Of a stretch of DNA of 64,000 nucleotides, positions 1 to 64,000 are shown in pieces (positions within the stretch are counted from its first letter, which is position 1; each line of letters starts with the position of its first letter). Where the stretch lies: the IMG/VR virus record IMGVR_UViG_2744054962_000001; one strand, 5' to 3'. Source of the stretch: a virus. Taxonomy: Duplodnaviria; Heunggongvirae; Uroviricota; Caudoviricetes. The translations under genes and the position numbers were made by a program. Under the pieces are notes generated by a model. That model saw only the letters and a program-made list of their open reading frames with translations, did no database searches and had not been told where the DNA came from.

Positions 1-14
1 AGTACATCGTAGAC

Positions 15-3000
15 ATGGCGCAAAATGCGCCGTTCGCGATGCAGGCGTTAACAGATTCCTTCGTGAAGTTTCGTTCTGCTGGCTTAGATCCAACCGATGG
101 TTCTCTGAAGGCGCTGGTGGACTCCGTTGCTCGTTTTGGTGGTGATAGTGAGCTGTTGAAACGTGCGGCTGTGGCCGTTCAGCAGATGTCCGGTAAGGGC
201 GTTGTGTCAATGGAAGAGCTACGTCAGCAATTAGGTGAAGCCGTTCCTAACGCGATGCAGGCAATGGCAGACGCCGCAGGCATCACTATGGGGGAACTGA
301 CTAAAGCCGTTGCCAGCGGTACGGTTGAGGCAAAACAGGCGTTGTCTCTGATGTTTGTTGGTCTGCGTGCGGAGAATGAGAACGCAGCGAAAGACATGAT
401 GCAAACCTACACAGGTGCGCTGGCGCAACTTCAGACGTCATTCACGTTATTTGCTGATCGGGTTGGTCAGGCCGGATATCTGGATTCTCTATCGAAGGGG
501 ATGAAAGAACTGGCTTCAATCATGAATAGCGCCGAAGGGATTTCGTTTGCCAATTCTTTAGGCTCGGGGTTAACGACGGCAATCGATGGGTTGCGTCAGC
601 TTGCTCAATGGTTAGCAAAGAACCAAGAGCTGGTGATTAATCTCGGTAAGGTCGTGGCCGCGATGGTTGCGTTCAAACTGATGCGAGCAGGGATCATGGG
701 GGTAGTTGGCGCAGGCAGCCAGATGGTTAGCACCTTTGCCACGATGGCGACCGCCATACAGACTCCATTTAACCTCGGCGCTACAGCAGTAACCCGATTC
801 AATCGTGCGGCACGTATGGGGCTGGCTCCGATCCCCTCTCTTATTTTCGCCATCCGTGGGGCGATTACGGGGCTTAAAGGCGCTTTTGCTGGATTAACGG
901 CGTTCATTGCAGCAAACCCTATAGGGGCAGCATTTACAGTTGCCACTGTAGCTGTTGCTGGCCTAATCACGTACATGACCATGCTCCGCAGCGAAACTTC
1001 AAAGGTCGTTGACGAGATTAGGAAAATACCAGAGGCGATGACGGCGGCCAAACGTGCACAGATGGCGGAGTATAAAGCGCGTCTTGAGCAACAAATCACG
1101 CAAAAGGAACAAGAGTTAAAATCTGGCGAAAAGGTGGTTTATGGGCCGGGTATGGCCGGAACTACAGTAAAGATTAATCAGGATGAACGTAAGCGTATAG
1201 AAAATGAGCTAAATGACCTTCGTAAGAAACGCGATAAAACTACTGGGGCAATTGAACGCGGAGACATTGCTGTAGCCAAACGTCTTGCAAAAGATGCGGC
1301 AGAATCACAGATAGAGAAAATACGGGAAGAGAATAGAGACTTTGCGGCAACATTCGTGAAAGCCCGGCAGGAGGCTCTGGATAAGATCCAGAAAATCAAT
1401 GATGACGGTTCACTTTCAGATGACGAAAAGAACAAGCTATTGGCACCGTTACGTGAAACGGTAAACAAAAGCTATCTGGAGCCTGCGCAAAAACTGGTTG
1501 ATTCACTTTCTTCTCGTAAGAATGCTGTCGAGGGGCAAATAGCCACTCTTAATGATCAGCTTGAAAAAGCGAAAAAGGAAGGAAACACCGAGCAGATCAA
1601 GAAACTGCAAGGCAGTATTCGTGGTTATCAGGAGAATTTGGAAGTCGTCGCTCAGGAACTGACTCAGGCAGAGTTCGAGAGAGATAACGCTGCCAAAACT
1701 GGTAAGGGCGTAATGTCAAACCAGGGGACTGTTCTGGGGTTAGGTACAACTGATAAAGCTGCTCAGAAGGCGCTGGCGCAATATATGCGAAACCAGATGG
1801 ATTCTGCGACTTATCAACGTACTTTGCCTGACGGCACTCCGATGATGGACTTCGAAGGTAAGCCGATTATTGGGCCTAAACAACTCAAGACGCAGCTTAA
1901 TTTGCAGAAAGCATCCAGTGCCAGCTCTCTGGAGAAAATGAGCGATGAAGAGCGTGCCGCAGCCATTGCCGCACTTACTAAAGCTCGTGAACAGGATGCC
2001 GCAGCCGCCGAGAAAGCAGCCCAACGATCAGCTAATGCCTCGCAGCGTGCGGCCAAGAAAGAACAGGCAGCGCAACAGAAACTGGCGGCCGGATATCAGA
2101 AGGCTCTGGATAAAGCCGATCAGCTTATGGGGCAAATGGGTGAAAGCTCTAAGGCTACGGTATCGTTTGATCAGTCTCTTCGCGATACAACAAAATCGCT
2201 AACTGATTTGGCTAATGCGATTCCTAACGAGTTCATCACTCAAGAGATGATCGACAAGGCGAAAAAACGTCTTGAAGACCTCAAAAATGCGACACCTGAA
2301 TATCGCGAGATGTTTAATCGCCGCAATGTTGAGCAGATGATCTCCACTTGGGCACCGAAGGCGGATTCCATTATTAGTGCTGGCTATACGCCGTCTCGCG
2401 AAGATAAAGTTGCTGATTTCGAAGACACCTACAACCGCAATCTCAAAGCGTTGATAGAACTTCGTGATAAGGCGTCTGATCCTAAAGTTGTGGCGCTTTA
2501 TACAAAGAAAATCAATCAACTGATTGCTGCTGGCAATACCGCGCTTATTAAAGAGACGGGGACTGCGACGCAGAAGTTGGCACTGGAATACGAAAACCTG
2601 GCAGAGCAGATCGAAAGCACCTGGACTGATTTGTTTAGTGGCTTAACTGATGTCCTGACTGATTTCGTTATTAACGGGAAGATGAGCTTCTCCAGCCTGT
2701 CTCAGTCCATTTTGAAAGATATCACCAATATGGTCGTGAAGTCGCAAATCACGCTGCCTCTAATGAACATGTTGGGGATGGGAGCCACCGCAGCTGGTAG
2801 TTCACAGAGTGGTAATTTGCTCACCGGGGTTGCTTCCGCAGTTGCCAATCAAGGTGTGCGCATAAGCAACACTGTTAATGGCGACAAGTCGGTAGGAGAA
2901 GCCACGAAGGAGACGTCCAGTTCGGTAACTGGATTGGGGCAAACAACACAGCAGACCACCAGCGCAATTGGCACTGCAACAAATGCGATTGGTAGCTGGG

Positions 3001-3689
3001 TATCAGGGCTATTTGATAGCACTGAAGCCAAAGATGCCGAGACAAAAGCCGTGAAGGACTCCATCTTCTCGATGCAGAACCTCAGCTCTGTTACCGGCGC
3101 TCTGTCTGCCGCGTTTGCAATGCTTGGAGCTAATGCTTCCGGCTCTGGTAATAAGTGGTTGAATTTCGGCGCGACAGTTGCATCTGGTTTGGTTTCAGTA
3201 TGGGCTGGTGGTGGATTCGATGGATTGATGTCCGGTTCTTCTGGCTCAACTTCCGGGTTCAACAATCTGACCAGTTCTGCTGCCGATGGCACGAATGGTA
3301 TTCCTGCAATTCCGAAGTTTGCAAATGGTGGCATATTCGGAAAAGACGGCGTGATCCCGCTCCGGGCATACCAGAAAGGCGGTATCGCCAACTCACCTCA
3401 ATTGGCGTTGTTTGGGGAAGGCGATATGAATGAGGCGTATGTTCCATTGCCTGATGGTCGAACAATCCCTGTAACGCTCAGTACCGATGGTATGAGTGGA
3501 GGAGGAAATGTTCTTTCTCCGGTATCAATTGAGATCAACGTCCATAGTGACGGTAGCACAACTGAATCCGGCGATACAGAAAGCATATGGAACAATGCCG
3601 CTCAACGGATGAAAGCAATCGCGCTTGAGACTATCGCTCAAGAGAAACGCCCTGGCGGATCACTCAACCCAAACACTCAACGTAACTAA
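15..3689 (+). CDS. tail tape measure protein
   Basis: 1224 aa, long alpha-helical/coiled-coil body, hydrophobic segments, lambda gpH-like C-terminal region (GGIFGKDGVIPLRAYQKGGIANSPQLALFGEGDMNEAYVPLPDGRTIPV); sits immediately upstream of gpM/L/K/I/J-like genes. Confidence 0.85.
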   Translation: MAQNAPFAMQALTDSFVKFRSAGLDPTDGSLKALVDSVARFGGDSELLKRAAVAVQQMSGKGVVSMEELRQQLGEAVPNAMQAMADAAGITMGELTKAVASGTVEAKQALSLMFVGLRAENENAAKDMMQTYTGALAQLQTSFTLFADRVGQAGYLDSLSKGMKELASIMNSAEGISFANSLGSGLTTAIDGLRQLAQWLAKNQELVINLGKVVAAMVAFKLMRAGIMGVVGAGSQMVSTFATMATAIQTPFNLGATAVTRFNRAARMGLAPIPSLIFAIRGAITGLKGAFAGLTAFIAANPIGAAFTVATVAVAGLITYMTMLRSETSKVVDEIRKIPEAMTAAKRAQMAEYKARLEQQITQKEQELKSGEKVVYGPGMAGTTVKINQDERKRIENELNDLRKKRDKTTGAIERGDIAVAKRLAKDAAESQIEKIREENRDFAATFVKARQEALDKIQKINDDGSLSDDEKNKLLAPLRETVNKSYLEPAQKLVDSLSSRKNAVEGQIATLNDQLEKAKKEGNTEQIKKLQGSIRGYQENLEVVAQELTQAEFERDNAAKTGKGVMSNQGTVLGLGTTDKAAQKALAQYMRNQMDSATYQRTLPDGTPMMDFEGKPIIGPKQLKTQLNLQKASSASSLEKMSDEERAAAIAALTKAREQDAAAAEKAAQRSANASQRAAKKEQAAQQKLAAGYQKALDKADQLMGQMGESSKATVSFDQSLRDTTKSLTDLANAIPNEFITQEMIDKAKKRLEDLKNATPEYREMFNRRNVEQMISTWAPKADSIISAGYTPSREDKVADFEDTYNRNLKALIELRDKASDPKVVALYTKKINQLIAAGNTALIKETGTATQKLALEYENLAEQIESTWTDLFSGLTDVLTDFVINGKMSFSSLSQSILKDITNMVVKSQITLPLMNMLGMGATAAGSSQSGNLLTGVASAVANQGVRISNTVNGDKSVGEATKETSSSVTGLGQTTQQTTSAIGTATNAIGSWVSGLFDSTEAKDAETKAVKDSIFSMQNLSSVTGALSAAFAMLGANASGSGNKWLNFGATVASGLVSVWAGGGFDGLMSGSSGSTSGFNNLTSSAADGTNGIPAIPKFANGGIFGKDGVIPLRAYQKGGIANSPQLALFGEGDMNEAYVPLPDGRTIPVTLSTDGMSGGGNVLSPVSIEINVHSDGSTTESGDTESIWNNAAQRMKAIALETIAQEKRPGGSLNPNTQRN

Positions 3690-3694
3690 CTATC

Positions 3695-3716
3695 GACTGC
3701 CCCGACCGGGGCAGTC
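3695..3716 (+). terminator. stem-loop after tape measure gene (GACTGCCCC-gacc-GGGGCAGTC), no clear T-run
   Basis: 9-bp perfect inverted repeat read from sequence; could be attenuator or RNA processing site rather than terminator. Confidence 0.3.
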
Positions 3717-3731
3717 TCACAAGGATGTGAG

Positions 3732-4067
3732 ATGGAAAGACAAACGTTTAATTGGTATCCAGATTACGAATCTGAAAAAAGCGTAAAACCGAATGTAACG
3801 GTACTTAATTTTGGTGATGACTACGAGCAGCGACAGGCTCAAGGTCTTAATCGTATTAAAGAAGAATGGTCGTTAACCTTTACCAGATCATACAACGAAA
3901 TTAATGCAATCGATGACTTCCTGACTGAGCGAGCAGGCGTTGAGTCGTTCTATTGGGTTAATCCAAGAGGAAAACGGATTGTAGTTGTATGTGACAGTCA
4001 TACGGTCAAGCGATATCAGGGGTACTGTGTCTTAACTGCTACATTCAGACAAGTATTTGAGGCTTAA
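3732..4067 (+). CDS. minor tail protein (lambda gpM-like)
   Basis: 111 aa, position directly after tape measure and before gpL-like gene; size and synteny as in lambda. Confidence 0.55.
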   Translation: MERQTFNWYPDYESEKSVKPNVTVLNFGDDYEQRQAQGLNRIKEEWSLTFTRSYNEINAIDDFLTERAGVESFYWVNPRGKRIVVVCDSHTVKRYQGYCVLTATFRQVFEA

Positions 4068-4116
4068 GTATCTGGATAAGTAAGTACTAATTTACTATCA
4101 TTGTGGCGCTGACAGG

Positions 4117-4848
4117 ATGCTAGCGCCTACTTATTTCAAGGATGAAACAATGGGAATTAAAGCTGATATTCAGAGCTTATCTCCCTCTGCACTCATTGAG
4201 TTGTTCGTACTGGATATGTCGAACACAACTTCAGGGGGGAAGTTATTCTTCCACGCCGGAACAAACGAACTGATGCAACCGGTCGTCTGGCAAGGAGTGA
4301 CATACGAGCCGTGGCCAATCAAAGCATCAGGCTTTGACAAAACTGGCCAGGGAACGTTGCCACGTCCAAAAATTCAGGTATCGAACTTTGCCGGAACCGT
4401 CTCTGCGGAAGTTCAGGCGAACGACGATCTTGTTGGCTGCCGCATTATTCGCAAGATGACGCTGGCTCGCTTCCTCGATGCCGTTAATTTTAAAGACGGC
4501 AACCCAACAGCAGATCCAAACCAACATTTCCCGGATGAAATGTGGTTTATCGAACAGAAAACTCTCGAAACTCATCAGGTTGTCGAGTTTGAATTGTCCA
4601 GTGTGTTCGATTTGATGGGGGTGCAACTGCCGTATCGTCAGATCATTAAAAACACCTGCCCGTGGAAATACCGAGGGCCAGAATGCGGCTATACCGGTCC
4701 ATATTTCGACAAAAATAACCAGCAGACGTCTATGTCTGGTGCTGATTACTGCACAAAACGTTATGACGCCTGTAATGCGCGTCGGAATTATTTTGCCAAC
4801 GGAGTGATCCATTTTGGCGGGTTTATTGGAGCTACGCGATATGGGTAA
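4117..4848 (+). CDS. minor tail protein L-like
   Basis: 243 aa; C-terminal Cys cluster CPWKYRGPECGY...YCTKRYDAC as in lambda gpL; synteny. Confidence 0.65.
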   Translation: MLAPTYFKDETMGIKADIQSLSPSALIELFVLDMSNTTSGGKLFFHAGTNELMQPVVWQGVTYEPWPIKASGFDKTGQGTLPRPKIQVSNFAGTVSAEVQANDDLVGCRIIRKMTLARFLDAVNFKDGNPTADPNQHFPDEMWFIEQKTLETHQVVEFELSSVFDLMGVQLPYRQIIKNTCPWKYRGPECGYTGPYFDKNNQQTSMSGADYCTKRYDACNARRNYFANGVIHFGGFIGATRYG

Positions 4849-5638
4849 TAAAGCAATCCCTGAGCTTGGCTCTGATGTTATGCAGCAAATCTATCTCTGC
4901 GCCATAAATCGCTACCCTAATGAAGCGTGTGGCTTTCTGGTGAGAACTAATGGCGACAAATATCGCTTTATGGAAGCGCGAAATGTTTCGGAGAACCCGC
5001 AGAACACTTTTGTAATGCACGTTGACGACATTATGGCGGCAGAGGATGCGGGTGATGTTATCGCAATCTGGCATTCACATACTGATGAATCAGCAGAAGC
5101 ATCTGATGCCGATCGTGCAGGCTGCGAAGCGACGGAAGTTCCGTGGATGATTCTGGCTATTCGCAAGAATGTTGAGGGAGATGCCCCTTTCCATTTTAGC
5201 GAGATGAATGTGATCACTCCTGATGGTTTCGAAATGCCATACCTGGGTAGACCGTATGTATTTGGCGTATTCGATTGCTGGATGTTGTGTCGGGACTATT
5301 TGAAGCGTGAGTTTAACGTCGAGCTTAACCCGAACGCACACCTGCATATTCCATCGTGGTACACCGGCGATAACGACATTCTCGACCAGAACTACCGAAA
5401 CGAGGGATTGGTACGGCTTGCGCCTGGAACAAAGCCTCAACGTGGGGACGTCTTCTTTATTCAATACGGGAAAATGCCAGATCACTGCGCGGTTTATATC
5501 GGCGATGGAATGATTCTTCATCACCAGATCGACCGTCTTAGTTGTCGTGCTTATTACGGCGGAATGTATCAGAAACATACGACGCATCACTTGCGTCACA
5601 GAGACTTGCTCAAGGGAGATGAGACGTGTCTGAGTTAG
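4841..5638 (+). CDS. tail assembly protein K-like (MPN/JAMM plus NlpC/P60-like)
   Basis: EACGFLV and WHSHTDE (JAMM-type HxH) motifs, later Cys/His peptidase-like region; ORF track starts at 4814 but the ATG at 4841 overlapping the gpL stop is the likelier start. Confidence 0.6.
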   Translation: MGNKAIPELGSDVMQQIYLCAINRYPNEACGFLVRTNGDKYRFMEARNVSENPQNTFVMHVDDIMAAEDAGDVIAIWHSHTDESAEASDADRAGCEATEVPWMILAIRKNVEGDAPFHFSEMNVITPDGFEMPYLGRPYVFGVFDCWMLCRDYLKREFNVELNPNAHLHIPSWYTGDNDILDQNYRNEGLVRLAPGTKPQRGDVFFIQYGKMPDHCAVYIGDGMILHHQIDRLSCRAYYGGMYQKHTTHHLRHRDLLKGDETCLS

Positions 5639-6219
5639 TTCATGTGCAGCTTGGCGGCCCTATGGCCAAACATTTTGGCCGCCACTGGCATCTAAAGGTG
5701 CGCAATACAAAACAGGCTCTGGATTTAATTGAGGCCAACAAGCCTGGGTTTAAAGCATGGATGAAGCGCAATATCAAAACCTATGACCGTTACCACATCC
5801 AGATCACCAATAAACAGGGCCACAAGTGGTCTGTTGACGAAAGTGAATATCAGATGATGGGGCAGTCTGACAACATTGCCAAAATCCGCATTACACCTGT
5901 TCCGCGAGGAAGCGGTGGATCTGCTTTTGGGTGGTTTCAGACGGTAGTAGGGGCCGCTTTGTTGGTTGTATCGGCGGTAGTGATGCCTGCTTTAGCACCT
6001 CTCGGTTTGTCACTGATGATGGGCGGCATATCACAAATCATATCGCCGCAAGCCACTAACGAAAGTGTGAGACAGGCAGATAACTCGAACTCTTATTATT
6101 TCGACGGCCCTCAAAATACAGAAAACCAGGGCAACCCAGTACAACTTATCTATGGCGAGGAAATTCTGGTTGGCTCACAGGTTGTGAGTTCTTCAATCAC
6201 GATTGACCAGCTAATGTAA
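5626..6219 (+). CDS. tail assembly protein I-like
   Basis: 197 aa with hydrophobic central segment; position between K-like and J-like genes. Confidence 0.45.
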   Translation: MSELVHVQLGGPMAKHFGRHWHLKVRNTKQALDLIEANKPGFKAWMKRNIKTYDRYHIQITNKQGHKWSVDESEYQMMGQSDNIAKIRITPVPRGSGGSAFGWFQTVVGAALLVVSAVVMPALAPLGLSLMMGGISQIISPQATNESVRQADNSNSYYFDGPQNTENQGNPVQLIYGEEILVGSQVVSSSITIDQLM

Positions 6220-6230
6220 ACAAGGATTTT

Positions 6231-9200
6231 TTGAACATGGAACAGTTCAAGAAGAAAAAGCTACCGCTGTTTATTGCCGGTGCGGGTGGTAAAAAAAGCA
6301 GCAAAAGCTCCAGCCGTACACCGGTTGAAGCCGACGATACCGTAAATTCTCGTGCAATGGCCGCTATCCTCGATCTTCTTGGGGAAGGGGTAATTGGCGG
6401 CTTAGTAAATGGCGCAAGATCTATTTTTATCGACGATCTGCCGATTGTAAATGAAGACGGTTCCTCCAACTTCAGCGGAATCACATGGGATTTTCGCGAC
6501 GGTTCACAAGACCAGACTCCAATGTCTGGCTTTGATTTCGTTGAAACGCCTAAATCCGTCAATATCCAGTTAAAAAAAACACATTATGTAACGGTTTCAA
6601 TCGATAACGATGAAGCTGATCGGGTTCGTGTCATCATGAAGTTTCCTTCTTTGCGAAGCATAGATAAAAAAACTGGTGACACGAACGGTACGACTGTTGA
6701 GTACAAGTTCCAGATAGCAAATGGCGACTCAACATTTGTAGATGTGGTCGCTGAAGGTGAAAAAAGCGTTGGCATTAAGCTAACAGCAAAGAAGACCGGC
6801 GTTTATTACCGTAGCTATGAGCTGAAGCTGCCTAAGCCTGGACGAGCATACAAGGTTCGTGTGGTCCGTATTACCGATGATAACAGCAGCCAGTATCTCT
6901 ATAACGATACATGGGTGGACTCAATAGGTGAGATTGTAGATACACCGATGAACTACCCAAACTCTGTGCTGGTGGGTCTGAAGGTTAATTCTGAGCAGTT
7001 TGGTAGCACCATGCCATCTCGTTCGTATTTGGTACGTGGATTAAAAATTCGCGTGCCGTCAAACTACAACGAGGCCAGCAACACTTATGATGGTGTATGG
7101 GATGGCACTTTTAAGCTGTTGTCTTCTTCAAACCCCGCGTGGATTCTCTTTGATTTGCTGACCAATGCTCGATATGGCCTTGGTCAGTATGTGTCGGAAT
7201 CTATGATTGACCTTGGCCAGTTGTACCAGATTGGTCGATATTGTGACGAAGAGGTCGATGATGGCTTTGGTGGCAAAGAGAAACGCTTTGCAATCAATAC
7301 GCAGATCACCAGTCGACAGGACGCATACCGGCTAATTCAGGATATTGCCGGAGCATTCCGCGGCATGGTGTTTTGGGCTGGTGGGATGGTTAACATCATG
7401 CAGGATAGCCCATCAGATCCGGTAATGATGTTTACCAACTCTAACGTCAAAGATGGATTGTTTACCTATAAAGGTTCTGCGCGTAAAGATCGCCCATCCG
7501 TTGCGCTCGTAACCTACAACAACAAGGAGGACGGTTATAAGCAAAACATCGAGTACGTTGAAGATCAGGACGCAATGCGCCGTTATGGTGAGCGTAAGAC
7601 AGAAGTCGTAGCATTTGGCTGTACAAGCCGAGGCCAGGCCCACCGAGTTGGTTTATGGCTTTTGTATACAGCCAGAATGGAGTCGGATGTAATTACATTT
7701 ACTGCCGGCTTAGATGCGTCATTCCTGATGCCTGGTGAAACCGTTCTGATTCAGAACAAATATCGCGCAGGCAAACGTAACTCAGGTCGAATTGTGGCGT
7801 TTACCAAAAACAGCGTCACACTCGATGCGCCTGTGTCGTTAGCCAAAGGCGGCTGCTTTATTCGAATACTGAATCAGGAAGGCAAAATCGTTGAACGCGA
7901 TGTTCTTGAAACTGGCGAAAATATAACAAAAGTTACGTTTTCAAAAGCCCTGTCTTCTGCTGAAACGCCTGTTTTGAACGGCGTCTGGACTATTACAGAA
8001 CCAGATCTCGAACCTATGCGCGTTCGCATTGTTAACATAGCACAGGGGGAAACGCCGGGTAGCTTTGACATCACCGCTGTTGAGAACAATCCGTCTAAAT
8101 ATGAGGCGATCGATAATGGTGCAACGCTTATCCCGCAGAATACGACGGTATTGGACCCGACTTATTCCAAGCCGTCTAATTTGCAAATCACTGAAGGGAC
8201 TTATCTCTCAAGCCCGGGCAACCTGTCAGTAAAACTGACTGCAACATGGGAAGGGAAATCTCCAGAGTATTGGATCAGTTGGCGACGTTCTGATGCAAAC
8301 AATGTATCGAACTGGCAATCGGCGCGTGTAACCGAAGAGCAATACGAAATCGTTAATGTCGCGGAGAATGGACGCTACGACTTCCAGCTGTATGCGGTTT
8401 CATTCAACGGTAAAAAAACAGAGATTATCAGTACCGTTTATCAGGTGCTGGGCACAATGACACCGCCAGATGCCCCAACGTCATTAACGGCCGTTGGAGA
8501 CTATCGTAATGTGATACTGAATTGGGTTAATCCAGATTCGGTAGACCTTGATCACATTAATGTTTACGCATCCCAGACCAACAATCTGGATACAGCGAAA
8601 CTGATCGCAGAGTCTGCAAGCACCACCTTTACACATGCTGGTCTTGGGGATAGCGAAACGTGGTATTACTGGGTTCGTGCGTCAAACAAGCGCGGTATGT
8701 TGAGTCCTCCGAACTCAAACTTGGGTACAGAGGCGACGACTCGCGATGTGCTGTCGTTCCTGACAGGCAAAATTACGTCTTCTGAACTTGGCCAGACTTT
8801 ACTTGAGGAAATCGACTCAAAAGTATCTCAGGAGGCGGTGGATTCCATCTATCAACAGATGGAAGAAAGTCTGAAAATCCTCGATGACAAATTTACAGAT
8901 GCCGATCAGCGGCTTGAAGAAGCTCAAAACAATCTTAAAACGGAAGTTTCCGGTACTGTCAGCAAGGTGGAAGACGCACTTAAGGAGGTTGCAAACTCTA
9001 ACGCTGCCTTAATTCAGTTGCAGGAAACTGTATCAGAGCAGGGTAAAGCTGTAGCTGGAGCTGTTGAGGCGGCAAATGCAGCACTTGACAATTCATCGGC
9101 TTTAATTGCGGAGGAGCGTGAAGCACGAGTTGAGGGTGACTTGGCAAACGCGAAAGAAATCGAGGCGATGAAGTCAACTGTAGATAGCAGTTTAGCCACC

Positions 9201-10397
9201 ATTGAAGAAATGAAAAAAACCGTGGCTGAAGTTGAACGTTCTAGTGCCGAAGTTACGACAAACATTGAGGCATTGGCTAAAACAAACATCGATCTTGCTT
9301 TGCGTCAGGATGAAGATCAGCACAAGCAGATGGTGAGTAATGCGAAGATCACCACAACTCAGAAGGCTTTTGCAGACGATATATCTGCAATGGCTACGAA
9401 AATGGAGGAAATTCGCGCTGAAATAAATGAGGATATCAGAGCTTCAATCACTGAAGAAACAACGGCTCGTGTAGATGCTGATAATGCTATTGCAAGCAGA
9501 ATCACCAAACTTGAATCAAAGATTAACGATGATATTTCTGCCGCAATTGTGAGTGAACAAGAGGCACGAGCTAGTGCCGATGAAGCACTTTCAAAAGAAA
9601 TACTATCGTTACAAGCCAAAATTGAAGGCGATATTAGTGCAGCTATATCTGAAGAAAAAATTGCCCGAGCAACTGCTGATGAATCTTTAGCACAACAGAT
9701 AACCACATTGAAGAGCCAGACGGGTAAAGATATTAAGGCGGCTGTAGCAGAAGAGACGAAAGCCAGAACTGACGCTGATTCGGCTTTGGCTTCTAGCATC
9801 ACTAATCTACAGGCGCAAACGAGCAAAGATATTAATGCCGCGATTACGTCTGAGGCGACTGTGCGCACAAACGCCGACAATGCTCTAAGTGGACGAATTG
9901 ACACCTTAAAAGCATCAGTTGATGGAAATACAGCGACAATTCAAGAGCAGGCAACTGCTATTGCTGATACTAACAAAAAGGTTTCAACCGCGTGGACGTT
10001 GAAGATGGAAACGTCAACAAGTGGTGGGCAAAAATATGTCGCAGGTATTGCGCTTGGAATTGACACCACGGGGCTTTCCCAGTTTTTGGTGCAAGCAGAT
10101 CGATTTGGTCTAGTTAACTCAGTTAACGGAAAGATCACCACACCATTTGTTATCGAAAACAGCGTTGCATACATGAATGGTGCGTATATTAAGGATGGTA
10201 CTATCACAAATGCAAAGGTAGGTGACTTGCAATCAACAAACTTCGTAAGCGGACGAGCCGGATGGCGATTTGGTAAAAATGGAACGCTTGAGATCAACGG
10301 CAATAGTGGCGGCAATGGGAGATTGGTTATAAATGGTCAGAGGATTGACGTTTATGATGACAATAATGTCCTTCGAGTGAGGATTGGTCGGCTTTGA
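6231..10397 (+). CDS. host specificity protein J-like central tail fibre
   Basis: 1388 aa; long stretches recognisably similar to lambda J (e.g. NSVLVGLKVNSEQFGS, VPSNYN...GVWDGTFK, FGCTSRGQAHRVGLWLLYT, KYVAGIALGIDT); contains an inserted coiled-coil repeat block not present in lambda J. Confidence 0.8.
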   Translation: MNMEQFKKKKLPLFIAGAGGKKSSKSSSRTPVEADDTVNSRAMAAILDLLGEGVIGGLVNGARSIFIDDLPIVNEDGSSNFSGITWDFRDGSQDQTPMSGFDFVETPKSVNIQLKKTHYVTVSIDNDEADRVRVIMKFPSLRSIDKKTGDTNGTTVEYKFQIANGDSTFVDVVAEGEKSVGIKLTAKKTGVYYRSYELKLPKPGRAYKVRVVRITDDNSSQYLYNDTWVDSIGEIVDTPMNYPNSVLVGLKVNSEQFGSTMPSRSYLVRGLKIRVPSNYNEASNTYDGVWDGTFKLLSSSNPAWILFDLLTNARYGLGQYVSESMIDLGQLYQIGRYCDEEVDDGFGGKEKRFAINTQITSRQDAYRLIQDIAGAFRGMVFWAGGMVNIMQDSPSDPVMMFTNSNVKDGLFTYKGSARKDRPSVALVTYNNKEDGYKQNIEYVEDQDAMRRYGERKTEVVAFGCTSRGQAHRVGLWLLYTARMESDVITFTAGLDASFLMPGETVLIQNKYRAGKRNSGRIVAFTKNSVTLDAPVSLAKGGCFIRILNQEGKIVERDVLETGENITKVTFSKALSSAETPVLNGVWTITEPDLEPMRVRIVNIAQGETPGSFDITAVENNPSKYEAIDNGATLIPQNTTVLDPTYSKPSNLQITEGTYLSSPGNLSVKLTATWEGKSPEYWISWRRSDANNVSNWQSARVTEEQYEIVNVAENGRYDFQLYAVSFNGKKTEIISTVYQVLGTMTPPDAPTSLTAVGDYRNVILNWVNPDSVDLDHINVYASQTNNLDTAKLIAESASTTFTHAGLGDSETWYYWVRASNKRGMLSPPNSNLGTEATTRDVLSFLTGKITSSELGQTLLEEIDSKVSQEAVDSIYQQMEESLKILDDKFTDADQRLEEAQNNLKTEVSGTVSKVEDALKEVANSNAALIQLQETVSEQGKAVAGAVEAANAALDNSSALIAEEREARVEGDLANAKEIEAMKSTVDSSLATIEEMKKTVAEVERSSAEVTTNIEALAKTNIDLALRQDEDQHKQMVSNAKITTTQKAFADDISAMATKMEEIRAEINEDIRASITEETTARVDADNAIASRITKLESKINDDISAAIVSEQEARASADEALSKEILSLQAKIEGDISAAISEEKIARATADESLAQQITTLKSQTGKDIKAAVAEETKARTDADSALASSITNLQAQTSKDINAAITSEATVRTNADNALSGRIDTLKASVDGNTATIQEQATAIADTNKKVSTAWTLKMETSTSGGQKYVAGIALGIDTTGLSQFLVQADRFGLVNSVNGKITTPFVIENSVAYMNGAYIKDGTITNAKVGDLQSTNFVSGRAGWRFGKNGTLEINGNSGGNGRLVINGQRIDVYDDNNVLRVRIGRL

Positions 10398-10490
10398 TTG
10401 TGGAAAAAAATAATCATTTCTGTAAAAATAGGTAGGTACTAACTTAATGGTGGGCATGGAACGCCCACCATATCTAGGAGCAAAGGATAA

Positions 10491-12878
10491 ATGTGGTACA
10501 GAGAAGGTACAATAAATCTCACTAAAGGAAATAAAACTGTAGTGGGAACAGGCACAGCCTGGGGAGTGACGGCGAACGGCGTCCTTCCAGGTATGATATT
10601 GATTGGCCCCGATAATAAGTTATATGAAATAAAATCAATCGAGAGTGACACTTCGTTAACTCTTGTTGAAGCCTACGGTGGCAGCACCCAAACAAATGTT
10701 CCGTGCAGAATAATTACGACCTATGAAGGTGATTTGACCCAATTTAGTGCTCGTTTTACTGCGCTTATGTCTCGCATGTCAGCCGATTCAAAAATGATGC
10801 GTAGTTGGCTGACTGCTGTGGATGAAATAACAATTGAGCGTGAAGATGGCACGGAATTAACCGTAAAATCCCTTACGCAGATCGTTAATGAGCACAATGA
10901 GAACCTAGAATGGTATAAAGAAAATACTCCCATAATTAACACCGCTGCACAAAAAGCTAAAGAGGCGGCAGCGAGCGCAACAGCGGCCAAAAAATCAGAA
11001 ACTAACTCAAAAGCGAGTGAGACAGCTTCAAAGACTAGCGAAACTAATGCGAAAAATAGCGAGGTAGCTGCAAAATCGAGTCAGAGTGCTGCCGCAAACT
11101 CCGCTACCGCAGCAAAAAACAGCCAGGATGCAGCAGCCGAAAGCGAGAGTGCTGCAGCTGGTTCTGCGACTTCAGCAGCTGGATCAGCAACTGCTGCGGC
11201 TAACAGCCAGAAAGCCGCGAAGACGAGCGAAACTAACGCAAAGTCCAGCCAGACGGCAGCGAAGACCAGCGAAACAAATGCCAAAGCCAGCGAAACTGCG
11301 GCGAAAAACAGTCAGGATGCAGCAGCCCAAAGCGAGAGTGCCGCAGCTGGTTCTGCAAGTGCGGCGGCTTCTTCTGCCTCTGCATCAGCCAACAGTCAAA
11401 AAGCTGCAAAAACCAGTGAAACCAACGCAAAGGCGAGCGAGACTGCGGCGGCTAACTCAGCGAAAGCATCGGCAGCAAGCCAGACGGCTGCAAAAGCAAG
11501 TGAAGACGCAGCCAGAGAGTATGCAAGCCAGGCTGCGGAGCCGTATAAACAAGTTTTGCAGCCGCTTCCCGATGTGTGGATACCGTTTAACGATTCACTG
11601 GATATGATTACGGGCTTTTCGCCGTCATATAAAAAGATTGTTATTGGTGATGATGAAATAACGATGCCTGGCGATAAGGTTGTAAAGTTTAAACGCGCAT
11701 CAACTGCCACATATATCAATAAATCAGGCGTATTTAGTGTTGCTAAAATTGATGAGCCACGATTTGAAAAAGAAGGTTTATTGATTGAAGGACAGCGCAC
11801 TAACTATTTTGTTAAATCCAATATCCCCGCTGAATGGACGAGTACCAGCAATATCGATAAAACTAATAATGGTGTTGATGAATTTGGTTTTTCATATGCC
11901 AAAATGCGAACAAAAGATAATATGACAGGACAATCATCTGCACTTAGTCTGCATACATGCAGTGCATCCCGGGGGATTGATGTTAGTGGCGATAATAAGT
12001 ATTGCACTGTTTCATGCAGGGTTAAAGCTCCTGATGGTCTTCGTTGTCGTTTGCGTTTTGAAAAATACGATGGGTCGGTTTATACATTTTTAGGAGATGC
12101 TTATTTAACTTTCGGAACTCTGATAATAGAAAAAACTGGCGGAGCAGCCAATAGAATAGCAGCTACTGCAACTAAAGATCCGGTTACAGGGTGGATTTTC
12201 TATGAGGCAACTATAGAAGCTGTTGAAGGTGAAACCTTAATTGGCGCAATGATTCAGTATGCGCCGAAAAAAGGTGGTGTAACTGAAGCGGGAGATTATA
12301 TTTACCTTGCAACACCACAATTTGAAAACGGCGGATGTGCTTCATCTTTTGTTATTACGACAACTGTACCCGCAACCCGCTCCAGTGATATGGTGACGAT
12401 CCCAACTGAAAATAATATCTATAATAGACCGCTTACGTGCCTGGTCGAGGTTAATAGAAATTGGGGCGATATTCCTCCTAATGTAGCACCGCGTATTTTT
12501 GATTTTTCTGGTGTGCCACCTATTGAGTCAATTACATACGCTTTTAACACAACTGAGAAATATTACGGTCAGCTTTATATGCAAACTTATAAAGCGTCGA
12601 CAAGTACTTACGTTTCTAGTGTGTTTGCTGGTCGAACTGATGTTCGAAAATTCATTGGTGGTTTTAATATTTATTCTGATGGTACTAAACGAGTAGTTTC
12701 TAACGGTGAGGCTACTAAAACCATGAAAACGGAGTGGACGGGCGTAAAAACACGGACCTTTATTCGAATTGGAGGTCAAGCCACATCGGGAACTCGTCAT
12801 CTATTCGGCCATTTGAGAAATCTTCGTCTCTGGCATAAAGAATTAACTGATGCGCAAATGGGGGAGAGTATTAAATGA
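10491..12878 (+). CDS. side tail fibre protein (Stf-like)
   Basis: 795 aa; long degenerate tandem repeats AAKxSETNAKxSExAA resembling the lambda Stf repeat region; distinct C-terminal domain. Confidence 0.65.
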   Translation: MWYREGTINLTKGNKTVVGTGTAWGVTANGVLPGMILIGPDNKLYEIKSIESDTSLTLVEAYGGSTQTNVPCRIITTYEGDLTQFSARFTALMSRMSADSKMMRSWLTAVDEITIEREDGTELTVKSLTQIVNEHNENLEWYKENTPIINTAAQKAKEAAASATAAKKSETNSKASETASKTSETNAKNSEVAAKSSQSAAANSATAAKNSQDAAAESESAAAGSATSAAGSATAAANSQKAAKTSETNAKSSQTAAKTSETNAKASETAAKNSQDAAAQSESAAAGSASAAASSASASANSQKAAKTSETNAKASETAAANSAKASAASQTAAKASEDAAREYASQAAEPYKQVLQPLPDVWIPFNDSLDMITGFSPSYKKIVIGDDEITMPGDKVVKFKRASTATYINKSGVFSVAKIDEPRFEKEGLLIEGQRTNYFVKSNIPAEWTSTSNIDKTNNGVDEFGFSYAKMRTKDNMTGQSSALSLHTCSASRGIDVSGDNKYCTVSCRVKAPDGLRCRLRFEKYDGSVYTFLGDAYLTFGTLIIEKTGGAANRIAATATKDPVTGWIFYEATIEAVEGETLIGAMIQYAPKKGGVTEAGDYIYLATPQFENGGCASSFVITTTVPATRSSDMVTIPTENNIYNRPLTCLVEVNRNWGDIPPNVAPRIFDFSGVPPIESITYAFNTTEKYYGQLYMQTYKASTSTYVSSVFAGRTDVRKFIGGFNIYSDGTKRVVSNGEATKTMKTEWTGVKTRTFIRIGGQATSGTRHLFGHLRNLRLWHKELTDAQMGESIK

Positions 12879-13156
12879 AAGATTTAACGCTCAAATTTGC
12901 AGACAGGGCCGACTTTTCGGCCTTTATGGAGAGTATTGGCTATTATGATGACGAGTCGATGCAGGGTGATATTCTTATTGACGTGATAGGTAACGTGTAC
13001 AAAGAAACCGGAGAACTGACTGAAGATGGCGAACCGGTATGTGTTAAGGAGGACGGATATTTTGTAAACGTGCGCATCATTAATGATGCAAAAAAATCGT
13101 CAATATTCGATAAATACGCGATTGTTGTTGAGCATCAACTTCGTGGCTGGATGTGA
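12875..13156 (+). CDS. hypothetical protein (possible tail fibre assembly/accessory)
   Basis: 93 aa acidic ORF translationally coupled to Stf-like gene; no recognisable motif. Confidence 0.3.
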   Translation: MKDLTLKFADRADFSAFMESIGYYDDESMQGDILIDVIGNVYKETGELTEDGEPVCVKEDGYFVNVRIINDAKKSSIFDKYAIVVEHQLRGWM

Positions 13157-13165
13157 GGGAGACAA

Positions 13166-13870
13166 ATGGCTACATCGACAGTAATTCCAGGAGACATCAC
13201 CACGTTAAAGGGAGATGTCAGTAAAGCCAAGGAAGATATTTCCTCAATTAACGGAAAAGTATCAACGCTTCAGACTGATATGACCAGTGCAAAGCAGGAT
13301 ATCAGCACCAGATACACAAAAACTGAAGTTGATAATAAGCTGAAAAACAAAGTGGAAGTGAACGATCTGGAAAGTGGTCGTTATGGTGGAGATTTTTACC
13401 CGCTGACTGGTCGTGAAGCGTTTTATTTGTGGGGATTGGGCACGACTACAGCGGCGGCAAACCTTTATCTTAATCCTGACCCCGCAATTTCGTCTGTACT
13501 GCGGTCCACATCGTCTATCCGCTATAAACATTCAGTAGAGACGATAGATTCGGAGCACGCCGATCTCATTTTCAAGATGCGCCCTGTGTGGTACAGGTCG
13601 CAATGCGAAAATGACAGGCGCGATTGGGGATTCTATGGATTGATTGCCGAGGAAGTAGGAGAAATTGCCCCTCAGTTTGTTCACTGGCGACCAGCTAACG
13701 AGAATGATGCTCCTGAAGCTATTTCCAGCAATGGCCTTGTTGCCGAAGGTGTAATGTACGAACGTCTGGTTGTTCCACTGATTCACCATATCCAGAAACT
13801 GACTGAAAGAGTTGATGAACTTGAGTCAGAATTAAAGTTGTTATCAACTTCCCGAAGCGATATTGGATAA
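13166..13870 (+). CDS. tail fibre protein with C-terminal intramolecular chaperone (peptidase S74-like) domain
   Basis: C-terminal region (IRYKHSVETIDSEHADLIFKMRPVWYRSQ...GFYGLIAEEV...YERLVVPLIHHIQKLTERVDELESEL) matches the auto-processing chaperone domain pattern of endosialidase-type fibres. Confidence 0.5.
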   Translation: MATSTVIPGDITTLKGDVSKAKEDISSINGKVSTLQTDMTSAKQDISTRYTKTEVDNKLKNKVEVNDLESGRYGGDFYPLTGREAFYLWGLGTTTAAANLYLNPDPAISSVLRSTSSIRYKHSVETIDSEHADLIFKMRPVWYRSQCENDRRDWGFYGLIAEEVGEIAPQFVHWRPANENDAPEAISSNGLVAEGVMYERLVVPLIHHIQKLTERVDELESELKLLSTSRSDIG

Positions 13871-14165
13871 AGGAGGAGTAATGGATATAACACCTTTCCT
13901 TCATGCACTTTGTGCTGTGGCTGCGCAGGTACTGGTTGGTCTTTTTACCGGAAACTGGGCTTACGGGGCGATAGCCGGTTGTACGTTCTTCATTGCTCGT
14001 GAACATACCCAGGCAGAATATCGCTGGATTGAAATATTCGGGCATGGCAAGCGAATGAATATGCCGTGGTGGGGCGGTTTTGATCCGCGCGCGTGGGATG
14101 TAGCAAGTCTGATGGATTTTGCGATTCCACTTTTAGCGTGCACATTATTATATATTTTTATTTAA
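13863..14165 (+). CDS. hypothetical membrane protein (three predicted TM segments)
   Basis: 100 aa, hydrophobic segments FLHALCAVAAQVLVGLF / AYGAIAGCTFFIA / LMDFAIPLLACTLLYIFI; function unknown. Confidence 0.3.
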   Translation: MDKGGVMDITPFLHALCAVAAQVLVGLFTGNWAYGAIAGCTFFIAREHTQAEYRWIEIFGHGKRMNMPWWGGFDPRAWDVASLMDFAIPLLACTLLYIFI

Positions 14166-14264
14166 TATAAGATTAACTGAGATATAGCTTACGCAAAGAA
14201 GGTAATAAATATAAAGAGAGATGTTCTGAGGTAATTTATTGTTGGTGTTTAAGGTTATTTACAG

Positions 14265-14284
14265 ATAGGTAAGTGCATACCTAT
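14265..14284. promoter_or_regulatory. palindromic element ATAGGTAAGTGCATACCTAT upstream of lysis cassette (member of a recurrent family)
   Basis: 7-bp perfect inverted arms ATAGGTA/TACCTAT; the same architecture recurs upstream of many genes in this window. Confidence 0.5.
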
Positions 14285-14334
14285 ATAAAAAAGATAAAAT
14301 GTGATATAAATCCGCCATCCCGATTTGACTTTTC

Positions 14335-14670
14335 ATGGAGGAAAATATGTCGAACGAGATGGCGGGCGTAACAACAGAGCAAGTTGAGCGCATTGCCGCG
14401 ATCGTTGCTCGGGAGGTTGTCGGCAAATTAGGTAAAGAGCTACGTGAAGAAATTGGCCAGGAGGTCAACGATCAGCTGAAAACCTACTTTGGTGATATGA
14501 CCCCGGCGCAACATAGTATTCAACACTCCAACCTGGACAAACTCCTTAACCGGTTAGATTCCATCTCCAGTGGGTTCTTTGGCGGCATTGTTTCTAAAAT
14601 AACGTCGTTCATTATTACCGCACTGCTTTTGGGGTTAGCCGCGTATGGCGTGAAAAATGGACTGCAATAA
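14335..14670 (+). CDS. putative holin / lysis membrane protein
   Basis: 111 aa, single C-terminal TM (ITSFIITALLLGLAAYGV), first gene of lysis cassette; assignment is positional. Confidence 0.35.
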   Translation: MEENMSNEMAGVTTEQVERIAAIVAREVVGKLGKELREEIGQEVNDQLKTYFGDMTPAQHSIQHSNLDKLLNRLDSISSGFFGGIVSKITSFIITALLLGLAAYGVKNGLQ

Positions 14671-15376
14671 CAGGAGATCAAGGATGAAGACTCCGAGAGG
14701 CATTCGTAACAATAACCCCGGTAATCTTGATAAAGGATCGCCGTGGCAAGGTCTGGTTGCTAATCCAGACGAACCCCGCTTTTGCACGTTTAAAGACCCT
14801 GTTTGGGGGATTCGTGCGCTGGCGGTGACTCTAATTACCTACCACGACAAACGTCGCGCAAAAGACGGCTCAAGTATCGATACCATTCGTGAAGTTATTG
14901 AACGCTGGGCACCGCCGAACGAAAATAACACTGACGCCTATATTAATGAGGTGTCCAAAGCAGTTGGTGTAACCGCAGACATGATTATCGATCTGCATGA
15001 TTACGACATCCTTCGACCTTTAGTTGAGGCAATCATTCGCCACGAGAATGGCCGAGGCCCGCTAAAAACGCTGAACACCTGGTATGCGGCAGAAGTTATT
15101 GAGGAAGGTCTGCGTCGAGCTGGCGTCGTTAAGCCGGTGAAAACGGTGAAGGCTGTTCCTGTAACGAAAGAAACCGCAGGCGCAACTGTTACAGCAGGTA
15201 TTGGTCTGGCGCAGCTTGCCGATGTTATGCCGCAGATTTCCGCTGCTATGGATAAAGCACAAGGTCATATCTCTAGCGGGGATACAGTACGCATCATCTT
15301 CGGTATTGCCACTATTGTTGTGGCAGGATTCATTGCCTGGTCGCAGGTAAGAAAACACCAGAAAGGGATGGTCTAA
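14657..15376 (+). CDS. putative endolysin / peptidoglycan hydrolase with C-terminal membrane anchor
   Basis: 239 aa, N-terminal GIRNNNPGNL motif region, C-terminal TM (IIFGIATIVVAGFIAWSQ); directly followed by spanin genes. Confidence 0.4.
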   Translation: MDCNNRRSRMKTPRGIRNNNPGNLDKGSPWQGLVANPDEPRFCTFKDPVWGIRALAVTLITYHDKRRAKDGSSIDTIREVIERWAPPNENNTDAYINEVSKAVGVTADMIIDLHDYDILRPLVEAIIRHENGRGPLKTLNTWYAAEVIEEGLRRAGVVKPVKTVKAVPVTKETAGATVTAGIGLAQLADVMPQISAAMDKAQGHISSGDTVRIIFGIATIVVAGFIAWSQVRKHQKGMV

Positions 15377-15377
15377 T

Positions 15378-15629
15378 ATGCTAGGCAGCCTGATGACAAA
15401 GCTAAAAGTTGCTTTGATTACGCTGGCTGCCGTTCTTTTCGTTCTTGTCGGCGCTTACACGATGGGCGGGAATGCGGCGCGACGAGCAATGGAAGAGAAG
15501 GCAAAACAGGAAGACAGAAAACGACTTCAAAACACAGTGAAAGTGGTGAATGAGACGAGCAGTAAAATACGTCAGAAAGATGCTTCTGCCGTTCATCGTG
15601 AGTTGTATGATAAGTGGGTGCGTCATTAA
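15378..15629 (+). CDS. i-spanin (Rz-like)
   Basis: 83 aa, N-terminal TM followed by charged coiled-coil; overlapped by an out-of-frame lipoprotein ORF. Confidence 0.55.
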   Translation: MLGSLMTKLKVALITLAAVLFVLVGAYTMGGNAARRAMEEKAKQEDRKRLQNTVKVVNETSSKIRQKDASAVHRELYDKWVRH

Positions 15630-15765
15630 ACCACAAACAGCCAGCGTGTTGTTCTGCGATGGGGCTGAGCCTATCTATATCAGCAATAATGATGTAATGA
15701 CTGAAGAAACCGAACGCCAAATCCTTTTTCACAATACGATGGGAGAGAGGGTTTGTGGTTGGTGA
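15550..15765 (+). CDS. o-spanin (Rz1-like lipoprotein), overlapping Rz-like gene
   Basis: lipobox MLLPFIVSCMISGC; embedded/overlapping arrangement typical of Rz/Rz1; true start probably at internal Met. Confidence 0.5.
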   Translation: MRRAVKYVRKMLLPFIVSCMISGCVIKPQTASVLFCDGAEPIYISNNDVMTEETERQILFHNTMGERVCGW

Positions 15766-15772
15766 TGTCGAA

Positions 15773-15794
15773 GTTCCCCTCAAATGAGGGGAAC
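15773..15794. terminator. bidirectional hairpin between convergent spanin and toxin genes
   Basis: GTTCCCCTCA-aa-TGAGGGGAAC perfect 10-bp stem. Confidence 0.5.
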
Positions 15795-15797
15795 ACA

Positions 15798-16319
15798 TTA
15801 TTCTTCGAACAATTTTTCGATAGATTTTGTAGGATAGAACAAAGAACGCTCGTTGTTACCAACCAGCTGGATAAAGCCTAAACTTTTATAAAACGCCTTG
15901 GCTTTGTCATTTAACGCCTCAACGAAAAGTCCATGAATGCCTACAGCAAGAGATGCATTGTACACAACGCGCATTGCATGTGTTACAAGCATTGAGCCAA
16001 ATCCTTGACCTTGAAGGGACTTGTCCAAAGCCAGCCTACCCAAAGTAACACTTGGAACATTCCGATAAGGAACCTTCTTTTGTTTGCTTCTTGAAGGTAA
16101 GGACTCCTTTTCAAAACAACTACCTGACAAAGTGTAATATCCTAACACTTTTGGCCTTTCTTCTTGAGTGCAAAGCACATAAGCACGAAGAATTTTTCCC
16201 TCATGCTGCCTTTTTAAGTGGTTGGCTAAAAAGGCGTTTAGTGACTCTTCGCCGCAATCAAAACCGTTTAGATCATAATCTTTCTCTCCAGAGAAAATCT
16301 CTATCGTTGTATTGCTCAC
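15798..16319 (-). CDS. GNAT-family acetyltransferase toxin (TacT/KacT-like)
   Basis: 173 aa, GNAT motif A (QGQGFGSMLV) and paired with upstream DUF1778-like RHH antitoxin. Confidence 0.7.
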   Translation of the reverse strand: MSNTTIEIFSGEKDYDLNGFDCGEESLNAFLANHLKRQHEGKILRAYVLCTQEERPKVLGYYTLSGSCFEKESLPSRSKQKKVPYRNVPSVTLGRLALDKSLQGQGFGSMLVTHAMRVVYNASLAVGIHGLFVEALNDKAKAFYKSLGFIQLVGNNERSLFYPTKSIEKLFEE

Positions 16320-16326
16320 GAGTAAA

Positions 16327-16596
16327 CTACTCCATGCTTTTCAGACGATCAGCAGCTCGTTTCAGCTTGTCGTTCGGTGCCGGAGGATTGCTTATAGCGT
16401 CCATAACCAGATTCCAGGATTCTTCATTCAGAACTAGTCTACGGTGTTGCTCTATAACTTTCACGGCACGTTCAGATGCACTGCTAACCATAAACTGAGT
16501 AATGCTCTGGTTAGACATTGCGGCAGCTTCCTCGATGATGCTTTTATCGTCATCGGTTAATCTCAAATCGATGCGCTGCTTTTTTAGTGCTGACAT
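16327..16596 (-). CDS. RHH antitoxin (DUF1778/TacA-like)
   Basis: MSALKKQRIDLRLTDDDKSIIEEAAA... pattern; AGGAGG 7 nt upstream of this Met; ORF track extends to 16635 but internal start preferred. Confidence 0.7.
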   Translation of the reverse strand: MSALKKQRIDLRLTDDDKSIIEEAAAMSNQSITQFMVSSASERAVKVIEQHRRLVLNEESWNLVMDAISNPPAPNDKLKRAADRLKSME

Positions 16597-16914
16597 GTAT
16601 TCCTCCTGATGGCCGTGATGTAGGAAGGCCATCAATCTCCTCTGTTCAAACTGAGTTTTCGACTCAAAAATTACTTTAAAAGGCTATAGCCCATTACGTG
16701 TGCATTATCAAATTGTGTACGGCATATCACCGTACTTGTAATATAGAGGTCATTGTTACTTTTTTCAACAGACAAATACAAGCTATGATTGCCAATTGTT
16801 AATCACAACCTACCATTTAACCTTTACACCGCAGCCGTAGGCATTTAGGCTATATCACATATAAGAAAACAAGTTGTTTCAGACGATAATTATATACGCA
16901 AAGGGAACTCTCCA

Positions 16915-17583
16915 ATGACCAAGATCTTTGTGGTTGGCGGCACAAAGGGCGGGCCTGGCAAATCCACCGTTGCCCAGCAAATTGCCGTTTGCCTGAAAGT
17001 CAAAAAGAAGAAGAAGGTTTATATTACCGATATAGATATTCAGCGCACGACAACGAGCTGGTGTGAAGACCGTCGACAGAACGAAGACCTTGAGCTGATT
17101 CCTTTTGCATACGTTCAGGATGACATCATTAAGCACCTAAAATCGCTTCAGGGTAGAGCTGAGTTTGTAGTGGTAGATGCTGGTGGCTTCGACTCCGAAA
17201 TTCAGCGACAAGCGATGCTGATGGCTGACGTTATCATTATCCCGCTGCGTCCTAAGCGTCGTGATTTGAAATCTTTACGTGACATCGATCCTATTATCGA
17301 CAATGTTCGCAATGTAAACGATAAAGTGAAGGTCCGCGCGGTCATGAACCAGTGCCCGGCTTTGCCATCACAAGTGTCTCGCATTCTGGCGGCTAAAGAG
17401 ATTGTTGAGACGTTTGGAATCGAGTCTGCGCCAGTCAATCTATATAACCGCAACGTCTATGATGATGCGGAAGAGTCTGGTCGTTCTATCTTTGAAATGA
17501 CCGGTAGCGAGCGCGACAAAAAGGCGGAAGCCGAGTTTGAAGAATTTGTAGATTATCTGTTGAGTCTGGAGGAAGAAGAATAA
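16915..17583 (+). CDS. parA: ParA-type partition ATPase
   Basis: deviant Walker A GGTKGGPGKST; 222 aa; followed by small RHH protein. Confidence 0.8.
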   Translation: MTKIFVVGGTKGGPGKSTVAQQIAVCLKVKKKKKVYITDIDIQRTTTSWCEDRRQNEDLELIPFAYVQDDIIKHLKSLQGRAEFVVVDAGGFDSEIQRQAMLMADVIIIPLRPKRRDLKSLRDIDPIIDNVRNVNDKVKVRAVMNQCPALPSQVSRILAAKEIVETFGIESAPVNLYNRNVYDDAEESGRSIFEMTGSERDKKAEAEFEEFVDYLLSLEEEE

Positions 17584-17942
17584 TGTCCATGAAAATGGGT
17601 GACCTAGCAAAGCGCAAAGAGCCTGATGCACCGGCTAAGAACACAACTCCTTTGCGCCAACCAGTCAGACCACAAGGACGCCCGACTCGTGGCAAAGAGA
17701 AAATTAAAAGCCGCACTATGTCACTGGAAGACGAATACTTCGAGCTTCTGGAAATGATGAAGTTTATCCCTCGTTTCGAGAAGTTCACCCGCTCTGATGT
17801 GATTCGTGCTGCTATTTTCCATCTGGCAGAGAAGTCACCGCAGGAAATCGAGGACATCGTAAAGCTGAACGAGGCGATCACAGCTGCCGATGTCACGATG
17901 CGTACCGATGAAATTAAACGCGAGTTGATGAAGAAAGGTTAA
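17583..17942 (+). CDS. small RHH partition protein (ParG/omega-like)
   Basis: 119 aa, basic disordered N-terminus then predicted strand-helix-helix; translationally coupled to parA. Confidence 0.45.
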   Translation: MSMKMGDLAKRKEPDAPAKNTTPLRQPVRPQGRPTRGKEKIKSRTMSLEDEYFELLEMMKFIPRFEKFTRSDVIRAAIFHLAEKSPQEIEDIVKLNEAITAADVTMRTDEIKRELMKKG

Positions 17943-17945
17943 TAA

Positions 17946-17973
17946 TGTGGGCTGTCTAGCCCACATTATTTTA
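17946..17973 (+). terminator. rho-independent terminator after partition operon
   Basis: ATGTGGGCT-gtct-AGCCCACAT followed by TATTTT. Confidence 0.6.
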
Positions 17974-17984
17974 ATTAAAGTGGA

Positions 17985-18746
17985 GTGATAATTATGCATT
18001 CGTTAGTATTTGCATTTAAAAACATACTCAAGAATGTTATAAACATACTAGGGATGTTAAATATTTTTTTGTCTGTGAGGGTGAGGAGAAAAGATATAAA
18101 AGATAAATTAAAGGAACTTAACAAAGAAAAAGAACAATTAAAAAGCGAAGAAATTATTATTGATTTATACAAGAAAAAACTCGCATCTAGCAAGGGGAAA
18201 GCTAATGATAAAATCAAAGGAAAAATAATTCACTATATTATTGCTAGAGAGTTGGGGAATGATCCTGATAATGAAGATTTGCGACATAATCTTTTTACAA
18301 AGATAAAAGAATCAGAAGAACAGGTTGAAGTTCTGGTTCATCAAAGAGAAGTAAGTGAGCAGGCGAACAAAAAAGAAACGGTTGTCAATTTGTTTTTATT
18401 GTATGAAAAAAATAAATTGTTTAAAGCTAAGGGGTTGGCTGTGTTTCTTATAGTTATAAACTTAATTATAGTTGCGACTCTCGATCTTCCAGCTTGGTCA
18501 TTGATTATAAGTTTTTTTATTCTCTCTTTGATTATGTTGAAAGATCAGATACTTACTATTCGTGTCTCTAAAGGATATTTTGGCACAAGTGCGTATGAAG
18601 CGGTTCAATTGCTTAAATTCATCAGAGAAAATTCAGACAAATTTGACTCAGATGATAATGACGGTAGCCCACGACGGATATTGAATCCGAAGGGAACAAC
18701 AAAAAAATCAGACAACCTATTCGATAAAGGGTGGCAAAATGTTTGA
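17985..18746 (+). CDS. hypothetical membrane protein, AT-rich accessory gene
   Basis: 253 aa; N-terminal and central hydrophobic segments separated by Lys/Glu-rich coiled-coil; markedly lower GC than flanking genes. Confidence 0.4.
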   Translation: MIIMHSLVFAFKNILKNVINILGMLNIFLSVRVRRKDIKDKLKELNKEKEQLKSEEIIIDLYKKKLASSKGKANDKIKGKIIHYIIARELGNDPDNEDLRHNLFTKIKESEEQVEVLVHQREVSEQANKKETVVNLFLLYEKNKLFKAKGLAVFLIVINLIIVATLDLPAWSLIISFFILSLIMLKDQILTIRVSKGYFGTSAYEAVQLLKFIRENSDKFDSDDNDGSPRRILNPKGTTKKSDNLFDKGWQNV

Positions 18747-19161
18747 CCTTGACGCCATCACTAAGTTCTTAAATCAGTGTTTTGATCTACTTTTGCTCAA
18801 GCAGCCTTTAAGAACTGTTTTCGGAATACTGATTGGTTTCATTATTTTTGTTTTTGTTTACACGTTTAGGTTTGCGATAGCTCAAGATTTTTATGAAATA
18901 GATGGTGTGCATTACGCTGCATGTTTCGTCATCGGTGTTTTAGTTGTTCACACAAGAACATTTTTTGACGTTATCAAGGGCACCGCAGTTGATGAAGAAA
19001 TAGATAGTATGATCAGAGTTATTACGAAGCAGCCACACCTATCTAACCATCAAAAAAACATAATGATTGCTGAAATACTTCAAAAAGAAATTGCAGCCAT
19101 AAGTCAAAAGAGATTGGATAAAGTTGCACAAGAAATAACGGAGAAAAAGACAACTGATTAA
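18739..19161 (+). CDS. hypothetical membrane protein, AT-rich accessory gene
   Basis: 140 aa; two hydrophobic segments; start overlaps stop of upstream ORF (coupled). Confidence 0.4.
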   Translation: MFDLDAITKFLNQCFDLLLLKQPLRTVFGILIGFIIFVFVYTFRFAIAQDFYEIDGVHYAACFVIGVLVVHTRTFFDVIKGTAVDEEIDSMIRVITKQPHLSNHQKNIMIAEILQKEIAAISQKRLDKVAQEITEKKTTD

Positions 19162-19332
19162 TTTAATTACCTGTTTCTGTATATAAATAATAAGTAACTT
19201 ATTAAATATATATACGGAAGCAGGTCTTTTAAAAGACACCCACCAGAACAACTCCCTTCCGTTTCCACTTCCAAAAACTGCCACCAGTCGCTATCATCCG
19301 CTCATTGTGATAAGTAAGTAACTACCTACCAG

Positions 19333-20082
19333 GTGAGCCACATGAGCCAAATCTTTTTCGATACCATCGACAACAACCAGTACGACTTCATGACAGAGTG
19401 GAATACCGCTGTTATGGACAAGTGGGTTGCTGAAAACATTGGTTTGTCGCGCTGTAAAGACGAGGCTGAACTCTTCGAGACGAAGTGGTTTGATTATCGC
19501 GACATGCATCCTCTCATGGCCACCTGTCTTTTTACGGAGGCATACAAACGTCAGTACTCAAATATCATGCTGACGCACGGTCGCGAACACTTTGAAACAG
19601 CTCCGTTCACCACCGGGTTAAAACGTCTGCCTTATCAGGAGTTGTCGACTGCCAACAAAACGTCGCTATGGAAAGCACGCCAGTTTGCGGATCGCTATTG
19701 CTGCTCATACGACTACTTTATCTCCACCGTTCTTTCCGCAGCTGCACGACGGCTGTGGGACAAGCTGCCGCGCCCACAGCATTTGTGGCAGCCAGAACTG
19801 ATTGAGATATTTGAAGAGAAATTAGCCAGACGCGCAACAACCCGTCTGGATGACTCTCTGGTTAGCTTTAAGCATATGGGAGACATGCAGTTCAACCCGA
19901 TTCAGGAAAGCTATTTTGAGTGGATTCTGGAGCGTTTGCGCACCATCCCTCGCAGTAAGCGCATACGCGCAATTTTCTCCGCTATCTGGCTAATGGAAAT
20001 CGTTCCAGAGCGCCTTATTTCCGCCCACTTTCCAGAAGAACTGGAAGAAGCACGGCGGTTTATTGATCCCCTATCTAATTAA
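19333..20082 (+). CDS. hypothetical protein upstream of helicase (possible helicase loader/replication accessory)
   Basis: 249 aa, no recognisable motif; function guessed from position only. Confidence 0.3.
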   Translation: MSHMSQIFFDTIDNNQYDFMTEWNTAVMDKWVAENIGLSRCKDEAELFETKWFDYRDMHPLMATCLFTEAYKRQYSNIMLTHGREHFETAPFTTGLKRLPYQELSTANKTSLWKARQFADRYCCSYDYFISTVLSAAARRLWDKLPRPQHLWQPELIEIFEEKLARRATTRLDDSLVSFKHMGDMQFNPIQESYFEWILERLRTIPRSKRIRAIFSAIWLMEIVPERLISAHFPEELEEARRFIDPLSN

Positions 20083-20125
20083 CTAATACTAGAAAACAAT
20101 TTGTTTAAAAAACAAAGGAAAGCAC

Positions 20126-21466
20126 ATGACCGAACTTTGCCATACAGGACGCGGGCTGTCCGAAGAGTTTGATGAAGATTTCCAGAACAGACTGACGGCA
20201 TATTTTTGTCGTGATCACGAGTTTCTTACTCGTGCGGGAGATCTGGTTGTGCCTAGCCAATTTGCCAATGCGGCCAATGCCATATTGGTTAATATGGTTT
20301 CGGGCTATTACCGTATGTACAAGAGCGCGCCCTCTTCATCTGCAATTCTGGATATGCTTAAGCGTGCGAAACGCGATAAGACTATCCGTGAGGAACTATT
20401 CGCCGATGTTGTTGCTGCGTTTAAGCGCATCCTTGCAGAAAAATTGTCCGATACCTCGTACATGGTTGACCAGGTATCAACCTTCGCAAAAAGCGTAGCG
20501 TTTGATGATGCTCTGATTAAGGCTGCTGAACTGAAAGAGAAAGGCGACTTTCAGGGGGCGATGGCAATCATGGCCAAGGTTCAGCAGATTGGATCGAACG
20601 AAGCGACCGGAATCTATGACTACTACACCTCCGCAAGTGAGCGATTGAAAGCGCGTGAATATGAGGCTTCAGAGGAGTATGTACCAAACAGTATTACAAC
20701 TGGACTCCCTCTTCTCGATAGGTTGCTGTACCAAAAAGGCTGGGCAAAGCGCGAAATGGTGCTCTTCATGGGGTTCGCTAAATCCGGTAAATCGACCGCA
20801 ATGGGTGAGTTTTCCATAAACGCAACGCTTGCTGGCTACAATGTTCTGTATCTCTCGCTGGAGGTTCACACCACCATTTTATCCGACCGTTTTGATGCAA
20901 GATTGTCGGAGACGGAAATGTCCAAGCTGGTGGAACGGCGCGATGAGGTTCATCGTAAGTTGGCAGAGTTGGGAGCCACGAAGGGGATTGGTAGTTTGTG
21001 GGTTGTTGAGCGTCCGTCAGGAAGTATGTCACCGGCAGACCTGGATCGTATGCTTAACAGCATGAAAGCCAATGGCATGGTGCCTGACATGGTTGTTGTC
21101 GACTACGCAGATTTGATGCGTGCCAGTTATGACCTTCGTGATGATCGCGCCAACATTCGTAGTATCTACACCGATTTACGTGCTCTTTATGACAAGCATA
21201 ACGTTGCTGGTATCACGGCGTCGCAAACAAACCGTGAAGGTGGCGCGTCAGAAGTTGCCACAATGATGCACGCTGCCGACAACATCGAAAAAGTACGTAT
21301 TGCTGACCTGGTAATAACGATCAACAAAACCGAAGAAGAAGAAGCGAAAGGAGAGGCTCGTCTCTACTTTGCTGGTTCGCGTAACCAGCAGGGAGGGATC
21401 AGCATTCGCGTTAAACAAAACCTCGAACAAATGCGCTTCATTGAGCGAATCTTAGACGTTACCTAA
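20126..21466 (+). CDS. DnaB-like replicative helicase
   Basis: RecA-fold C-terminal domain with Walker A GFAKSGKSTAM and DnaB-like following motifs (VLYLSLEV, VVVDYADLM, ASQTNREG). Confidence 0.75.
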   Translation: MTELCHTGRGLSEEFDEDFQNRLTAYFCRDHEFLTRAGDLVVPSQFANAANAILVNMVSGYYRMYKSAPSSSAILDMLKRAKRDKTIREELFADVVAAFKRILAEKLSDTSYMVDQVSTFAKSVAFDDALIKAAELKEKGDFQGAMAIMAKVQQIGSNEATGIYDYYTSASERLKAREYEASEEYVPNSITTGLPLLDRLLYQKGWAKREMVLFMGFAKSGKSTAMGEFSINATLAGYNVLYLSLEVHTTILSDRFDARLSETEMSKLVERRDEVHRKLAELGATKGIGSLWVVERPSGSMSPADLDRMLNSMKANGMVPDMVVVDYADLMRASYDLRDDRANIRSIYTDLRALYDKHNVAGITASQTNREGGASEVATMMHAADNIEKVRIADLVITINKTEEEEAKGEARLYFAGSRNQQGGISIRVKQNLEQMRFIERILDVT

Positions 21467-21547
21467 AAAATAAGCGTGGAGAACACCTCCACGCTTGATT
21501 CATTGGTGAAACAACTTTTCTTTTGCCAAACCACAAAAGAAAAACAC

Positions 21548-22729
21548 ATGAGCCTTTATGTTATATCAACATTTAGGTTGGTCACAATATTGCCTGTTAA
21601 AAGTGGAATTATCGTGAGCGAGCTGAAAGAGCTAATTACCGAATTAGATTTTGAACAATGGTTGGATACTGAAGGTATCGTTTATCGACGTGGAGGCGTG
21701 AGTACTCGCGGTCGTGAAGTGAATATCAAGGAGTGTCCGGTATGCGGCAGCTCCAACTGGAAGGTATATTTCAATCTGACCAGTGGCGTCGGTAAATGCT
21801 TCGCTGGTGATCATCCCGAAGAGATTCAGTTCAATAAGCTGGTCTTCCTCAAGCACTACAGCGGTAAATCACGACGACAGTTCGAGGAATATGTGCAGAA
21901 CGCTCTTCTTTCCCAGGGGTGGGCACCAAAGAAAGAAGAGATAGTGCTTGCAAGCACAGTCGAGTTAGAGGGACCAGTTGCACTCCCTCGTCATTACGAT
22001 CTTCCTATAGATGGCCATCTTCCAGACTATCTGGTTGAACGAAATATATCGCCTGAAATGGCAAAGTATTTTGACCTACGATACTGCGTCGAAGGCAAGC
22101 ACGCTTATGTAGATCCGTATACAGATCAGGTTAAAGGACAGATTTTCGATATGCGAATACTGATACCGGTTTACGATCTGGATGGGGTAATGAAGACATT
22201 TCAAGGACGAGACATTACCGGTACAGCAGAACGCCGCTACCTCTTCCCTATGCAGCTGCCGGCGTCGGGTAAGTTTCTCTACAACGGCCACAACGCAGTC
22301 GGGAAACAAACAGTCGTTGTGTGTGAAGGGGCATTTGACGTAATGGGCGTGAAGCGAGCCATCTTCGACGAAAAGACGCTGAGGGATTATGTAGAGCCAA
22401 TTGGCACGTTCGGGATGCACTTGTCCGGAAATATGAATGAGGACGCTGAAGATCAGTTGGGCGCGTTCCTGACGCTCAAGGCGCGTGGATTACGCAACGT
22501 CATCATGATGTGGGATAGCGAGAAGCAAGCGATCCGCAACACCATGTCGGCGGCCAAACGCCTCACCAGCATCGGACTAAATGTCAAAGTGGCCTGTCTG
22601 GGCGAAGAAGGTCTCGACCCCGGCGACGCGACGCCAGAGCAGATCCTCAAAGCCTATTATCGTGCCAAGCCTTACTCCAAACAGCTGGAGTTAAAATGCA
22701 AAGTGCTCGGTATCAAGTCACTCGTGTAG
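21548..22729 (+). CDS. DNA primase (zinc-finger plus TOPRIM)
   Basis: CPVCGSSNW...CFAGDH zinc-binding motif, TOPRIM-like VVVCEGAFDVMG; start chosen at Met preceded by the conserved AAAGAAAAACACATG motif (track ORF starts 21476). Confidence 0.6.
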   Translation: MSLYVISTFRLVTILPVKSGIIVSELKELITELDFEQWLDTEGIVYRRGGVSTRGREVNIKECPVCGSSNWKVYFNLTSGVGKCFAGDHPEEIQFNKLVFLKHYSGKSRRQFEEYVQNALLSQGWAPKKEEIVLASTVELEGPVALPRHYDLPIDGHLPDYLVERNISPEMAKYFDLRYCVEGKHAYVDPYTDQVKGQIFDMRILIPVYDLDGVMKTFQGRDITGTAERRYLFPMQLPASGKFLYNGHNAVGKQTVVVCEGAFDVMGVKRAIFDEKTLRDYVEPIGTFGMHLSGNMNEDAEDQLGAFLTLKARGLRNVIMMWDSEKQAIRNTMSAAKRLTSIGLNVKVACLGEEGLDPGDATPEQILKAYYRAKPYSKQLELKCKVLGIKSLV

Positions 22730-22730
22730 T

Positions 22731-23828
22731 TTAAGTTGTGGGAGACAGACGGTTCAGGACAAACGCTGCGATATTATTTAGTGCTATATTTAGCAAACTT
22801 GCATCATATGTTTGGTCGTTATCCTTAGGTTTAAAATTGCTGATACTGACTGTCTCACTGTGCTCATTTTCATAGAAACGTTTACTGCTTGAATCTAGGC
22901 GTTTGAGGACGTAAATTTGCCCAAATTCAATCCACTCACCTTCACCATTGAGTCCGCTCCCTGTTTTGACTGAGATGAAGTACTTTGCCAGCTTGGTTGT
23001 AATGCAGTCTTCATTTTTTTCTATGCAAACCTTAATGCCGGCGGCTTTCAAACTACGATAAATGCTGTTTGGATATGCCCCACTATAGATTTCGCTGCTT
23101 TCAATGATAATGACGTCGTATTCTTCCTTTGGCTCAATAGATAAAGCTTCAGGCTCCAAATCATCCTTGTGAAAAATAAATCCTAAAAGACGCTCAAGTT
23201 CATCTGTTAATTTGAACATGGGGTTCGCTTGGATCTCGCCAGCCCTGTCTTCGTAGACGAGCCCCGAGGTTATGAGCTTATTTAGCGATCTCAGAGCCAT
23301 TCCACTTTTTTGTGATGTGAGGCTAACTTGGGCTAATACAGTTGATTTATAGCCTTTTATTGGCGAGCTTGTTGTGATGTAAAGTTTGCGCGCATATTCA
23401 ATATCAAAGCAGGTTAACCCACTCAGTATGTGGATAAAAAATAGTTTTTCATCGTCGTTAAGGCTGCTGCGGGCTAGGCTTACCGTCAAGCGAATGTAGT
23501 ATTCTGTTTTCTTGTCTTCATCATCAAGCACGAGCTTTTTGACTAACGCCGAAAAGTGTTCTCTTGAGATATCGACCTCATCGTCGCAAATTTCACCAAT
23601 GCCCATAATGTAACGGTTGAATCGATCACGACAAGTCGTCGCATTTATCTCTGAGAACAACGTGAACATTTTTTCCGCTGCCTCAATATGAGGTCCAACA
23701 AGCGGTATAGATTTGGCAAACGCCAAACCAGTTTCTTTCAATACCTTCCTGTGTTGCATCACGTTTTTGGACAACGTTGTCATAGACCTAAGCCTTGTGT
23801 GTTTAACGTATGAGTTAAGTGAAATCAT
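22731..23828 (-). CDS. hypothetical protein, reverse-strand AT-rich orphan
   Basis: 365 aa ORF convergent with primase gene; no recognisable catalytic motif by eye. Confidence 0.45.
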   Translation of the reverse strand: MISLNSYVKHTRLRSMTTLSKNVMQHRKVLKETGLAFAKSIPLVGPHIEAAEKMFTLFSEINATTCRDRFNRYIMGIGEICDDEVDISREHFSALVKKLVLDDEDKKTEYYIRLTVSLARSSLNDDEKLFFIHILSGLTCFDIEYARKLYITTSSPIKGYKSTVLAQVSLTSQKSGMALRSLNKLITSGLVYEDRAGEIQANPMFKLTDELERLLGFIFHKDDLEPEALSIEPKEEYDVIIIESSEIYSGAYPNSIYRSLKAAGIKVCIEKNEDCITTKLAKYFISVKTGSGLNGEGEWIEFGQIYVLKRLDSSSKRFYENEHSETVSISNFKPKDNDQTYDASLLNIALNNIAAFVLNRLSPTT

Positions 23829-23966
23829 ATAGAAGTGACCTGACAGCTACAACTGGACAAGATTAAGAGCATTTTTTATAAACGAAAATAAACGCCTACA
23901 TTGATAAGTAGATACATACTTATATTTCTGTAAGAATATGCTCGACGAAGGAATTGAGGAACCTTT

Positions 23967-24761
23967 ATGAAAGCAGATATTCAGAAGTCCGTTACCGAAA
24001 TCATCGACAAATCAGGCGTAGAAATTGATACAGAAGAGCGCCAGAAGATTATCGATGAGGCGATCCAGACTGCGCTGGAGCACATCGCCACGTCTGTGAG
24101 CACCGCACCTCTTTCGGAAGGCTCGAAATACATGCGGGTCTGGGTTCGTTTTGGGGAGTCCCCGGAGCTGCCTGGTGTTAAACAGAAACGCGCGGCACTC
24201 GTGGCGTTCACTCGCAAAATGAAGGACGCAACGGTCGAAGTACGCGCCGGTGCATGGTACGACGGTCGCGTTGTCTACACCAATCAGGCAGTGTGCGATG
24301 AAGGTGAACGGTTTGAGGAAATTGTCGACGCGACTCTTCGCGCGATCAAAGGCAGGGCTGGCGTAGAGGATGATCCTTCTATCGCGGCGTTCCTGAGCAT
24401 TGTCGAACTGCCTGAAGTTACCGAACGCGTTACAGATCTGACAACCCCACCTGGTTTGCTGGAGTTGGTGGTCAGTGGCGATACCAAAAAAGCCGTTGAG
24501 CGCATTCGTGAGGTGGAATACGGCATCATCTGCGATATGTGCCGCAGCGACTTAGACCTGGTGCGCATCATTGTCGACGCGGGTCAGACATGTGACGGTG
24601 TGCTCGCCAGTTTTGCAGGGCAGGTGGCACGCCTGGCCAACGAGCTGCCGATGATTAAACAGGAGGCAAAATCCTACGCCGTCCACCATGCCAACGATTT
24701 ACTGGAACCATACCGGTTCGAAGCCGCTCAGGACAAAATGACTGGCTGGGCTACCTGGTAA
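23967..24761 (+). CDS. hypothetical protein
   Basis: 264 aa acidic protein, good codon usage, followed by terminator. Confidence 0.4.
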   Translation: MKADIQKSVTEIIDKSGVEIDTEERQKIIDEAIQTALEHIATSVSTAPLSEGSKYMRVWVRFGESPELPGVKQKRAALVAFTRKMKDATVEVRAGAWYDGRVVYTNQAVCDEGERFEEIVDATLRAIKGRAGVEDDPSIAAFLSIVELPEVTERVTDLTTPPGLLELVVSGDTKKAVERIREVEYGIICDMCRSDLDLVRIIVDAGQTCDGVLASFAGQVARLANELPMIKQEAKSYAVHHANDLLEPYRFEAAQDKMTGWATW

Positions 24762-24764
24762 GCC

Positions 24765-25307
24765 TTGATAAACCATTTAGCCCCCTGGTGGGGCTTTTTT
24801 AAACTGCGCTCAATAAGTAAGTACACGACTACGGTTAGAAGCATGTCCACAAAAACAGATTTGTCGAAAATCCCGTCTATCTCCGGAAACAACGGTTATT
24901 CGCTGCGCTGTCAGGAAGTGAAGATCAACGGCCATGAGGCCCATTGCAGCTATACAGTCTGCCAGCACACCATCCTCGCCTACAAAGAGAAGCGTCTCCC
25001 AGCGACATCGTTCCAGTCCTGCGCTGCGGCCATTGCTGCTGGAAAATGCCAGGCGCTGAAGATGATGGTCGAAGAGATCCGCAAAGGCGAACAGCTCTAC
25101 TTCATCGATATGGCTACGCTTATCAAAGAAGTGGAAGAGCAAAACGACCACGCCAGAACGCTTACCCGGAAGCGCAACACCATGACGATTCAACGCACGA
25201 AGAAAACAGAACCAGCCAAACCCGAAACCACGTCCACCGATTCACTGGCGCCTGTCACTGACGTGTACGCGGCACTCATTGAAGAAGCAACCAAAGAAAA
25301 CACATGA
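24765..25307 (+). CDS. hypothetical protein (Cys/His-rich)
   Basis: 180 aa; overlaps the upstream terminator so the true start is probably the internal Met (MSTKTDL). Confidence 0.3.
   Translation: MINHLAPWWGFFKLRSISKYTTTVRSMSTKTDLSKIPSISGNNGYSLRCQEVKINGHEAHCSYTVCQHTILAYKEKRLPATSFQSCAAAIAAGKCQALKMMVEEIRKGEQLYFIDMATLIKEVEEQNDHARTLTRKRNTMTIQRTKKTEPAKPETTSTDSLAPVTDVYAALIEEATKENT
24779..24800 (+). terminator. rho-independent terminator
   Basis: AGCCCC-ctggt-GGGGCT followed by TTTTTT. Confidence 0.65.
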
Positions 25308-25341
25308 AAACTCCCGAGCGACCGATGGAGGTTAAACACTA

Positions 25342-26664
25342 ATGGAAAAACTGATCGCCCTAAAGCACAAGCTGGATGCCATAAAAACGATGGGAACCAA
25401 CGCCAAAAAAGAGGCGCTGGCCAACCTTGATAAATTTGAGCAGAGCATGGTCTCGCTAATGCTCAACCCATTCATTCGATTCGGTGTGAAGAAGTACAAA
25501 GTGGTCGAGCCACTCGATACTTCCGTACCCATCGACCAGAAGGTAGTCGAGCTGCTGGAGAAGCTGGCGGCGCGCGAACTGACCGGGAACGCGGCCATTA
25601 CTGCTGTTGAGTCTATCGTGGCGTCAATGTGCGCCGATGGGCAGGACGTGTTCCGTCGTTTCCTCTTAAAAGACCCAAAAGCGGGTGTTGGGATTAGCCT
25701 ATGCAACAAGGTTTTTGAAAATCCCATTCCGAAATTCGAGGTGCAGCTGGCGTCACCGTATAAAGAAAAAGGCGACAAATACCCCTTCAAGCCAAACCCT
25801 AAAGCAAAATGGCCTATGATTGGCAGCCTTAAGCTCGATGGTTTGCGAGTAATTTGCGAGGTTATTGTTGACGAAGAAGAGGTTAACTTCCTTTCTCGTA
25901 CTGGTAATCCAATCACGTCTCTCGATCACCTAAAGCCAGCCATGCTCGAATTAGGCAAACTTTCAGGCCACAAACACATCTTCTTCGATGGTGAAGGAAC
26001 TGCCGGTTCATTTAACCAGTCCGTATCTGCATTGCGCAAAAAGAACGTGCAGGCAATTGGCGCTATTTATCATGTTTTCGACTTCTTCCTACCGGAATGG
26101 CGGGCACAGGCTAAATCCAAAGAGTATGCAAAGACAGGTATGAAGCTGAAAGAGCGCCTGGCTATTCTCGTGGCGTTGTTCAAAAACGATCGCAGTGAAG
26201 GCTACGCACAAGACATTCACCTGCATCCGTTCTATATCATCCATAGCCACGAAGACTTCATCGAACGCTTCATGAAACGCCTGGACGATAACGAAGAAGG
26301 GGAGATGGGCAAAGATCCGAACTCTGTTTACGAGTTTAAACGTACCCGCAGCTGGTGGAAGTTAAAAGACGAAGATTCAGAAGATGGTGAAATTATCGAT
26401 TTTGAGCCGGGCGATCCGGACTCTGGTTTTGCCAACACGCTTGGAAAAATTGTTATTCGTCTTGAAAACGGCGTCATCGTTCGTGCGAGCGGTATTAAGC
26501 ATAAATATCTGGACGAGATCTGGAACAACAAAGAGAAGTACCGTGGTCGTATTGTTGAGGTTCATTGTCACGAGAAAACACTGGATGGCAGCTTACGCCA
26601 CCCCCGACTGAAATGGCCGCGTTGCTTACGCGATACAGAAGATCGAATCGGAGATAAAGAATGA
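25342..26664 (+). CDS. ATP-dependent DNA ligase
   Basis: adenylation motif I KLDGLR (GSLKLDGLRV), size 440 aa. Confidence 0.7.
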   Translation: MEKLIALKHKLDAIKTMGTNAKKEALANLDKFEQSMVSLMLNPFIRFGVKKYKVVEPLDTSVPIDQKVVELLEKLAARELTGNAAITAVESIVASMCADGQDVFRRFLLKDPKAGVGISLCNKVFENPIPKFEVQLASPYKEKGDKYPFKPNPKAKWPMIGSLKLDGLRVICEVIVDEEEVNFLSRTGNPITSLDHLKPAMLELGKLSGHKHIFFDGEGTAGSFNQSVSALRKKNVQAIGAIYHVFDFFLPEWRAQAKSKEYAKTGMKLKERLAILVALFKNDRSEGYAQDIHLHPFYIIHSHEDFIERFMKRLDDNEEGEMGKDPNSVYEFKRTRSWWKLKDEDSEDGEIIDFEPGDPDSGFANTLGKIVIRLENGVIVRASGIKHKYLDEIWNNKEKYRGRIVEVHCHEKTLDGSLRHPRLKWPRCLRDTEDRIGDKE

Positions 26665-26823
26665 TGCTCGGCTGGATGATTGCATTTTTAGCAGTTGGTT
26701 TTTTCATAGGTATTGTGGTGATGTCCAGTTGCATTAATGACTACATTAAAAACGGTGTTATAGAAAGACGCGGTCGCATTTATCGCATTGTAGAAATAAC
26801 CAACACCGTGAAGGAGATTAAGG

Positions 26824-27039
26824 ATGATCGTATTAAGTAAACGGGAGAAGGAAACGCTTCATGAAATCAGTAAGTGGCCGGAGTTCCCTGAGTACTGGAA
26901 GCCTAAAACGCGAGCTAAGTTAGAGCGGTTAGGGTTGGTTGCAAACGTTTCTGAAACGAAGTGTTCGGCCAACTACCAGTTAACTGATAAAGGGAAAGTA
27001 TTGCTACAGCAATTAGTAGAATCAGGAGTGTTAAAATGA
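26824..27039 (+). CDS. hypothetical protein
   Basis: 71 aa, AAGGAG RBS upstream. Confidence 0.3.
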   Translation: MIVLSKREKETLHEISKWPEFPEYWKPKTRAKLERLGLVANVSETKCSANYQLTDKGKVLLQQLVESGVLK

Positions 27040-27184
27040 TTCCATACATCTCATTAGCTTTTATGGGTGGCTTCCTTATCGGCTTCGGCATCTGTCGTGA
27101 TTTAATTAAGCAGGAACTTAAAACCAAAACACTGTGCATCGGAAAGCGTGTGTATCGGGTAGTTCATGAAACAAAGGTTAGAAA

Positions 27185-27475
27185 ATGAGCAATTTAACTT
27201 CTTGGGACTGGTGGTTGGCCACCTATTTCTTAGCGGCCGGAGTCGCATTCGCCTTTTACGTAGGTCAGTTAGTCGTAAAACTGTTGCTGATTAAATTTGC
27301 CAGTCATAAACGTATCGATGATGGTCTGTGGCGTCTTGGCACCCTGGTGGAAACTCGCTACGGGCAACTTAAGGAGAACGAAACCATTACTATCCAAGCG
27401 AAACGATTCACTGCCACCATCACAAGAACACCTAGTCGTAGAGTGGCCTTGATCAAAAAAGTCACAACCGAATAA
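27185..27475 (+). CDS. hypothetical membrane protein
   Basis: 96 aa, N-terminal TM. Confidence 0.3.
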   Translation: MSNLTSWDWWLATYFLAAGVAFAFYVGQLVVKLLLIKFASHKRIDDGLWRLGTLVETRYGQLKENETITIQAKRFTATITRTPSRRVALIKKVTTE

Positions 27476-28253
27476 AAACATATCGATAAGTATTTACTTA
27501 CTTATCCTTTGTGTATAAGATGACTTTGTTTTCGTTGAGACGCGACTGTTTGAACTTAAATACAAGTGCAAACGAAGAAGTCTATCTGGCAGTAGCCTAA
27601 TAAGCCAAACACCAGCGAGGTCAGTTTCCAGCCTCGTTACCGAAATGGGACACACTGAGCGAGTGTGATTGCAGAACGCAGGAGGGAACATTCATGTTCC
27701 CTCCGATGAAGTAACAGAATGGGCGGTTGGTATATTTTCAACTCCATATGACTCCCGGATTCTTAGCCACTGACCGCCCATCCTGTTACGTCATTTTGTT
27801 CAATTATGTCGTTTATACTGGGTTAAAAAGCGGCGACGTAGCCCGGCTGGTATGGTTAGCCAGCACACAACGTTGAGGCCATTACATTTTTATCAATTCT
27901 AAGGTTCTATTCACAGAGATACCGGCGAGCGTTGATATGTAACATGTTGGGCAAACATTCAATCGGAGTAGTGGCCTCAACGTTGTGAAGACGGGATTGT
28001 TGTGTAGGTTTAACCACTGTTGCCATTGGTGCCTGTTTTCACAACAAATGATTCCATACATCACATTGTATAAATTACAAAGTAGGTGCTGTCCTCAGAA
28101 ACATCATCTACTTAAAGATTTTGCCTTCTACTATTGAGCGAAGTCGAAAGCGTCTGGCACTAACGAAAAGTGCAAGTAGCGGTGCGTTTCATGGCAGAAA
28201 CTAAACCGTCGCGATTGGCACTGTTGAGTAATAAATACTGGCAGTGCTGAATT

Positions 28254-28328
28254 GATGGTGTAGCTCAGCGGTAGAGCAGTTGGCTGTTAACCAACTGGTC
28301 GGTGGTTCGAATCCACCCACCATCGCCA
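28254..28328 (+). tRNA. tRNA-Asn (anticodon GTT)
   Basis: cloverleaf read by hand: acceptor GATGGTG/CACCATC, D-arm GCTC-AGCGGTA-GAGC, anticodon loop CTGTTAA, T-arm GGTGG-TTCGAAT-CCACC, encoded CCA. Confidence 0.8.
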
Positions 28329-28330
28329 AT

Positions 28331-28406
28331 GCCGGTTTAGCTCAGTTGGTAGAGCACCTGCCTTGTAAGCAGGATGTCAGCGGTTCGAATCCGTTAACCG
28401 GCACCA
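28331..28406 (+). tRNA. tRNA-Thr (anticodon TGT)
   Basis: acceptor GCCGGTT/AACCGGC, anticodon stem CCTGC/GCAGG with loop CTTGTAA, T-loop TTCGAAT, encoded CCA. Confidence 0.8.
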
Positions 28407-28414
28407 ACACAATT

Positions 28415-28501
28415 GGAGAGTAGAGAGCATGGTGCTCAAGCGGTCTTGAAAGCCGTCCCATTGCGCAAGCGATGATGGTTCGATTCCATTACTCTCCGCC
28501 A
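28415..28501 (+). tRNA. tRNA-Ser (anticodon TGA), type II with long variable arm
   Basis: acceptor GGAGAGT/ACTCTCC, anticodon loop CTTGAAA, variable-arm hairpin CATTGC-gcaa-GCGATG, T-loop TTCGATT, encoded CCA. Confidence 0.7.
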
Positions 28502-28656
28502 GACACAGCGTTGAGCGGTTTGGCCTATTAATCAACTCGATTAAGACTCCGCTAACATAAACCAGACCGCTCAACGCTGTGATAGACAATTACGGCAGAC
28601 GTTCTTAACCATAGCTTGCTAACATCATAGCAACACTTTTTTTCAGCGCAAAATTC

Positions 28657-28680
28657 AAAGGGGCTTCGGCCCCTTTTTTG
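28657..28680 (+). terminator. rho-independent terminator downstream of tRNA cluster
   Basis: AGGGGC-ttcg-GCCCCT followed by TTTTTT. Confidence 0.7.
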
Positions 28681-28722
28681 CAACTGAAAGAGTCAAGTCT
28701 ACGAACTTTGTAGGAAGAAATA

Positions 28723-29073
28723 ATGACCAGCAAAGAGAACACACCACTAAAAGTCACCTCTGAACACATTGAACAACTCATTCAAAGTGAACATTATTTC
28801 ACTGCATATGATGCCAGCCACGGGGATAACTTCATCTCTGTTTACAATTCAAAAACAGATATCGACAAAGGTCATGAGTCGTTAAAACTCTTAACGTTCT
28901 GCGTTATGGTTCTCAAAAATGGATATACCGTAACGGGAAAATCTGCGTGCGTAAGACCAGAAATCTTCAACTTTGATGTTGGTCGCGAGTACGCTCGAAA
29001 AGATGCTATCGATCAAATCTGGCCCCTGGAAGGCTATCTCCTGAAGCAAAAGTGGCATGAGGCAAAGCAATGA
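28723..29073 (+). CDS. hypothetical protein
   Basis: 116 aa; translationally coupled to downstream glutaredoxin-like gene. Confidence 0.3.
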   Translation: MTSKENTPLKVTSEHIEQLIQSEHYFTAYDASHGDNFISVYNSKTDIDKGHESLKLLTFCVMVLKNGYTVTGKSACVRPEIFNFDVGREYARKDAIDQIWPLEGYLLKQKWHEAKQ

Positions 29074-29315
29074 CGATCACTATCTACGGACGAGATAACT
29101 GCTCATACTGCAAACGTGCGGTCGAGCTGGCGAAGCAACTAAAGGGACATGGCTACGGTGATTATGAGTACATCGACATCACCACTGCCGGTATCGATAA
29201 GGAAAAACTTAGCGAAATTGTTGGAAAACCGGTAGAGACTATCCCCCAGGTGCTGATCGATGGCCAGCCGATTGGCGGATACACAGAGATGGCATCTTTC
29301 GTAAGTTTCTTATAA
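29070..29315 (+). CDS. glutaredoxin/NrdH-like redoxin
   Basis: 81 aa, active-site CSYC near N-terminus, thioredoxin-fold size. Confidence 0.7.
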   Translation: MTITIYGRDNCSYCKRAVELAKQLKGHGYGDYEYIDITTAGIDKEKLSEIVGKPVETIPQVLIDGQPIGGYTEMASFVSFL

Positions 29316-29352
29316 GTAAAGGCCACATCTTTGTATATATAGTACATATAAC

Positions 29353-29377
29353 AAAAAAGGCCCATATGGGCCTTTTT
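29353..29377. terminator. bidirectional rho-independent terminator
   Basis: AAAAAA-GGCCCA-ta-TGGGCC-TTTTT. Confidence 0.7.
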
Positions 29378-29499
29378 CATAACTTCTAGCTAATCACTAC
29401 AGAGGCTTAAAGACCACTTCACCCTTGCGTTCAGCTTCAGCTTTAGCAGTCATGAATCGTTTGATCATTTCGACTTTGCTAGCATGGATAGTTTTAAAA

Positions 29500-30054
29500 T
29501 CAATCTTCCCTTTGTTTTGGGTAGTGTTGTGTTCGTATCGCATAGGAAGCTCCGTCATTTAAATAAGTTAGGCCACGCTCTTGTGTAAATCTCTTCACAT
29601 ATCTCTTGTATGTGGCCATCAGTTCTTCGCGTTCTGCCGCAAAGAATAAAATCTGTATGCCTTCATTGTCGGCAACTTTGAGCATTAAGTCAACTAAAGT
29701 ACCGTAAAGGTATTGAAGTTCACCTAAAGTAAGATTAAAAGACCCTTCGGGTTTGGCAAATACGTTAATTGGCTCTTCCGCTCCAAGAGCAGCATTCTGG
29801 AGCTGTTCTTGCTGCCTGTCAAGTTGAATCATGTCCACAAAACTAACGACAGATACACACAACCCATAAACATCAGCACCTAACATATTATGCATAGTTT
29901 CTGCGGCAACAGGATCTAAAGAAGGAGGGCAAAAGACTAAACGGTATCTAGCCTTACGAGCTTCATTGCCAGAGAAAACAAAGTCTATATCTAAATATGA
30001 CAGATCACCCGGCAATGAAGCCAAACCAGGTGTAACCAACTTATGCAAGTGCAT
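29500..30054 (-). CDS. hypothetical protein (reverse-strand orphan upstream of recombinase)
   Basis: 184 aa, no recognisable motif. Confidence 0.3.
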   Translation of the reverse strand: MHLHKLVTPGLASLPGDLSYLDIDFVFSGNEARKARYRLVFCPPSLDPVAAETMHNMLGADVYGLCVSVVSFVDMIQLDRQQEQLQNAALGAEEPINVFAKPEGSFNLTLGELQYLYGTLVDLMLKVADNEGIQILFFAAEREELMATYKRYVKRFTQERGLTYLNDGASYAIRTQHYPKQRED

Positions 30055-30193
30055 CTGTCTCGAATCCCTCTTTATTAGTATAAGTTGTCTTATTGTACCC
30101 TACCAAACGTTTATATGCATTGTTATGTATTATTTTGATTTTCAATATTACCTCCTAGAACGAAGGGTAGATTTCAAAAAACGCATCCTTAAT

Positions 30194-30220
30194 GATTCCA
30201 TACCTACTATGTATGGAATC
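30194..30220. promoter_or_regulatory. candidate tyrosine-recombinase core site (lox/dif-like)
   Basis: GATTCCATAC-ctactat-GTATGGAATC: perfect 10-bp inverted arms around 7-bp spacer, about 100 bp upstream of recombinase gene. Confidence 0.4.
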
Positions 30221-30321
30221 ATTGCCGAAAATGAGTTACTTTTACTCTTGATCCTATAAGAATCTATGCCTAATATACTGTTTACTTATACAGTACATCG
30301 GCGTAACTCGGTGATTGTCAT

Positions 30322-31425
30322 ATGAAAAATAGCTTTGACAGAGCACGCGCTGCGGAGAACACCTCAAAAGAGGCGATTGAGTATCTCGAAAGAGCATCTC
30401 AAATGCAGGCCGTTATGATCTCCCAGGTCAGCAATGACATGAGATTCTCGGACGCATTCATGTTATTCACTCGCTTATCTCTGCTGATAACCAGACGTCG
30501 GCCAGAGATCGCTGTTCATTGTATTTTGATACATGTTTTGCCGCACATTGCCGATGTAAAAGTAAGTGACATTAATAGGTTCATGGTGAACCAACTGGTC
30601 AACCCACTAATACTGGATGGCAAAATTGTTATGGGCCGCCGCGTTTTCTCTCTGATGAAGCAGTTCCTTAGCTGGTGCGCCTTCCAGGGGATGATAGACG
30701 TGTCACCGTTAAACGATATGTCACTTAACAAAGTTGCCGGTGGCGCAAAGCCCACACCTCGCGAGCGGAAGCTGACCGACGCAGAGGTATGGGTGTTCTG
30801 GAATATATGGGACTACTTCAATGTGTGTGCTGGTACAAAATGGGCGGCCAGGCTATGTCTTGTATCCGCAAGACGACCTGACGAAGTACTGCGGGCTAAA
30901 AAAAGTGAGTTCAATCTTAAGCGTGGGGTTTGGAATCAAGGCAAGAGGAACAAATCTGCCCGTGAGCATTCTCTGCCTTTAAGCTCATTAATGCGCACTT
31001 GTATTGAAGAGTTGTTCGAATATGGTAAAGACAGCCAGTGGCTCGTGCCTTCGAATAAAAAAATCGGGAAAGACCTTCCTATGTCTAAAGTGGCAATAGC
31101 CCAGGCATTACGTCGTATTCTGGAACGACCAGAACTGATGGAGCTTGAGCCATTTACACCCCGAGATTTGCGCCGTACTGCGCGTAGTTACTTCCCAGCA
31201 TTAGGCATAAGCCAGGAGGTATCACGTAAAATCATGAACCACAGTCTTGAGGGGATAGATCGGGTCTACGACCGGCACGATTATATGGACGAGATGCGAG
31301 ACGCCTTAGAAAGTTTCTCGACGTACATCGCATCAATCGTAGAGCAACCGGATTTAGACGAAATTGACCACAAATTCAAGGGAGATCGTCTATCAACAGA
31401 GCTTATTCGTGTAAATTTTTCATAG
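30322..31425 (+). CDS. tyrosine site-specific recombinase (Cre-like, no arm-binding domain evident)
   Basis: catalytic-domain pattern: ...SARRPDEVLRAKKSEF...HSLPLS...RDLRRTARSY...MNHSLEGIDRVYDRHDY (R, H-x-x-R, terminal Tyr region). Confidence 0.75.
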   Translation: MKNSFDRARAAENTSKEAIEYLERASQMQAVMISQVSNDMRFSDAFMLFTRLSLLITRRRPEIAVHCILIHVLPHIADVKVSDINRFMVNQLVNPLILDGKIVMGRRVFSLMKQFLSWCAFQGMIDVSPLNDMSLNKVAGGAKPTPRERKLTDAEVWVFWNIWDYFNVCAGTKWAARLCLVSARRPDEVLRAKKSEFNLKRGVWNQGKRNKSAREHSLPLSSLMRTCIEELFEYGKDSQWLVPSNKKIGKDLPMSKVAIAQALRRILERPELMELEPFTPRDLRRTARSYFPALGISQEVSRKIMNHSLEGIDRVYDRHDYMDEMRDALESFSTYIASIVEQPDLDEIDHKFKGDRLSTELIRVNFS

Positions 31426-31806
31426 AGACTTTATGGCCTCAACAACCTTTTGTGATGCGCCTTTCTCTTTACCGAATCGCTCGTTATATGCAGCAAGAAC
31501 CTGTTTTTCGTCCTCGTTAAGAGGAGCAGTGCCTTCTTTGTATAAAAATGCTGCGAGTTCGGGTTGGCGTTCTTCCAGCACCATCATCATAAGACGACTT
31601 GGCTCAATACCCAGTGCCAGCGCCAGCGGACGAACCTTATCGATAGGCAAAGGAATTTTGCCGCTTTTAATTAAAGAAAGGTTGTTGGCGTTTTTATACC
31701 CAATTGTTTTGGCTATCTGGGCCTGGCTCATAGGTGAGGATTCAATCAACCCTGCGATAAAAGCAGCGTAGCGACTTTCTATAAATTCAATCTTGTTATC
31801 AGACAT
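31420..31806 (-). CDS. HTH (XRE-like) transcriptional regulator, candidate repressor
   Basis: 128 aa, helix-turn-helix at MSQAQIAKTIGYKNANNLSLIKSGK; convergent with recombinase. Confidence 0.55.
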   Translation of the reverse strand: MSDNKIEFIESRYAAFIAGLIESSPMSQAQIAKTIGYKNANNLSLIKSGKIPLPIDKVRPLALALGIEPSRLMMMVLEERQPELAAFLYKEGTAPLNEDEKQVLAAYNERFGKEKGASQKVVEAIKSL

Positions 31807-32057
31807 GGTTACAACCTTTGCGCGTTCAATTCTCTCTGGTAAGTGCTTACCGATATTACATCAAAGGTTATGGTTGTAAAGCTATTATCATTTTTTTCGA
31901 TAGGCACTTAAAAGACCGGTTAAAGGCCATTGCACGGAGAAAAATTAGCCAAAAATAGGTAAGAAAATCAACTTGCATATGATATGAATGTATTCAGTAT
32001 TGATACAAATTTTAGTAGTATTCCTTACCATAGTATAAGTTAGAATGGATTGATTGA

Positions 32058-32270
32058 ATGAACACCACTATTTCCAGCCTAATCGCTCTTGAGATCGGAC
32101 ACGTACAGAAATTAGTTGATGAGTGTGTAGCTGACATCCTCACCGATCTACCGAATGAGCAGATTCAGGTTGGTGTGAATGACACAACTGGATTTATATT
32201 CGAACTTAACAACAAACGCTTCACGCTTCTCAATACCGGCTCCGGGTCTTTAGCCGTCAGAATCTGTTAA
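32058..32270 (+). CDS. hypothetical protein
   Basis: 70 aa ORF followed by stem-loop CTGCGCGAA...TTCGCGCAG. Confidence 0.25.
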   Translation: MNTTISSLIALEIGHVQKLVDECVADILTDLPNEQIQVGVNDTTGFIFELNNKRFTLLNTGSGSLAVRIC

Positions 32271-32368
32271 CCCCTCTTCTCCCTGCGCGAATGGCTTAGT
32301 TCCCTGTTCGCGCAGTGCTACATTAAACACACTAGTAAATAATTTGTTTTCATAACAAAGGATTAGCC

Positions 32369-34477
32369 ATGTCTAAAAAACGTTCCATCAAAGAGGTTCA
32401 GGACTTCCGTGACAGTGTAAAACGAGTAGTCGCTCTCCTTTCAGGTAAAAACATCCCTGTTGCAGAACGAGGGGACGACGCTTATGTACGCTATAACGAT
32501 GATGGAGAGCCAATTCTCGTAAACATCCCATCAATCCCGGATAACGCAACACCGGCATTGATGAATGCTGTGCGCGGATTTCTCGATCATGAGGTTGCTC
32601 ACATTTTGTTTACCGATATTCGTGTGTCCAACAAAATGAGAGAAAAAGGACGCGTTCCTTCCTGGTCGCTATGGAATGCCTTAGAAGACGTGTTCATCGA
32701 GCGAAAAATGGGTCAGGTCTTTAACGGAACAAGACGTAATCTGATGGCAACTCAGCGCCTTATAATCGAAAAAGTCTTTAAACCAAAGGCTTCAGAGGCT
32801 ATTGCTTATTGTGGCAAAGATCAGCGCGCGCTTTTTCTAAACTTCTTTCTCTGTCCGGTTGTAAGAGCCTGGGATGGCCAAGCACCGTTCGTAGATTTCA
32901 TGGATGAATATTGGCCTGTCATTGAGAAACCAATTTCATTATTAAAAGAACATGGTATCGATGTGGCCGTGCGTAACATGTCTTGCACCGAGGATTGTGT
33001 AAAGGTGGCTGCGACCATAGCTAAGATCCTCAAAGACACTGAAAGTGAAAGCAAAGGTAAGGAGTCAGCTCCGGGAAAAACTTCCGATCCTTCAGACGCT
33101 GACCAGACGGATGCCTCTGGAGAAAACAATGAAGATAACGAAGATCATGAGACACCCTCAGCGTTAGATAATCACAAATCTATCAAATCAGAATCACACA
33201 GTAAGCACAAACATGATAATAATGACAGTGATGATTTAGATAATTCTGAATCATCAGAAACAATATTCGATGATACAGAAAATGATAAAGAGGTATCAGA
33301 TTCTGATGCTTCTGATAACGCGGCGTCAGAATCATTAACCGCTGACCACGAAAAAAGAAAAACGACAGAAGACGGCTCTTCAGATATTCCAACTCCGTCA
33401 AAAATGAGTCTGGAAGAGGCTTTAGAGGAGCTGGATAGCATAGAAGATGAAGTCGGAGGCATGACAGAAGATGCTCTATCCGAAACGATTAAAAGCGAGT
33501 TAACAGAAAGCTCGAAAAGCGAATACAGGCCATACAATCGCTCATACGACTTCATCGGCTCGATTGATCAGGCAGAAGCCCATATCAAACGGCTTATTAA
33601 AACATTCTCCGATATTGATTTAGGAGGATGTCCAATCAGCCGCTATCGCATCGTTCCTGAAGGCAACCAGCTCTTCGACAAATATATTGAAAAGCATCTT
33701 TCGTCAGGTGTTTCGTCGACGCTGGCAAAAGACCTGGAGCGAGCAATAGCAAGCAGAAACAGAGTTCAGTTTATACCGGGCCAGCGTCGGGGGCGCATTC
33801 ATGGTTCTAGTATCTACAGATTAGCAATGAATGATGATCGCGTGTTTCGTAAAAAAGAAGAATCTAAAGCCGTTAACGCCTGTGTTCAACAAGTGATTGA
33901 TTTATCAGGTTCAATGAGGGGTATAACGATACAATTGGCTCTTGCAAGTGCATATACCATCGCCGATGCCCTTGATCGAATAAATGTTCCCAACATTATC
34001 ACCGGCTTCACTACATTTGGTAGTCATATGGCGGCAGGAGAACTTAAGGCTGTCAAGTATGAGTTCTCTCGCTTTGAATCTTTAATGCTACCTATCATCA
34101 AAAATTGGAATGAAAAGGTAAATTCTCGCGAAGTTCGCTCACGTATGGGGTGCGTAGGCTACACATTCCCACTTCTTAATAACGTGGATGGTGAAAGCAT
34201 AGCCAGCCTTGCATCGTTATTTTCCGGTCGCATGGAGGACAGGAAGATCATGCTTGTTCTGAGCGATGGCGAGCCGTGGGCTGTTGGGAGAGGTTTTGAC
34301 GCTCATTTGCGTTCGGTTGCGAAGCAAATTGAAACGCAGACTGACATTGATTTGATGGCAATTGGCATCATGACTGACGCACCGGAGAGATTTTACTCAA
34401 ATCATGCCCTGGTAACGAGCGTTGATAGTCTTGGTTCATCTGTAGTTACTGAACTATCTCGTATCATTTTAAAGTGA
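32369..34477 (+). CDS. CobT-like vWA-domain protein with hyper-acidic linker
   Basis: 702 aa; central Asp/Glu/Ser-rich low-complexity region; C-terminal vWA-like region (DLSGSM); paired with downstream MoxR/CobS-like ATPase. Confidence 0.55.
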   Translation: MSKKRSIKEVQDFRDSVKRVVALLSGKNIPVAERGDDAYVRYNDDGEPILVNIPSIPDNATPALMNAVRGFLDHEVAHILFTDIRVSNKMREKGRVPSWSLWNALEDVFIERKMGQVFNGTRRNLMATQRLIIEKVFKPKASEAIAYCGKDQRALFLNFFLCPVVRAWDGQAPFVDFMDEYWPVIEKPISLLKEHGIDVAVRNMSCTEDCVKVAATIAKILKDTESESKGKESAPGKTSDPSDADQTDASGENNEDNEDHETPSALDNHKSIKSESHSKHKHDNNDSDDLDNSESSETIFDDTENDKEVSDSDASDNAASESLTADHEKRKTTEDGSSDIPTPSKMSLEEALEELDSIEDEVGGMTEDALSETIKSELTESSKSEYRPYNRSYDFIGSIDQAEAHIKRLIKTFSDIDLGGCPISRYRIVPEGNQLFDKYIEKHLSSGVSSTLAKDLERAIASRNRVQFIPGQRRGRIHGSSIYRLAMNDDRVFRKKEESKAVNACVQQVIDLSGSMRGITIQLALASAYTIADALDRINVPNIITGFTTFGSHMAAGELKAVKYEFSRFESLMLPIIKNWNEKVNSREVRSRMGCVGYTFPLLNNVDGESIASLASLFSGRMEDRKIMLVLSDGEPWAVGRGFDAHLRSVAKQIETQTDIDLMAIGIMTDAPERFYSNHALVTSVDSLGSSVVTELSRIILK

Positions 34478-34572
34478 ACAAAACAGCCTTAACGATAAGT
34501 AACCACTTACGATAGATAATGATATATTTATATAAGAAGTTGAACGCTCATTAGAAAACAAAGGAAAAACGC

Positions 34573-35808
34573 ATGACTACTACTGCACTGCAAAATGAAA
34601 AAAATCCTTCTGATTACCTTGTTTGCAAATGGTGCGGAAAATCATTTCACTATTTTAAGTCCCATGTAGCCAATGGTAATTGCGAGGGCATTCCTGAGTC
34701 AGTAAAAGATGCCGATCCTGACACCGTACTGAAAATGTACACAACACAGTTTCCAGATGAGCCAACGCTATCGAAAAAGGCACTTGATGCAATTCAAGCT
34801 AAACGTGCCGAGCAAAAAAGCGAAATGACCAAATCATCTGGCGTGACCAGTAGCCCAGGCTACACAGGCACAGTTGAGTACAAGACAGATCTGGTCGCAG
34901 CTCACGAACTGCTAAATGTAACGGTGAAAGAACTCGGAACAAAACGTGGGACGCCGCTCATGGTTAGCGTCAACGTCAATACGCCGTTTCCAGAGTTCGT
35001 TCCAGAAGTGAAGAAGGGCTACGTATATGGCGACTTCGAACTGATCAAAGACATTTTCATGATGCTTGAACTTGGCATACCTGGCTATTTGTGGGGTCAT
35101 GCAGGAACAGGCAAATCTTCATTGCCTACACAACTATGTGCTTTGCTCAATCGTCCGTTAATCCGTGCCCAACATACAGCATCAATGGAAGAGGCTCATG
35201 TTACGGGACAAATTCTGGCGCGTGATGGCTCTACGTATTTCGAGCCTGGCTTGCTTGCGCTCGCAATGAAGCATGGCTGGGTTTACCTCGCGGATGAATA
35301 CGACTTTGCGTTTCCACAAATTCTTGGCGTGTATCAGCCAGTGCTGGAAGGTGAAGCGTTAGTCATCAAAGAGGCAACTCCAGAATGGCGTCGCATTACT
35401 CCGCATGAACGGTTTGCTTTCATTGGCACTGGCAACACGAACGGATCTGGTGATGAAACCGGCTTGTACCAGGGTACAAACATCCAGAACGCCGCGAACT
35501 TTTCGCGTTTTGGCATCGTTTCGAATGTGAAATACATGAGCAAAGAGGCAGAGATCAACATGTTGATAAATGCCGGTATCGTGGATGAATACGCAGAAAA
35601 GATGGTTAAGTTTGCCGGTATCGTTCGCGATGGATACGAAGAACACCTTATCAGTCAGCCAATTGGCCCTCGTGAACTTTTGTTGTCGGCCAAGATTGGA
35701 ATGATGCGAGGCGACTTTGTGACAGGTATTGAGCGTTCTTTCATTAACAAACTCCCTTCAGCTTCTGCACAAGCGGCTCGTGAAGTTGTTCAAAAAATAT
35801 TTGGTTGA
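34573..35808 (+). CDS. CobS/MoxR-like AAA+ ATPase
   Basis: Walker A GHAGTGKSS, Walker B VYLADEYD; N-terminal Cys/His cluster. Confidence 0.65.
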   Translation: MTTTALQNEKNPSDYLVCKWCGKSFHYFKSHVANGNCEGIPESVKDADPDTVLKMYTTQFPDEPTLSKKALDAIQAKRAEQKSEMTKSSGVTSSPGYTGTVEYKTDLVAAHELLNVTVKELGTKRGTPLMVSVNVNTPFPEFVPEVKKGYVYGDFELIKDIFMMLELGIPGYLWGHAGTGKSSLPTQLCALLNRPLIRAQHTASMEEAHVTGQILARDGSTYFEPGLLALAMKHGWVYLADEYDFAFPQILGVYQPVLEGEALVIKEATPEWRRITPHERFAFIGTGNTNGSGDETGLYQGTNIQNAANFSRFGIVSNVKYMSKEAEINMLINAGIVDEYAEKMVKFAGIVRDGYEEHLISQPIGPRELLLSAKIGMMRGDFVTGIERSFINKLPSASAQAAREVVQKIFG

Positions 35809-35988
35809 TCGTGCGTAAAGGATGTTTCGGCTCTCTTATCGCTGCTTCTGAAACTGGTAAGGCTTGTCTGGTATGTCCAGACAAGCCCGATTGTCACCAA
35901 TCAGCAAAAGAAGTTGCGATTTCGATGTATGGGAAGTTCGTAGGCTTCCCCAATGACAAAATCAAAAAAACCATAAAGGTAAAAACAC

Positions 35989-38900
35989 ATGAAAGCACTG
36001 ATGGTTCGAACTGACTTCTCACTTGGGGAGTCGGCTCTAAAAGCAGAAAACGCGGTGAAGATTGCCAGAGAAGCTGGCTACACCGCTGTAATTTCAGCAG
36101 ATAGCATGAATATTGCGAGTGTTATTCCACTACAACGTGCCGCTGGTGACGACATGGCGGTTATTTGTGGTGTGAAACTAAATATCGTTGATGATCCTAC
36201 ATACGAGCACCGGGCTAAACTTGCTAAAGAATCTATGAGATGTATGGAATCATTAGAGCGGGGACGTAACTACTCGTTTACCGCTCTAATTAAAAATGAG
36301 CAAGGATATCGCGACATCTGCGAACTAATGACGGTGGCCAACACACGAGAACAGTTCTACTTTGTACCGCGTCTCTCGCTCGAACAGTTGGTTTCTACAT
36401 ATGCCAAAGGCAACATCATCCTGCTCACTTCCGACATCGGTAGCGTGTTCCAACGCAACGATTTTGCAAAAATCATAAGCTCACTGATTACAGCGGGCGG
36501 GAAAGACAACTTCTATAGCGTGGTTTATCCGCACCCTACCCCATTCTACGACCAGATTAACGTCCGAGCGATGAAAGTAGCCAGCGCACTGAAAATAGAG
36601 CCAGTAGCGTTCTATCCCGCTTATTACGAATCGATCGACGATGCAGACATTAAAGACATTGCGCACATGGTTACGAACAACATAAAAATCGACCAGCCGC
36701 ATCGTCTGCGTATCCCCCACCAGCGAGATAACGCCATCAATGGTCGTCGCCATCTCCTTGAGGCGCTTAAAGCCTTCTCCGTTCGCATGGATGTGCCGGT
36801 AACAGCTGCAATGGCCTCAACAACGCAGGACTCCATTATCGATGCCTGCACATGGCGCTGGCATGAATTGCCACCAGCACTGCCCAAGATGGCAGACGAC
36901 GAACCTGCAACGCTGATGAAACTGGCTGTTGCAGGGCTGCGTAAACGTCTTACCACAAAAGAGTTTGGATACACACCACCTGCTTCTGAGAACAGGGTTT
37001 ATGTTGAGCGGCTAAAGTACGAAATGAACACGCTGACTCGCCTGGGATTTTGTGGTTACTTCCTGATGGTACGCGATCTGATGAATCACAGCCGTGAAAC
37101 TGGCATTCCTGTCGGGCCTGGTCGTGGTTCCTCTGCCGGTTCTCTGGTGGCGTGGTGCATAGGCATAACCAACGTCGACCCAATCCGTCACGGTCTTCTG
37201 TTTGAGCGTTTCATCAACCCTGAGCGTCTCGACTTGCCGGATGCGGACTTGGACTTCAGCCAGGCACGTCGCCATGAGGTGATCGAGTATCTGAATGAAC
37301 GCTACGGCGAAGATTACGTTGCAGGCATTCCGAACTTCACCTACCTGGGCGCAGCCTCTGCACTACGTGACACCGCTCGTATTTATGGTGTGGAGTCCGC
37401 AGATATGGCGGTATCAAAAGAACTGAAGAACGTCGAGGATGATAGCCTTCCATTGGAAGAGCTGCGCGAACAACTGGCAAGTCTCGACAAATACGCAACA
37501 AAATATCCTGATGCATTCAATGCAGCCTGCAAGTTACAAAGCCTTATGCGTGGCTTTGGTAGACATGCGGCAGGGATGATTGTAGCAGGTGTTCCTCTGA
37601 CAGAACGTACACCGGTTGAGCGCCGTGGTGACGCGCGTTGTATCGCATTTGACAAGCGTTACTGCGAGGCTATGGGCCTAATTAAGCTGGACGTGCTTGG
37701 CCTGGCAACTCTCGATTTGCTCGATAGTGCAAAACGCTACATAAAAGAGAACACAGGTGAAGATATCAATCTTGATGCCATTTCTCTTGAAGATCGCAAG
37801 GTGCTGGATGGTTTTGCTGCAGGGTATACACAGGGCGTATTCCAGCTGGAGTCCGGCCCCATGCGCAAGCTGCTTAAAGATCTAGGCGGTGGCATTGAGC
37901 CAATGAGCTTTAAAACCGTTGTCGCCACGACCGCACTCTTCCGACCTGGCCCGATCCAATCCGGCATGTTGGACGACTATGTCTCCGTGGCCAAAGGCTT
38001 CATGGCTCCACATTCAATTCATCCGCGTCTTGAGGAAGTCACCCGGGAGACTAATGGTGTTTTGCTCTATCAGGAACAAATCATGCAAAGTTCCCGAGTA
38101 CTTGCCGGGTTCTCTATGGCCGAAGCAGACGCTCTGCGTTCCGCTATCGGTAAAAAGAACATGGATAAGATGAAAGCGATCGGCAGCGATTTTGTAGAAC
38201 GAGCACAAGCAGGCTGGGTGACACTGTCACTCAAAAATGGAGGCACTGTAGAGGTTCACAAACACGCAAAACTGGATTGCTCAGACGGTAAGCGTAGAAG
38301 CTACAGCGAGGCTATTAGTGACGGCATAGACTACGTGGAGATCGTCTCTGAACAAGAAGGTCTCAGTAAGGAAAAAGCCCAAGAAATATGGGACGCCTTT
38401 GAGAAGTTCGGTGGATATGCCTTCAATAAATCACACTCCGTTGCTTATTCTTTAATCAGTTATCAGTCTATGTGGTTAAAGACACATTACCCTGCTGAGT
38501 TCTTCGCTGCTGCGCTCACCATTCTGGGCGAGGATAAGCACCAGGGGCTGGTTAAGGATGCGCTGACCTATGGCATTCGCGTATTGCCACCAGACGTTAA
38601 CGTGTCATCTAACCGAATCGAGATCCGCACGCTTGAAGATGGCAGCCAGGTGCTGTATGCGCCATTCTCTGCTGTGAAAGGCTGTTCTGAAAATGGTTGT
38701 CAGGCAATTATGCGTGCGCGTGAGAAAGTTGGTGGCAAATTCGAGTCAGTGGCACAATTCGATGAAGCGGTCGAGAAGCGTGCATGTAACAGTCGTGTAC
38801 GCGAGTCGCTTCATAAAGTAGGGGCTTTTGCGTCAATTGAGCCAGGCAGTCTGCCAGCAACTGATCCTGAACGACTGCGCGACCAGGCTGAGCTGATGGG

Positions 38901-39495
38901 CAATCTCATCATTGACGCTGTTAAAGCATCACGTCCGTTCGAAATGAATCCTAAGCGTTCTGCCGAAATCAACGTACTCATGACACGTATGGCGGCTGAA
39001 ATGGGCTTGGGTGAGGAGTTGATACGCCCGACTATTGGTATTAAACCCAAAATCATGATCATTCTGGACAATGCGAACGGCAATGACGCTCGTACCGGCT
39101 ACTTCATGGAGAACGGATACGACGACTTTAAGGCAAAACTACTGACAGTTGGAGATCTGCGCATGGGCGATCTTTATGTCACGGGTGTTTGTAAGAAGGT
39201 TAAGGACAAAGAGAAAGACTATACCAAAGACGAGATAGGCCAGTTCACAGACTTTATGCGGGAAGAAATTAATCTTGTACGACCAACCTACATTTTGACG
39301 TGTGGTAGTCGTTCAACCGCACTATTTAACAATAAGAGTAAACCATCAGATCTGATTGGTCGTAAGGAGTACTTCCCAGAGCTTGATGCAACCGTCTTCT
39401 ACGGATTTAACCCGAATATCCTGTACTTCCGACCGGAAGAAGGAGAGCGACTGGAGGCCATTCTGGCTGATATCGCGGAGACAATAAATAAGTAA
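35989..39495 (+). CDS. DNA polymerase III alpha-type (DnaE-like) replicative polymerase with N-terminal PHP domain
   Basis: 1168 aa; N-terminal PHP-like region, polymerase core motifs (GPGRGSSAGSLVAWCIGITNVDP; LGLIKLDVLGL; LFRPGP). Confidence 0.85.
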   Translation: MKALMVRTDFSLGESALKAENAVKIAREAGYTAVISADSMNIASVIPLQRAAGDDMAVICGVKLNIVDDPTYEHRAKLAKESMRCMESLERGRNYSFTALIKNEQGYRDICELMTVANTREQFYFVPRLSLEQLVSTYAKGNIILLTSDIGSVFQRNDFAKIISSLITAGGKDNFYSVVYPHPTPFYDQINVRAMKVASALKIEPVAFYPAYYESIDDADIKDIAHMVTNNIKIDQPHRLRIPHQRDNAINGRRHLLEALKAFSVRMDVPVTAAMASTTQDSIIDACTWRWHELPPALPKMADDEPATLMKLAVAGLRKRLTTKEFGYTPPASENRVYVERLKYEMNTLTRLGFCGYFLMVRDLMNHSRETGIPVGPGRGSSAGSLVAWCIGITNVDPIRHGLLFERFINPERLDLPDADLDFSQARRHEVIEYLNERYGEDYVAGIPNFTYLGAASALRDTARIYGVESADMAVSKELKNVEDDSLPLEELREQLASLDKYATKYPDAFNAACKLQSLMRGFGRHAAGMIVAGVPLTERTPVERRGDARCIAFDKRYCEAMGLIKLDVLGLATLDLLDSAKRYIKENTGEDINLDAISLEDRKVLDGFAAGYTQGVFQLESGPMRKLLKDLGGGIEPMSFKTVVATTALFRPGPIQSGMLDDYVSVAKGFMAPHSIHPRLEEVTRETNGVLLYQEQIMQSSRVLAGFSMAEADALRSAIGKKNMDKMKAIGSDFVERAQAGWVTLSLKNGGTVEVHKHAKLDCSDGKRRSYSEAISDGIDYVEIVSEQEGLSKEKAQEIWDAFEKFGGYAFNKSHSVAYSLISYQSMWLKTHYPAEFFAAALTILGEDKHQGLVKDALTYGIRVLPPDVNVSSNRIEIRTLEDGSQVLYAPFSAVKGCSENGCQAIMRAREKVGGKFESVAQFDEAVEKRACNSRVRESLHKVGAFASIEPGSLPATDPERLRDQAELMGNLIIDAVKASRPFEMNPKRSAEINVLMTRMAAEMGLGEELIRPTIGIKPKIMIILDNANGNDARTGYFMENGYDDFKAKLLTVGDLRMGDLYVTGVCKKVKDKEKDYTKDEIGQFTDFMREEINLVRPTYILTCGSRSTALFNNKSKPSDLIGRKEYFPELDATVFYGFNPNILYFRPEEGERLEAILADIAETINK

Positions 39496-39500
39496 TAAAG

Positions 39501-39525
39501 AAAACCCGCCTGTTGGCGGGTTTAT
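39501..39525 (+). terminator. rho-independent terminator after polymerase gene
   Basis: CCCGCC-tgtt-GGCGGG then TTTAT. Confidence 0.6.
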
Positions 39526-39798
39526 AAAGAATTATGGCGCTTGTTGAGGAAGTCACTCCTCTTACGCACTTTGTTTTGCCATGCCGGCAGTTAGCTTCTG
39601 CCTTTGACTATTCATGCGGCAACCCCGCATTTCGCCACAATGGGCAATTCACTTTTATGGAATAAACTGGCCGTTGTGTCGATTTAATTAGCATGGCCTT
39701 ACCATGCTAATTTATTCAACTTGTACAATCCTACAAATCTATCCACTCAGGCTTACACCGTCTTCGTTATTGTAGAAATGAGGATCATCAGCGTTGAA

Positions 39799-40014
39799 TC
39801 AGCTTAGAGCAACGACATTTGCTGCTGCTGGGCCTTTAGCACCATTCTCGATAGAGAATTCGACCTGCTGGCCTTCTTCCAAAGTGCGGAAATTATTACT
39901 CTGAATTGCCGAAAAATGTACAAAAACATCTTTACTGCCATCAGCAGGAGAAATAAAGCCAAAGCCTTTATCAGAGTTAAACCATTTTACTAAACCAGTC
40001 ATTTTATTAGACAT
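39799..40014 (-). CDS. cold-shock protein (CspA family)
   Basis: [23 protein letters not shown]...[12 protein letters not shown]1/RNP2-type cold-shock domain; start at internal Met of the track ORF. Confidence 0.8.
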
Positions 40015-40343
40015 AGATATTACCTTCTTAATTTTGTGAGCCACATAGTGCGGCGAGAATTTGATCTGTATAGATTGGGACTTACTTAGGCACTTAAGGA
40101 GGAGGCTCACGAAGAAGGGAAATCAGAAGATAACACTGAACTGAGACTGCTTTACTAAAACTGCTTACATAAGGTCTGTCTTGCAAACCAACGATGCTAT
40201 TAACGCATACCCCTTCTTTTCATGCAACCTTTATTTTTCAAAGATAACTAATTTTTGTCACCATTGGTTTAGTAAACGTTAACGAACCAGACGATGCCAG
40301 ACACCTTTACAGAGAACAGATGCCCGCCAATTGGCGGGCATCA

Positions 40344-40943
40344 TTATGCGCATTTCGCAATATCTTTGCGGCGTTTAATCAGTTTCTCCGCAATTTGCTC
40401 TATTTCGTTGAAATCTTTCGAGACGCTGTTTCGAAGCGCCAGATTCCATTTACTCAAAGTTCGGGCATTTTGGACAATTTGATCGCCCTCTTTAAGTCGT
40501 CCGTTATTCATGAGCCATTCAGCCACATCAGCCCAATCCCAGAGAGGAGACTGGCCTTTTATGCGTTGTACAGGGCTAGGGAAGTCGCCGCTTCCGCGCT
40601 TACCGTCTTTGAGCAACGCCACTGCCTGGCGAGACAGGTCTGTCAGTTCCGCGATATCGCTTAAGCCCACAAGAGCCGAGTCGACGGATTCAACAATTGC
40701 ACCGATACCGGCTGATTCAATATTGTCGACCGCAGATGCGATAGCTGCATCAAGTGATTGTGCTTCGCGGTCAAATTCTACATAGACGGAGTTTCCATAT
40801 GCGCAAATTAGCGCATCGTCACAGCCGTTTTGGTACAGCGCGTCTTCCAGTCCTTCCGTCTCATACGATACGCCTGAGAGCGTCAGAGTGAAGTTATAAA
40901 GCGCCATAGTTTTCCTTTGAAGATAGTTGGACAGTTTCTGCAA
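40344..40943 (-). CDS. HTH-containing protein, second gene of reverse-strand two-gene operon (candidate antitoxin/regulator)
   Basis: probable start at MALYNF (about 40907) preceded by AAAGGAAAAC; predicted HTH around GLSDIAELTDLSRQAVALL. Confidence 0.4.
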   Translation of the reverse strand: MQKLSNYLQRKTMALYNFTLTLSGVSYETEGLEDALYQNGCDDALICAYGNSVYVEFDREAQSLDAAIASAVDNIESAGIGAIVESVDSALVGLSDIAELTDLSRQAVALLKDGKRGSGDFPSPVQRIKGQSPLWDWADVAEWLMNNGRLKEGDQIVQNARTLSKWNLALRNSVSKDFNEIEQIAEKLIKRRKDIAKCA

Positions 40944-40967
40944 AAGGCGGCTAATGCCGCCTTGAAA

Positions 40968-41192
40968 TCATTTACAACGATCAACCATTCGTTTGATCTG
41001 TTTGGCATGGTTTTCGGGATTACCCGGAGTCGACCATACGCTCATTTGGTGAGTTTTGTGTTCACCTTCTGGATTACCGCATCGCAGTCTGCAAAAACAA
41101 TGTGCAGCACCACCAGCAGCTACCCAGATCCAGCCTTTACTTAATGCATAGTCAATGGCTGCTTGAATATGCTTATTCGGATGTTGCTTCAT
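40968..41192 (-). CDS. small Cys/His-rich protein, first gene of reverse-strand operon (weakly HicA-like)
   Basis: 74 aa; GW...GAAHCF...STPGNPEN...IKRMV spacing loosely resembles HicA/YcfA pattern; not verified. Confidence 0.3.
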   Translation of the reverse strand: MKQHPNKHIQAAIDYALSKGWIWVAAGGAAHCFCRLRCGNPEGEHKTHQMSVWSTPGNPENHAKQIKRMVDRCK

Positions 41193-41223
41193 TCGCCTCC
41201 GATAATAGTATTCTATTCACAGT

Positions 41224-41239
41224 GTTGACATCTGTCAAC
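41224..41239. promoter_or_regulatory. perfect palindromic operator GTTGACAtcTGTCAAC upstream of reverse-strand operon
   Basis: 7-bp perfect inverted arms, each arm contains a TTGACA -35-like hexamer; located about 30 bp upstream of ORF 40968-41192. Confidence 0.5.
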
Positions 41240-41446
41240 GGCGACTGAATTTCATCCGTTCATGCCACACCCCCATCCATCTCATGTATGTGACCTAAAG
41301 ATGGTCAGCACAGCTTACCAAAATAAGACAACTAATTATCTTCGGTGATCTCAATATCTTCCCCTGAACAAAGTTGACATGACGCCATAAACCCGTTCTC
41401 TGTTTGATATAATTGATACAGATTTTATAAGTAGGAACCTATTAGA

Positions 41447-41878
41447 GTGAACACTGATATTTTTTCTAAAATCATGGCCGATCTGGAGTTCGACCGCGAC
41501 AACCTTGAGGAAGTATGGCGTAAACAGCCACGGCTTTTAATGGAGTATGGGTCAAAACTAGCGCAGGCAGATCGAGATGTCGCAGAGGCAAAACTTAACC
41601 TTGAAGCTGTTGAAGCAAAGCTATACGACACAGAGCGTAAGAACTTGAGTATGAACGGCATTAAGTTCAACGAGTCTGTACTGGACGCTAAGGTTAAAAC
41701 AAACCCACAGTATCTGTCTAAACGGCAGAAGTTGGATGAAGCACGGCACATCGCAGACATATACAAACATGCTGTCGCCGCCTTTTCGCATCGCCGAGAC
41801 ATGATCGTTCAGGCGTCGAAGATGGCTATCGTTGAATTAGAGCGATTAGGCTCTGAACGCTTTATTACTCCCCGTTGA
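41447..41878 (+). CDS. hypothetical coiled-coil protein
   Basis: 143 aa, no recognisable motif. Confidence 0.3.
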   Translation: MNTDIFSKIMADLEFDRDNLEEVWRKQPRLLMEYGSKLAQADRDVAEAKLNLEAVEAKLYDTERKNLSMNGIKFNESVLDAKVKTNPQYLSKRQKLDEARHIADIYKHAVAAFSHRRDMIVQASKMAIVELERLGSERFITPR

Positions 41879-41995
41879 TTTTTGATAGATAATAAGTAAG
41901 TACTGATCTATCATTTAACAGCTCGAAAGAGCCACGAATGAACGAAAGCCCAACGCGCATAGCGCCATCGGCCAAATCACAACAAGGAGAAACAC

Positions 41996-43024
41996 ATGTC
42001 TAAGACATTACTTGATTTGCTTAACAAAACTCGTGAAGACATTGCCGCCAAACGTGGTAACAACGTTGATCTGACTCGCTTAAAAGACGGCGTCAACTAT
42101 ATCCGCATCTTCCCGAATAAAGACGACCCAAACGGTAAGTTCTTCCAGACTTTCGGTATGCACTACGTTAAGTATCAGAACGAGGAAGGTAAAGAAGCAA
42201 CCAACGCTTATATTTGTGAGCAACATACTCACGGTCGCGCTTGTCAGCTATGCGAAATGGTGATGGAAGGTCGCGCTCGTCACAAGGGTAACAAAGCAAT
42301 GGAAGAACGCATCGGTCAAATGCGTGCCACTCCTCGCTACCTGGTCAACGGCATTCTTTCTGCTCGTGAGGATTTCGCAGATGCTGAGAAATGCCAGTTA
42401 ATCGAGCTGCCGTCTACTGTATTCGATGATATCTGCAAAGCAATCACCGAAGACATCGCTGATGATATCGGCAATCCACTGAGCAAAGAGGAAGGCTACG
42501 CATTCCTGATTAAACGTACTGGCTCTGGTCGCGATACCAAATATGACGTCTCGCCTAAGCGTAAAGTCTACAAAGGCGATATCGAAGATAAATTCTGGAA
42601 CACCCAGCATGATCTGATCGCATACGCAAATCAGGCTGATGAAACTCGTCTTCTGTCGACAGTTCGCACTATGGGTCGTCTGATTGGCATCGCTGCACCA
42701 ACTGCCGCAGCATCTGCACCAGCAATTTCCTCAACCGCGAAAACATCGGCTGCGGCACTACCTGGATTTGGCTCTGTCACTGGTCATACAGAAGGAGCGA
42801 CGGCTGTAGCAACCGCGCACACACCGGCTTCTGAACCAACCAGTCTGGTTGATGAAGAAATCCTCCGTGCCGTTGAAACTGAATTTAAACCAGAGGCAAG
42901 TTCCGCTGCCGTTGCCGTATCAGTCAAAGAGTCTGAAGCAGTCGCAGCGACATCTGTAGCAACCGCATCTGCGACGGAAGATGAAGGTCTGGATGACCTA
43001 CTGAGAGAGCTGGACTCTCTGTAA
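41996..43024 (+). CDS. ssDNA-binding protein (T4 gp32-like)
   Basis: NYIRIFPNKDDPNGKFFQTFGMHYV and CEQHTHGRACQLC resemble gp32 core and zinc-site pattern; acidic Ala/Ser-rich C-terminal tail. Confidence 0.5.
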   Translation: MSKTLLDLLNKTREDIAAKRGNNVDLTRLKDGVNYIRIFPNKDDPNGKFFQTFGMHYVKYQNEEGKEATNAYICEQHTHGRACQLCEMVMEGRARHKGNKAMEERIGQMRATPRYLVNGILSAREDFADAEKCQLIELPSTVFDDICKAITEDIADDIGNPLSKEEGYAFLIKRTGSGRDTKYDVSPKRKVYKGDIEDKFWNTQHDLIAYANQADETRLLSTVRTMGRLIGIAAPTAAASAPAISSTAKTSAAALPGFGSVTGHTEGATAVATAHTPASEPTSLVDEEILRAVETEFKPEASSAAVAVSVKESEAVAATSVATASATEDEGLDDLLRELDSL

Positions 43025-43033
43025 TCCCATTAC

Positions 43034-44029
43034 GTGACCAGTAAGGCGTCTACGGACGCCTTACTTTTTGGAAGGAATGTACCGGTGAATTATCTCTTCG
43101 TAGATGGCAATAGCCTGGGTTATTACCACCAACAATCTGACAAATTGCACAACGGCGAAATGGAAGTACAGGCTGCTTTCGGCTTTGTTAAGAACGTCCG
43201 TCGTTATGCCTCCATCCTCCATGCCCGACCTATGATTCTTTGGGATGGATTTAGTGACAAGCGTCGCGACTTTTACCCGGACTACAAAGCAAATCGCGAC
43301 GACGATCCTGATATGAAAAAGATGAAGGAAGGCTTTGCTATCCAGAAGCCATACATCCTCAAAATGATGACCGCGCTTGGAGTTACCCAACTCATTGCAA
43401 AAGATGCAGAAGCGGATGATCTGGCCGGGCTGCTGGTATCCCGCATGGCACCGCAGCCAACCGTTGAACACATCTATCTGTTAACAGGCGATAGCGACTG
43501 GCTTCAGTTAGTTCGTGAAAACGTAAGCTGGGTAAGCCTGCGTGAAGACGCCAAAAACAAGCAGGTTAATTTTGAGCAATTTGCGGAGCTGACAGGATTC
43601 GCCACGCCTCGCGCATTTTTGGAAGCAAAAGCATTACAAGGCGATAACTCGGACAACATTAGCGGTGTTGGTGGCATTGGTGCTGGCGGTGCGAAAGAGC
43701 TGCTGCATGAATGGGGAAGTGTCGCAACGATGGTACGCGGCATCAACGACGGCTCAATCGTGGTTAATAAAGGGCGTCATAAGACCGCCTTCAACAAACT
43801 AGCGAAGAATGCCTTCAACGAGAAAACAGGCTGTCGAATGCTCGAAGCGTTCAAGAGAAACATCACGCTAATGAACCTGATTGAGACGAAGTTTCCGCCT
43901 ACCGAAATCGAAACAATCAAAGGCAATCGTGACGTGAAAGCATTCGAGCAACTGTGCTACGAGCTGAATTTCCGTTCGTTCCTTGAAGACCTTGAAGTGT
44001 TTGTTCTTCCATTCGAAAGGTATTGCTAA
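43034..44029 (+). CDS. 5'-3' exonuclease / flap endonuclease (PIN-like)
   Basis: YLFVDGNSLGYY, AKDAEADDLAG, helix-hairpin-helix region; track ATG at 43034 lies inside the upstream terminator, true start likely GTG near 43085. Confidence 0.7.
   Translation: MTSKASTDALLFGRNVPVNYLFVDGNSLGYYHQQSDKLHNGEMEVQAAFGFVKNVRRYASILHARPMILWDGFSDKRRDFYPDYKANRDDDPDMKKMKEGFAIQKPYILKMMTALGVTQLIAKDAEADDLAGLLVSRMAPQPTVEHIYLLTGDSDWLQLVRENVSWVSLREDAKNKQVNFEQFAELTGFATPRAFLEAKALQGDNSDNISGVGGIGAGGAKELLHEWGSVATMVRGINDGSIVVNKGRHKTAFNKLAKNAFNEKTGCRMLEAFKRNITLMNLIETKFPPTEIETIKGNRDVKAFEQLCYELNFRSFLEDLEVFVLPFERYC
43041..43069 (+). terminator. rho-independent terminator (AGGCGTC hairpin family)
   Basis: GTAAGGCGTC-tacg-GACGCCTTAC then TTTTT. 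Confidence 0.7.
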
Positions 44030-44295
44030 TGCTTAAATCGATTATTAATGGCGCTACAACCACCCCTACCCAACTGGCAAAAGAGATTGTCTTTTATCAC
44101 GGTGAGTACGCTGTCATCGCACTGCCGTCAATTCTGGGCGCTGCCGGAATGAAAGCGACAGATCGCGAGTTTGGATTAGTCAGCGAGCAGGTCGTAAAAA
44201 TCCTCGCTCGTGTATCCAGACTCCTTAACCACGATGCGATTGTATTCGACGAATCCGCCGCTTTAAAACGAATCAACGAAACAAAAGGAGCCTGA
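44023..44295 (+). CDS. hypothetical protein
   Basis: 90 aa, coupled between exonuclease and recombinase genes. Confidence 0.3.
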   Translation: MLMLKSIINGATTTPTQLAKEIVFYHGEYAVIALPSILGAAGMKATDREFGLVSEQVVKILARVSRLLNHDAIVFDESAALKRINETKGA

Positions 44296-44297
44296 TC

Positions 44298-46637
44298 ATG
44301 GCAAAAGGAAAATCCGCACTGGCACTTGCTCTGAAAAAGAAAATCGGTAGCAACGACGAAATTCAGAAAGTAACTCATTGGATTGATACAGGCTTTCCAC
44401 CGTTAAACAAAGCTATTTCTGGTCGTTACGATGGCGGCTTCCCATGTGGTCGTATCGTCGAAGTATTCGGTCCTCCAAGCGCGGGGAAATGTGTTACCGC
44501 AGACACCATGCTGCTGACGGAGCGTGGAATGGTAACAGTGAAAGAGTTGTTTGAGATTGAAGGGTACAAAGCGACATGCACTACTCGCGATGTAGAGCAT
44601 AACGTTGGACTCATCAATGAAAATGGCGTGATAGAGAAGACCTCACACCTGACATGGAACAACCGTCGCAAATTCAAGCGTATTAAGCTGGCATCAGGCG
44701 GTTATATCGAGGCTACGTTCCGTCACCCAATCCGTGTGGTTGACGACTTAGGTAATGTCGTCTGGCGACATGCTGAAAAAATCAGTGTAGGCGACACGAT
44801 TCCTTCAATGGTTGGCACACATCAATTCGGCGATCAGCACCTGGATGCCAATATCGCAAAACTGATGGGCTATTTAATTGCTGACGGATACGTGGCCTCT
44901 GAAAATTCAGTGAATTTTTCTAACACAGATCCTTTCATCAAGGATGAGTACTACCGCCTCATTTCGCTGGTATCAGACAAGATGCCAGTTACGAGAAAAC
45001 ATAACGGCTCGGAAGACCATGTGCTGTTTAGCAAAGAGGTGCGTTCGCTGCTTTTTAAAGAATATGGTCTGGAGTATGAGAAAGCTGCTGGCAAGCAGGT
45101 TCCGTTGAGTGTGCGTCGCGCCAATAGCGAGGCTCAAATTGCATTCCTTCGCGGCTACTTTGAGCTGGAATGCCACGTCAATGATGGTCGCTGCATTGAG
45201 GTTGTGAGCGCGAGTGGGCTGCTGCTACAGCAAATTCGCCTCATGCTCCTGAATCTGGGGATTACGTCAACTATCTCTGAAAAACACGTCGCGGGTTATG
45301 AAAATACATATTACCGGCTGTCATTCAGTGGCTCTAATTACGACCTTTTTCTGTCAACGATTGGTTTCGAATCTCCGGCACGTTTATCAGTGGCAACCAA
45401 ACGGGACATTGGTTTTGACCGCACTTACTCAGGCTATGTTCCGCACATCAGCGGCTTAGTGAAATCACTCTACGAGTCGCTCACCAAGACCACCCGTGAA
45501 GACTACGCTCTGGTAGACCACGTTATTGGCCGCGGCGATCGTGTCGGAATAGACAAACTGCGAGAAATCTATGTCTCCTTCATTGGCAGAAAGAATCGTT
45601 TTAACGAGCATCTGTTTGCACAACTGGCAGCGGTAATTGGCTCTAACTTGTTCTACGACGAAGTCGTGGCTATTGAGGAAGGTGAAGCACCAACGTTCGA
45701 CGTAGCGATGCCGGAAACACACTCTTTCTGGTCTAACGGGATTATCAGCCACAACACATTCCTTGCAACAGCAGCGATGATCTCCGCTCAAAAACAAGAT
45801 GGTCTGGCGGTATTCCTCGATCATGAAAACAGTTTTGACGTTGGCCTGGCTGTAGCCAATGGCCTGAACGCAGATGAGGATGACGGTCAGTGGGTATACA
45901 AGCAGCCTGATACCTTCGAAGACTCTGTAGAGTTGATCGGCACAATACTTAAATTGGTACGTGATGAAGAGCTTATCCCCGAATCAGCACCTATCTGTAT
46001 CGTGGCTGACTCTCTTGCGTCTATGGTTCCGAACTCCAAAGCCGAGAAGTTCGAAAAGATGGCTGAAGGCACTGCCAAAGACAAAGATCAGCTAAACATG
46101 AACGACAATACGGCACTGGCTCGTGCGACGAGTGCGAACTTCCCTACTCTGGCTTTGTGGGCACGCAAATACAACGCCTGCATCATCTTCTTGAATCAGG
46201 TTCGCACAAAAATCGGTGTAATGTTTGGCGACCCTACTACGTCGCCAGGTGGAGATTCACCGAAGTTCTACGCATCTGTACGTATCCGTCTTGGTGCATC
46301 GGTGATGAAGGATGGTAAAGAGAAGATCGGTCAGGACGTAGGCGCAGAATGCATCAAAAACAAAGTTGCACCACCGTATGGCAAATGCACCTGGAAATTC
46401 TACTTCGATCCTACTCGTGGCCTCGACGTTATCGAGTCGCTCGTCGAGTACATGCTGGAAGAAGGATACCTGCCAAAGAACGCCAGCGGTCGAGTAGAAA
46501 TTGGTGACAAGAAATACACCAAATCACAGATCGTCGAGATGTATCGGGAGAAGCCACTGGCTGAAATCATTGCGGCTTTGCAGGCAATCGACGACCGAAG
46601 AGCAAAAGACAACCCCACCGAGTCAGTAGAAGAGTAA
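44298..46637 (+). CDS. RecA-family recombinase interrupted by an intein
   Basis: exteins join as GPPSAGK|TFLATAAM (P-loop) with RecA-like L2 region GGDSPKFYASVRIRLG; combined exteins about 357 aa. Confidence 0.8.
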   Translation: MAKGKSALALALKKKIGSNDEIQKVTHWIDTGFPPLNKAISGRYDGGFPCGRIVEVFGPPSAGKCVTADTMLLTERGMVTVKELFEIEGYKATCTTRDVEHNVGLINENGVIEKTSHLTWNNRRKFKRIKLASGGYIEATFRHPIRVVDDLGNVVWRHAEKISVGDTIPSMVGTHQFGDQHLDANIAKLMGYLIADGYVASENSVNFSNTDPFIKDEYYRLISLVSDKMPVTRKHNGSEDHVLFSKEVRSLLFKEYGLEYEKAAGKQVPLSVRRANSEAQIAFLRGYFELECHVNDGRCIEVVSASGLLLQQIRLMLLNLGITSTISEKHVAGYENTYYRLSFSGSNYDLFLSTIGFESPARLSVATKRDIGFDRTYSGYVPHISGLVKSLYESLTKTTREDYALVDHVIGRGDRVGIDKLREIYVSFIGRKNRFNEHLFAQLAAVIGSNLFYDEVVAIEEGEAPTFDVAMPETHSFWSNGIISHNTFLATAAMISAQKQDGLAVFLDHENSFDVGLAVANGLNADEDDGQWVYKQPDTFEDSVELIGTILKLVRDEELIPESAPICIVADSLASMVPNSKAEKFEKMAEGTAKDKDQLNMNDNTALARATSANFPTLALWARKYNACIIFLNQVRTKIGVMFGDPTTSPGGDSPKFYASVRIRLGASVMKDGKEKIGQDVGAECIKNKVAPPYGKCTWKFYFDPTRGLDVIESLVEYMLEEGYLPKNASGRVEIGDKKYTKSQIVEMYREKPLAEIIAALQAIDDRRAKDNPTESVEE
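44490..45755 (+). mobile_element. intein with LAGLIDADG-type homing endonuclease domain inside recA-like gene
   Basis: begins with Cys directly after SAGK, ends ...IISHN followed by Thr; internal LAGLIDADG-like motifs (LMGYLIADGYV, FLRGYFELECHV); 422 aa. Confidence 0.75.
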
Positions 46638-46642
46638 ACACA

Positions 46643-46666
46643 AGGCGTCCACAGGACGCCTTTTTT
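46643..46666 (+). terminator. rho-independent terminator (AGGCGTCC hairpin family)
   Basis: AGGCGTCC-aca-GGACGCCT then TTTTTT. Confidence 0.7.
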
Positions 46667-46729
46667 ATCTCTTGAAAATATATAAGTGCTTACTTATTAT
46701 TTTCACATAACAACCACATAGGAAAACAC

Positions 46730-46930
46730 ATGATCAAAATCTATCTATTGGCAGTAGCCACAGGCCTTTCAGTGGCTCTCATCTACGGTTTACTGGTTCC
46801 GTCGCTGATTTCTACCAAGAGTGATTTAGCCGTCATGTTTGGAGTTATCGTTGGTTTTGGTGCTCCTGTAATCGGTCTTATTGCTGGTCGTAAGTTTATC
46901 AACTCATTAATCAAAGCAAAGGGGAAATAA
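46730..46930 (+). CDS. small membrane protein (two TM), possible partner of SPFH protein
   Basis: 66 aa, two hydrophobic helices; immediately precedes band-7 lipoprotein gene. Confidence 0.3.
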   Translation: MIKIYLLAVATGLSVALIYGLLVPSLISTKSDLAVMFGVIVGFGAPVIGLIAGRKFINSLIKAKGK

Positions 46931-46933
46931 GTA

Positions 46934-47764
46934 ATGAAGAAAGGTTTACTTGCAGTTGCTCTGGCGGCTATTTGCACAATGGGTCTTACTGGCTGCGATC
47001 GCGTGGAGCCTGGATACGTTGGCATCAAAGTAAACAAATTAGGTGAAGACAAAGGGATTGGTGAAGTGGTTGGCGTTGGTCGCCAATGGACAGGTCTTAA
47101 CACCGAACTTTACGTATTCCCGACCTTCAAACAAATGAAGACCTACGACGAGCCGTTCACATTCCAGATGAGTGACGGTACTGCTATTGGTCACAAAATT
47201 GGCGTTGCGTATCTGGTTAATCGTGACAAGGTAACGACGGTGTTCCAGACCTATCGCAAAGGCGTAGACGATATCACCGAATCAGATCTGCGTCAGAAAA
47301 TTGCCGACTCTCTAAACCGTTTGGCCAGCCGTATGACCACTGACTCATTTATCGACGGTGGTAAGGCACAATTGCTGGACAACGCACTGAAAGATATTCA
47401 GAAAGAGATGTCTCCGGTTGGTATTGAGGTACTGAGCCTGTCATGGGTTGGAAAGCCTGATTACCCAAAAACTGTCATTGAATCTATTAACGCCAAAGTA
47501 ACGGCTAACCAGCGTACTCTGCAACGTCAGCAGGAAGTTGAACAACGTAAAGCTGAGGCGAATATGCTACGTGAACAGGCTAATGGTGAAGCTGATGCTA
47601 TCCGTGCTCGTGCGCAAGCAGAAGCAGACGCCATTCGTCTGCGCGGTGAAGCTCTGCGTCAAAACCCGAACGTTATGGAACTGGAAGCCATCAATAAATG
47701 GAATGGCCAGTTACCGCAGTACATGACTCAAGGGGCTAACACTCCTTTCATTACAGTGAAATAA
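46934..47764 (+). CDS. SPFH/band-7 (prohibitin-like) lipoprotein
   Basis: lipobox LTGC after signal peptide; SPFH-like core and C-terminal Ala/Glu/Arg coiled-coil. Confidence 0.55.
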   Translation: MKKGLLAVALAAICTMGLTGCDRVEPGYVGIKVNKLGEDKGIGEVVGVGRQWTGLNTELYVFPTFKQMKTYDEPFTFQMSDGTAIGHKIGVAYLVNRDKVTTVFQTYRKGVDDITESDLRQKIADSLNRLASRMTTDSFIDGGKAQLLDNALKDIQKEMSPVGIEVLSLSWVGKPDYPKTVIESINAKVTANQRTLQRQQEVEQRKAEANMLREQANGEADAIRARAQAEADAIRLRGEALRQNPNVMELEAINKWNGQLPQYMTQGANTPFITVK

Positions 47765-47780
47765 CTCCCCTAAAAAGTTC

Positions 47781-47805
47781 AGGCGTCCAGTTGGACGCCT
47801 TTTTT
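47781..47805 (+). terminator. rho-independent terminator (AGGCGTCC hairpin family)
   Basis: AGGCGTCCA-gt-TGGACGCCT then TTTTT. Confidence 0.7.
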
Positions 47806-47855
47806 ATCGCAATTATCTTATTAAGAAAACAATTTGTTTAAAAGGATAAGAAAAC

Positions 47856-48281
47856 ATGACAGCTATTAAGAAACTCTACGATGCCGCAAACGTGGCTCTG
47901 GATGTTATTGATGATGAAGTAGCAAAAGGCTTTCCTGAACCTGATTGGGCGCATCAGCTACGAAACGCTATCGCAGAAATGACCCCACCAGATCCAACCC
48001 CCGACGAGACAGACTGGCAGCGATTCATCCGTATGTACGCTCAGGAAATAGGTCCAACGCCAACGGCAGAGCAGGCAATGCTGCTGAAATACTTCAAAGA
48101 GGCGGGAGAGGATTTACCAATTGATGACTCAGCATATTGGTTCCACTGCGCATGGCGTAAGTATGACGTGATATTCACACAAGGCATGGGAAGCAAAGAT
48201 ATGGTTGTGTGGCATCTACTCCATATAGACACAGCCGTTGACAGAGTTATTGAACAGTTTTTCCCTAAACAAGAAGATTGA
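47856..48281 (+). CDS. hypothetical protein
   Basis: 141 aa, conserved AAAAGGATAAGAAAACATG-type start context. Confidence 0.3.
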   Translation: MTAIKKLYDAANVALDVIDDEVAKGFPEPDWAHQLRNAIAEMTPPDPTPDETDWQRFIRMYAQEIGPTPTAEQAMLLKYFKEAGEDLPIDDSAYWFHCAWRKYDVIFTQGMGSKDMVVWHLLHIDTAVDRVIEQFFPKQED

Positions 48282-48336
48282 TCGCCTATTCATAACTAAC
48301 AAAATAAGTAAACACTAACCACAAAAGGAAAAACAC

Positions 48337-48612
48337 ATGAGAGTTTTAGTTCGAATCGTTACCAGCACTGTCTATGACGTGTTTCCACTTTTTATGATCA
48401 AAGTCGATGGCCTTAACGACGAAGAAACTGACGCGCTGATCCAGCGTACTCTTGTTGAATATACAGGTCATGACGCTGATTCAGTGATGGTTGATGATGA
48501 TGGTGTTTGTTGGCATAACGGCAACTGTTGGTACGTAGAAGAGACTCAACAAATCAGTGATGAAGATGCCGAACATCTTGAGCGTATTTTAAGCATCAGC
48601 ACTTTTGAGTGA
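48337..48612 (+). CDS. hypothetical protein
   Basis: 91 aa, conserved AAAGGAAAAACACATG start context. Confidence 0.3.
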   Translation: MRVLVRIVTSTVYDVFPLFMIKVDGLNDEETDALIQRTLVEYTGHDADSVMVDDDGVCWHNGNCWYVEETQQISDEDAEHLERILSISTFE

Positions 48613-48827
48613 GTTTACAGTAAAATTTATATAAGTTGGTATCTACCTATCATGAAGATTTTTATTGAATACTTGTTACTCATCGTTTCAATAGCTTTTG
48701 TCATCGACTGCATTTTCACTGGTGTCATTCGTAAAGTCTTTTCCCCGGTGCACGACGTAGTCATAAACGCTTTGGCTATCGTGCTCGTATTTAATTCAGC
48801 ATTTGATGTAATCAAAGAGGTGGCAGC

Positions 48828-49163
48828 ATGAAGGCCATCCCATTCGCGCTGTTGTTCCTTTCTTCGATCGTTGTGGCCGACACCACTGTTTATCAGTGTG
48901 AAATGTCTGTAGCCGACGTTAAGAATGGCGCTCTTACCGACGTCATAAAAGCACCATATGGAGCGATGGTCGTAGACAGCGGCGACCAGTTCTATGTTGT
49001 GCGTGACGATCGAGTGTTGTCATCCCCATATCTCACAAATCGTAATGGCAAATTAACCGGCGTCGGAGAAGACCACTTCGTATACAACAAATACAAGGGC
49101 TTCTATGGCGTTCACGCTTCTCAGCAAAGCTACCTTTTCGATGACTGCAAGGAGGTTGGATAA
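48828..49163 (+). CDS. hypothetical secreted protein
   Basis: 111 aa with N-terminal signal peptide MKAIPFALLFLSSIVVA. Confidence 0.3.
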   Translation: MKAIPFALLFLSSIVVADTTVYQCEMSVADVKNGALTDVIKAPYGAMVVDSGDQFYVVRDDRVLSSPYLTNRNGKLTGVGEDHFVYNKYKGFYGVHASQQSYLFDDCKEVG

Positions 49164-49375
49164 TGGCATTAACACTGGCAGGTCTGGAAATCGAGAAAAC
49201 AAGCGGCTACTGGCGTGCTAAGGGTTTCAAGCAGCCTGGCATTCTTGAGCGTCTGGAACGTGAAGATGGGTATATCGTCCACCAGCGGCGTGAATGGCGT
49301 ATGTACAATCCAGAAACAGGAAAACTGACTACAAAAGCCGGAACACTTTGGGGCCTGTTGAAGAAAATACACTAA
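49163..49375 (+). CDS. hypothetical protein
   Basis: 70 aa coupled ORF. Confidence 0.25.
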   Translation: MALTLAGLEIEKTSGYWRAKGFKQPGILERLEREDGYIVHQRREWRMYNPETGKLTTKAGTLWGLLKKIH

Positions 49376-49379
49376 TAGC

Positions 49380-49860
49380 ACCAACCACTGCGGTGAGTAG
49401 CCAGCTCACCGCATTCGTATCAGCTCATTATCCACCGTGGTCTGCAGTCCTCTCTTCCTACATATCTGCTAACCACTGTAGCGAGTAGACAGCCTTTCAT
49501 TCGCATCAAACAACCACTATGGTGAGTATTGGAGTGAGATGTCCAGCTGGTATCCACTATGGTGAGTAAGCCTTTGCTGTTTTCAGTGGATATCCACTCG
49601 CCACAGTGGATACGCTCAAAGATGAGGGCGACAACAACCACTATAGACAGTGAATTTTCCAAGATACCCAGTGACCACTAACCTCGCAGCCCTTGTTTCA
49701 TCAGTGTTAGTGATCACTAACATTTAATTCAGTATTTGCATTCTACTGCCTACAGTGGTTATCAACAGATAACGATACTCACTATAGTGGATAGCGAATT
49801 ACAGATATAAGTAAGGCTCACTACAGTGGATAGTGAGCCTTACTACTAACTACAGTGGTT
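49380..49860. repeat. iteron array downstream of repA (candidate copy-control/incompatibility locus)
   Basis: at least 10 copies in both orientations of a CCACTATAG / CTATAGTGG(AT) core, e.g. CCACTGCGGTGAG, CCACTATGGTGAG, CACTATAGTGGATAG, CTACAGTGGATAG. Confidence 0.6.
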
Positions 49861-49863
49861 GGG

Positions 49864-50919
49864 CTATTTGCGAGTCTTTGCCTTGCGCAACTCTTCGAGA
49901 AGCGCCAGTTCTTCTTTACTCAACATGACCATTTTGCCTTCTTTTTCGTCAGGCACAACGTCGATAATGTCATCTTGATTCTCATCTGGGAGGCTATATT
50001 CCGTCTCATCATTATCGATTTTTGTTGATATTTGTGCCTGGCGTAACTTTGGCCGCCTATAGTGGATGATGAAGTAGACCGAGTTTCCGCGCTTAACTTC
50101 CGTGTAATCGAGATATCCTATCTCTCGCAGCTGTTCCATAGCCTTTCTTACCGTCGCATTCTGAGTAATAGTGCGACTTGTCAGATTAAGTCTGGCGCGT
50201 AAACGAGCTAGTGATATTGGTGCCGGATCAGGCGGCAAACTTTCAATAAAAGTATAAAGCGCCTGAGCGGATTCTTTTCTTGAGAGTTCGTTTATAGCCC
50301 GGAGTTGCAGAAGAACCTTTTTGTCGAACTGGTAGAGTTCGAAAATCTTGGGATCTGCTTTCAGTTCGACCGTATCGTGCTTGACACTATATTTTGCCGT
50401 TTGCACAAGATGCGTTACGTAAAACTCATCAGAGCCTTTGCTACGGAACGAGATGGTATTTGTGGCAATACGGCTTAGCGAACTGTCCAGGCGTTTGCGT
50501 AACTTCGCTGATGACCTGGCGGTCGGAATGCCACACAGCCTTACAAACTCAACGAACGGCAACGTGACAGTATCGCCAACGACCTTGTGTTTGGCAAACG
50601 CGTGGATTATTCCCACCCACGTTTTAAAGTCGTTATCCATATCAAGCCGAAGGCCAGAGATCCTTATGTCTTCGTACCCTTCGGCTTTTGCCAGAGACAG
50701 CTGTTTGAGTTCAGCAGAGGCATCCATAGAGACCATTTGCCCCTTTCTTCCTCTGGATGTCGATTTCAGCGTCGGAACGAAGAGGCCCAGACGCATCAAA
50801 GCAACAGGCTGAACAGTGTTATTAGTGTTAGGAACCAACGTAACAACTTCGCCTGTCTTTTTATCTGTTTCTGAAAATGCTTCAACGATCGCTATGTTTT
50901 TATTGCCGTTTTCGCTCAT
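49864..50919 (-). CDS. repA: plasmid-type replication initiator RepA
   Basis: 351 aa; gene flanked on both sides by iteron arrays and upstream DnaA box, the classic iteron-replicon layout; protein identity not searched. Confidence 0.55.
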
Positions 50920-50939
50920 TCCAAATGTCTCTTGTTATT

Positions 50940-51600
50940 CGACGGCTTTGGTGGCCTTTGCTGATTACAGTGGATAGTAGCACTCATCACAGCGGTTATC
51001 CTACCGTCTATAGTGGTTTTTCTCCTCTCTATAGTGGTTGCTTTGCTCCCTATAGTGGATTATTCGCTCTCTATAGTGGATATCGATCATGTCTGAAGGC
51101 AGATGGCGCAACGGTTTGAGGTGGGCGGGGATCTTATTGGGTCTTTATGGGTCTCTTTGGTTCTCTTTGTGATCTGAATTACTGGATCGGGCCTGTGGAT
51201 AAAATCAGAGGATTTCAAGAACAGGTAACTCTACTCTTCTGTGGATATTTAAGGACATAAGAATCATGACTAAGAGTAGAGTTTAAAATATATCTATGTA
51301 TATCAGTATGTTAATGAAGAATTAAGTCATTAAGTTATCCATAAAAGACAATGTGCTCTACTCTCTACAGTGGATATATACAGCTCTCCAGAGTGGTTGT
51401 TTTACTCTTCATAGCGGTTATTCAGCTCTCTACAGAGGTTTCTTTGCTCTCCATAGTGGATGGCAACACCCTTTCAGACCAGTAACCGCAACGGCTAGAG
51501 GCGATCGGGGATCTCTTTGGATCTTCTATTTGATCTTACTTGGGATCTCTTATTTGGATCTATCCAGTGGATAACTGGGATAAGTAAAACAGGCAAATGC
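50940..51600. other. candidate plasmid origin: iterons at about 21-22 bp spacing, DnaA box, AT-rich segment, GATC cluster
   Basis: repeats CTCTATAGTGGWT at roughly 51006, 51027, 51049, 51069 and 51362-51455; TGTGGATAA (DnaA box) near 51193; GATC-rich stretch 51500-51560; AT-rich 51240-51350. Confidence 0.55.
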
Positions 51601-51661
51601 AGATTAAGGTATGCCTAATGAGTTATCGTAGCATCGGCCAATAACTACTGAAAAAACGATT

Positions 51662-52306
51662 ATGGATCTAAAACGCACGCGCTGGGTTCGTCGTCTTGAG
51701 GACGGCTCCTACACTATCGAATCAAATTCCAACCTGAATAAGCAGAAGTTGCTTTGTGACATCTGCGGTATAGCGGCGAAGTGCCCGATCTACGAAACCA
51801 GAATTAAACTTGATAAGGCTGGTGTGAATTTTCATTTAAACAGTTGCATCAGGTACGTTCCATTGCTCGCATTTCGTAAACCGATCATCGGATTGGATGC
51901 ACCCTACTTCAACACACTCCGTTCAGGTGTGACGTGGCAAGATCGTTTATCACCAGACAAGCTGATTTGCCTTGTATCCGCAGACACAGGGAAAATCATC
52001 CGTTTTGGGAAAGTAGACAAGGTTTACTCAGGCCCAGTAGACGAAATGTTGCGGAAACACAGCCGGTTTAATCATCTCTGTATGGGTGGTGAGAAAATCG
52101 AGAAGGTAGAAGAAGTGATCCGCAAATCCTACGGACACTTCCTGACCAAAGATAGCCTGCTCACCGCAATCTACATCAGACATGTAAAACGTGAGTTCGA
52201 CCTCGAATACCACAGTGAAGAAGAGCTTAACCTTGTTGACCCACGTCCAAAAGCTGGCGTCATAAGCATAAACGCAGCGCGTAAAAAGCCCACTGAGACG
52301 TTTTAA
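51662..52306 (+). CDS. hypothetical protein
   Basis: 214 aa, several Cys, no recognised motif. Confidence 0.3.
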   Translation: MDLKRTRWVRRLEDGSYTIESNSNLNKQKLLCDICGIAAKCPIYETRIKLDKAGVNFHLNSCIRYVPLLAFRKPIIGLDAPYFNTLRSGVTWQDRLSPDKLICLVSADTGKIIRFGKVDKVYSGPVDEMLRKHSRFNHLCMGGEKIEKVEEVIRKSYGHFLTKDSLLTAIYIRHVKREFDLEYHSEEELNLVDPRPKAGVISINAARKKPTETF

Positions 52307-52381
52307 ACGTAATCTCAGGGTTTAACCGAGGCATAAAATATGGTGCATTAGAAAGACACTGAGGGCTTTTAGGATTAATAC

Positions 52382-52822
52382 ATGAGTGAATTTTATTCAA
52401 GGGCAGCAACTGTGACAGACATGCCTTTTATCATGGCTGAGTTCGAGGACGGCGCACGCAAAGGTCACTTCTACGAAGAGATCCTCACATCAAAGGGGGG
52501 GTAAAACCTTTGAGCAGCAGACCAGACTGGCAATCAAGACGAACGAGCGGGGCCAATACTCCGGGCATTTTATCTACATCCTGCTGCATCGTTCTGATGA
52601 CAAAAAGTAGGACTAATCTGGTTCTGTGCCGCACTCGATCCGACTGGCGCACCTTGACTTGAACTCCGTGCCGTCAGTATTGTCAAAGAGCTTCGCGGAA
52701 AAGGCTATGGGTCAATGCTGGTGTCCGACATGATCGCATCAAACCCTAGTCAGCCGATGATGGCAAAGTGCTACGTCAAATCCTCGCAAATGGCCGACAT
52801 GCTGTTTCGCGACCCAAAATAA
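52382..52822 (+). pseudogene. disrupted GNAT acetyltransferase gene (frameshifts, includes poly-G tract)
   Basis: reading across three frames gives MSEFYSRAATVTDMPFIMAEFEDGARKGHFYEEILTSKGG*, ...FIYILLHRSDDKK*, ...VKELRGKGYGSMLVSDMIASNPSQ... (GNAT motif A); no ORF of 60 aa or more on the track; G-run near 52493. Confidence 0.4.
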
Positions 52823-52853
52823 AAAGCACCCCATACGAGGTGCTCCTGAAGAA

Positions 52854-53357
52854 TTAATCACAAGTCGTTTTGCCCGTGCCGTCTGGGTACACGATTGATT
52901 CGCACGACTTGCCATTCAAGAAGCTGTAGCTGCGAATAGTACCGTCCGGATCGCGTTCTGTGTAAGACTCCAGCTTCTTCGGATCAGCGTTCTTACGGCG
53001 CACTTCTTTCAGCTCATATTGGGCCTTGTACATCTCCTTGTAGGCTTCCTCTATGCGTTTCATTTTGATCTCCTTTGCCTCTTTGCTGCCCAGATAAGCG
53101 GCCATTTCAAGATCACAGTTGAACCTGATTTTTGGGAATGAAGGCGCGTATCTACCCATGACTTTGGTTAAATCATTGTCGTTAGAGACATAATAGGCAT
53201 GGCTTCCACACAATTTGTCGGCTCTGTCTTGGGCAATTGCTACGCTTGAAGTGGAGTAAATATCAACGTACCCGCCAGCTGACTTTTCATCTTGAGGTGG
53301 TTTTGGTACGCATCCGATCAGAGCAATGGCCATCGTCCCTATAATTACGCGTTTCAC
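52854..53357 (-). CDS. hypothetical lipoprotein
   Basis: signal peptide with lipobox LIGC; 167 aa. Confidence 0.4.
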   Translation of the reverse strand: MKRVIIGTMAIALIGCVPKPPQDEKSAGGYVDIYSTSSVAIAQDRADKLCGSHAYYVSNDNDLTKVMGRYAPSFPKIRFNCDLEMAAYLGSKEAKEIKMKRIEEAYKEMYKAQYELKEVRRKNADPKKLESYTERDPDGTIRSYSFLNGKSCESIVYPDGTGKTTCD

Positions 53358-53583
53358 CGTCAGTTCTCCTTTTTCGTTTGGTTGTCATCATTAAGTGACT
53401 GCGATTATAGAGTGGCTTGTAACATCTAGAAGTCTTTGCTGTCCATAAAAATAGGTATTCACTTACCTATTAATTTGCCATAATCATGTGTCTGTGAACA
53501 TTCTTAATGGCCGTGTTATCTGGATTGTTCGCCTCTCAAACACACTTAATATCTGTATCAAAATAACCACAAAGGAAAAACAC

Positions 53584-54669
53584 ATGACTTTGCCATACGG
53601 CGTCATTTCTGACTGCCACTACCACAAATGGGATGCGTTCTCCACGACGAACGCTGAGGGGCTTAACTCCAGACTTGAAATACAGTTGGAAGCAACGAAA
53701 GAAGCAGCCATCGCCATGAAGAAGGCCGGTTGTAAGTACATGTTGGTTGCCGGTGATACATTTCACGTCCGAGGAACTGTGTCCCCTTCTGTTTTGCATT
53801 ACGTAACTGAAACGTACAAGTGGATTATCAACGAGCTTGATCTGACAGTAGTAATGCTGGCCGGTAATCACGATCTTGAAACCAACGATTCAGTATATAG
53901 CGCCAACGCAGCAGCATCGCTGAGTTCTATCGGCGTGGTAATCGTATGTGGCAAGCGCCCACACTCAATAAAAATTGGTGATGTGACTGTCCACCTGATT
54001 AGCTGGCGTAACAATCATGCGGAGCTTATCAGCGATCTGAAAGCATTACGTAAGAGCGTAGAAGGTGATAATCATGACGTTGTTATCCATACATCCATTA
54101 ACAAAGCCATTCCAACAATGCCTGACGTCGGTATCGATGCGCAGGAGTTAAAGGATATCGGCTTTCGTCTCGTGCTTAGTGGGCATTACCACAACCACAA
54201 AGAGGTCATTCCTGGAGTTATCAGTGTCGGTGCGCTGACCCATCAAAATTGGGGAGATGTTGGATCTCTGGCTGGTTACATGATCGTAAACCCGGACGGC
54301 TGTTTCAGTCACTACGAAACCAGTGCGCCTAAATTCATTAACCTGGAAGATTATGTTGCCGATGACCAAATTCGCGGCAACTACGTGCGTTTCCGCGCCG
54401 TAATTGAGAACGATGAAGAAGGCATTAAGTACCAGAACATCCTCAAAACAATGGGTGCAAAAGGTGTCGTATGCAACTTCATCCGTAAGTCATCAATGAT
54501 GGAAGGGACAGCAAGCACAACGGAAACCAGCAAAATCGATAGCCTGGGAGAGTCGGTATCTGCTTATTGCAAGATTGTCCACGATACTGACGGCGGATTT
54601 GATCTGAGCAAGTTGGATATTTTGTGTCAGGAAATCCTCACCGAAGCGGAGAGTTCGGAGGCTGTGTGA
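53584..54669 (+). CDS. sbcD: SbcD/Mre11-like metallophosphoesterase nuclease
   Basis: calcineurin-like motifs DCHYH, GDTFH, AGNHD, GHYH; start at internal Met preceded by AAAGGAAAAACACATG (track ORF starts 53488). Confidence 0.7.
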   Translation: MTLPYGVISDCHYHKWDAFSTTNAEGLNSRLEIQLEATKEAAIAMKKAGCKYMLVAGDTFHVRGTVSPSVLHYVTETYKWIINELDLTVVMLAGNHDLETNDSVYSANAAASLSSIGVVIVCGKRPHSIKIGDVTVHLISWRNNHAELISDLKALRKSVEGDNHDVVIHTSINKAIPTMPDVGIDAQELKDIGFRLVLSGHYHNHKEVIPGVISVGALTHQNWGDVGSLAGYMIVNPDGCFSHYETSAPKFINLEDYVADDQIRGNYVRFRAVIENDEEGIKYQNILKTMGAKGVVCNFIRKSSMMEGTASTTETSKIDSLGESVSAYCKIVHDTDGGFDLSKLDILCQEILTEAESSEAV

Positions 54670-54898
54670 GGCAAAGTCGTTATGGGAGCTTTCGAGACTT
54701 TGCCATCACGATGAAAAGACTTGAACGAGGCCAGACGGTGATGTTTCACAAGCCCTACCCGCCACAAGGAAATCCCGTAGCGTTTTATCTTGGAAGGTTA
54801 ACCAGAAAAGGCGTATTGAGACGCAGATCCTTCCCGGCGCATACGGAGTTCAGATTGAAAGAAGGTCAAAAGCTAACACACGGTATCAAAGGTGTTAT

Positions 54899-56815
54899 AT
54901 GAAGTTTTTAAAGCTCCAGGTTGAGAATTTTATGGCTATCGCCAGCGCGGAGGTCGAGTTAGATCAGCGTGGTTTAGTGCTCATTCAGGGTGTTAATAGT
55001 GATGATAGTTCCGCATCAAGTAATGGCTCTGGAAAGTCAACGCTAATGAATAGCCTGATGTGGTGTCTTTATGGCGAAACAGCTCATGGTGTGAAGGGTG
55101 ACGATGTGTTGTCTACCGACCATGAAAAGAACTGTCGTGTTGCAGTAACCATCGAGGATGAAGGCAAGAGATATGCGATCATTCGTCACCGTAAACACAA
55201 AGAGTTCAAAAATCGGCTTATCGTTCGTGGTGAAGACGGCGATATGACGAAAGGCAAAGATGCGCTGACGCAAGAGTTCGTCGAGCGTCTGATCGGTGCA
55301 TCTAAAGAGGTTTTCATGGCTTCCATCTATGCGAGCCAAGAAGCTATGCCAGATTTACCTGGAATGTCCGACAAAAACCTCAAAACCATCGTAGAAGAAG
55401 CCGCTGGCGTTGACAGACTGACACGCGCCTACGCTATTGCTCGTGAGCGAGCTAATGCAGCTGCCGCACGTATGGATGTGGTTAAAACCAAATTGGAGTC
55501 GACAATCTCGACCATTGAGGCAACACAGTCAGAAATTGAGTCAGCGAAAGCCTCCTCTGAATCATGGGAGCAAGAGCGTTCTAAACGTTATGACGATGCC
55601 CTGGCTGGGCTGGCCAGTGCCGAAGTTGAGTTAACGGAAGTTGAACTTGAGATCCGCACTCTTCCCGAACAGATCCGTGATACCGAGAAGGCAATCGAAA
55701 GTGAGCGCAAAAAGTTAGCCTCAAAAGAAGAACATGACGCCAAGTTGCTCAAAGTTCGTGGTGCGATAACTGATATTCGGGCAAGCATCAAAGCTACAGA
55801 AAATAGTCAGGCTGATGCAATGAACCGCGCGCGTAATTTTAAGACCAAAGCAGAAGAGGTTGGTACTAAAGTGGGATCACCATGCCCTACTTGTGGCAAA
55901 GCCTACTGCGAAGAAGATCTATCAACGGTGAAGGAGAATTTCATTGAACAAGCACGTCAGGAAATTGGTCAGGCGAAGACACTTGCAGAGGCAATGGCTA
56001 AACACAAAACGAATCTTGAGAAAGCGTTAAGCATTGAGTCTGCCCTTGTTAAAACGACACCTGATGTAACGGCTATCATTGCCCGGATTGAAGAGCTTAC
56101 GAAACAACTCTCATCTTTGCGTCATCGTGAGAAGGAGGTTGTTGCTATTGAGTCTCTTGTGACTCGTGCTCGTACTGAGGTCGATCGTATATCAAAAGAG
56201 ATTAATCCGTTTATTGCTCTTATCGCCAGACACGAAGATAACCTGGTATCCAGTAAGTCTACCTTCAAGTCCTTAAAAGATGAGTTGAAGGCTATTCAGG
56301 AACAAACGTTGCTATTGGAAAAAGCTCGTCAGGTCTACTCTCCTGCCGGGGTGCGTTCTCATATTTTGACGTCTGTTACGCCTTTCCTGAATACACGCAC
56401 TGCCGAGTATCTCAATACGTTGTCTGACGGGAATATTACTGCTGAGTGGTCGACGATGGATGTCACTAAAAAAGGTGAGTATCGCGACAAATTCAACATT
56501 AGTGTGCAGAAGAAAGGTTCAAGTAAGTCGTTCCAGACCCTCTCTGGTGGTGAGAAGCGGAAGGTTCGCATTGCGTGTTCTTTGGCATTGCAGGATCTGG
56601 TTAGTAACCGGGCGAGTAAAAACATCGATTTGTTTATCGGCGACGAAATTGACGATGCACTCGATACAGCCGGTCTTGAACGCCTCATGGGTATTCTGGA
56701 GTCCAAAGCTCGCGAGCGAGGTACTGTGCTGATTATCTCCCATAAAGAGATGAAGTCATGGTTCCGGGAAACTATTACGCTGGAAGTTAAAGAGGGGCGC
56801 AGCTATGTCGTTTAA
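54899..56815 (+). CDS. sbcC: SbcC/Rad50-like ATPase
   Basis: N-terminal Walker A NGSGKST, long coiled-coil with CPTCGK zinc-hook-like motif, C-terminal signature LSGGEKR and Walker B DEIDD. Confidence 0.75.
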   Translation: MKFLKLQVENFMAIASAEVELDQRGLVLIQGVNSDDSSASSNGSGKSTLMNSLMWCLYGETAHGVKGDDVLSTDHEKNCRVAVTIEDEGKRYAIIRHRKHKEFKNRLIVRGEDGDMTKGKDALTQEFVERLIGASKEVFMASIYASQEAMPDLPGMSDKNLKTIVEEAAGVDRLTRAYAIARERANAAAARMDVVKTKLESTISTIEATQSEIESAKASSESWEQERSKRYDDALAGLASAEVELTEVELEIRTLPEQIRDTEKAIESERKKLASKEEHDAKLLKVRGAITDIRASIKATENSQADAMNRARNFKTKAEEVGTKVGSPCPTCGKAYCEEDLSTVKENFIEQARQEIGQAKTLAEAMAKHKTNLEKALSIESALVKTTPDVTAIIARIEELTKQLSSLRHREKEVVAIESLVTRARTEVDRISKEINPFIALIARHEDNLVSSKSTFKSLKDELKAIQEQTLLLEKARQVYSPAGVRSHILTSVTPFLNTRTAEYLNTLSDGNITAEWSTMDVTKKGEYRDKFNISVQKKGSSKSFQTLSGGEKRKVRIACSLALQDLVSNRASKNIDLFIGDEIDDALDTAGLERLMGILESKARERGTVLIISHKEMKSWFRETITLEVKEGRSYVV

Positions 56816-57548
56816 ATTAAGCCGCTCGCAGTTTTTGCAGGTATTTGCAGTGATGCAGTCGATAAAACTGATCAATGGGCATACTTCCAATGGTGCGGCT
56901 CCACGTATTCTGTGGGGCAGCAACAATATTGACGGAGTACAATTCGCCGCGTTGCTTGGTCTAATATCCGAGACGCCATTGATGCAAAGTTTGAAATCAC
57001 TACCACCTGGATGTATTGCGCCGATCCTGATTAATCCTTTTGTTGAGGGGGGATATCTTCCCAACGTCGGGCCTGGGTTTATTGCATCCCATGAAACTGA
57101 AGATCTTAACATTAATAGCGAAGGGTTCTTTGGGGGAATGGGTGCGCATCACTGTATGGCTTTCACGAACCTTATTCGACTTGCCAATAAGCGGGTGGAT
57201 AGTTTGGCATCGCAAGGTGATGCTTTTACTGGTTTCCTTATCCAAAGGAGGGATAAAAAGTACAGTGCGGACAAACTACAGTTTGTTGGTAAGTATGGAG
57301 AAATGGTAGAAATCGAACTTCAGCTCCCTCATGTTTTAGCAAACGATAGTGCAGACAGTCGGAGGCTATTGGGCATCATGCGTCATTTCATAGCAAGTGG
57401 TGTTAAACATGCCGCAGATAAACGTGTCACGCAGGAAAATGAGTATTCAGACTTTGCAAACTATCCCCAACCAACGTTGCAAACGGCAATAGTAGCCAAT
57501 TCGTTGGAGGCGAGATTATTGGAAAACCCTATATGGGGAACATGGTAA
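56805..57548 (+). CDS. hypothetical protein
   Basis: 247 aa, coupled to sbcC-like gene. Confidence 0.3.
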   Translation: MSFKLSRSQFLQVFAVMQSIKLINGHTSNGAAPRILWGSNNIDGVQFAALLGLISETPLMQSLKSLPPGCIAPILINPFVEGGYLPNVGPGFIASHETEDLNINSEGFFGGMGAHHCMAFTNLIRLANKRVDSLASQGDAFTGFLIQRRDKKYSADKLQFVGKYGEMVEIELQLPHVLANDSADSRRLLGIMRHFIASGVKHAADKRVTQENEYSDFANYPQPTLQTAIVANSLEARLLENPIWGTW

Positions 57549-57557
57549 GGAGACTAT

Positions 57558-58127
57558 ATGAGTAAAAAAATCAGCGTAGTTGGTGTTGATCCCTCAATGA
57601 GCAACTTTGGGCTTGCTGTGGGCACTTTAGACCTTGAGACGGACGAACTTGAGATTCACGGCCTTACTCTTGTTGAGACTAAAGCGGGGAGTAACAAAAA
57701 GACCGTTCGTGTGAACAGTGACGATCTGCGCCGCGCCAGTGAAATATGGCGTGTTGCGAAGCCAATCATTGATAAGGCAAATATGGTTTTTTGTGAGCTA
57801 CCGGTTGGGAGCCAAAACTCTCGTTCGCAGACGTCTTACGGTATTTGTATCGGTGTACTTGCGTGTGTGGATAAGCCATTGATCCAGGTTACTCCAAACG
57901 AAATCAAGCATTTTGTCGGCAATAAACTTACTACATCGAAAGAAGAGATTATCCAGTGGGCTACGAAAAAACACCCTAAAGCACCGTGGCTGCGTCGTAA
58001 GCAATCTGGACAGGATGTTCTCGTGAACAAAAACGAACATTTGGCTGATGCGGTGGCTGCCATCCATACCGGTATGCAAACAGATCAGTTCCGCCAGGTG
58101 CGCGATGTTCTTAAGTCTCTCATTTGA
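57558..58127 (+). CDS. RuvC-like Holliday junction resolvase
   Basis: N-terminal VVGVDPSMSNFGLAVG and later acidic residues consistent with RNase H-fold resolvase. Confidence 0.5.
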   Translation: MSKKISVVGVDPSMSNFGLAVGTLDLETDELEIHGLTLVETKAGSNKKTVRVNSDDLRRASEIWRVAKPIIDKANMVFCELPVGSQNSRSQTSYGICIGVLACVDKPLIQVTPNEIKHFVGNKLTTSKEEIIQWATKKHPKAPWLRRKQSGQDVLVNKNEHLADAVAAIHTGMQTDQFRQVRDVLKSLI

Positions 58128-58200
58128 TTTCATTGATAGGTAAGTGCTTATCTATTAACATGGGCCACTATATTTAGTGGCCCTCTTTATTTGGTGATAC

Positions 58201-60516
58201 ATGATAAGCATCGTAAAACGTAACGGCCAAACAGAGCCGTTATCCGAAGAAAAATACAACCGCGTCGTAATGTATGGCGTAGAAGGCATTCGTGGTGTAA
58301 GCGCATCCGCTGTAGCAATGGGAGCTGCGGCCAGCATTTTTGATGGGATTACCACCAGCCAGTTGCATGAGGCTTTGGTTAAATCTGCCGCTGATTTGAT
58401 CTCACCAGAAGCACCAAATTACTCACAGGTGGCTGCCCGCCTGAACATTTTTAAAATCCGCAAAGATGCCTTCGGTCGTTACGACTATCCGAACTTCTAC
58501 CAACACATTGTCAAGAACGTTAACAAGGGCGTTTATGACAAGGATTTGCTGACACATTATTCGTTTGAAGAGATCGAAGAACTCGGCAATTACATTAAGC
58601 CGAAACGTGACGATCTTTTTGGCTATGCAGCTACGGTGCAGTTGCAAAGCAAATACCTCGTTCAAAACCGTGTTACTGGTGAGATTCATGAGGGGCCGCA
58701 ACATATCTATATGCTGGTAGGCATGTGTCTGTTCCAGAATTGGGAAGACGACTGCGCTGGCAAAACACGTATGGAGATGGTCAAAGGTTTCTATGACGTT
58801 ACAAGTACGTTCAAACTGTCTCTGCCCACACCAATCATGGCCGGCGTCCGTACTCCAACCCGTCAGTTCTCCAGTTGTGTGCTGATTGAGTCTGGCGATA
58901 GTCTGAAAGGGATTAGTGCAGCTTCAGCCGCAATTATCGACTACGTTTCACGTCGTGCTGGAATTGGTATTGGTTTTGGCCGTATCCGTGCGCTGGGCAG
59001 CGAGATCCGCAATGGTGAAGCCACCCATACCGGAGTTATTCCATTCCTGAAGCATTTCCAGACGGCTGTTAAATCTTGTTCGCAAGGTGGTGTTCGTGGT
59101 GGCGCAGCAACAGCGTTTTACCCGATCTGGCATCTTGAAGTTGAAAGTCTGCTGGTGGTGAAAAATAACCGTGGTATTGATGAAAACCGCGTTCGCCATC
59201 TTGATTACGGCGTCATGAGTAACCGTCTAATGTACCGTCGACTCGTCAGAAGCGAGAACATCACTCTGTTCAGCCCGCATGATGTGCCTGATATGTACGA
59301 AGCCTTCTTCACAGACCAGGAGCTGTTTGAAAAGCTGTACCATAAATACGAAGCCGATGATTCAATTCGCAAGAAGTCAGTACCTGCCATTGAGCTGTTC
59401 TCATCTCTGATGCAGGAACGAGCGTCCACGGGCCGAATTTATATTGCGAACGTCGATCATATTAACGAGCATGGCGCTTTCATTCCTGCTCTTGCACCTG
59501 TTCGCCAGTCAAACCTGTGCATGGAGATCACTCTACCCACTCGTCCACTGGCATTTACCGACGACCCGAACGGTGAGATCGCGCTATGCACTTTATCCGC
59601 TTTTAACCTCGGAGCCATCCGTTCACTGGAGTCTCTTAAAGAGGTGGCGTTCTATGCCGTTGCTGCACTGGATTCGTTACTGGATTATCAAGACTATCCG
59701 ATGGAGGCAGCCGAAGTGCCTGCCAAAGCTCGTCGTAGCTTGGGAATTGGTGTAACCAACTTTGCTTATTACCTGGCAAAGAATGGCGTTCGTTATTCTG
59801 ATACCGCTGGCAATAAACTGGTGCATGAAACGTTCGAAGCTATCCAGTATTACCTTCTTGATGCCAGCTGCCGACTTGCTGAAGCAAAAGGTGAGTGTGA
59901 CTGGTTTGAGCAGACCAAGTACGCAATTGGTCAGTTGCCGATCGACCATTACCGTTCTTCATTAGACGAAAGTGGCGAAACCAACTTTGAGTTAAAGATG
60001 CCGTGGGAAGAACTGCGTGAACGTATTGCAAAATACGGCCTTCGCAACTCCACACTGACGGCACAAATGCCATGCGAGACTTCCAGCCAGATCACTAATT
60101 CCACCAACGGCATCGAACCGCCTCGTGGACCGGTGTCGGTGAAATCTTCTAAGGACGGCATCGTTAAGATGGTCGTGCCTGAGTTTGAAAAACTGAAGGA
60201 ACAGTATGAATACCTGTGGGATATGCCGGACAACCGCGGCTATCTGACAAAGGTGGCGATCATCCAGAAGTTCTTTGACCAGGCTATTTCAGCCAATACC
60301 AACTATGACCCTTCTCGCTTTGAAGGCGATAAAGTCCCAATGATGACGCTACTGTCAGATTTGCTTCTCGCCTACAAGATGGGAGTTAAAACGCTTTACT
60401 ACCACAACACCAGAGATGGGGCAGGAAAGCGTGATGACGACGAACCGCAGAATCCACTGACGCAAGCTGTAGCCGTCGAGCCAGAAGATGAGTGCGACGG
60501 AGCCTGCAAAATCTGA
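58201..60516 (+). CDS. nrdA: ribonucleoside-diphosphate reductase alpha subunit (class Ia)
   Basis: 771 aa; N-terminal ATP-cone, conserved active-site region (SNLCMEI) and radical-transfer Tyr pair near C-terminus. Confidence 0.9.
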   Translation: MISIVKRNGQTEPLSEEKYNRVVMYGVEGIRGVSASAVAMGAAASIFDGITTSQLHEALVKSAADLISPEAPNYSQVAARLNIFKIRKDAFGRYDYPNFYQHIVKNVNKGVYDKDLLTHYSFEEIEELGNYIKPKRDDLFGYAATVQLQSKYLVQNRVTGEIHEGPQHIYMLVGMCLFQNWEDDCAGKTRMEMVKGFYDVTSTFKLSLPTPIMAGVRTPTRQFSSCVLIESGDSLKGISAASAAIIDYVSRRAGIGIGFGRIRALGSEIRNGEATHTGVIPFLKHFQTAVKSCSQGGVRGGAATAFYPIWHLEVESLLVVKNNRGIDENRVRHLDYGVMSNRLMYRRLVRSENITLFSPHDVPDMYEAFFTDQELFEKLYHKYEADDSIRKKSVPAIELFSSLMQERASTGRIYIANVDHINEHGAFIPALAPVRQSNLCMEITLPTRPLAFTDDPNGEIALCTLSAFNLGAIRSLESLKEVAFYAVAALDSLLDYQDYPMEAAEVPAKARRSLGIGVTNFAYYLAKNGVRYSDTAGNKLVHETFEAIQYYLLDASCRLAEAKGECDWFEQTKYAIGQLPIDHYRSSLDESGETNFELKMPWEELRERIAKYGLRNSTLTAQMPCETSSQITNSTNGIEPPRGPVSVKSSKDGIVKMVVPEFEKLKEQYEYLWDMPDNRGYLTKVAIIQKFFDQAISANTNYDPSRFEGDKVPMMTLLSDLLLAYKMGVKTLYYHNTRDGAGKRDDDEPQNPLTQAVAVEPEDECDGACKI

Positions 60517-60622
60517 CATATGGTGGGGGATATCCCCACCTTCTCTTTGATTTGTAAGCCTTGTTTAAACACATAAGATAACAACTTGTTTAAACGCACC
60601 AAAAAAGAAAAAGGAAAAACAC

Positions 60623-61765
60623 ATGTCATATTCAACGTTCCGTTTGGGTGCTAATGATGCAACCAAAGAGCCTATGTTCCTCGGACAATCTGTCAACGTG
60701 GCTCGTTACGATCAACAAAAATACCGTGATTTTGAAAAGTTGATTGAACGTCAATTGTCTTTCTTCTGGCGGCCGGAAGAAGTTGATATTTCGAGCGATC
60801 GCATCGACTTCAATACGAAGCTGCGGGACCACGAACGCCACATTTTCCTGAGTAATCTCCGTTATCAAACGTTGCTCGATTCAGTTCAGGGACGTAGCCC
60901 AAACGCAACTCTGCTGCCGCTTATCTCTATTCCTGAACTGGAAACGTGGGTTGAAACGTGGTCTTTCTCTGAGACTATCCATAGCCGCAGCTACACCCAC
61001 ATTATTCGTGGCATGGTGGACGATCCGAGTATTGTTTTTGACGGTATTGTTACGGATGAAGAAATCATCAACCGAGCCATCAGTATCTCTGCTGAATATG
61101 ACAGGCTTTATGGGATGACCTGCGATCGCCAGTCGTTAGGCGAGAAGGAATTTGAGCGTCTGTACGTAAATGAATATGGCTGGGAGCCATATCCTTTGCA
61201 CCGTCAGCTTTTCCGCACGTTAGTGTCCATTAATGCGCTTGAGGCGATCCGTTTCTATGTAAGTTTTGCATGTACGTTTGCCTTTGGCGAACGGAAGTTG
61301 CTTGAGGGTAACACCAAAATTATGCGCTTTATTGCCCGTGATGAAGCTCTGCATTGCGAAGGAACTGAACGCATGATCCGCTTCATGCGTACCGGTCGCG
61401 AAGGTTTATTGTGGAAAGAGATTGCTGCTGATGAAGAAAACGTCATTTACGACACCATGAAATCAGTCGCCGAACAAGAAATGAACTGGGCAGACTATCT
61501 CTTCAAAGACGGTTCGATGATTGGTTTAAACGCGGATATTCTGAAGACCTATGTAAAATACCGAACCAATCTGGCTATGAATCGTCTTGGCCTGAAGGCT
61601 TTATTTCCAGAAGTTACCACTGATCCGCTGGTCTGGATGAACAAGTGGTTGTTAACCGACACACTGCAAATTGCACCACAAGAGGCAGAGCAAAGCACAT
61701 ATCTGGTAGGTCAGATCGATTCTACCGTGGACAAGGCTTCTCTAAGCCAGTTTGCAGACCTGTAA
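60623..61765 (+). CDS. nrdB: ribonucleoside-diphosphate reductase beta subunit
   Basis: 380 aa, di-iron/tyrosyl radical ferritin-like fold motifs ([20 protein letters not shown]). Confidence 0.9.
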
Positions 61766-61842
61766 ACCGATACAAAGCATTATGTGGCCTGGCAACGCTG
61801 GGCCACAATGGATCACAAGAATTAAGAAGGAACAAAACTAGC

Positions 61843-62712
61843 ATGAACTTTACCAAACTGACTGACCACCTGAAACTTGCCACCGATCGACTCATTGGAT
61901 TTAAGCCAGAACCATATGAGTTGCATGAAGGCCATGGTGTAGCCACTGAAAGTATTTACAAGATGGTCGATCAGTTTCATGAACTCTTCCAGCATCCGAG
62001 ACGCGTTATGCCGACACCAGAGCTGCTTCGTCTCCGTGCAAGCCTGATTCATGAAGAAGCTGTAGTGGAAGGTATTCCAGCCGCAATGAATGGGGATATT
62101 GAGCAACTGCTGGATGCAATGGCCGACTTTTTATACGTTGGTGTTGGTACGATGGTCGCCATCAAAGGTGGTATTTCTACCGGCATGACCTATTACACGC
62201 AGGAACAGAGCATTGATCGCTTTATGCAGACAATTTTTGTGCCCGGTAACACTGTTTTCGATGATATGGCAATGCCATTTCAGGAAGCTCGTGAGGCGTC
62301 ATGTATGCTCGAAGAGCTGGCAGATAAACTTGAGAAGAAGACTGTTAAGGATTCTGAGCTGATTCAGGAACTGCGCCGTGTAATGAACAAAATCTATGTG
62401 GCGTGCATGATGACTTATCGACTGGCTGATTTCCTCGGTATCAATGTCGTCGAGCTGGTTGGCGAAATTCATCGGTCTAACATGACAAAATTATGGCCTG
62501 CTGATGTTGAGGAACGTCGCCAGGCTGTGGCCAACTGCAAATACGACTCTTCAGATCTGGGATTCCGCCATGCTGATGGCACCGATAAGATGATCGGTTT
62601 TCGAATTTCCGATGGAAAGATTCTGAAGTCTCCAACCTATAGTGATGTCGATTTATCCTCCTTTGTTGAGCAAGCTAAAGCCTCAGCAATGTACGGAATG
62701 ATCAAAAAATAA
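61843..62712 (+). CDS. MazG-like NTP pyrophosphohydrolase domain protein
   Basis: EEAVVEG...DIEQLLDAMADFLYV pattern (EExxE / D-rich helices); start at internal Met MNFTK with AGGAACAAAACTAGCATG context (track ORF starts 61645 overlapping nrdB). Confidence 0.4.
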   Translation: MNFTKLTDHLKLATDRLIGFKPEPYELHEGHGVATESIYKMVDQFHELFQHPRRVMPTPELLRLRASLIHEEAVVEGIPAAMNGDIEQLLDAMADFLYVGVGTMVAIKGGISTGMTYYTQEQSIDRFMQTIFVPGNTVFDDMAMPFQEAREASCMLEELADKLEKKTVKDSELIQELRRVMNKIYVACMMTYRLADFLGINVVELVGEIHRSNMTKLWPADVEERRQAVANCKYDSSDLGFRHADGTDKMIGFRISDGKILKSPTYSDVDLSSFVEQAKASAMYGMIKK

Positions 62713-62779
62713 TTGTAGGTAGTTATCTATCTGTGTATATTTAACATGCGTAATAAAACTCTGGAATGACTATTCGTTT

Positions 62780-62806
62780 TGGTGGCCTATGGCCACCATT
62801 TTTTTA
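62780..62806 (+). terminator. rho-independent terminator
   Basis: TGGTGGCC-tat-GGCCACCA then TTTTTTT. Confidence 0.7.
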
Positions 62807-62851
62807 TCTGTCTGGTCTTGTTCTCTCAATGAATGTAAACTCACACGATGA

Positions 62852-62867
62852 ATAAGTAATTACTTAT
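62852..62867. promoter_or_regulatory. perfect 16-bp palindrome ATAAGTAATTACTTAT upstream of thyA-like gene (recurrent element family)
   Basis: self-complementary; same arm sequence family as other intergenic palindromes in the window. Confidence 0.5.
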
Positions 62868-62882
62868 CTTTGTGAGGTTTTT

Positions 62883-63986
62883 GTGTCACTCCTTTTGAAT
62901 CGAGAGCATACGAACGGTCAGGTAACAAACGCATCGTATGCAAAAGTTATTGAGACGGTGCTTAAAAGCGGCGTGCAGGCTGATGATCGCACAGGCACTG
63001 GTACTTTAAGCACCTGCTACGTTCCCTCTTACTACATGCTTACTGGTGGGACTGTGCCGCTTATTTCTGGAAAGGCGGTAAATCTTAAGCCACTACTTGT
63101 CGAACTTGAGTGGTATCTGAAAGGCACGGGCAACATCCAATTTCTCAAGGATAACGGCGTTAAGATTTGGGATGCATGGGCCGATGAGAATGGCGATTTG
63201 GGGCCGGTTTACGGTAAGCAGTGGCGTCGATGGGAAGATACCCGCATCGTGAGCCATAGTGAATATCTGAGCAAGATCGCTACTTTCCGTGAACGCGGGT
63301 ACAAAGTCGAGGGATACCTGGGTATCAGTGAAGATCGCGTAGTGCTGTCCCGTGAAATCGATCAGCTACAGCGTATTGTCGATACACTGCGCACGAACCC
63401 TACCGATCGTCGCATCATGCTTAACGCATGGAACGTAGGCGAGCTTGAGGATATGAAACTGCCACCTTGCCACTTTGTCTTCTCTTTGTGGAGTCGTGAG
63501 CTGGATTTTGAAACCCGTTTAACGATGGCAACTGACATTGGTCTTCAACACAGTCGCCTCGGTTACGAGTCTATCTACACCAAGATGCTATACGATCTGG
63601 ATATGGACGGCAGTGTTACTGAAGCTGAACTGGATGAACTTGGAATCCCCAAACGCATCCTCAACTCCTGCCTCGTACAGCGTAGCGTAGACACTTTTGT
63701 TGGTATGCCATTCAATATTGCTGGCTATGGCATTCTCACTCATTTTCTCGCGAAGATTACGGGTCACATGGCCGGTGCATTTGTGCATTTTGGCTTTGAC
63801 GTGCATTTGTACAACAACCACATGGAAGGTGTGTGTGAGCTAATGAAACGACAGGCTCCAGAGCATTCAGATCCGGTCGTTATTTTCCCTCATGAATGGT
63901 CAGAGTTGGATGATTTCAAATGGGACGAGGTTTTAATTCTTGGCTATGACCCTCTACCGTGGATCAAGGTTCCAGTGGCGGTGTGA
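62883..63986 (+). CDS. thyA: thymidylate synthase (ThyA family) with two insertions
   Basis: DRTGTGT, GDLGPVYGKQWR, RRIMLNAWNVGELEDMKLPPCH (catalytic Cys), PFNIAGY, HLYNNH conserved; extra segments after WRRWED and after the catalytic Cys relative to E. coli ThyA; GTG start. Confidence 0.8.
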   Translation: MSLLLNREHTNGQVTNASYAKVIETVLKSGVQADDRTGTGTLSTCYVPSYYMLTGGTVPLISGKAVNLKPLLVELEWYLKGTGNIQFLKDNGVKIWDAWADENGDLGPVYGKQWRRWEDTRIVSHSEYLSKIATFRERGYKVEGYLGISEDRVVLSREIDQLQRIVDTLRTNPTDRRIMLNAWNVGELEDMKLPPCHFVFSLWSRELDFETRLTMATDIGLQHSRLGYESIYTKMLYDLDMDGSVTEAELDELGIPKRILNSCLVQRSVDTFVGMPFNIAGYGILTHFLAKITGHMAGAFVHFGFDVHLYNNHMEGVCELMKRQAPEHSDPVVIFPHEWSELDDFKWDEVLILGYDPLPWIKVPVAV

Positions 63987-64000
63987 TATGGCAAGAGGTA

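Follow-up and report, generated by a model that had tools for sequence, protein, structure and literature searches.

A putative tmRNA-like mRNA domain at the head of a phage-plasmid tRNA unit, with complementarity to host tmRNA

Introduction

The tmRNA-SmpB system is the main ribosome-rescue system of bacteria and a drug target, and some phages, such as lambda-P22 hybrids and Mu, depend on SsrA. An AUA at positions -6 to -4 and the GCA resume codon are functionally important in tmRNA. To our knowledge, all known forms of tmRNA carry their own tRNA-like domain, and we know of no precedent for a template supplied to tmRNA in trans. Extra stable RNAs are a common component of phage tRNA clusters, for example the species 1 and 2 RNAs of T4; these T4 stable RNAs, together with ROOL and GOLLD, are long, ornate phage RNAs that lie next to tRNAs or are co-transcribed with them. 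The RNase III stems of rRNA operons and T7 early transcripts are near-perfect duplexes that bracket functional RNAs. In surveys of tmRNA, mycobacteriophages, Bacillus phage G and DS6A are the only phages reported to have ssrA. The coding and acceptor RNAs of two-piece tmRNA are separate molecules held together by base pairing (PMC11915505), and mycobacteriophage DS6A encodes a partial tmRNA consisting of the tRNA-like domain (TLD) only, which is thought to interfere with host trans-translation (PMC4131195).

Here we describe a non-coding unit in a 64-kb stretch of DNA (the window) from an SSU5-like phage-plasmid of about 108 kb, with 99% identity to Escherichia phage Cyrano. The 5' end of its leader (27528-27674, about 150 nt) is, judging from sequence comparison and predicted folding, a tmRNA-like mRNA domain without the tRNA-like half. 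It shares with one-piece tmRNA (SsrA, RF00023) a resume context, a start-less frame of 10 codons, a stop codon in the loop of helix 5 and H-type pseudoknots after the frame, and the predicted family tag, AN(D/E)xx(Y/F)...A, resembles the tmRNA tag ANDENYALAA. Unlike one-piece tmRNA, the family has no acceptor stem with G3:U70, T-arm, CCA, PK1 or P2 helix; its tags end in LAVA, LMVA, LMAA or MVAA, whereas that of E. coli ends in ALAA; and its members score 14-29 bits, below the gathering threshold of 47, with no ARAGORN call. Two-piece tmRNAs (RF01849-51, RF04321) resemble it in having a coding RNA apart from the acceptor half, and they provide its best sub-threshold Rfam matches. However, their pieces come from one gene of one genome and rebuild a tRNA-like domain, while the partner proposed here is a complete host tmRNA, contacted through its mRNA-like region and not through an acceptor/P2 helix. 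DS6A likewise encodes a partial tmRNA in a phage, but as a mirror image, keeping only the tRNA-like domain where this family keeps only the mRNA-like domain. Prophage antisense sRNAs such as DicF also have a 5'-proximal seed complementary to a host RNA within a phage non-coding leader; the target here, in contrast, would be the stable tmRNA and not the ribosome-binding site of an mRNA, and the RNA has a decodable frame of its own. As a long, ornate non-coding phage RNA beside tRNAs, the leader further recalls ROOL, GOLLD and the T4 stable RNAs, although neither the ROOL nor the GOLLD model of Rfam matches it at E up to 10, and its sequence and architecture are different. Its near-perfect duplexes of 17-25 bp, in what would be a polycistronic precursor, are reminiscent of RNase III processing stems, but they enclose 28-82 nt of variable sequence and not a mature functional RNA.

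Results

Layout of the unit

Genes for tRNA-Asn(GTT) (28254-28328), tRNA-Thr(TGT) (28331-28406) and tRNA-Ser(TGA) (28415-28501) were called on the plus strand by both ARAGORN and Rfam, bearing out an earlier note on this DNA that had placed such a cluster in ORF-free sequence. The 778 bp between the stop of the ORF at 27185-27475 and tRNA-Asn contain no credible ORF, and the same holds from tRNA-Ser to the ATG at 28723. We rejected a protein-coding reading of the region, as its five largest mechanical ORFs had no match in either PHROGs or Pfam; indels among relatives in this non-coding region are not multiples of three.

Positions 27493-28679 look like a single plus-strand non-coding unit, predicted to consist of a promoter-like site, a conserved structured leader RNA of about 730 nt, the three tRNAs, a terminal hairpin and tandem terminators, in that order. 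The promoter-like site, TTTACT-17 nt-TAAGAT (27493..27521, plus strand), keeps its hexamers in 14 relatives while the spacer varies, and sister lineages have TTGACA-17-TATAGT or TTGACA-17-TAGATT in the same place. From this site we infer a transcript start at about 27527-27529, and the site abuts the 5' end of the tmRNA-like module. At the other end, two terminator-like hairpins were read from the plus-strand sequence and are kept in relatives: TTGCTA-ACATCA-TAGCAA followed by T7 (28616-28643) and GGGGC-TTCG-GCCCC followed by T6 (28657-28679). A consensus scan of the region reported neither promoters nor terminators. It missed the promoter-like site because the hexamers score only 8/12, and it was blank for terminators probably because the tool extended the stem into the T run; the argument for these signals, made after the blank scan, is therefore one of conservation and direct reading.

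The final part of the leader, up to tRNA-Asn (28063..28253, plus strand), is less conserved in the alignment and contains a hairpin, GCACU-AACGAAA-AGUGC, at 28157-28173. It is preceded by the 15-mer ATGATTCCATACATC (28048..28062, plus strand), which hardly varies among the relatives with coverage of the site. Five copies of this 15-mer occur in the window, compared to 0.11 expected, including a palindromic pair at 30192-30222 upstream of the integrase gene, and the copy inside the unit is probably a DNA-level protein-binding half-site. An RNA-seq catalogue for Y. pestis places pMT1 sRNAs only at other coordinates, with none at the corresponding pMT1 locus.

The tmRNA-like module

An A-rich linker (27552..27567, plus strand) provides a tmRNA-type resume context, as indicated by sub-threshold alignments to the Rfam models beta_tmRNA and tmRNA_permuted. 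The context is UAAAU followed by GCAAACGA in most lineages, and ACAAGU followed by GCAAACGA in the subgroup of the window; overall it corresponds to the resume context of tmRNA, which is A-rich with AUA at -6 to -4 and a GCA resume codon. The frame that follows (27568..27603, plus strand) has no start codon and reads GCA AAC GAA GAA GTC TAT CTG GCA GTA GCC, or ANEEVYLAVA, before TAA TAA; it would encode a tag of the degradation type in the start-less, stop-ended manner of tmRNA. We found 22 distinct 33-nt versions of this frame, every one with 10 codons and a stop (TAA, TAG or TGA). Their entropy by codon position is 0.37/0.41/0.89, so that third positions are about 2.2 times as variable as first and second positions. 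An in-frame ATG, GTG or TTG is absent from 36 of 42 upstream contexts, and the subgroup of the window has in-frame TTG codons upstream of the frame. Aligned by eye, the frame is identical to the E. coli ssrA tag at 22 of 33 nt. This tag-like frame, the most informative feature of the region, had been overlooked in the earlier note.

A helix-5-like stem, GGC/GCC (27588..27606, plus strand), has the stop codons in its loop. It is invariant in group A of the family, and throughout the family two of the three pairs do not vary; by eye the pair choices look different in other lineages. A pseudoknot, PKa, comes next on the same strand, with a stem of 27616-27620 and 27632-27636 and a loop (27626-27630) that pairs with 27646-27650. 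It is supported by covariation, as each of the four tertiary pairs has changes in both partners among 44 distinct sequences. The adjoining plus-strand hairpin CACACU/AGUGUG (27651..27667) is 100% paired and corresponds to stem 1 of a further pseudoknot, PKb, in other lineages; this stem has four covarying pairs and occurs in the variants CAGACU/AGUCUG, CGCAGU/GCUGUG and CGUACU/GGUAUG, and a second PKb helix is not evident in the lineage of the window. Over the whole structure of the family, 90% of cells are paired among the 44 distinct sequences, compared to 31-45% when the structure is slid, and these counts are conservative because group A is out of register by one column in PKa, in the MAFFT as well as in the model-based alignments. 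The module thus has a helix 5 with a stop codon and pseudoknots after it, and it lacks both PK1 upstream of the frame and the closing P2 helix; upstream there are only a 3-bp hairpin and the antisense blocks described below. The layout of the family is homologous to that of the mRNA-like half of tmRNA.

The Rfam tmRNA models RF00023, RF04321 and RF01850 have gathering thresholds of 47-84 bits; the module stays below them, at 14.0-21.7 bits in the window and at 15.4-29.2 bits in relatives. The earlier note had proposed an Rfam/Infernal scan of the region. Between 27476 and 28620 such a scan recovers the three tRNAs as the only curated families at gathering score, and at E up to 10 it adds nothing else than weak tmRNA, YrlA and miscellaneous matches. 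Known RNA families (ROOL, GOLLD, YrlA, ribozymes and others) were rejected as identifications, none having matched in the Rfam searches.

Distribution of the family and search for a tRNA-like domain

With a custom covariance model, the window gives a single match (27526-27674, 126.9 bits, E 5.6e-23), other loci give 46 copies, and E. coli ssrA gives none at E up to 0.001. BLAST places the family in 766 phage records (Felixounavirus, Kuttervirus, N4-like, HK620, P1) and in 258 of 5426 complete E. coli genomes, and among the matches listed, whether phage records or E. coli genomes, none has an RNA annotation on the element. Its lineages include Schitoviridae and SSU5-like plasmids. The element is always found in non-coding RNA islands, often adjoining tRNAs, and in P1 a 'dicF-like region' is annotated just upstream of the copy. 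We found no published description, annotation or Rfam family for this RNA family, present in hundreds of phage records, in a literature search that did not extend to the P1 genome paper.

ARAGORN and Rfam detected no tmRNA or tRNA-like domain in the window, no tmRNA in segments of 55 family loci, and no tRNA or tmRNA in the complete genome of HK620, which carries the element. The tRNAs next to the element lack G3:U70, and those downstream are of the ordinary Asn, Arg, Ser and Met types, none with alanine identity. In wV8-type Felixounaviruses, a D-stem-less tRNA-like gene with G3:U70, A73 and CCA lies 5 nt after the module. We considered the wV8 sequence 155 nt after the tag as a tRNA-like domain and rejected it, since other Felix-like phages have an ordinary tRNA-Arg(UCU) there; the odd wV8 gene itself has a covarying UCU anticodon stem. 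The wV8 gene is therefore, on present comparisons, a separate curiosity and no general partner of the module.

Hairpins of the leader and of the unit end

The hairpins listed in the earlier note are all present on the plus strand and fold far better than shuffled sequences (z -4.5 to -10, from RNA folding against 200 dinucleotide shuffles per hairpin). A perfect palindrome of 11 nt (27681-27691 / 27694-27704) forms a hairpin of 10-11 bp (z -4.5) in which 5 of 10 pairs are double-changed among relatives. It is followed by I2 (GUAACAGAAUGGGCGGU...; 27706-27727 / 27773-27794; 22 nt, 91% complementary, z -5.1), which has a hypervariable interior and a stem of 24 pairs with 99.4% of cells paired and G-C often replaced by G-U through changes on the 3' strand. 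I3 (CACAACGUUGAGGCC...; 27866-27885 / 27968-27987; 20 nt, 95% complementary, z -6.7) encloses a variable 82-nt interior with a 20-bp stem, six pairs of which are double-changed in relatives; it is single-copy and found only on these phage-plasmids. The terminal hairpin I1 (CACAGCGUUGAGCGGUUUGG...; 28504-28528 / 28557-28581; 25 nt, 88% complementary, z -10.0) begins 2 nt 3' of tRNA-Ser and is kept at the end of the unit in relatives, where a compensatory change from GUUGAG/CUCAAC to GCUGAAC/GUUCAGC can be seen by eye. We also identified a hairpin absent from the earlier list, I8 (27982-27995 / 28032-28045, plus strand; z -3.3; three pairs double-changed), which uses GUUGUG (27982-27987) in common with I3, so that the two are mutually exclusive over 6 bp. 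Between zero and one of 200 shuffles fold as well as the palindrome, I2, I3, I1 or I8. A small plus-strand hairpin, GCUGG(U)/(A)CCAGC (27846..27864), has a compensatory G-C to A-U change in two relatives, and its fold taken alone is not significant (z -1.1).

Comparison across relatives, which the earlier note had suggested as a check, came out in favour of the stems. They keep pairing in 14 relatives, with 96.7% of stem cells paired compared to 32-44% when slid, and 25 pairs have double changes, compared to 10 +/- 1.9 in shuffles (0 of 500 reach 25). The stem cells of relatives contain 85 G-U and 9 A-C combinations, indicating that the stems are plus-strand RNA structures. By this comparative evidence the reported hairpins are shown to be conserved RNA helices, which would belong to the precursor of the tRNA unit. 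The earlier note has one small transcription slip, as the 3' arm of the second hairpin reads GTAGTGGCCTCAACGTTGTG and not ATGGCCTC.... Two hairpins have 12-nt terminal inverted repeats in common that are found nowhere else in the window; the shared termini CACARCGTTGAG occur four times in 64 kb, compared to 0.66 expected. Relatives have tRNAs bordered by hairpin modules that carry the same CACAAC/GUUGUG junctions.

Complementarity to host tmRNA

The 5' domain of the module (27528..27551, plus strand) is predicted by RNAduplex and RNAcofold to be antisense to host tmRNA. In E. coli ssrA, nt 95-104 are the predicted partner of block 27528-27537 (GUUUUCGUUG), and nt 82-91, including G90 and C91 of the resume codon, that of block 27542-27551 (GCGACUGUUU); GUUUUCG is kept in essentially all family members. 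RNAduplex energy was rejected as a test of significance, as random 36-nt windows average -23.7 +/- 4.7 against ssrA. The value of -26.3 for the window is therefore unremarkable (1537 of 5332 random 36-nt windows do as well), and we used instead a pairing-alignment score with shuffles, and cofolding. By the first of these, the HK620-like, P1, Kuttervirus, Serratia, N4-like, Felix-like and Erwinia versions have z = 2.3-7.1 (0-4 of 200 shuffles reach the score), always on ssrA nt 57-107, while the lineage of the window, which has only the two 10-bp blocks, is not significant (z 0.9). RNAcofold recovered the same intermolecular helices in five of five sequences tested; the gain for the window was about 2 sd, with a lower control minimum, and the net gains for wV8 and P1 were no better than controls. 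We also rejected pairing of the 5' domain with its own tag region, since 13 of 14 representatives score higher with host ssrA. Across 120 Enterobacterales species the target in ssrA is near-invariant, with a differing resume region in hosts such as Proteus and some Yersinia, and different lineages of the element pair with this target by different sequences and in different registers. These results suggest that the 5' stretch is antisense to host ssrA around the resume codon, significantly in sister lineages and weakly in that of the window.

Discussion

We propose that the tmRNA-like module is carried on a structured tRNA leader and pairs with host tmRNA to act as a surrogate tag template, with the long stems as accessories, a reading whose chances we put at about even. 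The 5' stretch would anneal to host tmRNA at nt ~82-104 (nt ~57/68-106 in sister lineages), mask the host resume codon and first codons, and thereby place the phage linker and resume codon where those of the host would sit. On ribosomes rescued by host Ala-tmRNA-SmpB, decoding would then continue in the phage frame as far as the phage stop codon, adding AN(D/E)xx(Y/F)LAVA in place of ANDENYALAA. The leader would receive its 3' end from RNase P, which would cut at tRNA-Asn. The stems of I2, I3, I8 and I1, whose lengths of 17-25 bp fit the size of an RNase III processing site, may be accessory scaffold or processing modules of the precursor, likely serving as RNase III-type substrates or as nuclease barriers that separate and stabilise its modules; we place them outside the tag mechanism because the Felixounavirus versions lack them. 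We infer every functional step here, from docking to decoding, tagging and processing, and the geometry of a surrogate template on the ribosome may prove unworkable.

The coding signature, the position at the 5' end of an RNA island and the complementarity to ssrA together make it a testable idea that phages edit the tag of host tmRNA or shut tagging off, and the module bears on old observations of SsrA-dependent phages. More tentatively, and with chances clearly short of even, we suggest that many enterobacterial phages and phage-plasmids (SSU5-like, P1, HK620-like, Felix O1-like, Vi1-like and N4-like) reprogram trans-translation by means of a surrogate mRNA-like domain laid over the host resume codon, so that a phage-specified tag replaces the ClpXP degron ANDENYALAA, and that their loci are scaffolded arrays of RNA modules, some of them tRNA-derived, with further cargo. 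If this is true, tmRNA would for the first time be seen to take a template in trans, and viruses would have a new means of taking over host protein quality control. The unit also shows that the "empty" DNA around phage tRNA genes holds conserved, modular RNAs that current annotation pipelines overlook. As the family occurs in model phages (P1, HK620, relatives of Felix O1) and in plasmids of clinical lineages (pHCM2/pMT1-type), experiments should be easy.

The complementarity to ssrA at the very 5' terminus, and the lack of a tRNA-like domain to bring the frame to the ribosome, would also suit an anti-tmRNA small RNA that only masks the resume codon and so blocks trans-translation or tagging, its frame being undecoded and either a mimic for protein binding (SmpB, S1, RNase R) or a relic. 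We regard this as unlikely: the frame has a coding signature, with a fixed length of 10 codons, a stop kept in three forms, the excess of third-position variation described above, and aromatic and Ala positions kept via synonymous changes, none of which a pure RNA mimic would be expected to preserve. The constant location in non-coding RNA islands, often beside tRNAs, together with the extra stable RNAs common in phage tRNA clusters, fits an ordinary structured leader of a tRNA operon, in which the hairpins serve processing or stability and the tmRNA-like piece was captured from a bacterial ssrA gene and has no function. The chances of this appear slim, however, as frame, stop, pseudoknot covariation and antisense blocks are kept in lineages far apart from each other (Felixounavirus, Kuttervirus, Schitoviridae, P1, HK620 and SSU5-like plasmids), and HK620 has the element without any tRNA. 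It is also conceivable that the module is the coding piece of a two-piece phage tmRNA, with the acceptor piece elsewhere in the phage or supplied by a neighbouring tRNA or tRNA-like gene. Two-piece tmRNAs do exist (PMC11915505), the wV8-type gene has several of the right features, and some modules of relatives contain T-arms. This would be surprising, however, with no tRNA-like domain in the window (about 44 kb of the phage-plasmid lie outside it) or in the whole of HK620, ordinary tRNAs downstream, a normal tRNA-Arg in place of the wV8 gene in other Felix-like phages, and no complementarity found that could hold two pieces together.

As for the long hairpins, the earlier note had left several roles open. 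Those at the RNA level, a processing signal or a small RNA, gain support from substitutions that compensate each other or preserve G-U, on the plus strand only, and from a site between the promoter-like site and the terminators together with tRNAs and a distinct 5' RNA module. A DNA-level role, as miniature repeat elements (MITEs) or as a signal for replication, single-strand initiation or packaging, could draw on the 12-nt terminal inverted repeats of two hairpins and on the recurrence of related module types in other phages, and yet seems hardly credible. Terminal inverted repeats are present, but the dispersed copies of a MITE are absent: the hairpins occur once per genome, only at this locus of these phage-plasmids and never on chromosomes, and being single-copy they are not MITEs. 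Nothing in the analysis points to an origin or a packaging site, the preponderance of G-U over A-C on the plus strand speaks for RNA, and the hairpins are co-oriented with promoter, tRNAs and terminators. It is possible, if on balance somewhat doubtful, that the long hairpins derive from tRNA genes by decay or remodelling, with acceptor-like stems surviving and the interior replaced by variable cargo. The hairpins of the window tell against it, with no tRNA-like match at E up to 10 and no T-loop motif. Such a derivation concerns the origin of the hairpins and is compatible with the surrogate-template explanation. Inspected by eye, modules in relatives are of a kind that would favour it: one Y-type module (L101) holds a near-complete tRNA, with D-arm and T-arm, between GUUGUGGU and ACCACAAC; five X-type modules (L005, L022, L053, L089 and L099) hold a T-arm beside the 3' strand; and L088 has a tRNA-Thr gene whose anticodon arm is replaced by about 80 nt.

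A tmRNA-like module at the 5' end of the leader

The 5' end of the leader (27528-27674) holds a module that, in its organisation, resembles the mRNA-like half of tmRNA. Distant BLAST searches matched 27516-27670 to unannotated DNA in unrelated phages, including Felixounavirus, HK620 and Klebsiella siphoviruses, and the resume/tag region of the permuted and beta tmRNA models of Rfam aligned to the module at sub-threshold scores of 14-22 bits. After UACAAGU the window reads GCA AAC GAA GAA GUC UAU CUG GCA GUA GCC UAA UAA (ANEEVYLAVA), and its counterpart in E. coli ssrA, after AUAGUC, is GCA AAC GAC GAA AAC UAC GCU UUA GCA GCU UAA (ANDENYALAA). The family, sampled as more than 50 non-identical members by an IMG/VR pattern scan and further fetches, gave 22 distinct 33-nt frames, every one with 10 sense codons and a stop (TAA, TAG or TGA). 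Entropy by codon position across these frames was 0.37/0.41/0.89, and of the two alternative frames one was broken in 20 and the other in 9 of these versions. The tag consensus is AN(D/E)xx(Y/F)L(A/M)(V/A)A, with ANDDLMMVAA in P1 and ANDDVVLMAA in one N4-like phage. Canonical initiation is unavailable to this frame, since in 36 of 42 distinct upstream contexts the stretch from the closest in-frame stop to the GCA is free of ATG, GTG and TTG in that frame; the window's subgroup has in-frame TTGs upstream of the tag that, by eye, no Shine-Dalgarno sequence precedes.

A small helix holds the stop codon in its loop and is followed by an H-type pseudoknot (PKa, 27616-27650 in the window) and, in most lineages, by a second one (PKb), of which only stem 1 (27651-27667) can be made out in the window's lineage (group A). 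When 44 distinct sequences were aligned to the model, the four tertiary pairs of PKa had all changed on both sides, a conservative count because group A is mis-registered by one column there, and stem 1 of PKb was 100% paired with four covarying pairs. A custom covariance model trained on 13 diverse members found a single copy in the window (27526-27674, plus strand; 126.9 bits, E 5.6e-23; runner-up 9.8 bits) and recovered a copy in all loci searched but E. coli ssrA. Over its first 18 nt (GCAAACGACAATCAGTAC, ANDNQY), the tag of the Klebsiella-type phage-plasmids (L016, L026 and L039) matches the opening six codons of the Proteus vulgaris ssrA tag (L209) exactly, a resemblance that hints at a possible source from which the module was captured.

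ARAGORN, permuted forms included, and Rfam found no tmRNA in the 64-kb window of this ~108-kb phage-plasmid, and likewise none in the segments of 55 family loci. The complete HK620 genome, in which the element is present in the pR' late leader between qut and tQ, gave zero tRNA or tmRNA calls. The tRNAs that often lie 3' of the module (Asn, Arg(UCU), Ser and Met) are of the usual kind and without alanine identity. Because these searches found no tRNA-like domain, the module RNA is not a tmRNA by the defining feature: a tmRNA has the tRNA-like half, whereas the phage module has the mRNA-like half only. An odd tRNA-like gene lies 5 nt past the module in wV8-type Felixounaviruses (phage wV8, 2702-2785 of the compared locus L003; a variant in L123). 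It has an acceptor stem with G3:U70, A73, an encoded CCA, a long variable region and UCU in the anticodon loop, lacks a D-stem, and shows a compensatory change in the anticodon stem (GCGGU/ACCGC to GCUGU/ACAGC). ARAGORN missed this gene, which scored 31.7 bits on the Rfam tRNA model, and at its position a regular tRNA-Arg(UCU) is present in other Felix-like phages.

Among the matches listed in 258 E. coli RefSeq genomes and 766 phage records, the element fell under no feature or under hypothetical-protein calls, and the Rfam scan proposed in the earlier note returned no family for it. In the tmRNA surveys consulted, the phages credited with ssrA are mycobacteriophages, Bacillus phage G and DS6A alone, the last with a TLD only (PMC4131195), and the survey pipeline is built on ARAGORN and Rfam hits. 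Both programs miss the element, and the full-text literature searches found no prior description of it; we regard it as a tmRNA-derived RNA that lacks the tRNA-like half.

Antisense complementarity to host tmRNA and a possible mechanism

The invariant 5' motif GUUUUCG and the sequence following it are collinearly antisense to E. coli ssrA. The HK620-like, P1 and Kuttervirus versions have three pairing blocks, on ssrA nt ~68-80, 86-91 and 96-106. With the limits that we assume for PK1 of ssrA, the first covers the PK1 3' strand and the A-rich linker; the second reaches the first two bases of the resume codon (90-92) and the third corresponds to codons 3-6. The window's version has two blocks of 10 bp, on ssrA nt 82-91 and 95-104. 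Pairing-alignment scores, compared with 200 mononucleotide shuffles, gave z = 2.3-7.1 for ten representatives of seven other lineages (reached by 0-4 of the 200), with a constant target region, and the ssrA score exceeded that for the RNA's own tag region in 13 of 14 representatives. Group A reached a z of just 0.4-0.9, making antisense pairing weak in the window's own lineage, and the L031 lineage 0.4, with its best alignment elsewhere on ssrA. Duplex energy did not discriminate antisense from background. The minimum-energy structures that RNAcofold gave for the five RNAs tested all contained the same intermolecular helices; their net gain was above every shuffled control for HK620 (-14.5 kcal/mol) and L022 (-17.0), marginal for the window (-9.7 vs -4.0 +/- 2.5 in controls), and no greater than in controls for wV8 and P1. 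The ssrA target is near-invariant in 120 Enterobacterales species, which makes a host-phage covariation test impossible and is consistent with the invariance of GUUUUCG. That different lineages hit one target through differing sequences and registers argues for selection on pairing, and in versions with a recognisable promoter, its place just upstream puts the antisense stretch at or near the 5' end.

Docking on host tmRNA is the simplest reading of three features taken together: a coding-constrained frame not open to initiation, no sign of a tRNA-like domain, and an antisense handle on the resume region. The phage RNA would dock through its 5' antisense stretch, mask the host resume codon, and bring in a linker, resume codon, tag and stop of its own for the ribosomes that host Ala-tmRNA-SmpB rescues. 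We hold this surrogate-template mechanism as a whole only tentatively, at somewhat below even chances; its main rival is that the RNA acts as an inhibitor only. If true, docking would be categorically new. The phage tag retains the N-terminal AN(D/E) and the aromatic residue at position 6, which are SspB-type determinants, and replaces the ALAA C-terminus, which is read by ClpX, suggesting that tagged proteins may have an altered fate.

Long hairpins as conserved RNA helices

The inverted repeats described in the earlier note are all present, together with one more at 27982-28045 (I8). Compared with dinucleotide shuffles, RNA folding gave z = -4.5 for the palindrome hairpin (27681-27704), -5.1 for I2 (27706-27794), -6.7 for I3 (27866-27987), -3.3 for I8 and -10.0 for I1 (28504-28581). 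The termini common to two hairpins, CACARCGTTGAG, occur in 4 copies in 64 kb vs 0.66 expected, all at the non-coding locus. Comparison across relatives, as the note had suggested, demonstrated that the helices are kept: when those read from the window were tested on an alignment of 14 distinct relatives (A1), 96.7% of cells were paired, vs 32-44% with the 3' partners slid by 1-3 columns, and 25 pairs had changed on both sides, vs 10.0 +/- 1.9 in shuffles (reached in 0 of 500). Compensatory changes occurred in each long stem separately, and stem interiors were hypervariable. Across helix pairs there were 85 G-U cells vs 9 A-C cells, consistent with selection acting on the plus-strand transcript rather than on the minus strand or duplex DNA. 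Of the options in the note, the RNA ones are supported; a dispersed repeat element is excluded, because I3, found in 210 E. coli genomes, occurs once or at most twice in each, always on plasmids and never on chromosomes. The 6 nt at 27982-27987, GUUGUG, end the 3' arm of I3 and also begin the 5' arm of I8; the two stems thus compete for them, and this shared-junction design between adjoining modules recurs in other phages.

In the Felixounavirus versions PKb is followed by one short hairpin and then a tRNA, indicating that the long hairpins are not needed for the tag module. Like module types recur in relatives in arrays with tRNAs, among them CACAAC-GGUAAG...CUUACC-GUUGUG and GUUGUGGUGAAUGCGC...GGCCACCACAAC; the I1-type module is always the last before the terminators and shows compensatory changes. 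Some modules of relatives hold a T-arm, a near-complete tRNA, or a tRNA-Thr with its anticodon arm swapped for ~80 nt, so part of the repertoire is probably tRNA-derived; the window's own hairpins gave no tRNA signal. That tRNA-Thr, right after tRNA-Asn in L088 (~2220-2370, minus strand), has by eye an intact acceptor, D-arm and T-arm, and looks like a tRNA scaffold with cargo. Our working view is that the long hairpins may be scaffold or processing modules, either two-turn duplexes for RNase III or exonuclease barriers, which would keep the segments of a polycistronic non-coding precursor apart and make them more stable.

Genomic context and transcription unit

The window is an SSU5-like phage-plasmid. 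Over 27400-28750 its identity is 99.1% with Escherichia phage Cyrano and 97% with plasmids named E. coli 'phage CMS-2020a'; the non-coding part also occurs, at ~78-80% identity, in Salmonella phage SSU5, in phage-plasmids of Klebsiella and Enterobacter, and in Yersinia pestis pMT1. ARAGORN and Rfam place tRNA-Asn at 28254-28328, tRNA-Thr at 28331-28406 and tRNA-Ser(UGA) at 28415-28501; with the Rfam tRNA model the last reaches only 31 bits, against a threshold of 29, and with tRNA-Sec 40.5 bits, below the threshold of 47. The 778 bp 5' of the tRNAs (27476-28253) and the 221 bp 3' contain only short mechanical ORFs, with zero matches in PHROGs and Pfam, and in the Cyrano and SSU5 records the interval from the last small ORF to tRNA-Asn carries no annotation. 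A promoter-like TTTACT-17-TAAGAT (27493-27521) keeps its hexamers across relatives while the spacer drifts, and two terminator-like hairpins (28616-28643 and 28657-28679), each with a T run, are kept as well. A simple scan tool picked up neither promoter nor terminators, and for this reason we infer the promoter-to-terminator unit from the sequence and its conservation; RNase P and RNase III steps are likewise presumed. A Y. pestis RNA-seq catalogue has no entry at the corresponding pMT1 locus.

In pMT1 (L253, 701-1219) the conserved non-coding RNA region ends right past I3, abuts caf1R and lacks the tRNAs, so the F1 capsule locus appears to have inserted into and truncated this RNA island. 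The P1 copy (L132, 886-1065; 89 bits) lies in the leader of the C1-repressed ban operon, directly past an annotated 'dicF-like region', with tRNA-Asn and tRNA-Thr following ~280 nt further on; the P1 record carries no annotation on the element itself. The HK620 copy (L004/L256; genome 15830-16000), by its place in the pR' transcript ahead of the tQ terminator, would be part of the constitutive short late-leader RNA, which we take to be the counterpart of lambda 6S RNA.

Elsewhere in the window, 39774-40192 (minus strand) matches the Rfam model of the cspA thermoregulator 5' UTR over its full length (187 bits). A 15-mer, ATGATTCCATACATC, has 5 copies with at most 2 mismatches vs 0.11 expected, at 27036-27050, 28048-28062, 30192-30206, 30208-30222 (minus) and 36239-36253 (minus). 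Two of them form the palindrome ATGATTCCATACCTA-C-TATGTATGGAATCAT within the divergent region that precedes the integrase gene, and the copy within the non-coding leader is essentially invariant in relatives; the 15-mer looks like a putative operator half-site of a phage-plasmid regulator.

Follow-up and report, generated by a model that had tools for sequence, protein, structure and literature searches.

A tyrosine recombinase gene and a conserved candidate core recombination site on SSU5-type phage-plasmids and unrelated megaplasmids

The DNA analysed (the window) is a 64 000-nucleotide stretch of a tailed-phage record, IMGVR_UViG_2744054962_000001. It represents an SSU5/pHCM2-type phage-plasmid, and the region treated here is 100% identical to an E. 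coli plasmid. The locus holds a tyrosine recombinase gene annotated as an integrase, a palindrome upstream of it, a convergent helix-turn-helix (HTH) gene downstream and a variable cargo gene to the left; further copies of one palindrome arm lie kilobases away (Table 1).

Table 1. Features of the recombinase locus and outlying copies of the palindrome arm
Feature	Coordinates	Strand	Description
Lone copy (i)	27035..27050	+	AATGATTCCATACATC; overlaps start codon of 50-aa ORF (MIPYI...)
Lone copy (ii)	28047..28062	+	~200 bp upstream of tRNA-Asn/Thr/Ser cluster
Variable cargo gene	29500..30054	-	184 aa, PHROG 28788; hot spot between grxA and site
A6 tract	30176..30181	+	9-10 bp left of palindrome
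Candidate core recombination site	30191..30223	.	Left arm AATGATTCCATAC (30191-30203), spacer CTACTAT (30204-30210), right arm GTATGGAATCATT (30211-30223)
Candidate integrase promoter	30248..30276	+	TTGATC (30248-30253), 17 nt, TAATAT (30271-30276); read from sequence
Tyrosine recombinase gene	30322..31425	+	367 aa; lambda/P4-type core-binding and catalytic domains
Doubtful copy (iii)	30928..30940	-	GTTTGGAATCAAG; inside integrase gene, encoding VWNQ
HTH gene	31420..31806	-	128 aa; weak HTH_19 match; PHROG regulator match 1.3e-11
Lone copy (iv)	36239..36254	-	Inside dnaE, encoding (G/R)CMESL

The two arms of the palindrome are perfect 13-bp inverted repeats around a 7-bp spacer, and its right edge lies 98 bp upstream of the integrase ATG (30322). 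It can also be parsed with one base at the centre and 16-nt arms that mismatch once. An earlier note, made from the letters of the sequence, had described inverted arms with a 7-bp spacer about 100 bp upstream of the gene, which is what the sequence holds; it was right that the arms are perfect and too short in giving them 10 bp. Only three perfect inverted repeats in the whole window have arms this long (13 bp or more) with 3-10 bp between them. Block shuffling left 26 of 30 sequences free of any repeat with arms of at least 11 bp, and the longest arm it produced was 12 bp.

The recombinase matches Pfam Phage_integrase (PF00589) above the curated cut-off (E 2.9e-10), with a weak match to Phage_int_M (PF22022). 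Its catalytic residues are intact: R185, K211, R281, R284, H307 and Y316 show little or no variation across 91 homologues, in agreement with the clear catalytic domain that the earlier note had seen. The signature of the superfamily (R...K...H-x-x-R...H/W...Y) is present apart from the first position of box II, which is Arg (R281) throughout this family and His in lambda Int and Cre; because of this substitution, recombinase activity is assumed here. The lack of an N-terminal arm-binding domain, also claimed before, was borne out in several ways. Pfam gave no arm-binding domain and no match before residue 71, the alignment to NCBIfam PRK09692 begins at model position 137, and the distant homologues, 24-31% identical, are P4-type integrases that do carry Arm-DNA-bind_3 (PF13356). 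In an AlphaFold2 model (mean pLDDT 89.7) residues 1-40 form short helices only, a short helical N-terminus standing in place of the arm-binding domain.

The description 'Cre-like' did not hold as a statement of kinship. Searching the PDB with the single protein gave no match, and a profile and fold search was needed. The family profile matched lambda Int (E 1.2e-11) and P4-type core-binding domains, and no Cre chain at E <= 1. Foldseek placed lambda Int (1z1b, the top structural match, E 9e-8), Tn1549 Int, XerH and IntI before Cre, which reached only about 1e-2. The protein is a lambda/P4-type integrase minus the arm-binding domain, and no relative of Cre. The gene is expressed in the lysogen of phage Cyrano at 49.5 normalised reads, ~5-fold the gene median, where the structural genes in the plasmid state have about 7-10 (S1 Table, PMC9928086).

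The HTH gene and the recombinase gene overlap at their 3′ ends by 6 bp, TCATAG, which spans both stop codons. A convergent, overlapping HTH regulator had been noted together with the recombinase; the gene and the overlap are there, while membership of the recombinase system did not stand, since the gene lies beside the recombinase in SSU5-type phage-plasmids only and is missing from the megaplasmid copies described below. Judging from this distribution, it is a regulator of the SSU5-type backbone, outside the portable module. It is labelled 'putative repressor' in Cyrano, and its expression in the lysogen is ~10-fold background (PMC9928086). An operator search for it found weak GGTAAG/CTTACC repeats only.

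We retrieved 64 loci by the recombinase protein alone. In nearly all of them an inverted repeat precedes the recombinase gene, ~60-170 bp upstream. When the loci are aligned on the palindrome centre, the arms reach 2 bits per position and are the sole invariant island, with poorly conserved flanks. The spacer is always 7 bp long and its sequence depends on the lineage, with at least 19 variants of a loose nTAnTAn pattern. Arm sequence follows the protein: recombinases at least 57% identical to that of the window (clade A) have arms TGATTCCATAC, and those 45-53% identical (clade B) have TGACTCCAGAC. The change consists of two substitutions, symmetric in both arms, and intermediates exist. Three Chimaeribacter genomes carry two gene-site pairs each, on separate contigs and with unlike arms.

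Since arm sequence tracks the recombinase even between replicons with no further gene in common, the protein that binds them is probably the recombinase, and recombinase-binding sites inverted 7 bp apart would make a core site by construction. The architecture is the one known from simple recombinase/site pairs such as Cre/loxP, Dre/rox and Vika/vox, with two inverted arms in the 11-15 bp class, a spacer within 6-8 bp, a place near the gene and no arm-type sites. These sequence comparisons make it very probable that the palindrome serves the recombinase as its own core site of the simple type; the lox-type core site proposed before thus gains from its retention beside the gene in unrelated replicons and from arms that change with the recombinase clade. 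Palindromes beside recombinase genes were the true target in about half of tested Cre-type candidates (PMC10250229). Our literature search for the site sequences and a described function returned nothing relevant.

The gene occurs in 252 of 5426 complete E. coli genomes (4.6%), with no chromosomal place among them, and a search of the same 5426 genomes for a 36-nt site sequence likewise gave 252 genomes, one locus each, none chromosomal. This agrees with the earlier preference for a plasmid role over chromosomal integration. The E. coli search gave no record with a second site and no junction of a dimer or cointegrate at the site. Gene and site also occur together, without any SSU5 gene and amid metabolic genes, on a 508-kb Pantoea and a 549-kb Rahnella plasmid; megaplasmids of these genera with the lone gene-site module span 250-550 kb. 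PLSDB has integrase-like matches in ~1000 plasmids, including those of Klebsiella, Salmonella and Yersinia pestis, the weakest of these matches being more distant integrases. A site for multimer resolution would be expected once per replicon, on plasmids and independent of the remaining backbone, and this is the distribution found.

Our main reading, with a probability of about 0.62, is that the recombinase acts on the neighbouring 33-bp palindrome as its cognate core site, chiefly for multimer resolution. One monomer would bind each 11-13 bp arm, and strands would be exchanged across the 7-bp spacer. With the arm-binding domain of its P4/lambda-type ancestors lost, the recombinase would need no arm-type sites, which leaves a simple two-component system comparable in function to Cre/loxP or XerCD/dif. 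Replicon dimers, having two directly repeated sites, would be converted to monomers on the low-copy phage-plasmid and on the megaplasmids, so that partition works. Because the spacer decides which sites are compatible, the natural spacer variants would bar recombination between lineages. We infer DNA binding, the cleavage positions, recombination activity and the resolution role from the features of gene and site given above. Host XerCD could in principle serve these plasmids instead.

The arm 13-mer is the most over-represented 13-mer of the window, where it occurs exactly five times: at 27035+, 28047+, 30191+, 30211- and 36242-. Two of these are the palindrome itself. The others belong to lone copies of 15-16 bp (ATGATTCCATACATC), a form defined in the Escherichia/Klebsiella/Kluyvera branch of SSU5-type phage-plasmids, which lie up to 6 kb to either side and are all aimed toward the core site. 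Their synteny is constant across all loci examined. Copy (i) keeps its syntenic place in divergent relatives despite variable flanks, and copy (ii) is preceded by a conserved CACAAC. Copy (iv) forces the residues CMESL onto DnaE: its 12-mer is present in all 35 clade-A loci that cover the position, synonymous positions included, and three clade-B SSU5-type loci have the unrelated residues EELLPI, EPVLDY and QELLPV there. The lone half-sites are a clean and rare case of a DNA motif overriding protein-coding constraint. Searches of 10 kb on each side found no lone copies in clade B or in Chimaeribacter, with one mismatch allowed for the clade-B SSU5-type loci. In the window, copy (iii), inside the integrase gene, departs from the 11-mer at one base; the Klebsiella and Kluyvera lineages have it without a mismatch. 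It may simply reflect conservation of the WxQG motif in the protein, and we count it as doubtful because its co-variation with the arms is inconsistent.

Several explanations of the lone copies were rejected. They are not degenerate full sites, having no conserved second arm 7 bp away, nor mini-ORFs (MIPYI), since a ribosome-binding site is present at copy (i) alone, which indicates that the constraint acts on DNA. A shufflon-like inversion between copies (i) and (iv) predicts a junction that is absent from all 219 E. coli genomes searched, and in the one apparently rearranged lineage (L007/L027) the locus is merely in reverse orientation. Arm copies kilobases away are unexpected for simple resolution and suggest something more in this lineage. 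Recruitment of the half-site for a second, non-recombination job is a tentative idea, on balance unlikely. Recombinase bound at the lone copies would then organise or regulate the replication-gene region, by looping to the core site, as a transcriptional roadblock, or as a polar signal like the XerD-binding sites around dif.

The left flank of the site is a hot spot. Nearly identical E. coli integrases have at least seven unrelated left flanks, which diverge 0-23 bp from the arm, and many alignments stop exactly at 30191. The 184-aa cargo gene of the window is missing from pECOH89 and other genes take its place in pJN2-26, PhiR41_1 and Citrobacter. It is the equivalent of CYRAN_43, which has the highest expression among the genes listed for the Cyrano lysogen (723-fold background, ~7084 normalised reads; PMC9928086); NCBIfam, PADLOC and PHROGs gave no function for it or for the 50-aa ORF at copy (i). 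Such exchange of cargo up to the very edge of the arm is what one would see if the site were mainly a landing pad for gene capture, where circles with a compatible (pseudo-)site insert in the fashion of integrons or IMEX, and the left-side lone copies are oriented as expected for a far insertion junction. We nonetheless hold this to be improbable. The present cargo has no second full or half site at its boundary; the lone copies keep fixed syntenic places, one of them within an uninterrupted dnaE, and so are not insertion scars; differing spacers would block exchange between lineages; and any selected element beside an insertion-tolerant gap gives the same breakpoints.

There is also a small chance that the palindrome is purely regulatory and takes no part in recombination, acting as an operator where the recombinase or a different dimeric protein governs the integrase promoter, as a leftward hairpin terminator, or both. 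The putative promoter fits the consensus at 8 of 12 positions, short of the scan threshold, and its TTGATC is found again at the corresponding point in divergent relatives. The centre of the palindrome is ~76 bp upstream of the putative transcription start of the integrase. As RNA, the palindrome would fold into a stable hairpin (-18 to -20 kcal/mol, z about -4). The A6 tract is kept in otherwise unrelated left flanks, in the pattern CAGAWTTYAAAAAA-N8-10-site, and could bend the DNA, act as an accessory element or supply the T-tract for a hairpin terminator of leftward transcription. Conserved arms with a free spacer are typical of operators too, and a recombinase doing no more than autoregulate at an operator would agree with the data as well. 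Autoregulation and recombination can coexist, however, and the arms co-vary with the recombinase in replicons that have no other gene in common. As a terminator the palindrome was not flagged by the terminator scan, because the T-run does not adjoin the stem.

Cyclisation of a terminally redundant linear phage genome after infection, as by Cre/loxP in P1, is permitted by the logic of a recombinase with a site, and the element is a virion-making phage-plasmid (PMC9928086). We regard it as very unlikely to be the task of this system. In the 108-kb Cyrano genome some 41 kb separate the site from the terminase genes, so that with a packaging start near these genes, as we infer, few virions would have two copies of the site; moreover, the module is also on non-phage megaplasmids and the phage carries RecA/UvsY-type recombination genes of its own. 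A lytic origin or replication terminus was rejected since the site accompanies the recombinase on megaplasmids that are no phages and repA is 20 kb away.

A conventional prophage integrase, with the palindrome as the attP core for a chromosomal attB such as a tRNA 3′ end, is extremely improbable: the protein does descend from P4-type integrases, tRNA genes lie 1.7 kb from the locus and a few homologues are on 0.4-0.9 Mb contigs not assignable to a replicon type, but gene and site are absent from the chromosomes of the 5426 complete E. coli genomes, the recombinase has no arm-binding domain, no excisionase gene was noticed beside it, those large replicons that can be identified are megaplasmids, and the tRNA-region sequence is repeated nowhere else in the window, which thus lacks the tRNA-end direct repeat that the earlier note had named as a sign of a conventional integrase. 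For E. coli, chromosomal integration is largely refuted.

Multimer resolution at the palindrome, the reading we prefer, would matter for a widespread group. The SSU5/pHCM2/pMT1-type phage-plasmids are very common and medically relevant, being present in 4.6% of complete E. coli genomes. In the literature that we searched the gene is named 'integrase' only, and phage-plasmids are described as typically without integrases; a defined site with a testable role would fill a gap in the upkeep of these replicons. Two natural arm specificities, many spacers and no kinship to Cre also make the family a plausible source of orthogonal recombinase/site pairs.

Among known systems, the P4-type (IntS/CP4-57-like) and lambda integrases are closest by sequence and fold, with PF22022 and PF00589 in common. 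Core sites of the lambda Int family have a 7-bp overlap, equal to the spacer of this site. These integrases have an N-terminal arm domain (Arm-DNA-bind_3/DUF4102; a beta-sheet in lambda Int) that is absent here, and the present system further differs from them in its perfect core arms and in an element found on no E. coli chromosome.

XerCD at dif/cer, ResD/rfsF of F and TnpI/IRS of Tn4430 resemble the present system in that each replicon has a single site, which serves maintenance, and for ResD and TnpI the site also adjoins the recombinase gene. XerCD is a host heterodimer that works on asymmetric arms with accessory proteins, and the core of TnpI has accessory repeats no more than about 100 bp away. 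Compared with these two, the present system has a single protein, symmetric arms and extra arm copies 1-6 kb off.

For functional sites with one conserved recombinase-binding arm, precedents are Rci/sfx, where the right arm and 7-bp core are conserved and the left arm is free (PMC11852207), and Bacillus subtilis XerD, which has a sequence-specific non-recombination role in SMC unloading (Karaboja et al. 2021, as cited in PMC12322038). Unlike in Rci/sfx, 219 E. coli plasmids showed no inversion between lone copies, and, unlike the XerD sites, the lone copies have nothing that ties them to SMC or MukB.

Cre/loxP of P1 is likewise a phage-plasmid tyrosine recombinase without arm-binding domain and with a single site beside its gene. 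Like this site, loxP has 13-bp perfect inverted arms and a short asymmetric spacer (PMC10250229), and Cre resolves plasmid multimers (PMC7969092). The spacer of loxP is 8 bp rather than 7 bp, Cre has W315 where this recombinase has His (H307), and the two proteins share a weak fold match only, with no detectable kinship, this one descending from P4/lambda-type integrases. The module is most likely a self-contained dimer resolution system, like Cre/loxP in function and not its kin.

The integrase gene of the window begins 98 bases downstream of a perfect palindrome (see table). The lox-type palindrome that the earlier note described upstream of the recombinase is indeed present, with arms three bases longer per side than claimed; the repeat finder also reads it with arms of 16 nt, one mismatch and a single base at the centre. 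Inverted repeats this large are rare; the window holds three perfect ones whose arms reach 13 bp or more around a spacer of 3-10 bp, and in 26 of 30 block shuffles of the window there was none with arms of at least 11 bp. Elsewhere in the window, a second palindrome just past the 3′ end of repA includes the iteron-like CACTACAGTGGATAG, to which the nearby CACTATAGTGGAT repeats are related, and a hairpin at the end of ORF 17583-17942, followed by a T-rich run, is an ordinary terminator.

Features in and around the core site and elsewhere in the window
Feature	Position	Strand	Remarks
Hairpin	17941-17970		13-bp stem, AATAATGTGGGCT-GTCT-AGCCCACATTATT
Direct repeat AGAAAACAATTTGTTTAAAA	20091-20110, 47824-47843		20 nt, exact, 27.7 kb between
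Lone copy	27035-27050	+	13-mer at 27035; start codon of 50-aa ORF
Lone copy	28047-28062	+	13-mer at 28047; ~200 bp upstream of tRNA cluster
Three tRNA genes	28254-28501		part of the element itself
184-aa gene	29500-30054	-	PHROG 28788
Promoter-like sequence of 184-aa gene	30106-30077		TTGGTA-18-TATACT
Motif CAGAWTTYAAAAAA	30170-30181		8-10 bp left of palindrome
Palindrome	30191-30223		AATGATTCCATAC-CTACTAT-GTATGGAATCATT; 13-bp arms
Integrase ORF	30322-31425	+	367 aa
Doubtful copy	30928-30940	-	inside integrase gene; one base off in window, perfect in some lineages
HTH gene	31420-31806	-	128 aa
Divergent intergenic region	31807-32057		between HTH gene and 70-aa ORF
GGTAAG/CTTACC motifs	31838, 31846, 31958, 32024		also pair TAAGTGCTTA / TAAGTGCCTA in region
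Lone copy	36239-36254	-	13-mer at 36242; dnaE codons 84-89
Translation-start context AAAGGAAAAACACATGA	48324, 53571, 60610 (also 21539, 35981)		recurs before several genes
CACTATAGTGGAT repeats	49782, 50057, 51050, 51071		
Second palindrome	49810-49844		14-bp arms, 7-bp spacer, AGTAAGGCTCACTA-CAGTGGA-TAGTGAGCCTTACT
repA	49864-50919	-	

An exact-pattern scan, biased in that the arms were a search requirement, found 101 viral contigs with the same 12-bp arms around any 7-bp spacer; a checked subset had SSU5-type gene content. The spacer depends on the lineage: Escherichia has CTACTAT and Klebsiella TTGGTAG, and CTATTAA, TTGTAAG, TATATAA and others occur elsewhere. Because of the bias, loci were retrieved a second time by protein alone (64 loci, one genome per species), and in nearly all of them the gene is preceded by an inverted repeat whose spacer is 7 bp. 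The recombinases form two groups (clades A and B) with different arm sequences: TGATTCCATAC arms accompany recombinases at least 57% identical to that of the window (Escherichia, Klebsiella, Kluyvera, Yersinia pestis, Buttiauxella, Chimaeribacter), and TGACTCCAGAC arms those 45-53% identical (Pantoea, Rahnella, Erwinia, Ewingella, Hafnia, Xenorhabdus, Photorhabdus, Morganella). The two sequences differ by the same two substitutions in both arms, and a few of the loci are intermediate. When 134 distinct upstream regions were aligned on the palindrome centre, the arms were the only fully conserved positions, the spacer being a loose nTAnTAn and the flanks weakly conserved.

An SSU5 gene adjoins the integrase in only 8 of the 64 loci (L110-L113, L118, L131, L152, L155); gene and site stand alone in the other 56, for instance on plasmids of Pantoea (508 kb) and Rahnella (549 kb), with siderophore-receptor or chemotaxis genes as neighbours. 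Two paralogous recombinase/site pairs, on separate contigs, are present in each of three Chimaeribacter genomes (L114/L167, L115/L159, L116/L162), one pair with TGATTCCATAC arms and the other with asymmetric TGACGCCAGAC / TGACTCCATAC arms. Because the site tracks the gene over unrelated replicons and changes with it, the palindrome is very probably the binding site of the adjacent recombinase, and two inverted binding sites 7 bp apart match the anatomy of a tyrosine-recombinase core site.

The spacer occurs in either orientation relative to the integrase, even with identical flanks, as in PhiR41_1 (L005 4003-4033, ATAGTAG) versus contig L048 (4935-4965, CTACTAT); TTAATAG is common among lineages, and so is its complement CTATTAA. 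Short loops between perfect inverted repeats are known to flip spontaneously, and where the arms are symmetric such a flip does the site no harm.

In the integrase ORF, Pfam finds a phage-integrase catalytic domain and a weak 'integrase central domain', with no match N-terminal to residue 71; residues 71-336 correspond to positions 137-393 of an NCBIfam integrase model. The closest homologues are a tight family annotated merely as 'site-specific integrase', and the first outgroups (24-31% identity) are P4-type integrases with an Arm-DNA-bind_3 domain that the window protein lacks. A PDB search with the single sequence gave zero matches; the family profile matched P4-type core-binding domains and lambda Int (E 1.2e-11), and Cre was not among its matches. 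The AlphaFold2 model is confident (pLDDT 89.7): four helices make up the core-binding domain, a catalytic domain is present, and residues 1-40 form short helices only. In Foldseek the top-ranked structures are lambda Int, Tn1549 Int, XerH and IntI, with Cre at E about 1e-2. R185, K211, R284, H307 and Y316 are invariant or almost so in the family, and where lambda Int has H308 the whole family has Arg (R281). We therefore regard the recombinase as an arm-less derivative of lambda/P4-type integrases. The absence of an N-terminal arm-binding domain, reported in the earlier note, is borne out; 'Cre-like' fails as a kinship label, the profile and fold comparisons having placed the protein with the lambda/P4 type. 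The enzyme may still work like Cre.

The palindrome/integrase region is 100% identical to that of E. coli plasmid pEC7518-111k, 99.3% to pECOH89 and 98.5% to phage-plasmid Cyrano (pLF82), all of SSU5/pHCM2 type. As annotated, Cyrano has virion, lysis, partition and replication genes nearly all on the same strand, terminase genes at 0.1 kb, the integrase at 41 kb, flanked by a glutaredoxin gene and cobT/cobS/dnaE, and RepA at 61 kb. Of 5,426 complete E. coli genomes, 252 carry the integrase, on plasmids only and at no chromosomal place, and 252 the 36-nt site, at one copy per genome and never on the chromosome; in E. coli there is thus no integrated form and no target on the chromosome. A tRNA-3′-end direct repeat, the mark of a conventional integrase, was looked for across the window and none was found, and no stretch of the tRNA region has a second copy elsewhere in it.

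This plasmid-only distribution, together with the megaplasmid copies and transcription in the plasmid state (in strain LF82, ~5x the median of Cyrano genes; PMC9928086, S1 Table), speaks for a role in replicon maintenance. The known function of such architecture is multimer resolution, proposed here by analogy; dimer resolution rather than chromosomal integration, as first suggested from sequence, is well supported by the comparative evidence, including the lack of chromosomal copies in the E. coli genomes. Our literature search found no paper giving this gene a function; phage-plasmid reviews count tyrosine recombinases among persistent SSU5 genes and raise dimer resolution merely as a general possibility. 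Two sites in one record were found in none of the records examined, and the recombination product was unseen.

Alignments of relatives often begin at 30168-30191, many precisely at the outermost base of the left arm, and at least seven unrelated left flanks lie beside nearly identical E. coli integrases. The glutaredoxin-site interval is a cargo hot spot: empty in pECOH89, it holds the 184-aa gene in the window and Cyrano, three small genes in pJN2-26, a 2.5-kb ORF and an AraC-like gene in PhiR41_1, and two other genes in Citrobacter. Gene capture by recombinase-mediated exchange at the site may have a minor, non-exclusive part in shaping this slot, and the breakpoints fall as it predicts; however, any insertion-tolerant gap beside a selected element should give the identical pattern, and the cargo has no second bounding site. 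The Cyrano orthologue of the 184-aa gene, CYRAN_43, reaches ~723x prophage background in the lysogen, the top expression among listed genes, which suggests a lysogenic-conversion or defence gene. Most left flanks keep an A-tract 9-10 bp from the arm. The motif CAGAWTTYAAAAAA persists in left flanks that are otherwise unrelated; it may bend the DNA, act as an accessory element, or supply the T-tract for a leftward terminator with the palindrome as stem.

The convergent HTH gene (a weak Pfam match) is real and overlaps the integrase by 6 bp at the 3′ ends, but its standing as a component of the system did not hold: in SSU5-type elements it is a conserved neighbour of the integrase, with identity falling to 37-49% in Xenorhabdus, Morganella and Photorhabdus, and it is missing from every stand-alone copy. 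It is an incidental neighbour, annotated in Cyrano as 'putative repressor' and expressed in the lysogen. The GGTAAG/CTTACC motifs and the TAAGTGCTTA / TAAGTGCCTA pair are candidate operators of the HTH protein, distinct from the recombinase motif.

The arm 13-mer has five exact occurrences in the window, two in the palindrome and the others as lone copies; the 100 kb of Cyrano hold no further ones. Lone copies extend to ATGATTCCATACATC, have no second arm, and keep the same syntenic places in divergent relatives while their flanks vary. All 35 clade-A loci covering the position have the copy in dnaE, with every synonymous position fixed, and clade-B SSU5-type elements have unrelated residues there, so that the DNA motif dictates polymerase residues CMESL in this lineage. 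The integrase-internal copy may result from the conservation of a protein motif. Copies left of the site are on the plus strand and those right of it on the minus strand, all towards the palindrome, which at three or four independent positions is only suggestive. Inversion between two lone copies was not found in 219 genomes. Lone copies belong to Escherichia/Klebsiella/Kluyvera SSU5 elements and, because clade-B elements and stand-alone modules have none, are a lineage-specific addition outside the basic system.

The system belongs to a known kind and, though uncharacterised, is widespread; the lone copies are its one odd feature. Rci/sfx is a precedent for one-armed recombinase sites and XerD for site binding by a recombinase in a non-recombination role; either precedent may apply, or neither.

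Follow-up and report, generated by a model that had tools for sequence, protein, structure and literature searches.

What would a phage of Escherichia coli do with a gene pair resembling the CobS and CobT subunits of cobaltochelatase? The question is raised by a 64,000-nt stretch of viral DNA (here called the window), in which positions 32369 to 35808 encode a CobT-like protein and a CobS-like AAA+ ATPase. The window is 99.7% identical in nucleotide sequence to Escherichia phage Cyrano/pLF82, a 108-kb element with 126 annotated features, and its DnaE shares 88% identity with the SSU5 enzyme. Near-identity, synteny and carriage on plasmids make it an SSU5-like phage-plasmid; among 5,426 complete E. 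coli genomes, 219 carry the locus, in 228 places, on plasmids every time. The evidence leans toward cobT-cobS being a core lytic-cycle gene pair of this phage-plasmid, and almost certainly the pair does not serve vitamin B12 synthesis.

Organization of the locus

The features surrounding the pair are as follows.

30322..31425, plus strand, integrase (upstream context)
31420..31806, minus strand, HTH repressor (upstream context)
32058..32270, plus strand, small ORF of 70 aa (phrog_2627), first gene of a rightward unit diverging from the repressor
32285..32317, plus strand, GC-rich hairpin/inverted repeat, CTGCGCGAA-15 nt-TTCGCGCAG, in the spacer that follows the small ORF and precedes cobT
32369..34477, plus strand, CobT-related adaptor of 702 aa (ATG start), with a predicted zincin-like N-domain, acidic tether, putative shaft segment and vWA/MIDAS
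34573..35808, plus strand, CobS-like AAA+ ATPase of 411 aa (ATG start), AAA_5, helix-2-insert/MoxR-dynein class
35805..36014, plus strand, small ORF of 69 aa (TTG start; phrog_6337, E = 2.2e-44)
35989..39495, plus strand, DnaE-type DNA polymerase III alpha, conserved downstream neighbor of the pair

The original prediction of a 702-aa CobT-like vWA protein followed by a CobS/MoxR-class AAA+ partner with Walker A and B motifs is confirmed, Pfam placing the CobT N-domain (PF06213, aa 9-294, E = 4.5e-27) and CobT_C vWA (PF11775, aa 492-701, E = 3.7e-82) in the first protein and AAA_5 (PF07728, aa 173-293, E = 2.1e-15) in the second. Since HMM E-values reach 1e-82 and homologues number in the thousands, the pair of ORFs is not a chance feature. 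The two genes are 95 nt apart. The 69-aa ORF overlaps the stop codon of cobS as well as the start of dnaE and is absent from the Cyrano annotation. Upstream, distant relatives have a small ORF of 54 to 77 aa at the same spot, directly before cobT, with no more than weak similarity (at most 27%) to the 70-aa ORF, which may lie outside the CobS/CobT machine.

No U-tract follows the hairpin at 32285..32317. The 121-nt region that contains it (32255-32375) folds at −26.1 kcal/mol (z = −2.7), and the RNA-seq signal falls at this place, between CYRAN_46 and CYRAN_47, under macrophage conditions; a regulatory role for this element appears plausible. Over the stretch that runs from cobT through dnaE, the plus strand has a single terminator-like site, a weak stem of 5 pairs within dnaE (38808-38825), and such sites are rarer over this stretch than in shuffled sequence. 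In the window, some 15 kb separate the pair from the structural and lysis genes, and it heads the replication block.

A complete MoxR-class motor

Two regions of the CobS-like protein can be delimited.

34624..34665, plus strand, predicted beta-beta-alpha zinc finger, C18-x2-C21-x4-H26-x4-H31 (alignment A1 and model)
34993..35805, plus strand, AAA+ core and lid, aa 141-411, 29% identical to true CobS (E = 7e-33)

The zinc finger stands at the head of an N-terminal extension, about 100 aa long (residue 38 of Brucella CobS aligns with aa 141), in which a conserved Y56...FPDxPTLS motif follows; the model of aa 12-84 has pLDDT values of 77 to 91. In the core we located Walker A (GHAGTGKS, aa 175-182, nt 35095-35118) and Walker B (VYLADE, aa 237-242, nt 35281-35298, with the catalytic D241-E242), and mapping from Brucella numbering placed sensor-1 at N288, the Arg finger at R312 and sensor-2 at R367. 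Walker A and all of these catalytic residues are invariant in alignment A1. Structures matched by the ATPase include CobS (PDB 9ujv, E = 1.7e-25), midasin, CbbQ and NorQ. An intact AAA_5/CbbQ-type ATPase whose neighboring gene encodes a complete-MIDAS vWA protein assigns the pair to the MoxR-class (helix-2-insert) motor-adaptor systems.

An adaptor with a zincin motif

The CobT-like protein is divided as follows.

32369..33034, plus strand, N-domain, aa 1-222, with a predicted zincin-like fold in which helix 1 precedes a three-stranded sheet and further helices
32588..32602, plus strand, HEVAH (H74-E75-x-x-H78), a zincin HExxH within invariant GFLDHEVAH (alignments A2 and A3)
32675..32701, plus strand, helix with invariant N103, E106, D107 and E111 (alignments)
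33035..33538, plus strand, low-complexity tether rich in Asp, Glu and Ser, aa 223-390, net charge about −36
33719..33880, plus strand, conserved basic segment, aa 451-504, aligning with the "shaft" of Brucella CobT
33842..34471, plus strand, vWA domain, aa 492-701 (Pfam CobT_C; PDB CobT 21vt/9uka)

The N-terminal domain had been left uninterpreted in the original prediction, which overlooked its zincin motif. H74, E75, H78, E106 and E111 are invariant in 49 to 62 aligned sequences at about 30% identity; in the predicted structure the first three lie on helix 62-81 and the two glutamates on helix 99-117. A family-conserved HExxH with Glu on the following helices is the sequence signature of an M48-like zincin, and either E106 or E111 is a candidate third metal ligand in a gluzincin pattern. 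Of 145 viral-type representatives, 142 have the motif, whereas none of 78 bona fide CobTs does, all 78 carrying a DSMALR-type sequence at that position. The homologues of S-PM2, ICP2-like phages and CRP-810 likewise have HExxH. Representatives P0415, P0444 and P0463, as well as phiK7B1 gp058, have a degenerate motif, and catalysis therefore appears to be dispensable in some lineages.

The acidic linker had been singled out at about nt 33050-33500. It is indeed present, at nt 33035-33538, but it is a hallmark of the family and not a peculiarity of this protein: in 139 representatives its median length is 164 aa (range, 26 to 311 aa) and its median D/E content 39%. Here it contains 51 D/E against 15 K/R and 18% Ser, compared with 65 D/E against 73 K/R in the rest of the protein, and no tandem DNA repeat underlies it. 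The basic segment that follows has among its invariant residues L452, K454, L456, E457, R458, A459, G471, R473, G475, R476, R484, L485, D489, R491 and F493; by analogy with Brucella CobT, whose shaft inserts into the pore of the CobS ring (preprint 10.64898/2026.07.21.739949), it may act as a shaft. The vWA domain has a complete and invariant MIDAS, comprising D511-x-S513-x-S515 (DLSGS, aa 511-515; nt 33899-33913), N605 and D633, which correspond to Brucella D422, S424, S426, N518 and D546.

Comparison with cobaltochelatase

An AAA+ CobS beside a CobT with an N-domain, an acidic linker and a vWA/MIDAS domain is the architecture of cobaltochelatase, and the phage pair has it. The Brucella melitensis complex (PDB 9ujv, 9uka, and 21vt) resembles it in its AAA+ core with all catalytic residues, in the N-domain, linker, shaft and full-MIDAS vWA of CobT (27% identity over shaft plus vWA) and in the adjacency of the genes. 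Against the NCBIfam equivalog models, however, the CobT-like protein scores 68 bits (TIGR01651, cutoff 759.05) and the CobS-like protein 84.8 bits (TIGR01650, cutoff 558.55), 7 to 11 times under the cutoffs. The four true loci with listed ORFs have the order cobS-cobT and a CobS of 328 to 341 aa, and the typical locus (a cobS of about 330 aa, then cobT, with no HExxH) contrasts with the order cobT-cobS, the 411-aa ATPase and the HEVAH motif found here. Chelatase CobS is also without the zinc-finger extension of the phage protein, the disordered linker of Brucella CobT is, at about 90 aa, about half as long as the 168 aa here, and in the chelatase the same motor drives CobN.

Neither CobN nor a B12-dependent enzyme is among the 126 annotated Cyrano features. 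To our knowledge, E. coli has no de novo corrin pathway and no CobN, only salvage genes, and Vibrio cholerae, the host of the ICP2-like homologues, has no de novo B12 pathway. It has been reported that E. coli requires about 30 heterologous genes, cobN included, for the corrin pathway. Judged from the Cyrano annotation and the E. coli background, the same cell should have neither CobN nor the hydrogenobyrinic acid a,c-diamide pathway. Cobaltochelatase (EC 6.6.1.2) as the identity of the pair is thus effectively excluded by the equivalog scores, the lack of CobN or a B12 enzyme and the missing E. coli pathway, and with it goes the chelatase-type reaction that had been one of the two options first proposed.

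Genomic neighborhood and expression

The pair does lie after the integrase and repressor, as first described, yet its conserved association is with replication genes (cobT-cobS-dnaE) and not with the repressor. The order cobT-cobS-dnaE is kept down to about 35% identity, and the longer synteny cobT-cobS-(x)-dnaE-gp32-exo-recA recurs at 36 to 47% CobS identity in metagenomic phages, prophages and Nickievirus. In Nickievirus the pair directly follows primase and ligase, with no integrase or repressor annotated between ligase and cobT. It lies between gp46/47 and gp45/44/62 in the T4-like phage S-PM2 and 2.6 kb upstream of helicase and PolA in the ICP2-like phage JSF27. Shared ancestry alone may explain the synteny among SSU5, Nickievirus and Rhizobium phages, and the position in S-PM2 could be just a tolerated insertion site. 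Most DnaE-encoding phages are without CobS, so DnaE is not an obligate partner of the pair.

RNA-seq of uninduced LF82 lysogens gave values of 7.8 for cobT, 6.7 for cobS and 10.1 for dnaE, compared with about 7 for terminase and capsid, 96 for the repressor and 133 for RepA. The pair is thus silent in the plasmid-prophage state, at the background of the capsid genes. Because of this background expression, the role in lysogeny maintenance contemplated in the original prediction is unlikely. We infer early or middle timing after induction, and the pair, which heads the replication-recombination block, is probably cotranscribed with the DNA polymerase gene of the phage.

A proposed machine and its rivals

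We found no experiments on any phage CobS/CobT in the literature, and the original prediction was right to commit to no single role. On balance we favor a lytic-phase MoxR-type remodeler and probable protease that acts on a protein client. All catalytic and metal-site residues are intact in the pair. By homology with the Brucella CobS-CobT complex, six CobS-like subunits would form an ATP-hydrolyzing ring, the N-domain of the CobT-like protein would dock on the ATPase lid, and the basic shaft would enter the ring pore. The adaptor would turn its MIDAS face to the client, with the long acidic segment as a flexible tether, and the client, caught via the MIDAS, would be remodeled with ATP and probably cleaved, or the machine might cleave itself. 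The cleavage step is proposed because the phage adaptor, unlike the chelatase adaptor, keeps the invariant HExxH...E zincin site. Since the pair is strongly conserved across phages of very different hosts and with three polymerase families, a strain-specific defense factor is a less likely client than a conserved phage protein or a universal host protein.

An unlikely but credible competitor is counter-defense or host takeover, with the MIDAS recognizing a host immunity or housekeeping protein that is unfolded or cleaved early in the lytic cycle. Of the explanations considered, this one comes nearest to the conflict-system idea voiced at the outset. The probable cotranscription with early replication genes and the protease motif would suit it; vWA-MoxR modules are common in conflict systems, and coliphage Bas54 needs its MoxR ATPase to overcome a predicted defense system. 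Nevertheless, no Bas54-type E. coli phage is present among the listed CobS matches and organism counts (E ≤ 1e-3), and the Bas54 gene is therefore not a detectable relative. Antidefense genes are usually accessory and fast evolving, whereas every relative examined has the pair, across widely differing hosts, and its invariant residues number in the dozens. The ternary vWA-MoxR-VMAP NTP-dependent conflict systems (Kaur et al. 2020, PMC7159879) share the MoxR-vWA core, and a metallopeptidase is occasionally fused to the vWA there, but the phage-borne pair sits among replication genes without a third component or effector array: its operon neighbors are two small ORFs and DnaE, with no VMAP, FtsH, beta-propeller or effector, and PADLOC returned no significant match (marginal DrmE only, E = 0.0026). 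Membership in such a system is accordingly not supported.

Rather less likely is a virion-assembly chaperone-protease, in which structural proteins would be folded, assembled or processed by the MoxR-like ATPase and its peptidase-vWA cochaperone. Chaperoning of assembly or maturation is the general role of MoxR-vWA pairs, and the same architecture has been so interpreted in group 2.2 jumbo phages, where a metallopeptidase-vWA protein and MoxR form a chaperone-cochaperone pair and virion assembly was proposed by analogy with p618/p892 in tail development of Acidianus two-tailed virus (Iyer et al. 2021, PMC7824862). The likeness to that pair (examples, ASV44728/9) lies in domain logic, namely, a phage-encoded N-terminal metallopeptidase fused to vWA beside a MoxR-class ATPase; the context differs, since the pair studied here heads a replication block far from the structural and lysis genes, with a single, weak terminator-like site until dnaE ends. 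The S-PM2 and ICP2-like pairs are also among or near replication genes, not structural ones, and we found no virion proteomics.

An insertase or activase for the metal cofactor of a phage metalloenzyme, such as class I ribonucleotide reductase, with HExxH binding the metal, is improbable. NorQ-NorD (iron into NorB), CoxD-CoxE and CbbQ-CbbO offer precedent, the ATPase matches CbbQ and NorQ structures, and Cyrano encodes metal or flavin enzymes, class Ia NrdAB and ThyX among them, but the case is one of pure analogy, with no conserved nrdAB adjacency in the loci examined. Least probable is an auxiliary metabolic gene pair whose products would join a CobN of the host, so that more cobalt enters hydrogenobyrinic acid a,c-diamide and B12 supply rises during infection: homology to CobS/CobT, database names such as "porphyrin/cobalamin biosynthesis protein" and the usual literature reading of viral cobST (proposed for ICP2 and for archaeal and bacterial tailed viruses) speak for it, but equivalog scores far under the cutoffs, a 108-kb element without CobN or a B12-dependent enzyme, hosts without a de novo pathway, silence in the carried state, unlike gene order and CobS length and a zincin site missing from 78 of 78 true CobTs speak against it.

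Relation to known systems and implications

Rea1/Midasin, too, combines an extended D/E-rich linker with a MIDAS domain; there the MIDAS docks the client and transmits ATP-driven force, as it would in the phage pair. Its ATPase modules are also of the AAA_5 type (PDB 6or5, 6i27 and 5jcs; E about 1e-11), but in Midasin six AAA modules are fused within a single giant polypeptide, which serves eukaryotic ribosome biogenesis and has no peptidase domain. CbbQ-CbbO, NorQ-NorD and RavA-ViaA likewise join a hexameric MoxR-class motor to a single vWA/MIDAS adaptor and one client; they differ in having known clients (Rubisco, NorB and Frd/LdcI), in adaptors without zincin and in belonging to cellular operons. 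An HExxH N-domain fused to vWA beside a CobS/MoxR ATPase in a tailed virus identifies the present locus as a viral MoxR plus zincin-vWA pair, a kind of system already described in jumbo phages. The viral cobST clusters (cyanophage CobS with a "peptidase," ICP2 ORF41/42 and haloarchaeal tailed viruses) are the same two-gene cassette, with an HExxH and MIDAS adaptor and a CobS-type ATPase; they differ in 25 to 31% CobS identity, in having no C2H2 extension on CobS, in less extreme linkers and in being read in the literature as B12 auxiliary genes. A B12 role is excluded less firmly for viruses of CobN-bearing hosts, such as cyanobacteria and haloarchaea, than it is here.

It is conceivable, although we would not expect it, that phage "CobS/CobT" constitute an uncharacterized type of ATP-dependent protease or remodeler that acts on a conserved replication, recombination or universal host target at the onset of lytic replication. 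If that were true, its parts would be a MoxR-class AAA+ ring and an adaptor combining client capture by MIDAS, an acidic tether and an active zincin. The CobT of cobaltochelatase would then be a pseudoprotease offshoot of the phage machine, and the common labeling of viral cobST as B12 auxiliary metabolic genes would be wrong in general.

The gene pair and its setting

The original prediction had placed a CobT-like vWA protein followed by a CobS-type AAA+ ATPase at this locus, and two open reading frames were found at exactly those positions, with Pfam hits and intact Walker A, Walker B, and MIDAS motifs that uphold both domain calls. The recombinase/repressor region said to precede them is also there, as an integrase and a divergent HTH repressor.

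Features of the pair and its immediate neighbors (window coordinates; residue numbers refer to the protein named)
30322-31425, + strand: integrase, upstream of the pair
31420-31806, - strand: HTH repressor, divergent, upstream of the pair
32058-32270, + strand: 70-aa ORF upstream of cobT, with a phrog match
32285-32317, + strand: GC-rich hairpin, a perfect 9-bp inverted repeat (CTGCGCGAA/TTCGCGCAG) with a 15-nt spacer
32369-34477, + strand: CobT-like protein, 702 aa (ORF call)
CobT-like protein, aa 9-294, + strand: CobT N-domain (Pfam, E = 4.5e-27)
CobT-like protein, aa 492-701, + strand: CobT_C vWA domain (Pfam, E = 3.7e-82)
CobT-like protein, aa 511-515, + strand: MIDAS motif DxSxS, here DLSGS
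34573-35808, + strand: CobS-like AAA+ ATPase, 411 aa (ORF call)
CobS-like protein, + strand: AAA_5 dynein-related ATPase domain (Pfam, E = 2.1e-15)
CobS-like protein, aa 175-182, + strand: Walker A, GHAGTGKS
CobS-like protein, aa 237-242, + strand: Walker B, VYLADE
35805-36014, + strand: 69-aa ORF with a TTG start, overlapping the cobS stop and the dnaE start (phrog_6337, E = 2.2e-44)
35989-39495, + strand: DnaE-type polymerase, 1168 aa, downstream of the pair

The 3.4-kb locus matches Escherichia phage Cyrano at 99.7% identity; Cyrano is the SSU5-like phage-plasmid pLF82, carried by the Crohn's-associated adherent-invasive E. coli strain LF82. Identity to 194 plasmids of E. coli and Shigella is 95 to 99.7%. 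Of 5,426 complete E. coli genomes, 219 (4%) carry the locus, plasmid-borne in every case. Annotation of the ~108-kb siphovirus genome of Cyrano shows a block of structural and lysis genes, genes for partition and toxin-antitoxin functions, RepA, and a large T4-like replication-recombination set comprising helicase, primase, ligase, DnaE, epsilon exonuclease, gp32-like SSB, UvsY, RecA/UvsX, UvsW, SbcCD, RuvC, class Ia NrdAB, ThyX, and DHFR.

The Cyrano record (OV696614.1, 43137-46576, or 20001-23440 of our locus L001; CYRAN_47/48) labels the pair "dimethylbenzimidazole phosphoribosyltransferase" and "cobalamin synthetase," functions for which neither Pfam nor NCBIfam gave support. Salmonella CobT and CobS are enzymes other than the chelatase subunits of the Pseudomonas nomenclature, and the labels are a mis-transfer from this collision of names. 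RefSeq uses "cobaltochelatase CobT-related protein" and "AAA family ATPase."

Two small ORFs flank the pair. One of 54 to 77 aa always lies directly 5' of the CobT-like gene, also at loci without a nearby repressor (in distant relatives at L004 7535-7699, L006 5525-5707, L008 5506-5739, and L009 5344-5532, and in Nickievirus phiK7B1 at L091 4575-4763). Its sequences are barely alignable across lineages (27% at best), and it could encode a Cro-like regulator or else a fast-evolving protein that the machine partners with or acts on. The 69-aa ORF at 35805-36014, which lacks annotation in the Cyrano record, contains a Cys-rich stretch (C-x2-C-x5-C-H); some relatives instead have a sigma70_r2-like gene and a ~170-aa gene at this position, between the CobS-like and DnaE genes.

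A zincin motif in the viral adaptor

The N-domain of the CobT-like protein carries an HExxH motif (H74-E75-V-A-H78, within GFLDHEVAH) followed ~25 residues downstream by N103, E106, D107, and E111, and none of these residues varies in two alignments, of 49 and 62 relatives, whose identity to the window protein is only ~30%. HMMER was run exhaustively against 1.8 billion cluster representatives and returned 5,050 hits at E <= 1e-3; among the best 150 of these, HExxH was present in 142 of the 145 full-length proteins, as was the MIDAS signature DxSGS (142/145). Because the profile search aligned Brucella CobT only from residue 102, bona fide CobT genes were fetched from 80 genomes of Alphaproteobacteria, among them Brucellaceae, Sinorhizobium, and Rhodobacterales, the groups with assayed CobNST. 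HExxH was found in none of the 78 full-length true CobTs, where the aligned motif reads RG[LHI][GAS]D[SA][MI]AL[RK], with His replaced by Ser, Glu by Met, and His by Arg.

An AlphaFold model of aa 1-225 (pLDDT 89.4) predicts a helix, a three-stranded sheet, an HExxH helix (62-81), and a Glu helix (99-117). Foldseek of the N-domain against the PDB gave nothing significant, the copy searched apparently lacking the new CobT_N structure; phmmer against the PDB gave chance matches only, and no Pfam peptidase model matched. The same fold occurs in many viral vWA/CobT-like proteins, from siphoviruses, podoviruses, Gordonia and Brevibacterium phages, and haloarchaeal tailed viruses, and HExxH together with MIDAS is found in the homologs from cyanophage S-PM2 (annotated "Peptidase"), ICP2-like vibriophage JSF27, and roseophage CRP-810. 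In three viral-type representatives (P0415, P0444, and P0463) and phiK7B1 gp058 (L091 4847-6931), HExxH is degenerate (DKEVAN, DHQVAL, DQQVAR, or none), with MIDAS and the remainder kept; these are natural "pseudo-peptidase" intermediates resembling chelatase CobT. The most economical reading is that the viral-type adaptor would be a working zincin or, failing that, would bind metal, and that chelatase CobT would be a pseudo-peptidase derived from it.

T4-related jumbo phages encode a MoxR AAA+ protein together with a vWA protein fused to an N-terminal metallopeptidase (Iyer et al. 2021, PMC7824862). As these authors had noticed the pair, the kind is already known, though the literature usually files it as a B12 gene.

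Comparison with the cobaltochelatase motor

The closest solved structures are both from Brucella melitensis, namely CobS for the ATPase (PDB search, E = 1.7e-25 over aa 141-411) and the vWA part of CobT for the adaptor (profile search of the PDB, E = 2.4e-54); Midasin, CbbQ, and NorQ are the next matches to the ATPase. According to a July 2026 preprint (10.64898/2026.07.21.739949), Brucella CobS forms a hexameric ring, on whose lid the M48C-peptidase-like N-domain of CobT docks; a disordered, acidic linker of ~90 residues separates this domain from the vWA domain, a "shaft" segment N-terminal to the vWA enters the ring pore upon nucleotide binding, and the catalytic subunit, CobN, contacts the MIDAS side of CobT and never CobS. 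We mapped the Brucella functional residues onto the window proteins and aligned 22 CobS-like and 49 CobT-like relatives. Walker A, D241-E242, sensor-1 N288, Arg finger R312, and sensor-2 R367 are invariant in the former and MIDAS residues D511, S513, S515, N605, and D633 in the latter, and the shaft-equivalent segment (aa 451-504) ranks with the best-conserved regions of the CobT-like protein. Since these residues are present and invariant, the motor-adaptor mechanics are very probably conserved between the chelatase and the phage pair.

The resemblance to the chelatase itself is distant. Against the NCBIfam equivalog models, the CobT-like protein scores 68 bits versus a cutoff of 759 and the CobS-like protein 84.8 versus 558.6, and BLASTP identity to a true Brucellaceae pair is 27% for CobT (shaft and vWA only) and 29% for CobS. 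The four true cobaltochelatase loci compared are ordered cobS-cobT, whereas the window has cobT-cobS, and their CobS is 328 to 341 aa long rather than 411. The 126 annotated Cyrano genes include neither CobN nor a B12-dependent enzyme; the ribonucleotide reductase is class Ia and the thymidylate synthase is ThyX. E. coli lacks the de novo corrin pathway, the engineering of which needed ~30 foreign genes, including cobN, cobS, and cobT. The equivalog scores far below the cutoffs, the missing CobN, and a host without a corrin pathway all speak against the chelatase-type role that the original prediction had allowed.

The CobS-like protein also has an N-terminal extension of ~100 residues that true CobS lacks, aa 141 of the window protein aligning with Brucella CobS residue 38. 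The extension starts with C18-x2-C21-x4-H26-x4-H31, a predicted beta-beta-alpha zinc finger (pLDDT 77-91), followed by a conserved Y56...FPDxPTLS motif. It is kept down to 45% identity within the SSU5-like supergroup and is absent from the cyanophage and ICP2-like CobS proteins; it may bind nucleic acid or a partner protein. The podovirus CRP-810 has a CobS of 617 aa (gp06, L092 1827-3680) with an unrelated N-terminal extension of ~330 aa and, unlike the other phages examined, the order cobS-cobT. With less stringent cutoffs (E = 1e-6 to 1e-8, ~25% identity), the core of CobS also matches AAA_5 ATPases of ~300 Staphylococcus and Listeria myoviruses (Herelleviridae such as Staphylococcus phage 812, KJ206562.1 20593-21315, and Listeria phage LP-125), some of them labeled "porphyrin biosynthesis."

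The acidic segment singled out in the original prediction is real and slightly wider than described (aa 223-390, nt 33035-33538), but it is not peculiar to this protein. It holds 51 Asp/Glu versus 15 Lys/Arg and 18% Ser, the remainder of the protein being roughly charge-balanced. In 139 of the representatives, the linker has a median length of 164 aa (range 26 to 311) with 39% D/E and 8% K/R, and Midasin and Mg-chelatase subunit D have analogous D/E-rich linkers. It is a hallmark of the whole motor family. It is also the fastest-evolving part of the protein: close relatives share 74 to 80% identity in the N-domain versus 62 to 69% overall, at lengths from 684 to 790 aa. An origin in a DNA tandem repeat was rejected, as a repeat search of the linker DNA found none.

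Gene order and expression

Metagenomic phages and integrated prophages whose CobS is 45 to 47% identical, from Betaproteobacteria-like, Ectothiorhodospira, and other hosts, share the order of the window: integrase, divergent HTH repressor, and small ORF, then CobT-like, CobS-like, DnaE, gp32, 5'-3' exonuclease, and RecA. Shared ancestry within a single large lineage of siphoviruses could account for this synteny. In phiK7B1, primase and ligase lie directly 5' of the pair and DnaE 3', with no integrase or repressor annotated between ligase and cobT, so that the lysogeny module looks like an insertion into an ancestral primase-ligase-cobT-cobS-dnaE block. Xanthomonas phage JGB6 (L090, OQ436456.1) has a replication region split into many short ORFs, several of which are fragments labeled "DNA polymerase III alpha" or "AAA ATPase"; the pattern suggests that the database entry contains frameshift errors and is not a biological feature, and an apparent CobS inside its "DnaE" was discarded for the same fragmentation.

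Placement in unrelated lineages is more telling. The "Peptidase"-CobS pair of the T4-like cyanophage S-PM2 lies between gp46/gp47 and gp45/gp44/gp62, toward gp43; that of JSF27 lies 2.6 kb upstream of helicase and PolA; and that of CRP-810 lies among small early-type genes near the integrase. From these placements, the pair keeps to replication-phase genes, whichever of three polymerase families the phage encodes, and it was never beside structural genes in the cases examined. DnaE is not an obligate partner: it occurs in 1,180 phage records and CobS in only ~494, mostly T4-like cyanophages with PolB, the polymerase of ICP2-like phages is PolA, and most DnaE-encoding phages lack CobS. Full-length DnaE of the window type accompanies CobS only in SSU5-like, Rhizobium, Stenotrophomonas, Xanthomonas, and Nickievirus phages.

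In RNA-seq of the uninduced LF82 lysogen, re-analyzed by the Cyrano authors, normalized counts were 7.8 for cobT, 6.7 for cobS, and 10.1 for dnaE, compared with ~7 for terminase and major capsid, 96 for the repressor, 133 for RepA, and 141 for HicB. Because cobT, cobS, and dnaE sit at the terminase/capsid level, the pair is a repressed lytic function and not a moron, host-benefit, or lysogeny-maintenance gene. From cobT to the end of dnaE, the sole terminator-like site on the + strand is a weak 5-pair stem inside dnaE (38808-38825). The hairpin at 32285-32317, just 3' of the small ORF and 52 nt before cobT, has no U-tract; in published macrophage RNA-seq of LF82, it coincides with a drop from log2 10.8 (CYRAN_46, the small ORF) to 5.9 (cobT), which suggests that read-through into cobT-cobS-dnaE is separately controlled. 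Possible roles for the hairpin are those of an attenuator, an operator, or a site of processing.

Other genes in the window

The RecA/UvsX-like recombinase (44298-46637, + strand, 779 aa) contains an intein that carries a homing endonuclease of the LAGLIDADG type (Intein_splicing aa 73-486, LAGLIDADG_3 aa 279-356), and an Ectothiorhodospira prophage relative also has an intein in RecA. The C-terminal ~200 aa of DnaE (38836-39495, + strand) match Pfam UDG (uracil-DNA glycosylase superfamily) in L004, L006, L008, and L009, and in the window only at E = 0.018; DnaE with a C-terminal UDG-superfamily domain is an unusual polymerase fusion. Just 3' of dnaE on the opposite strand lies a CspA-like cold-shock-domain gene (39799-40110, - strand; CSD E = 4e-33), probably starting at an internal Met to give ~70 aa; the Cyrano annotation lists no such gene between dnaE and hicB.

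Proposed mechanism and alternatives

Our literature search turned up no study of function for phage CobS/CobT or for the cob genes of SSU5. The reading we favor, at somewhat better than an even chance, is that the pair forms a MoxR-type motor-adaptor machine that captures, forces, and probably cleaves a protein client. It would be made together with the lytic replication genes; MIDAS would capture the client, ATP-driven force would be applied to it via the shaft, and the zincin site would probably cleave it (or the machine itself).

Counter-defense or host takeover is an unlikely alternative. Phage Bas54 depends on a MoxR ATPase when it meets a predicted defense system, but that gene is not detectably related to the window CobS; PADLOC gave no significant match (only a meaningless one to DrmE, E = 0.0026), on which ground membership of a known defense or anti-defense family was rejected, and the pair is too conserved for a typical anti-defense gene. 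The NTP-dependent conflict system raised in the original prediction fares no better, as the ternary vWA-MoxR-VMAP system needs a third component that is absent here. We consider it rather improbable that the pair is a chaperone-protease for virion assembly, the role that Iyer et al. (2021, PMC7824862) proposed for the jumbo-phage pair, since the gene context is against it. By analogy, the pair could instead insert a metal cofactor into a phage enzyme, which we regard as very unlikely. A B12 auxiliary role in the window element is the least credible of all, rejected on the equivalog scores, the lack of CobN and B12-dependent enzymes, host biology, and expression.

The gene pair was already annotated and is of a described viral kind. 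What our analysis adds is the sharp division between viral adaptors with HExxH and chelatase CobT without it, the zinc-finger extension that is specific to this lineage of the ATPase, the evidence for a replication-phase function that is silent in lysogeny, and the clear rejection of the cobaltochelatase/B12 label for the window element.

Viral cobS and cobT are core genes of marine cyanophages and have been tallied as vitamin B12 auxiliary metabolic genes in many virome studies. Because the pair stays intact and conserved in a host without CobN or the corrin pathway, and carries a protease-type metal site no longer present in the adaptor of the real chelatase, this annotation deserves to be challenged. 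The element is tractable, being present in 4% of sequenced E. coli, including LF82, as well as inducible and engineerable, and is therefore a good place to study a widespread phage machine. If the pair is needed for lytic replication, it would open a way into the biology of SSU5-type phage-plasmids, frequent carriers of resistance genes; if the machine turns out to be an ATP-dependent protease of a new kind and its client is defined, its interest would rise substantially.
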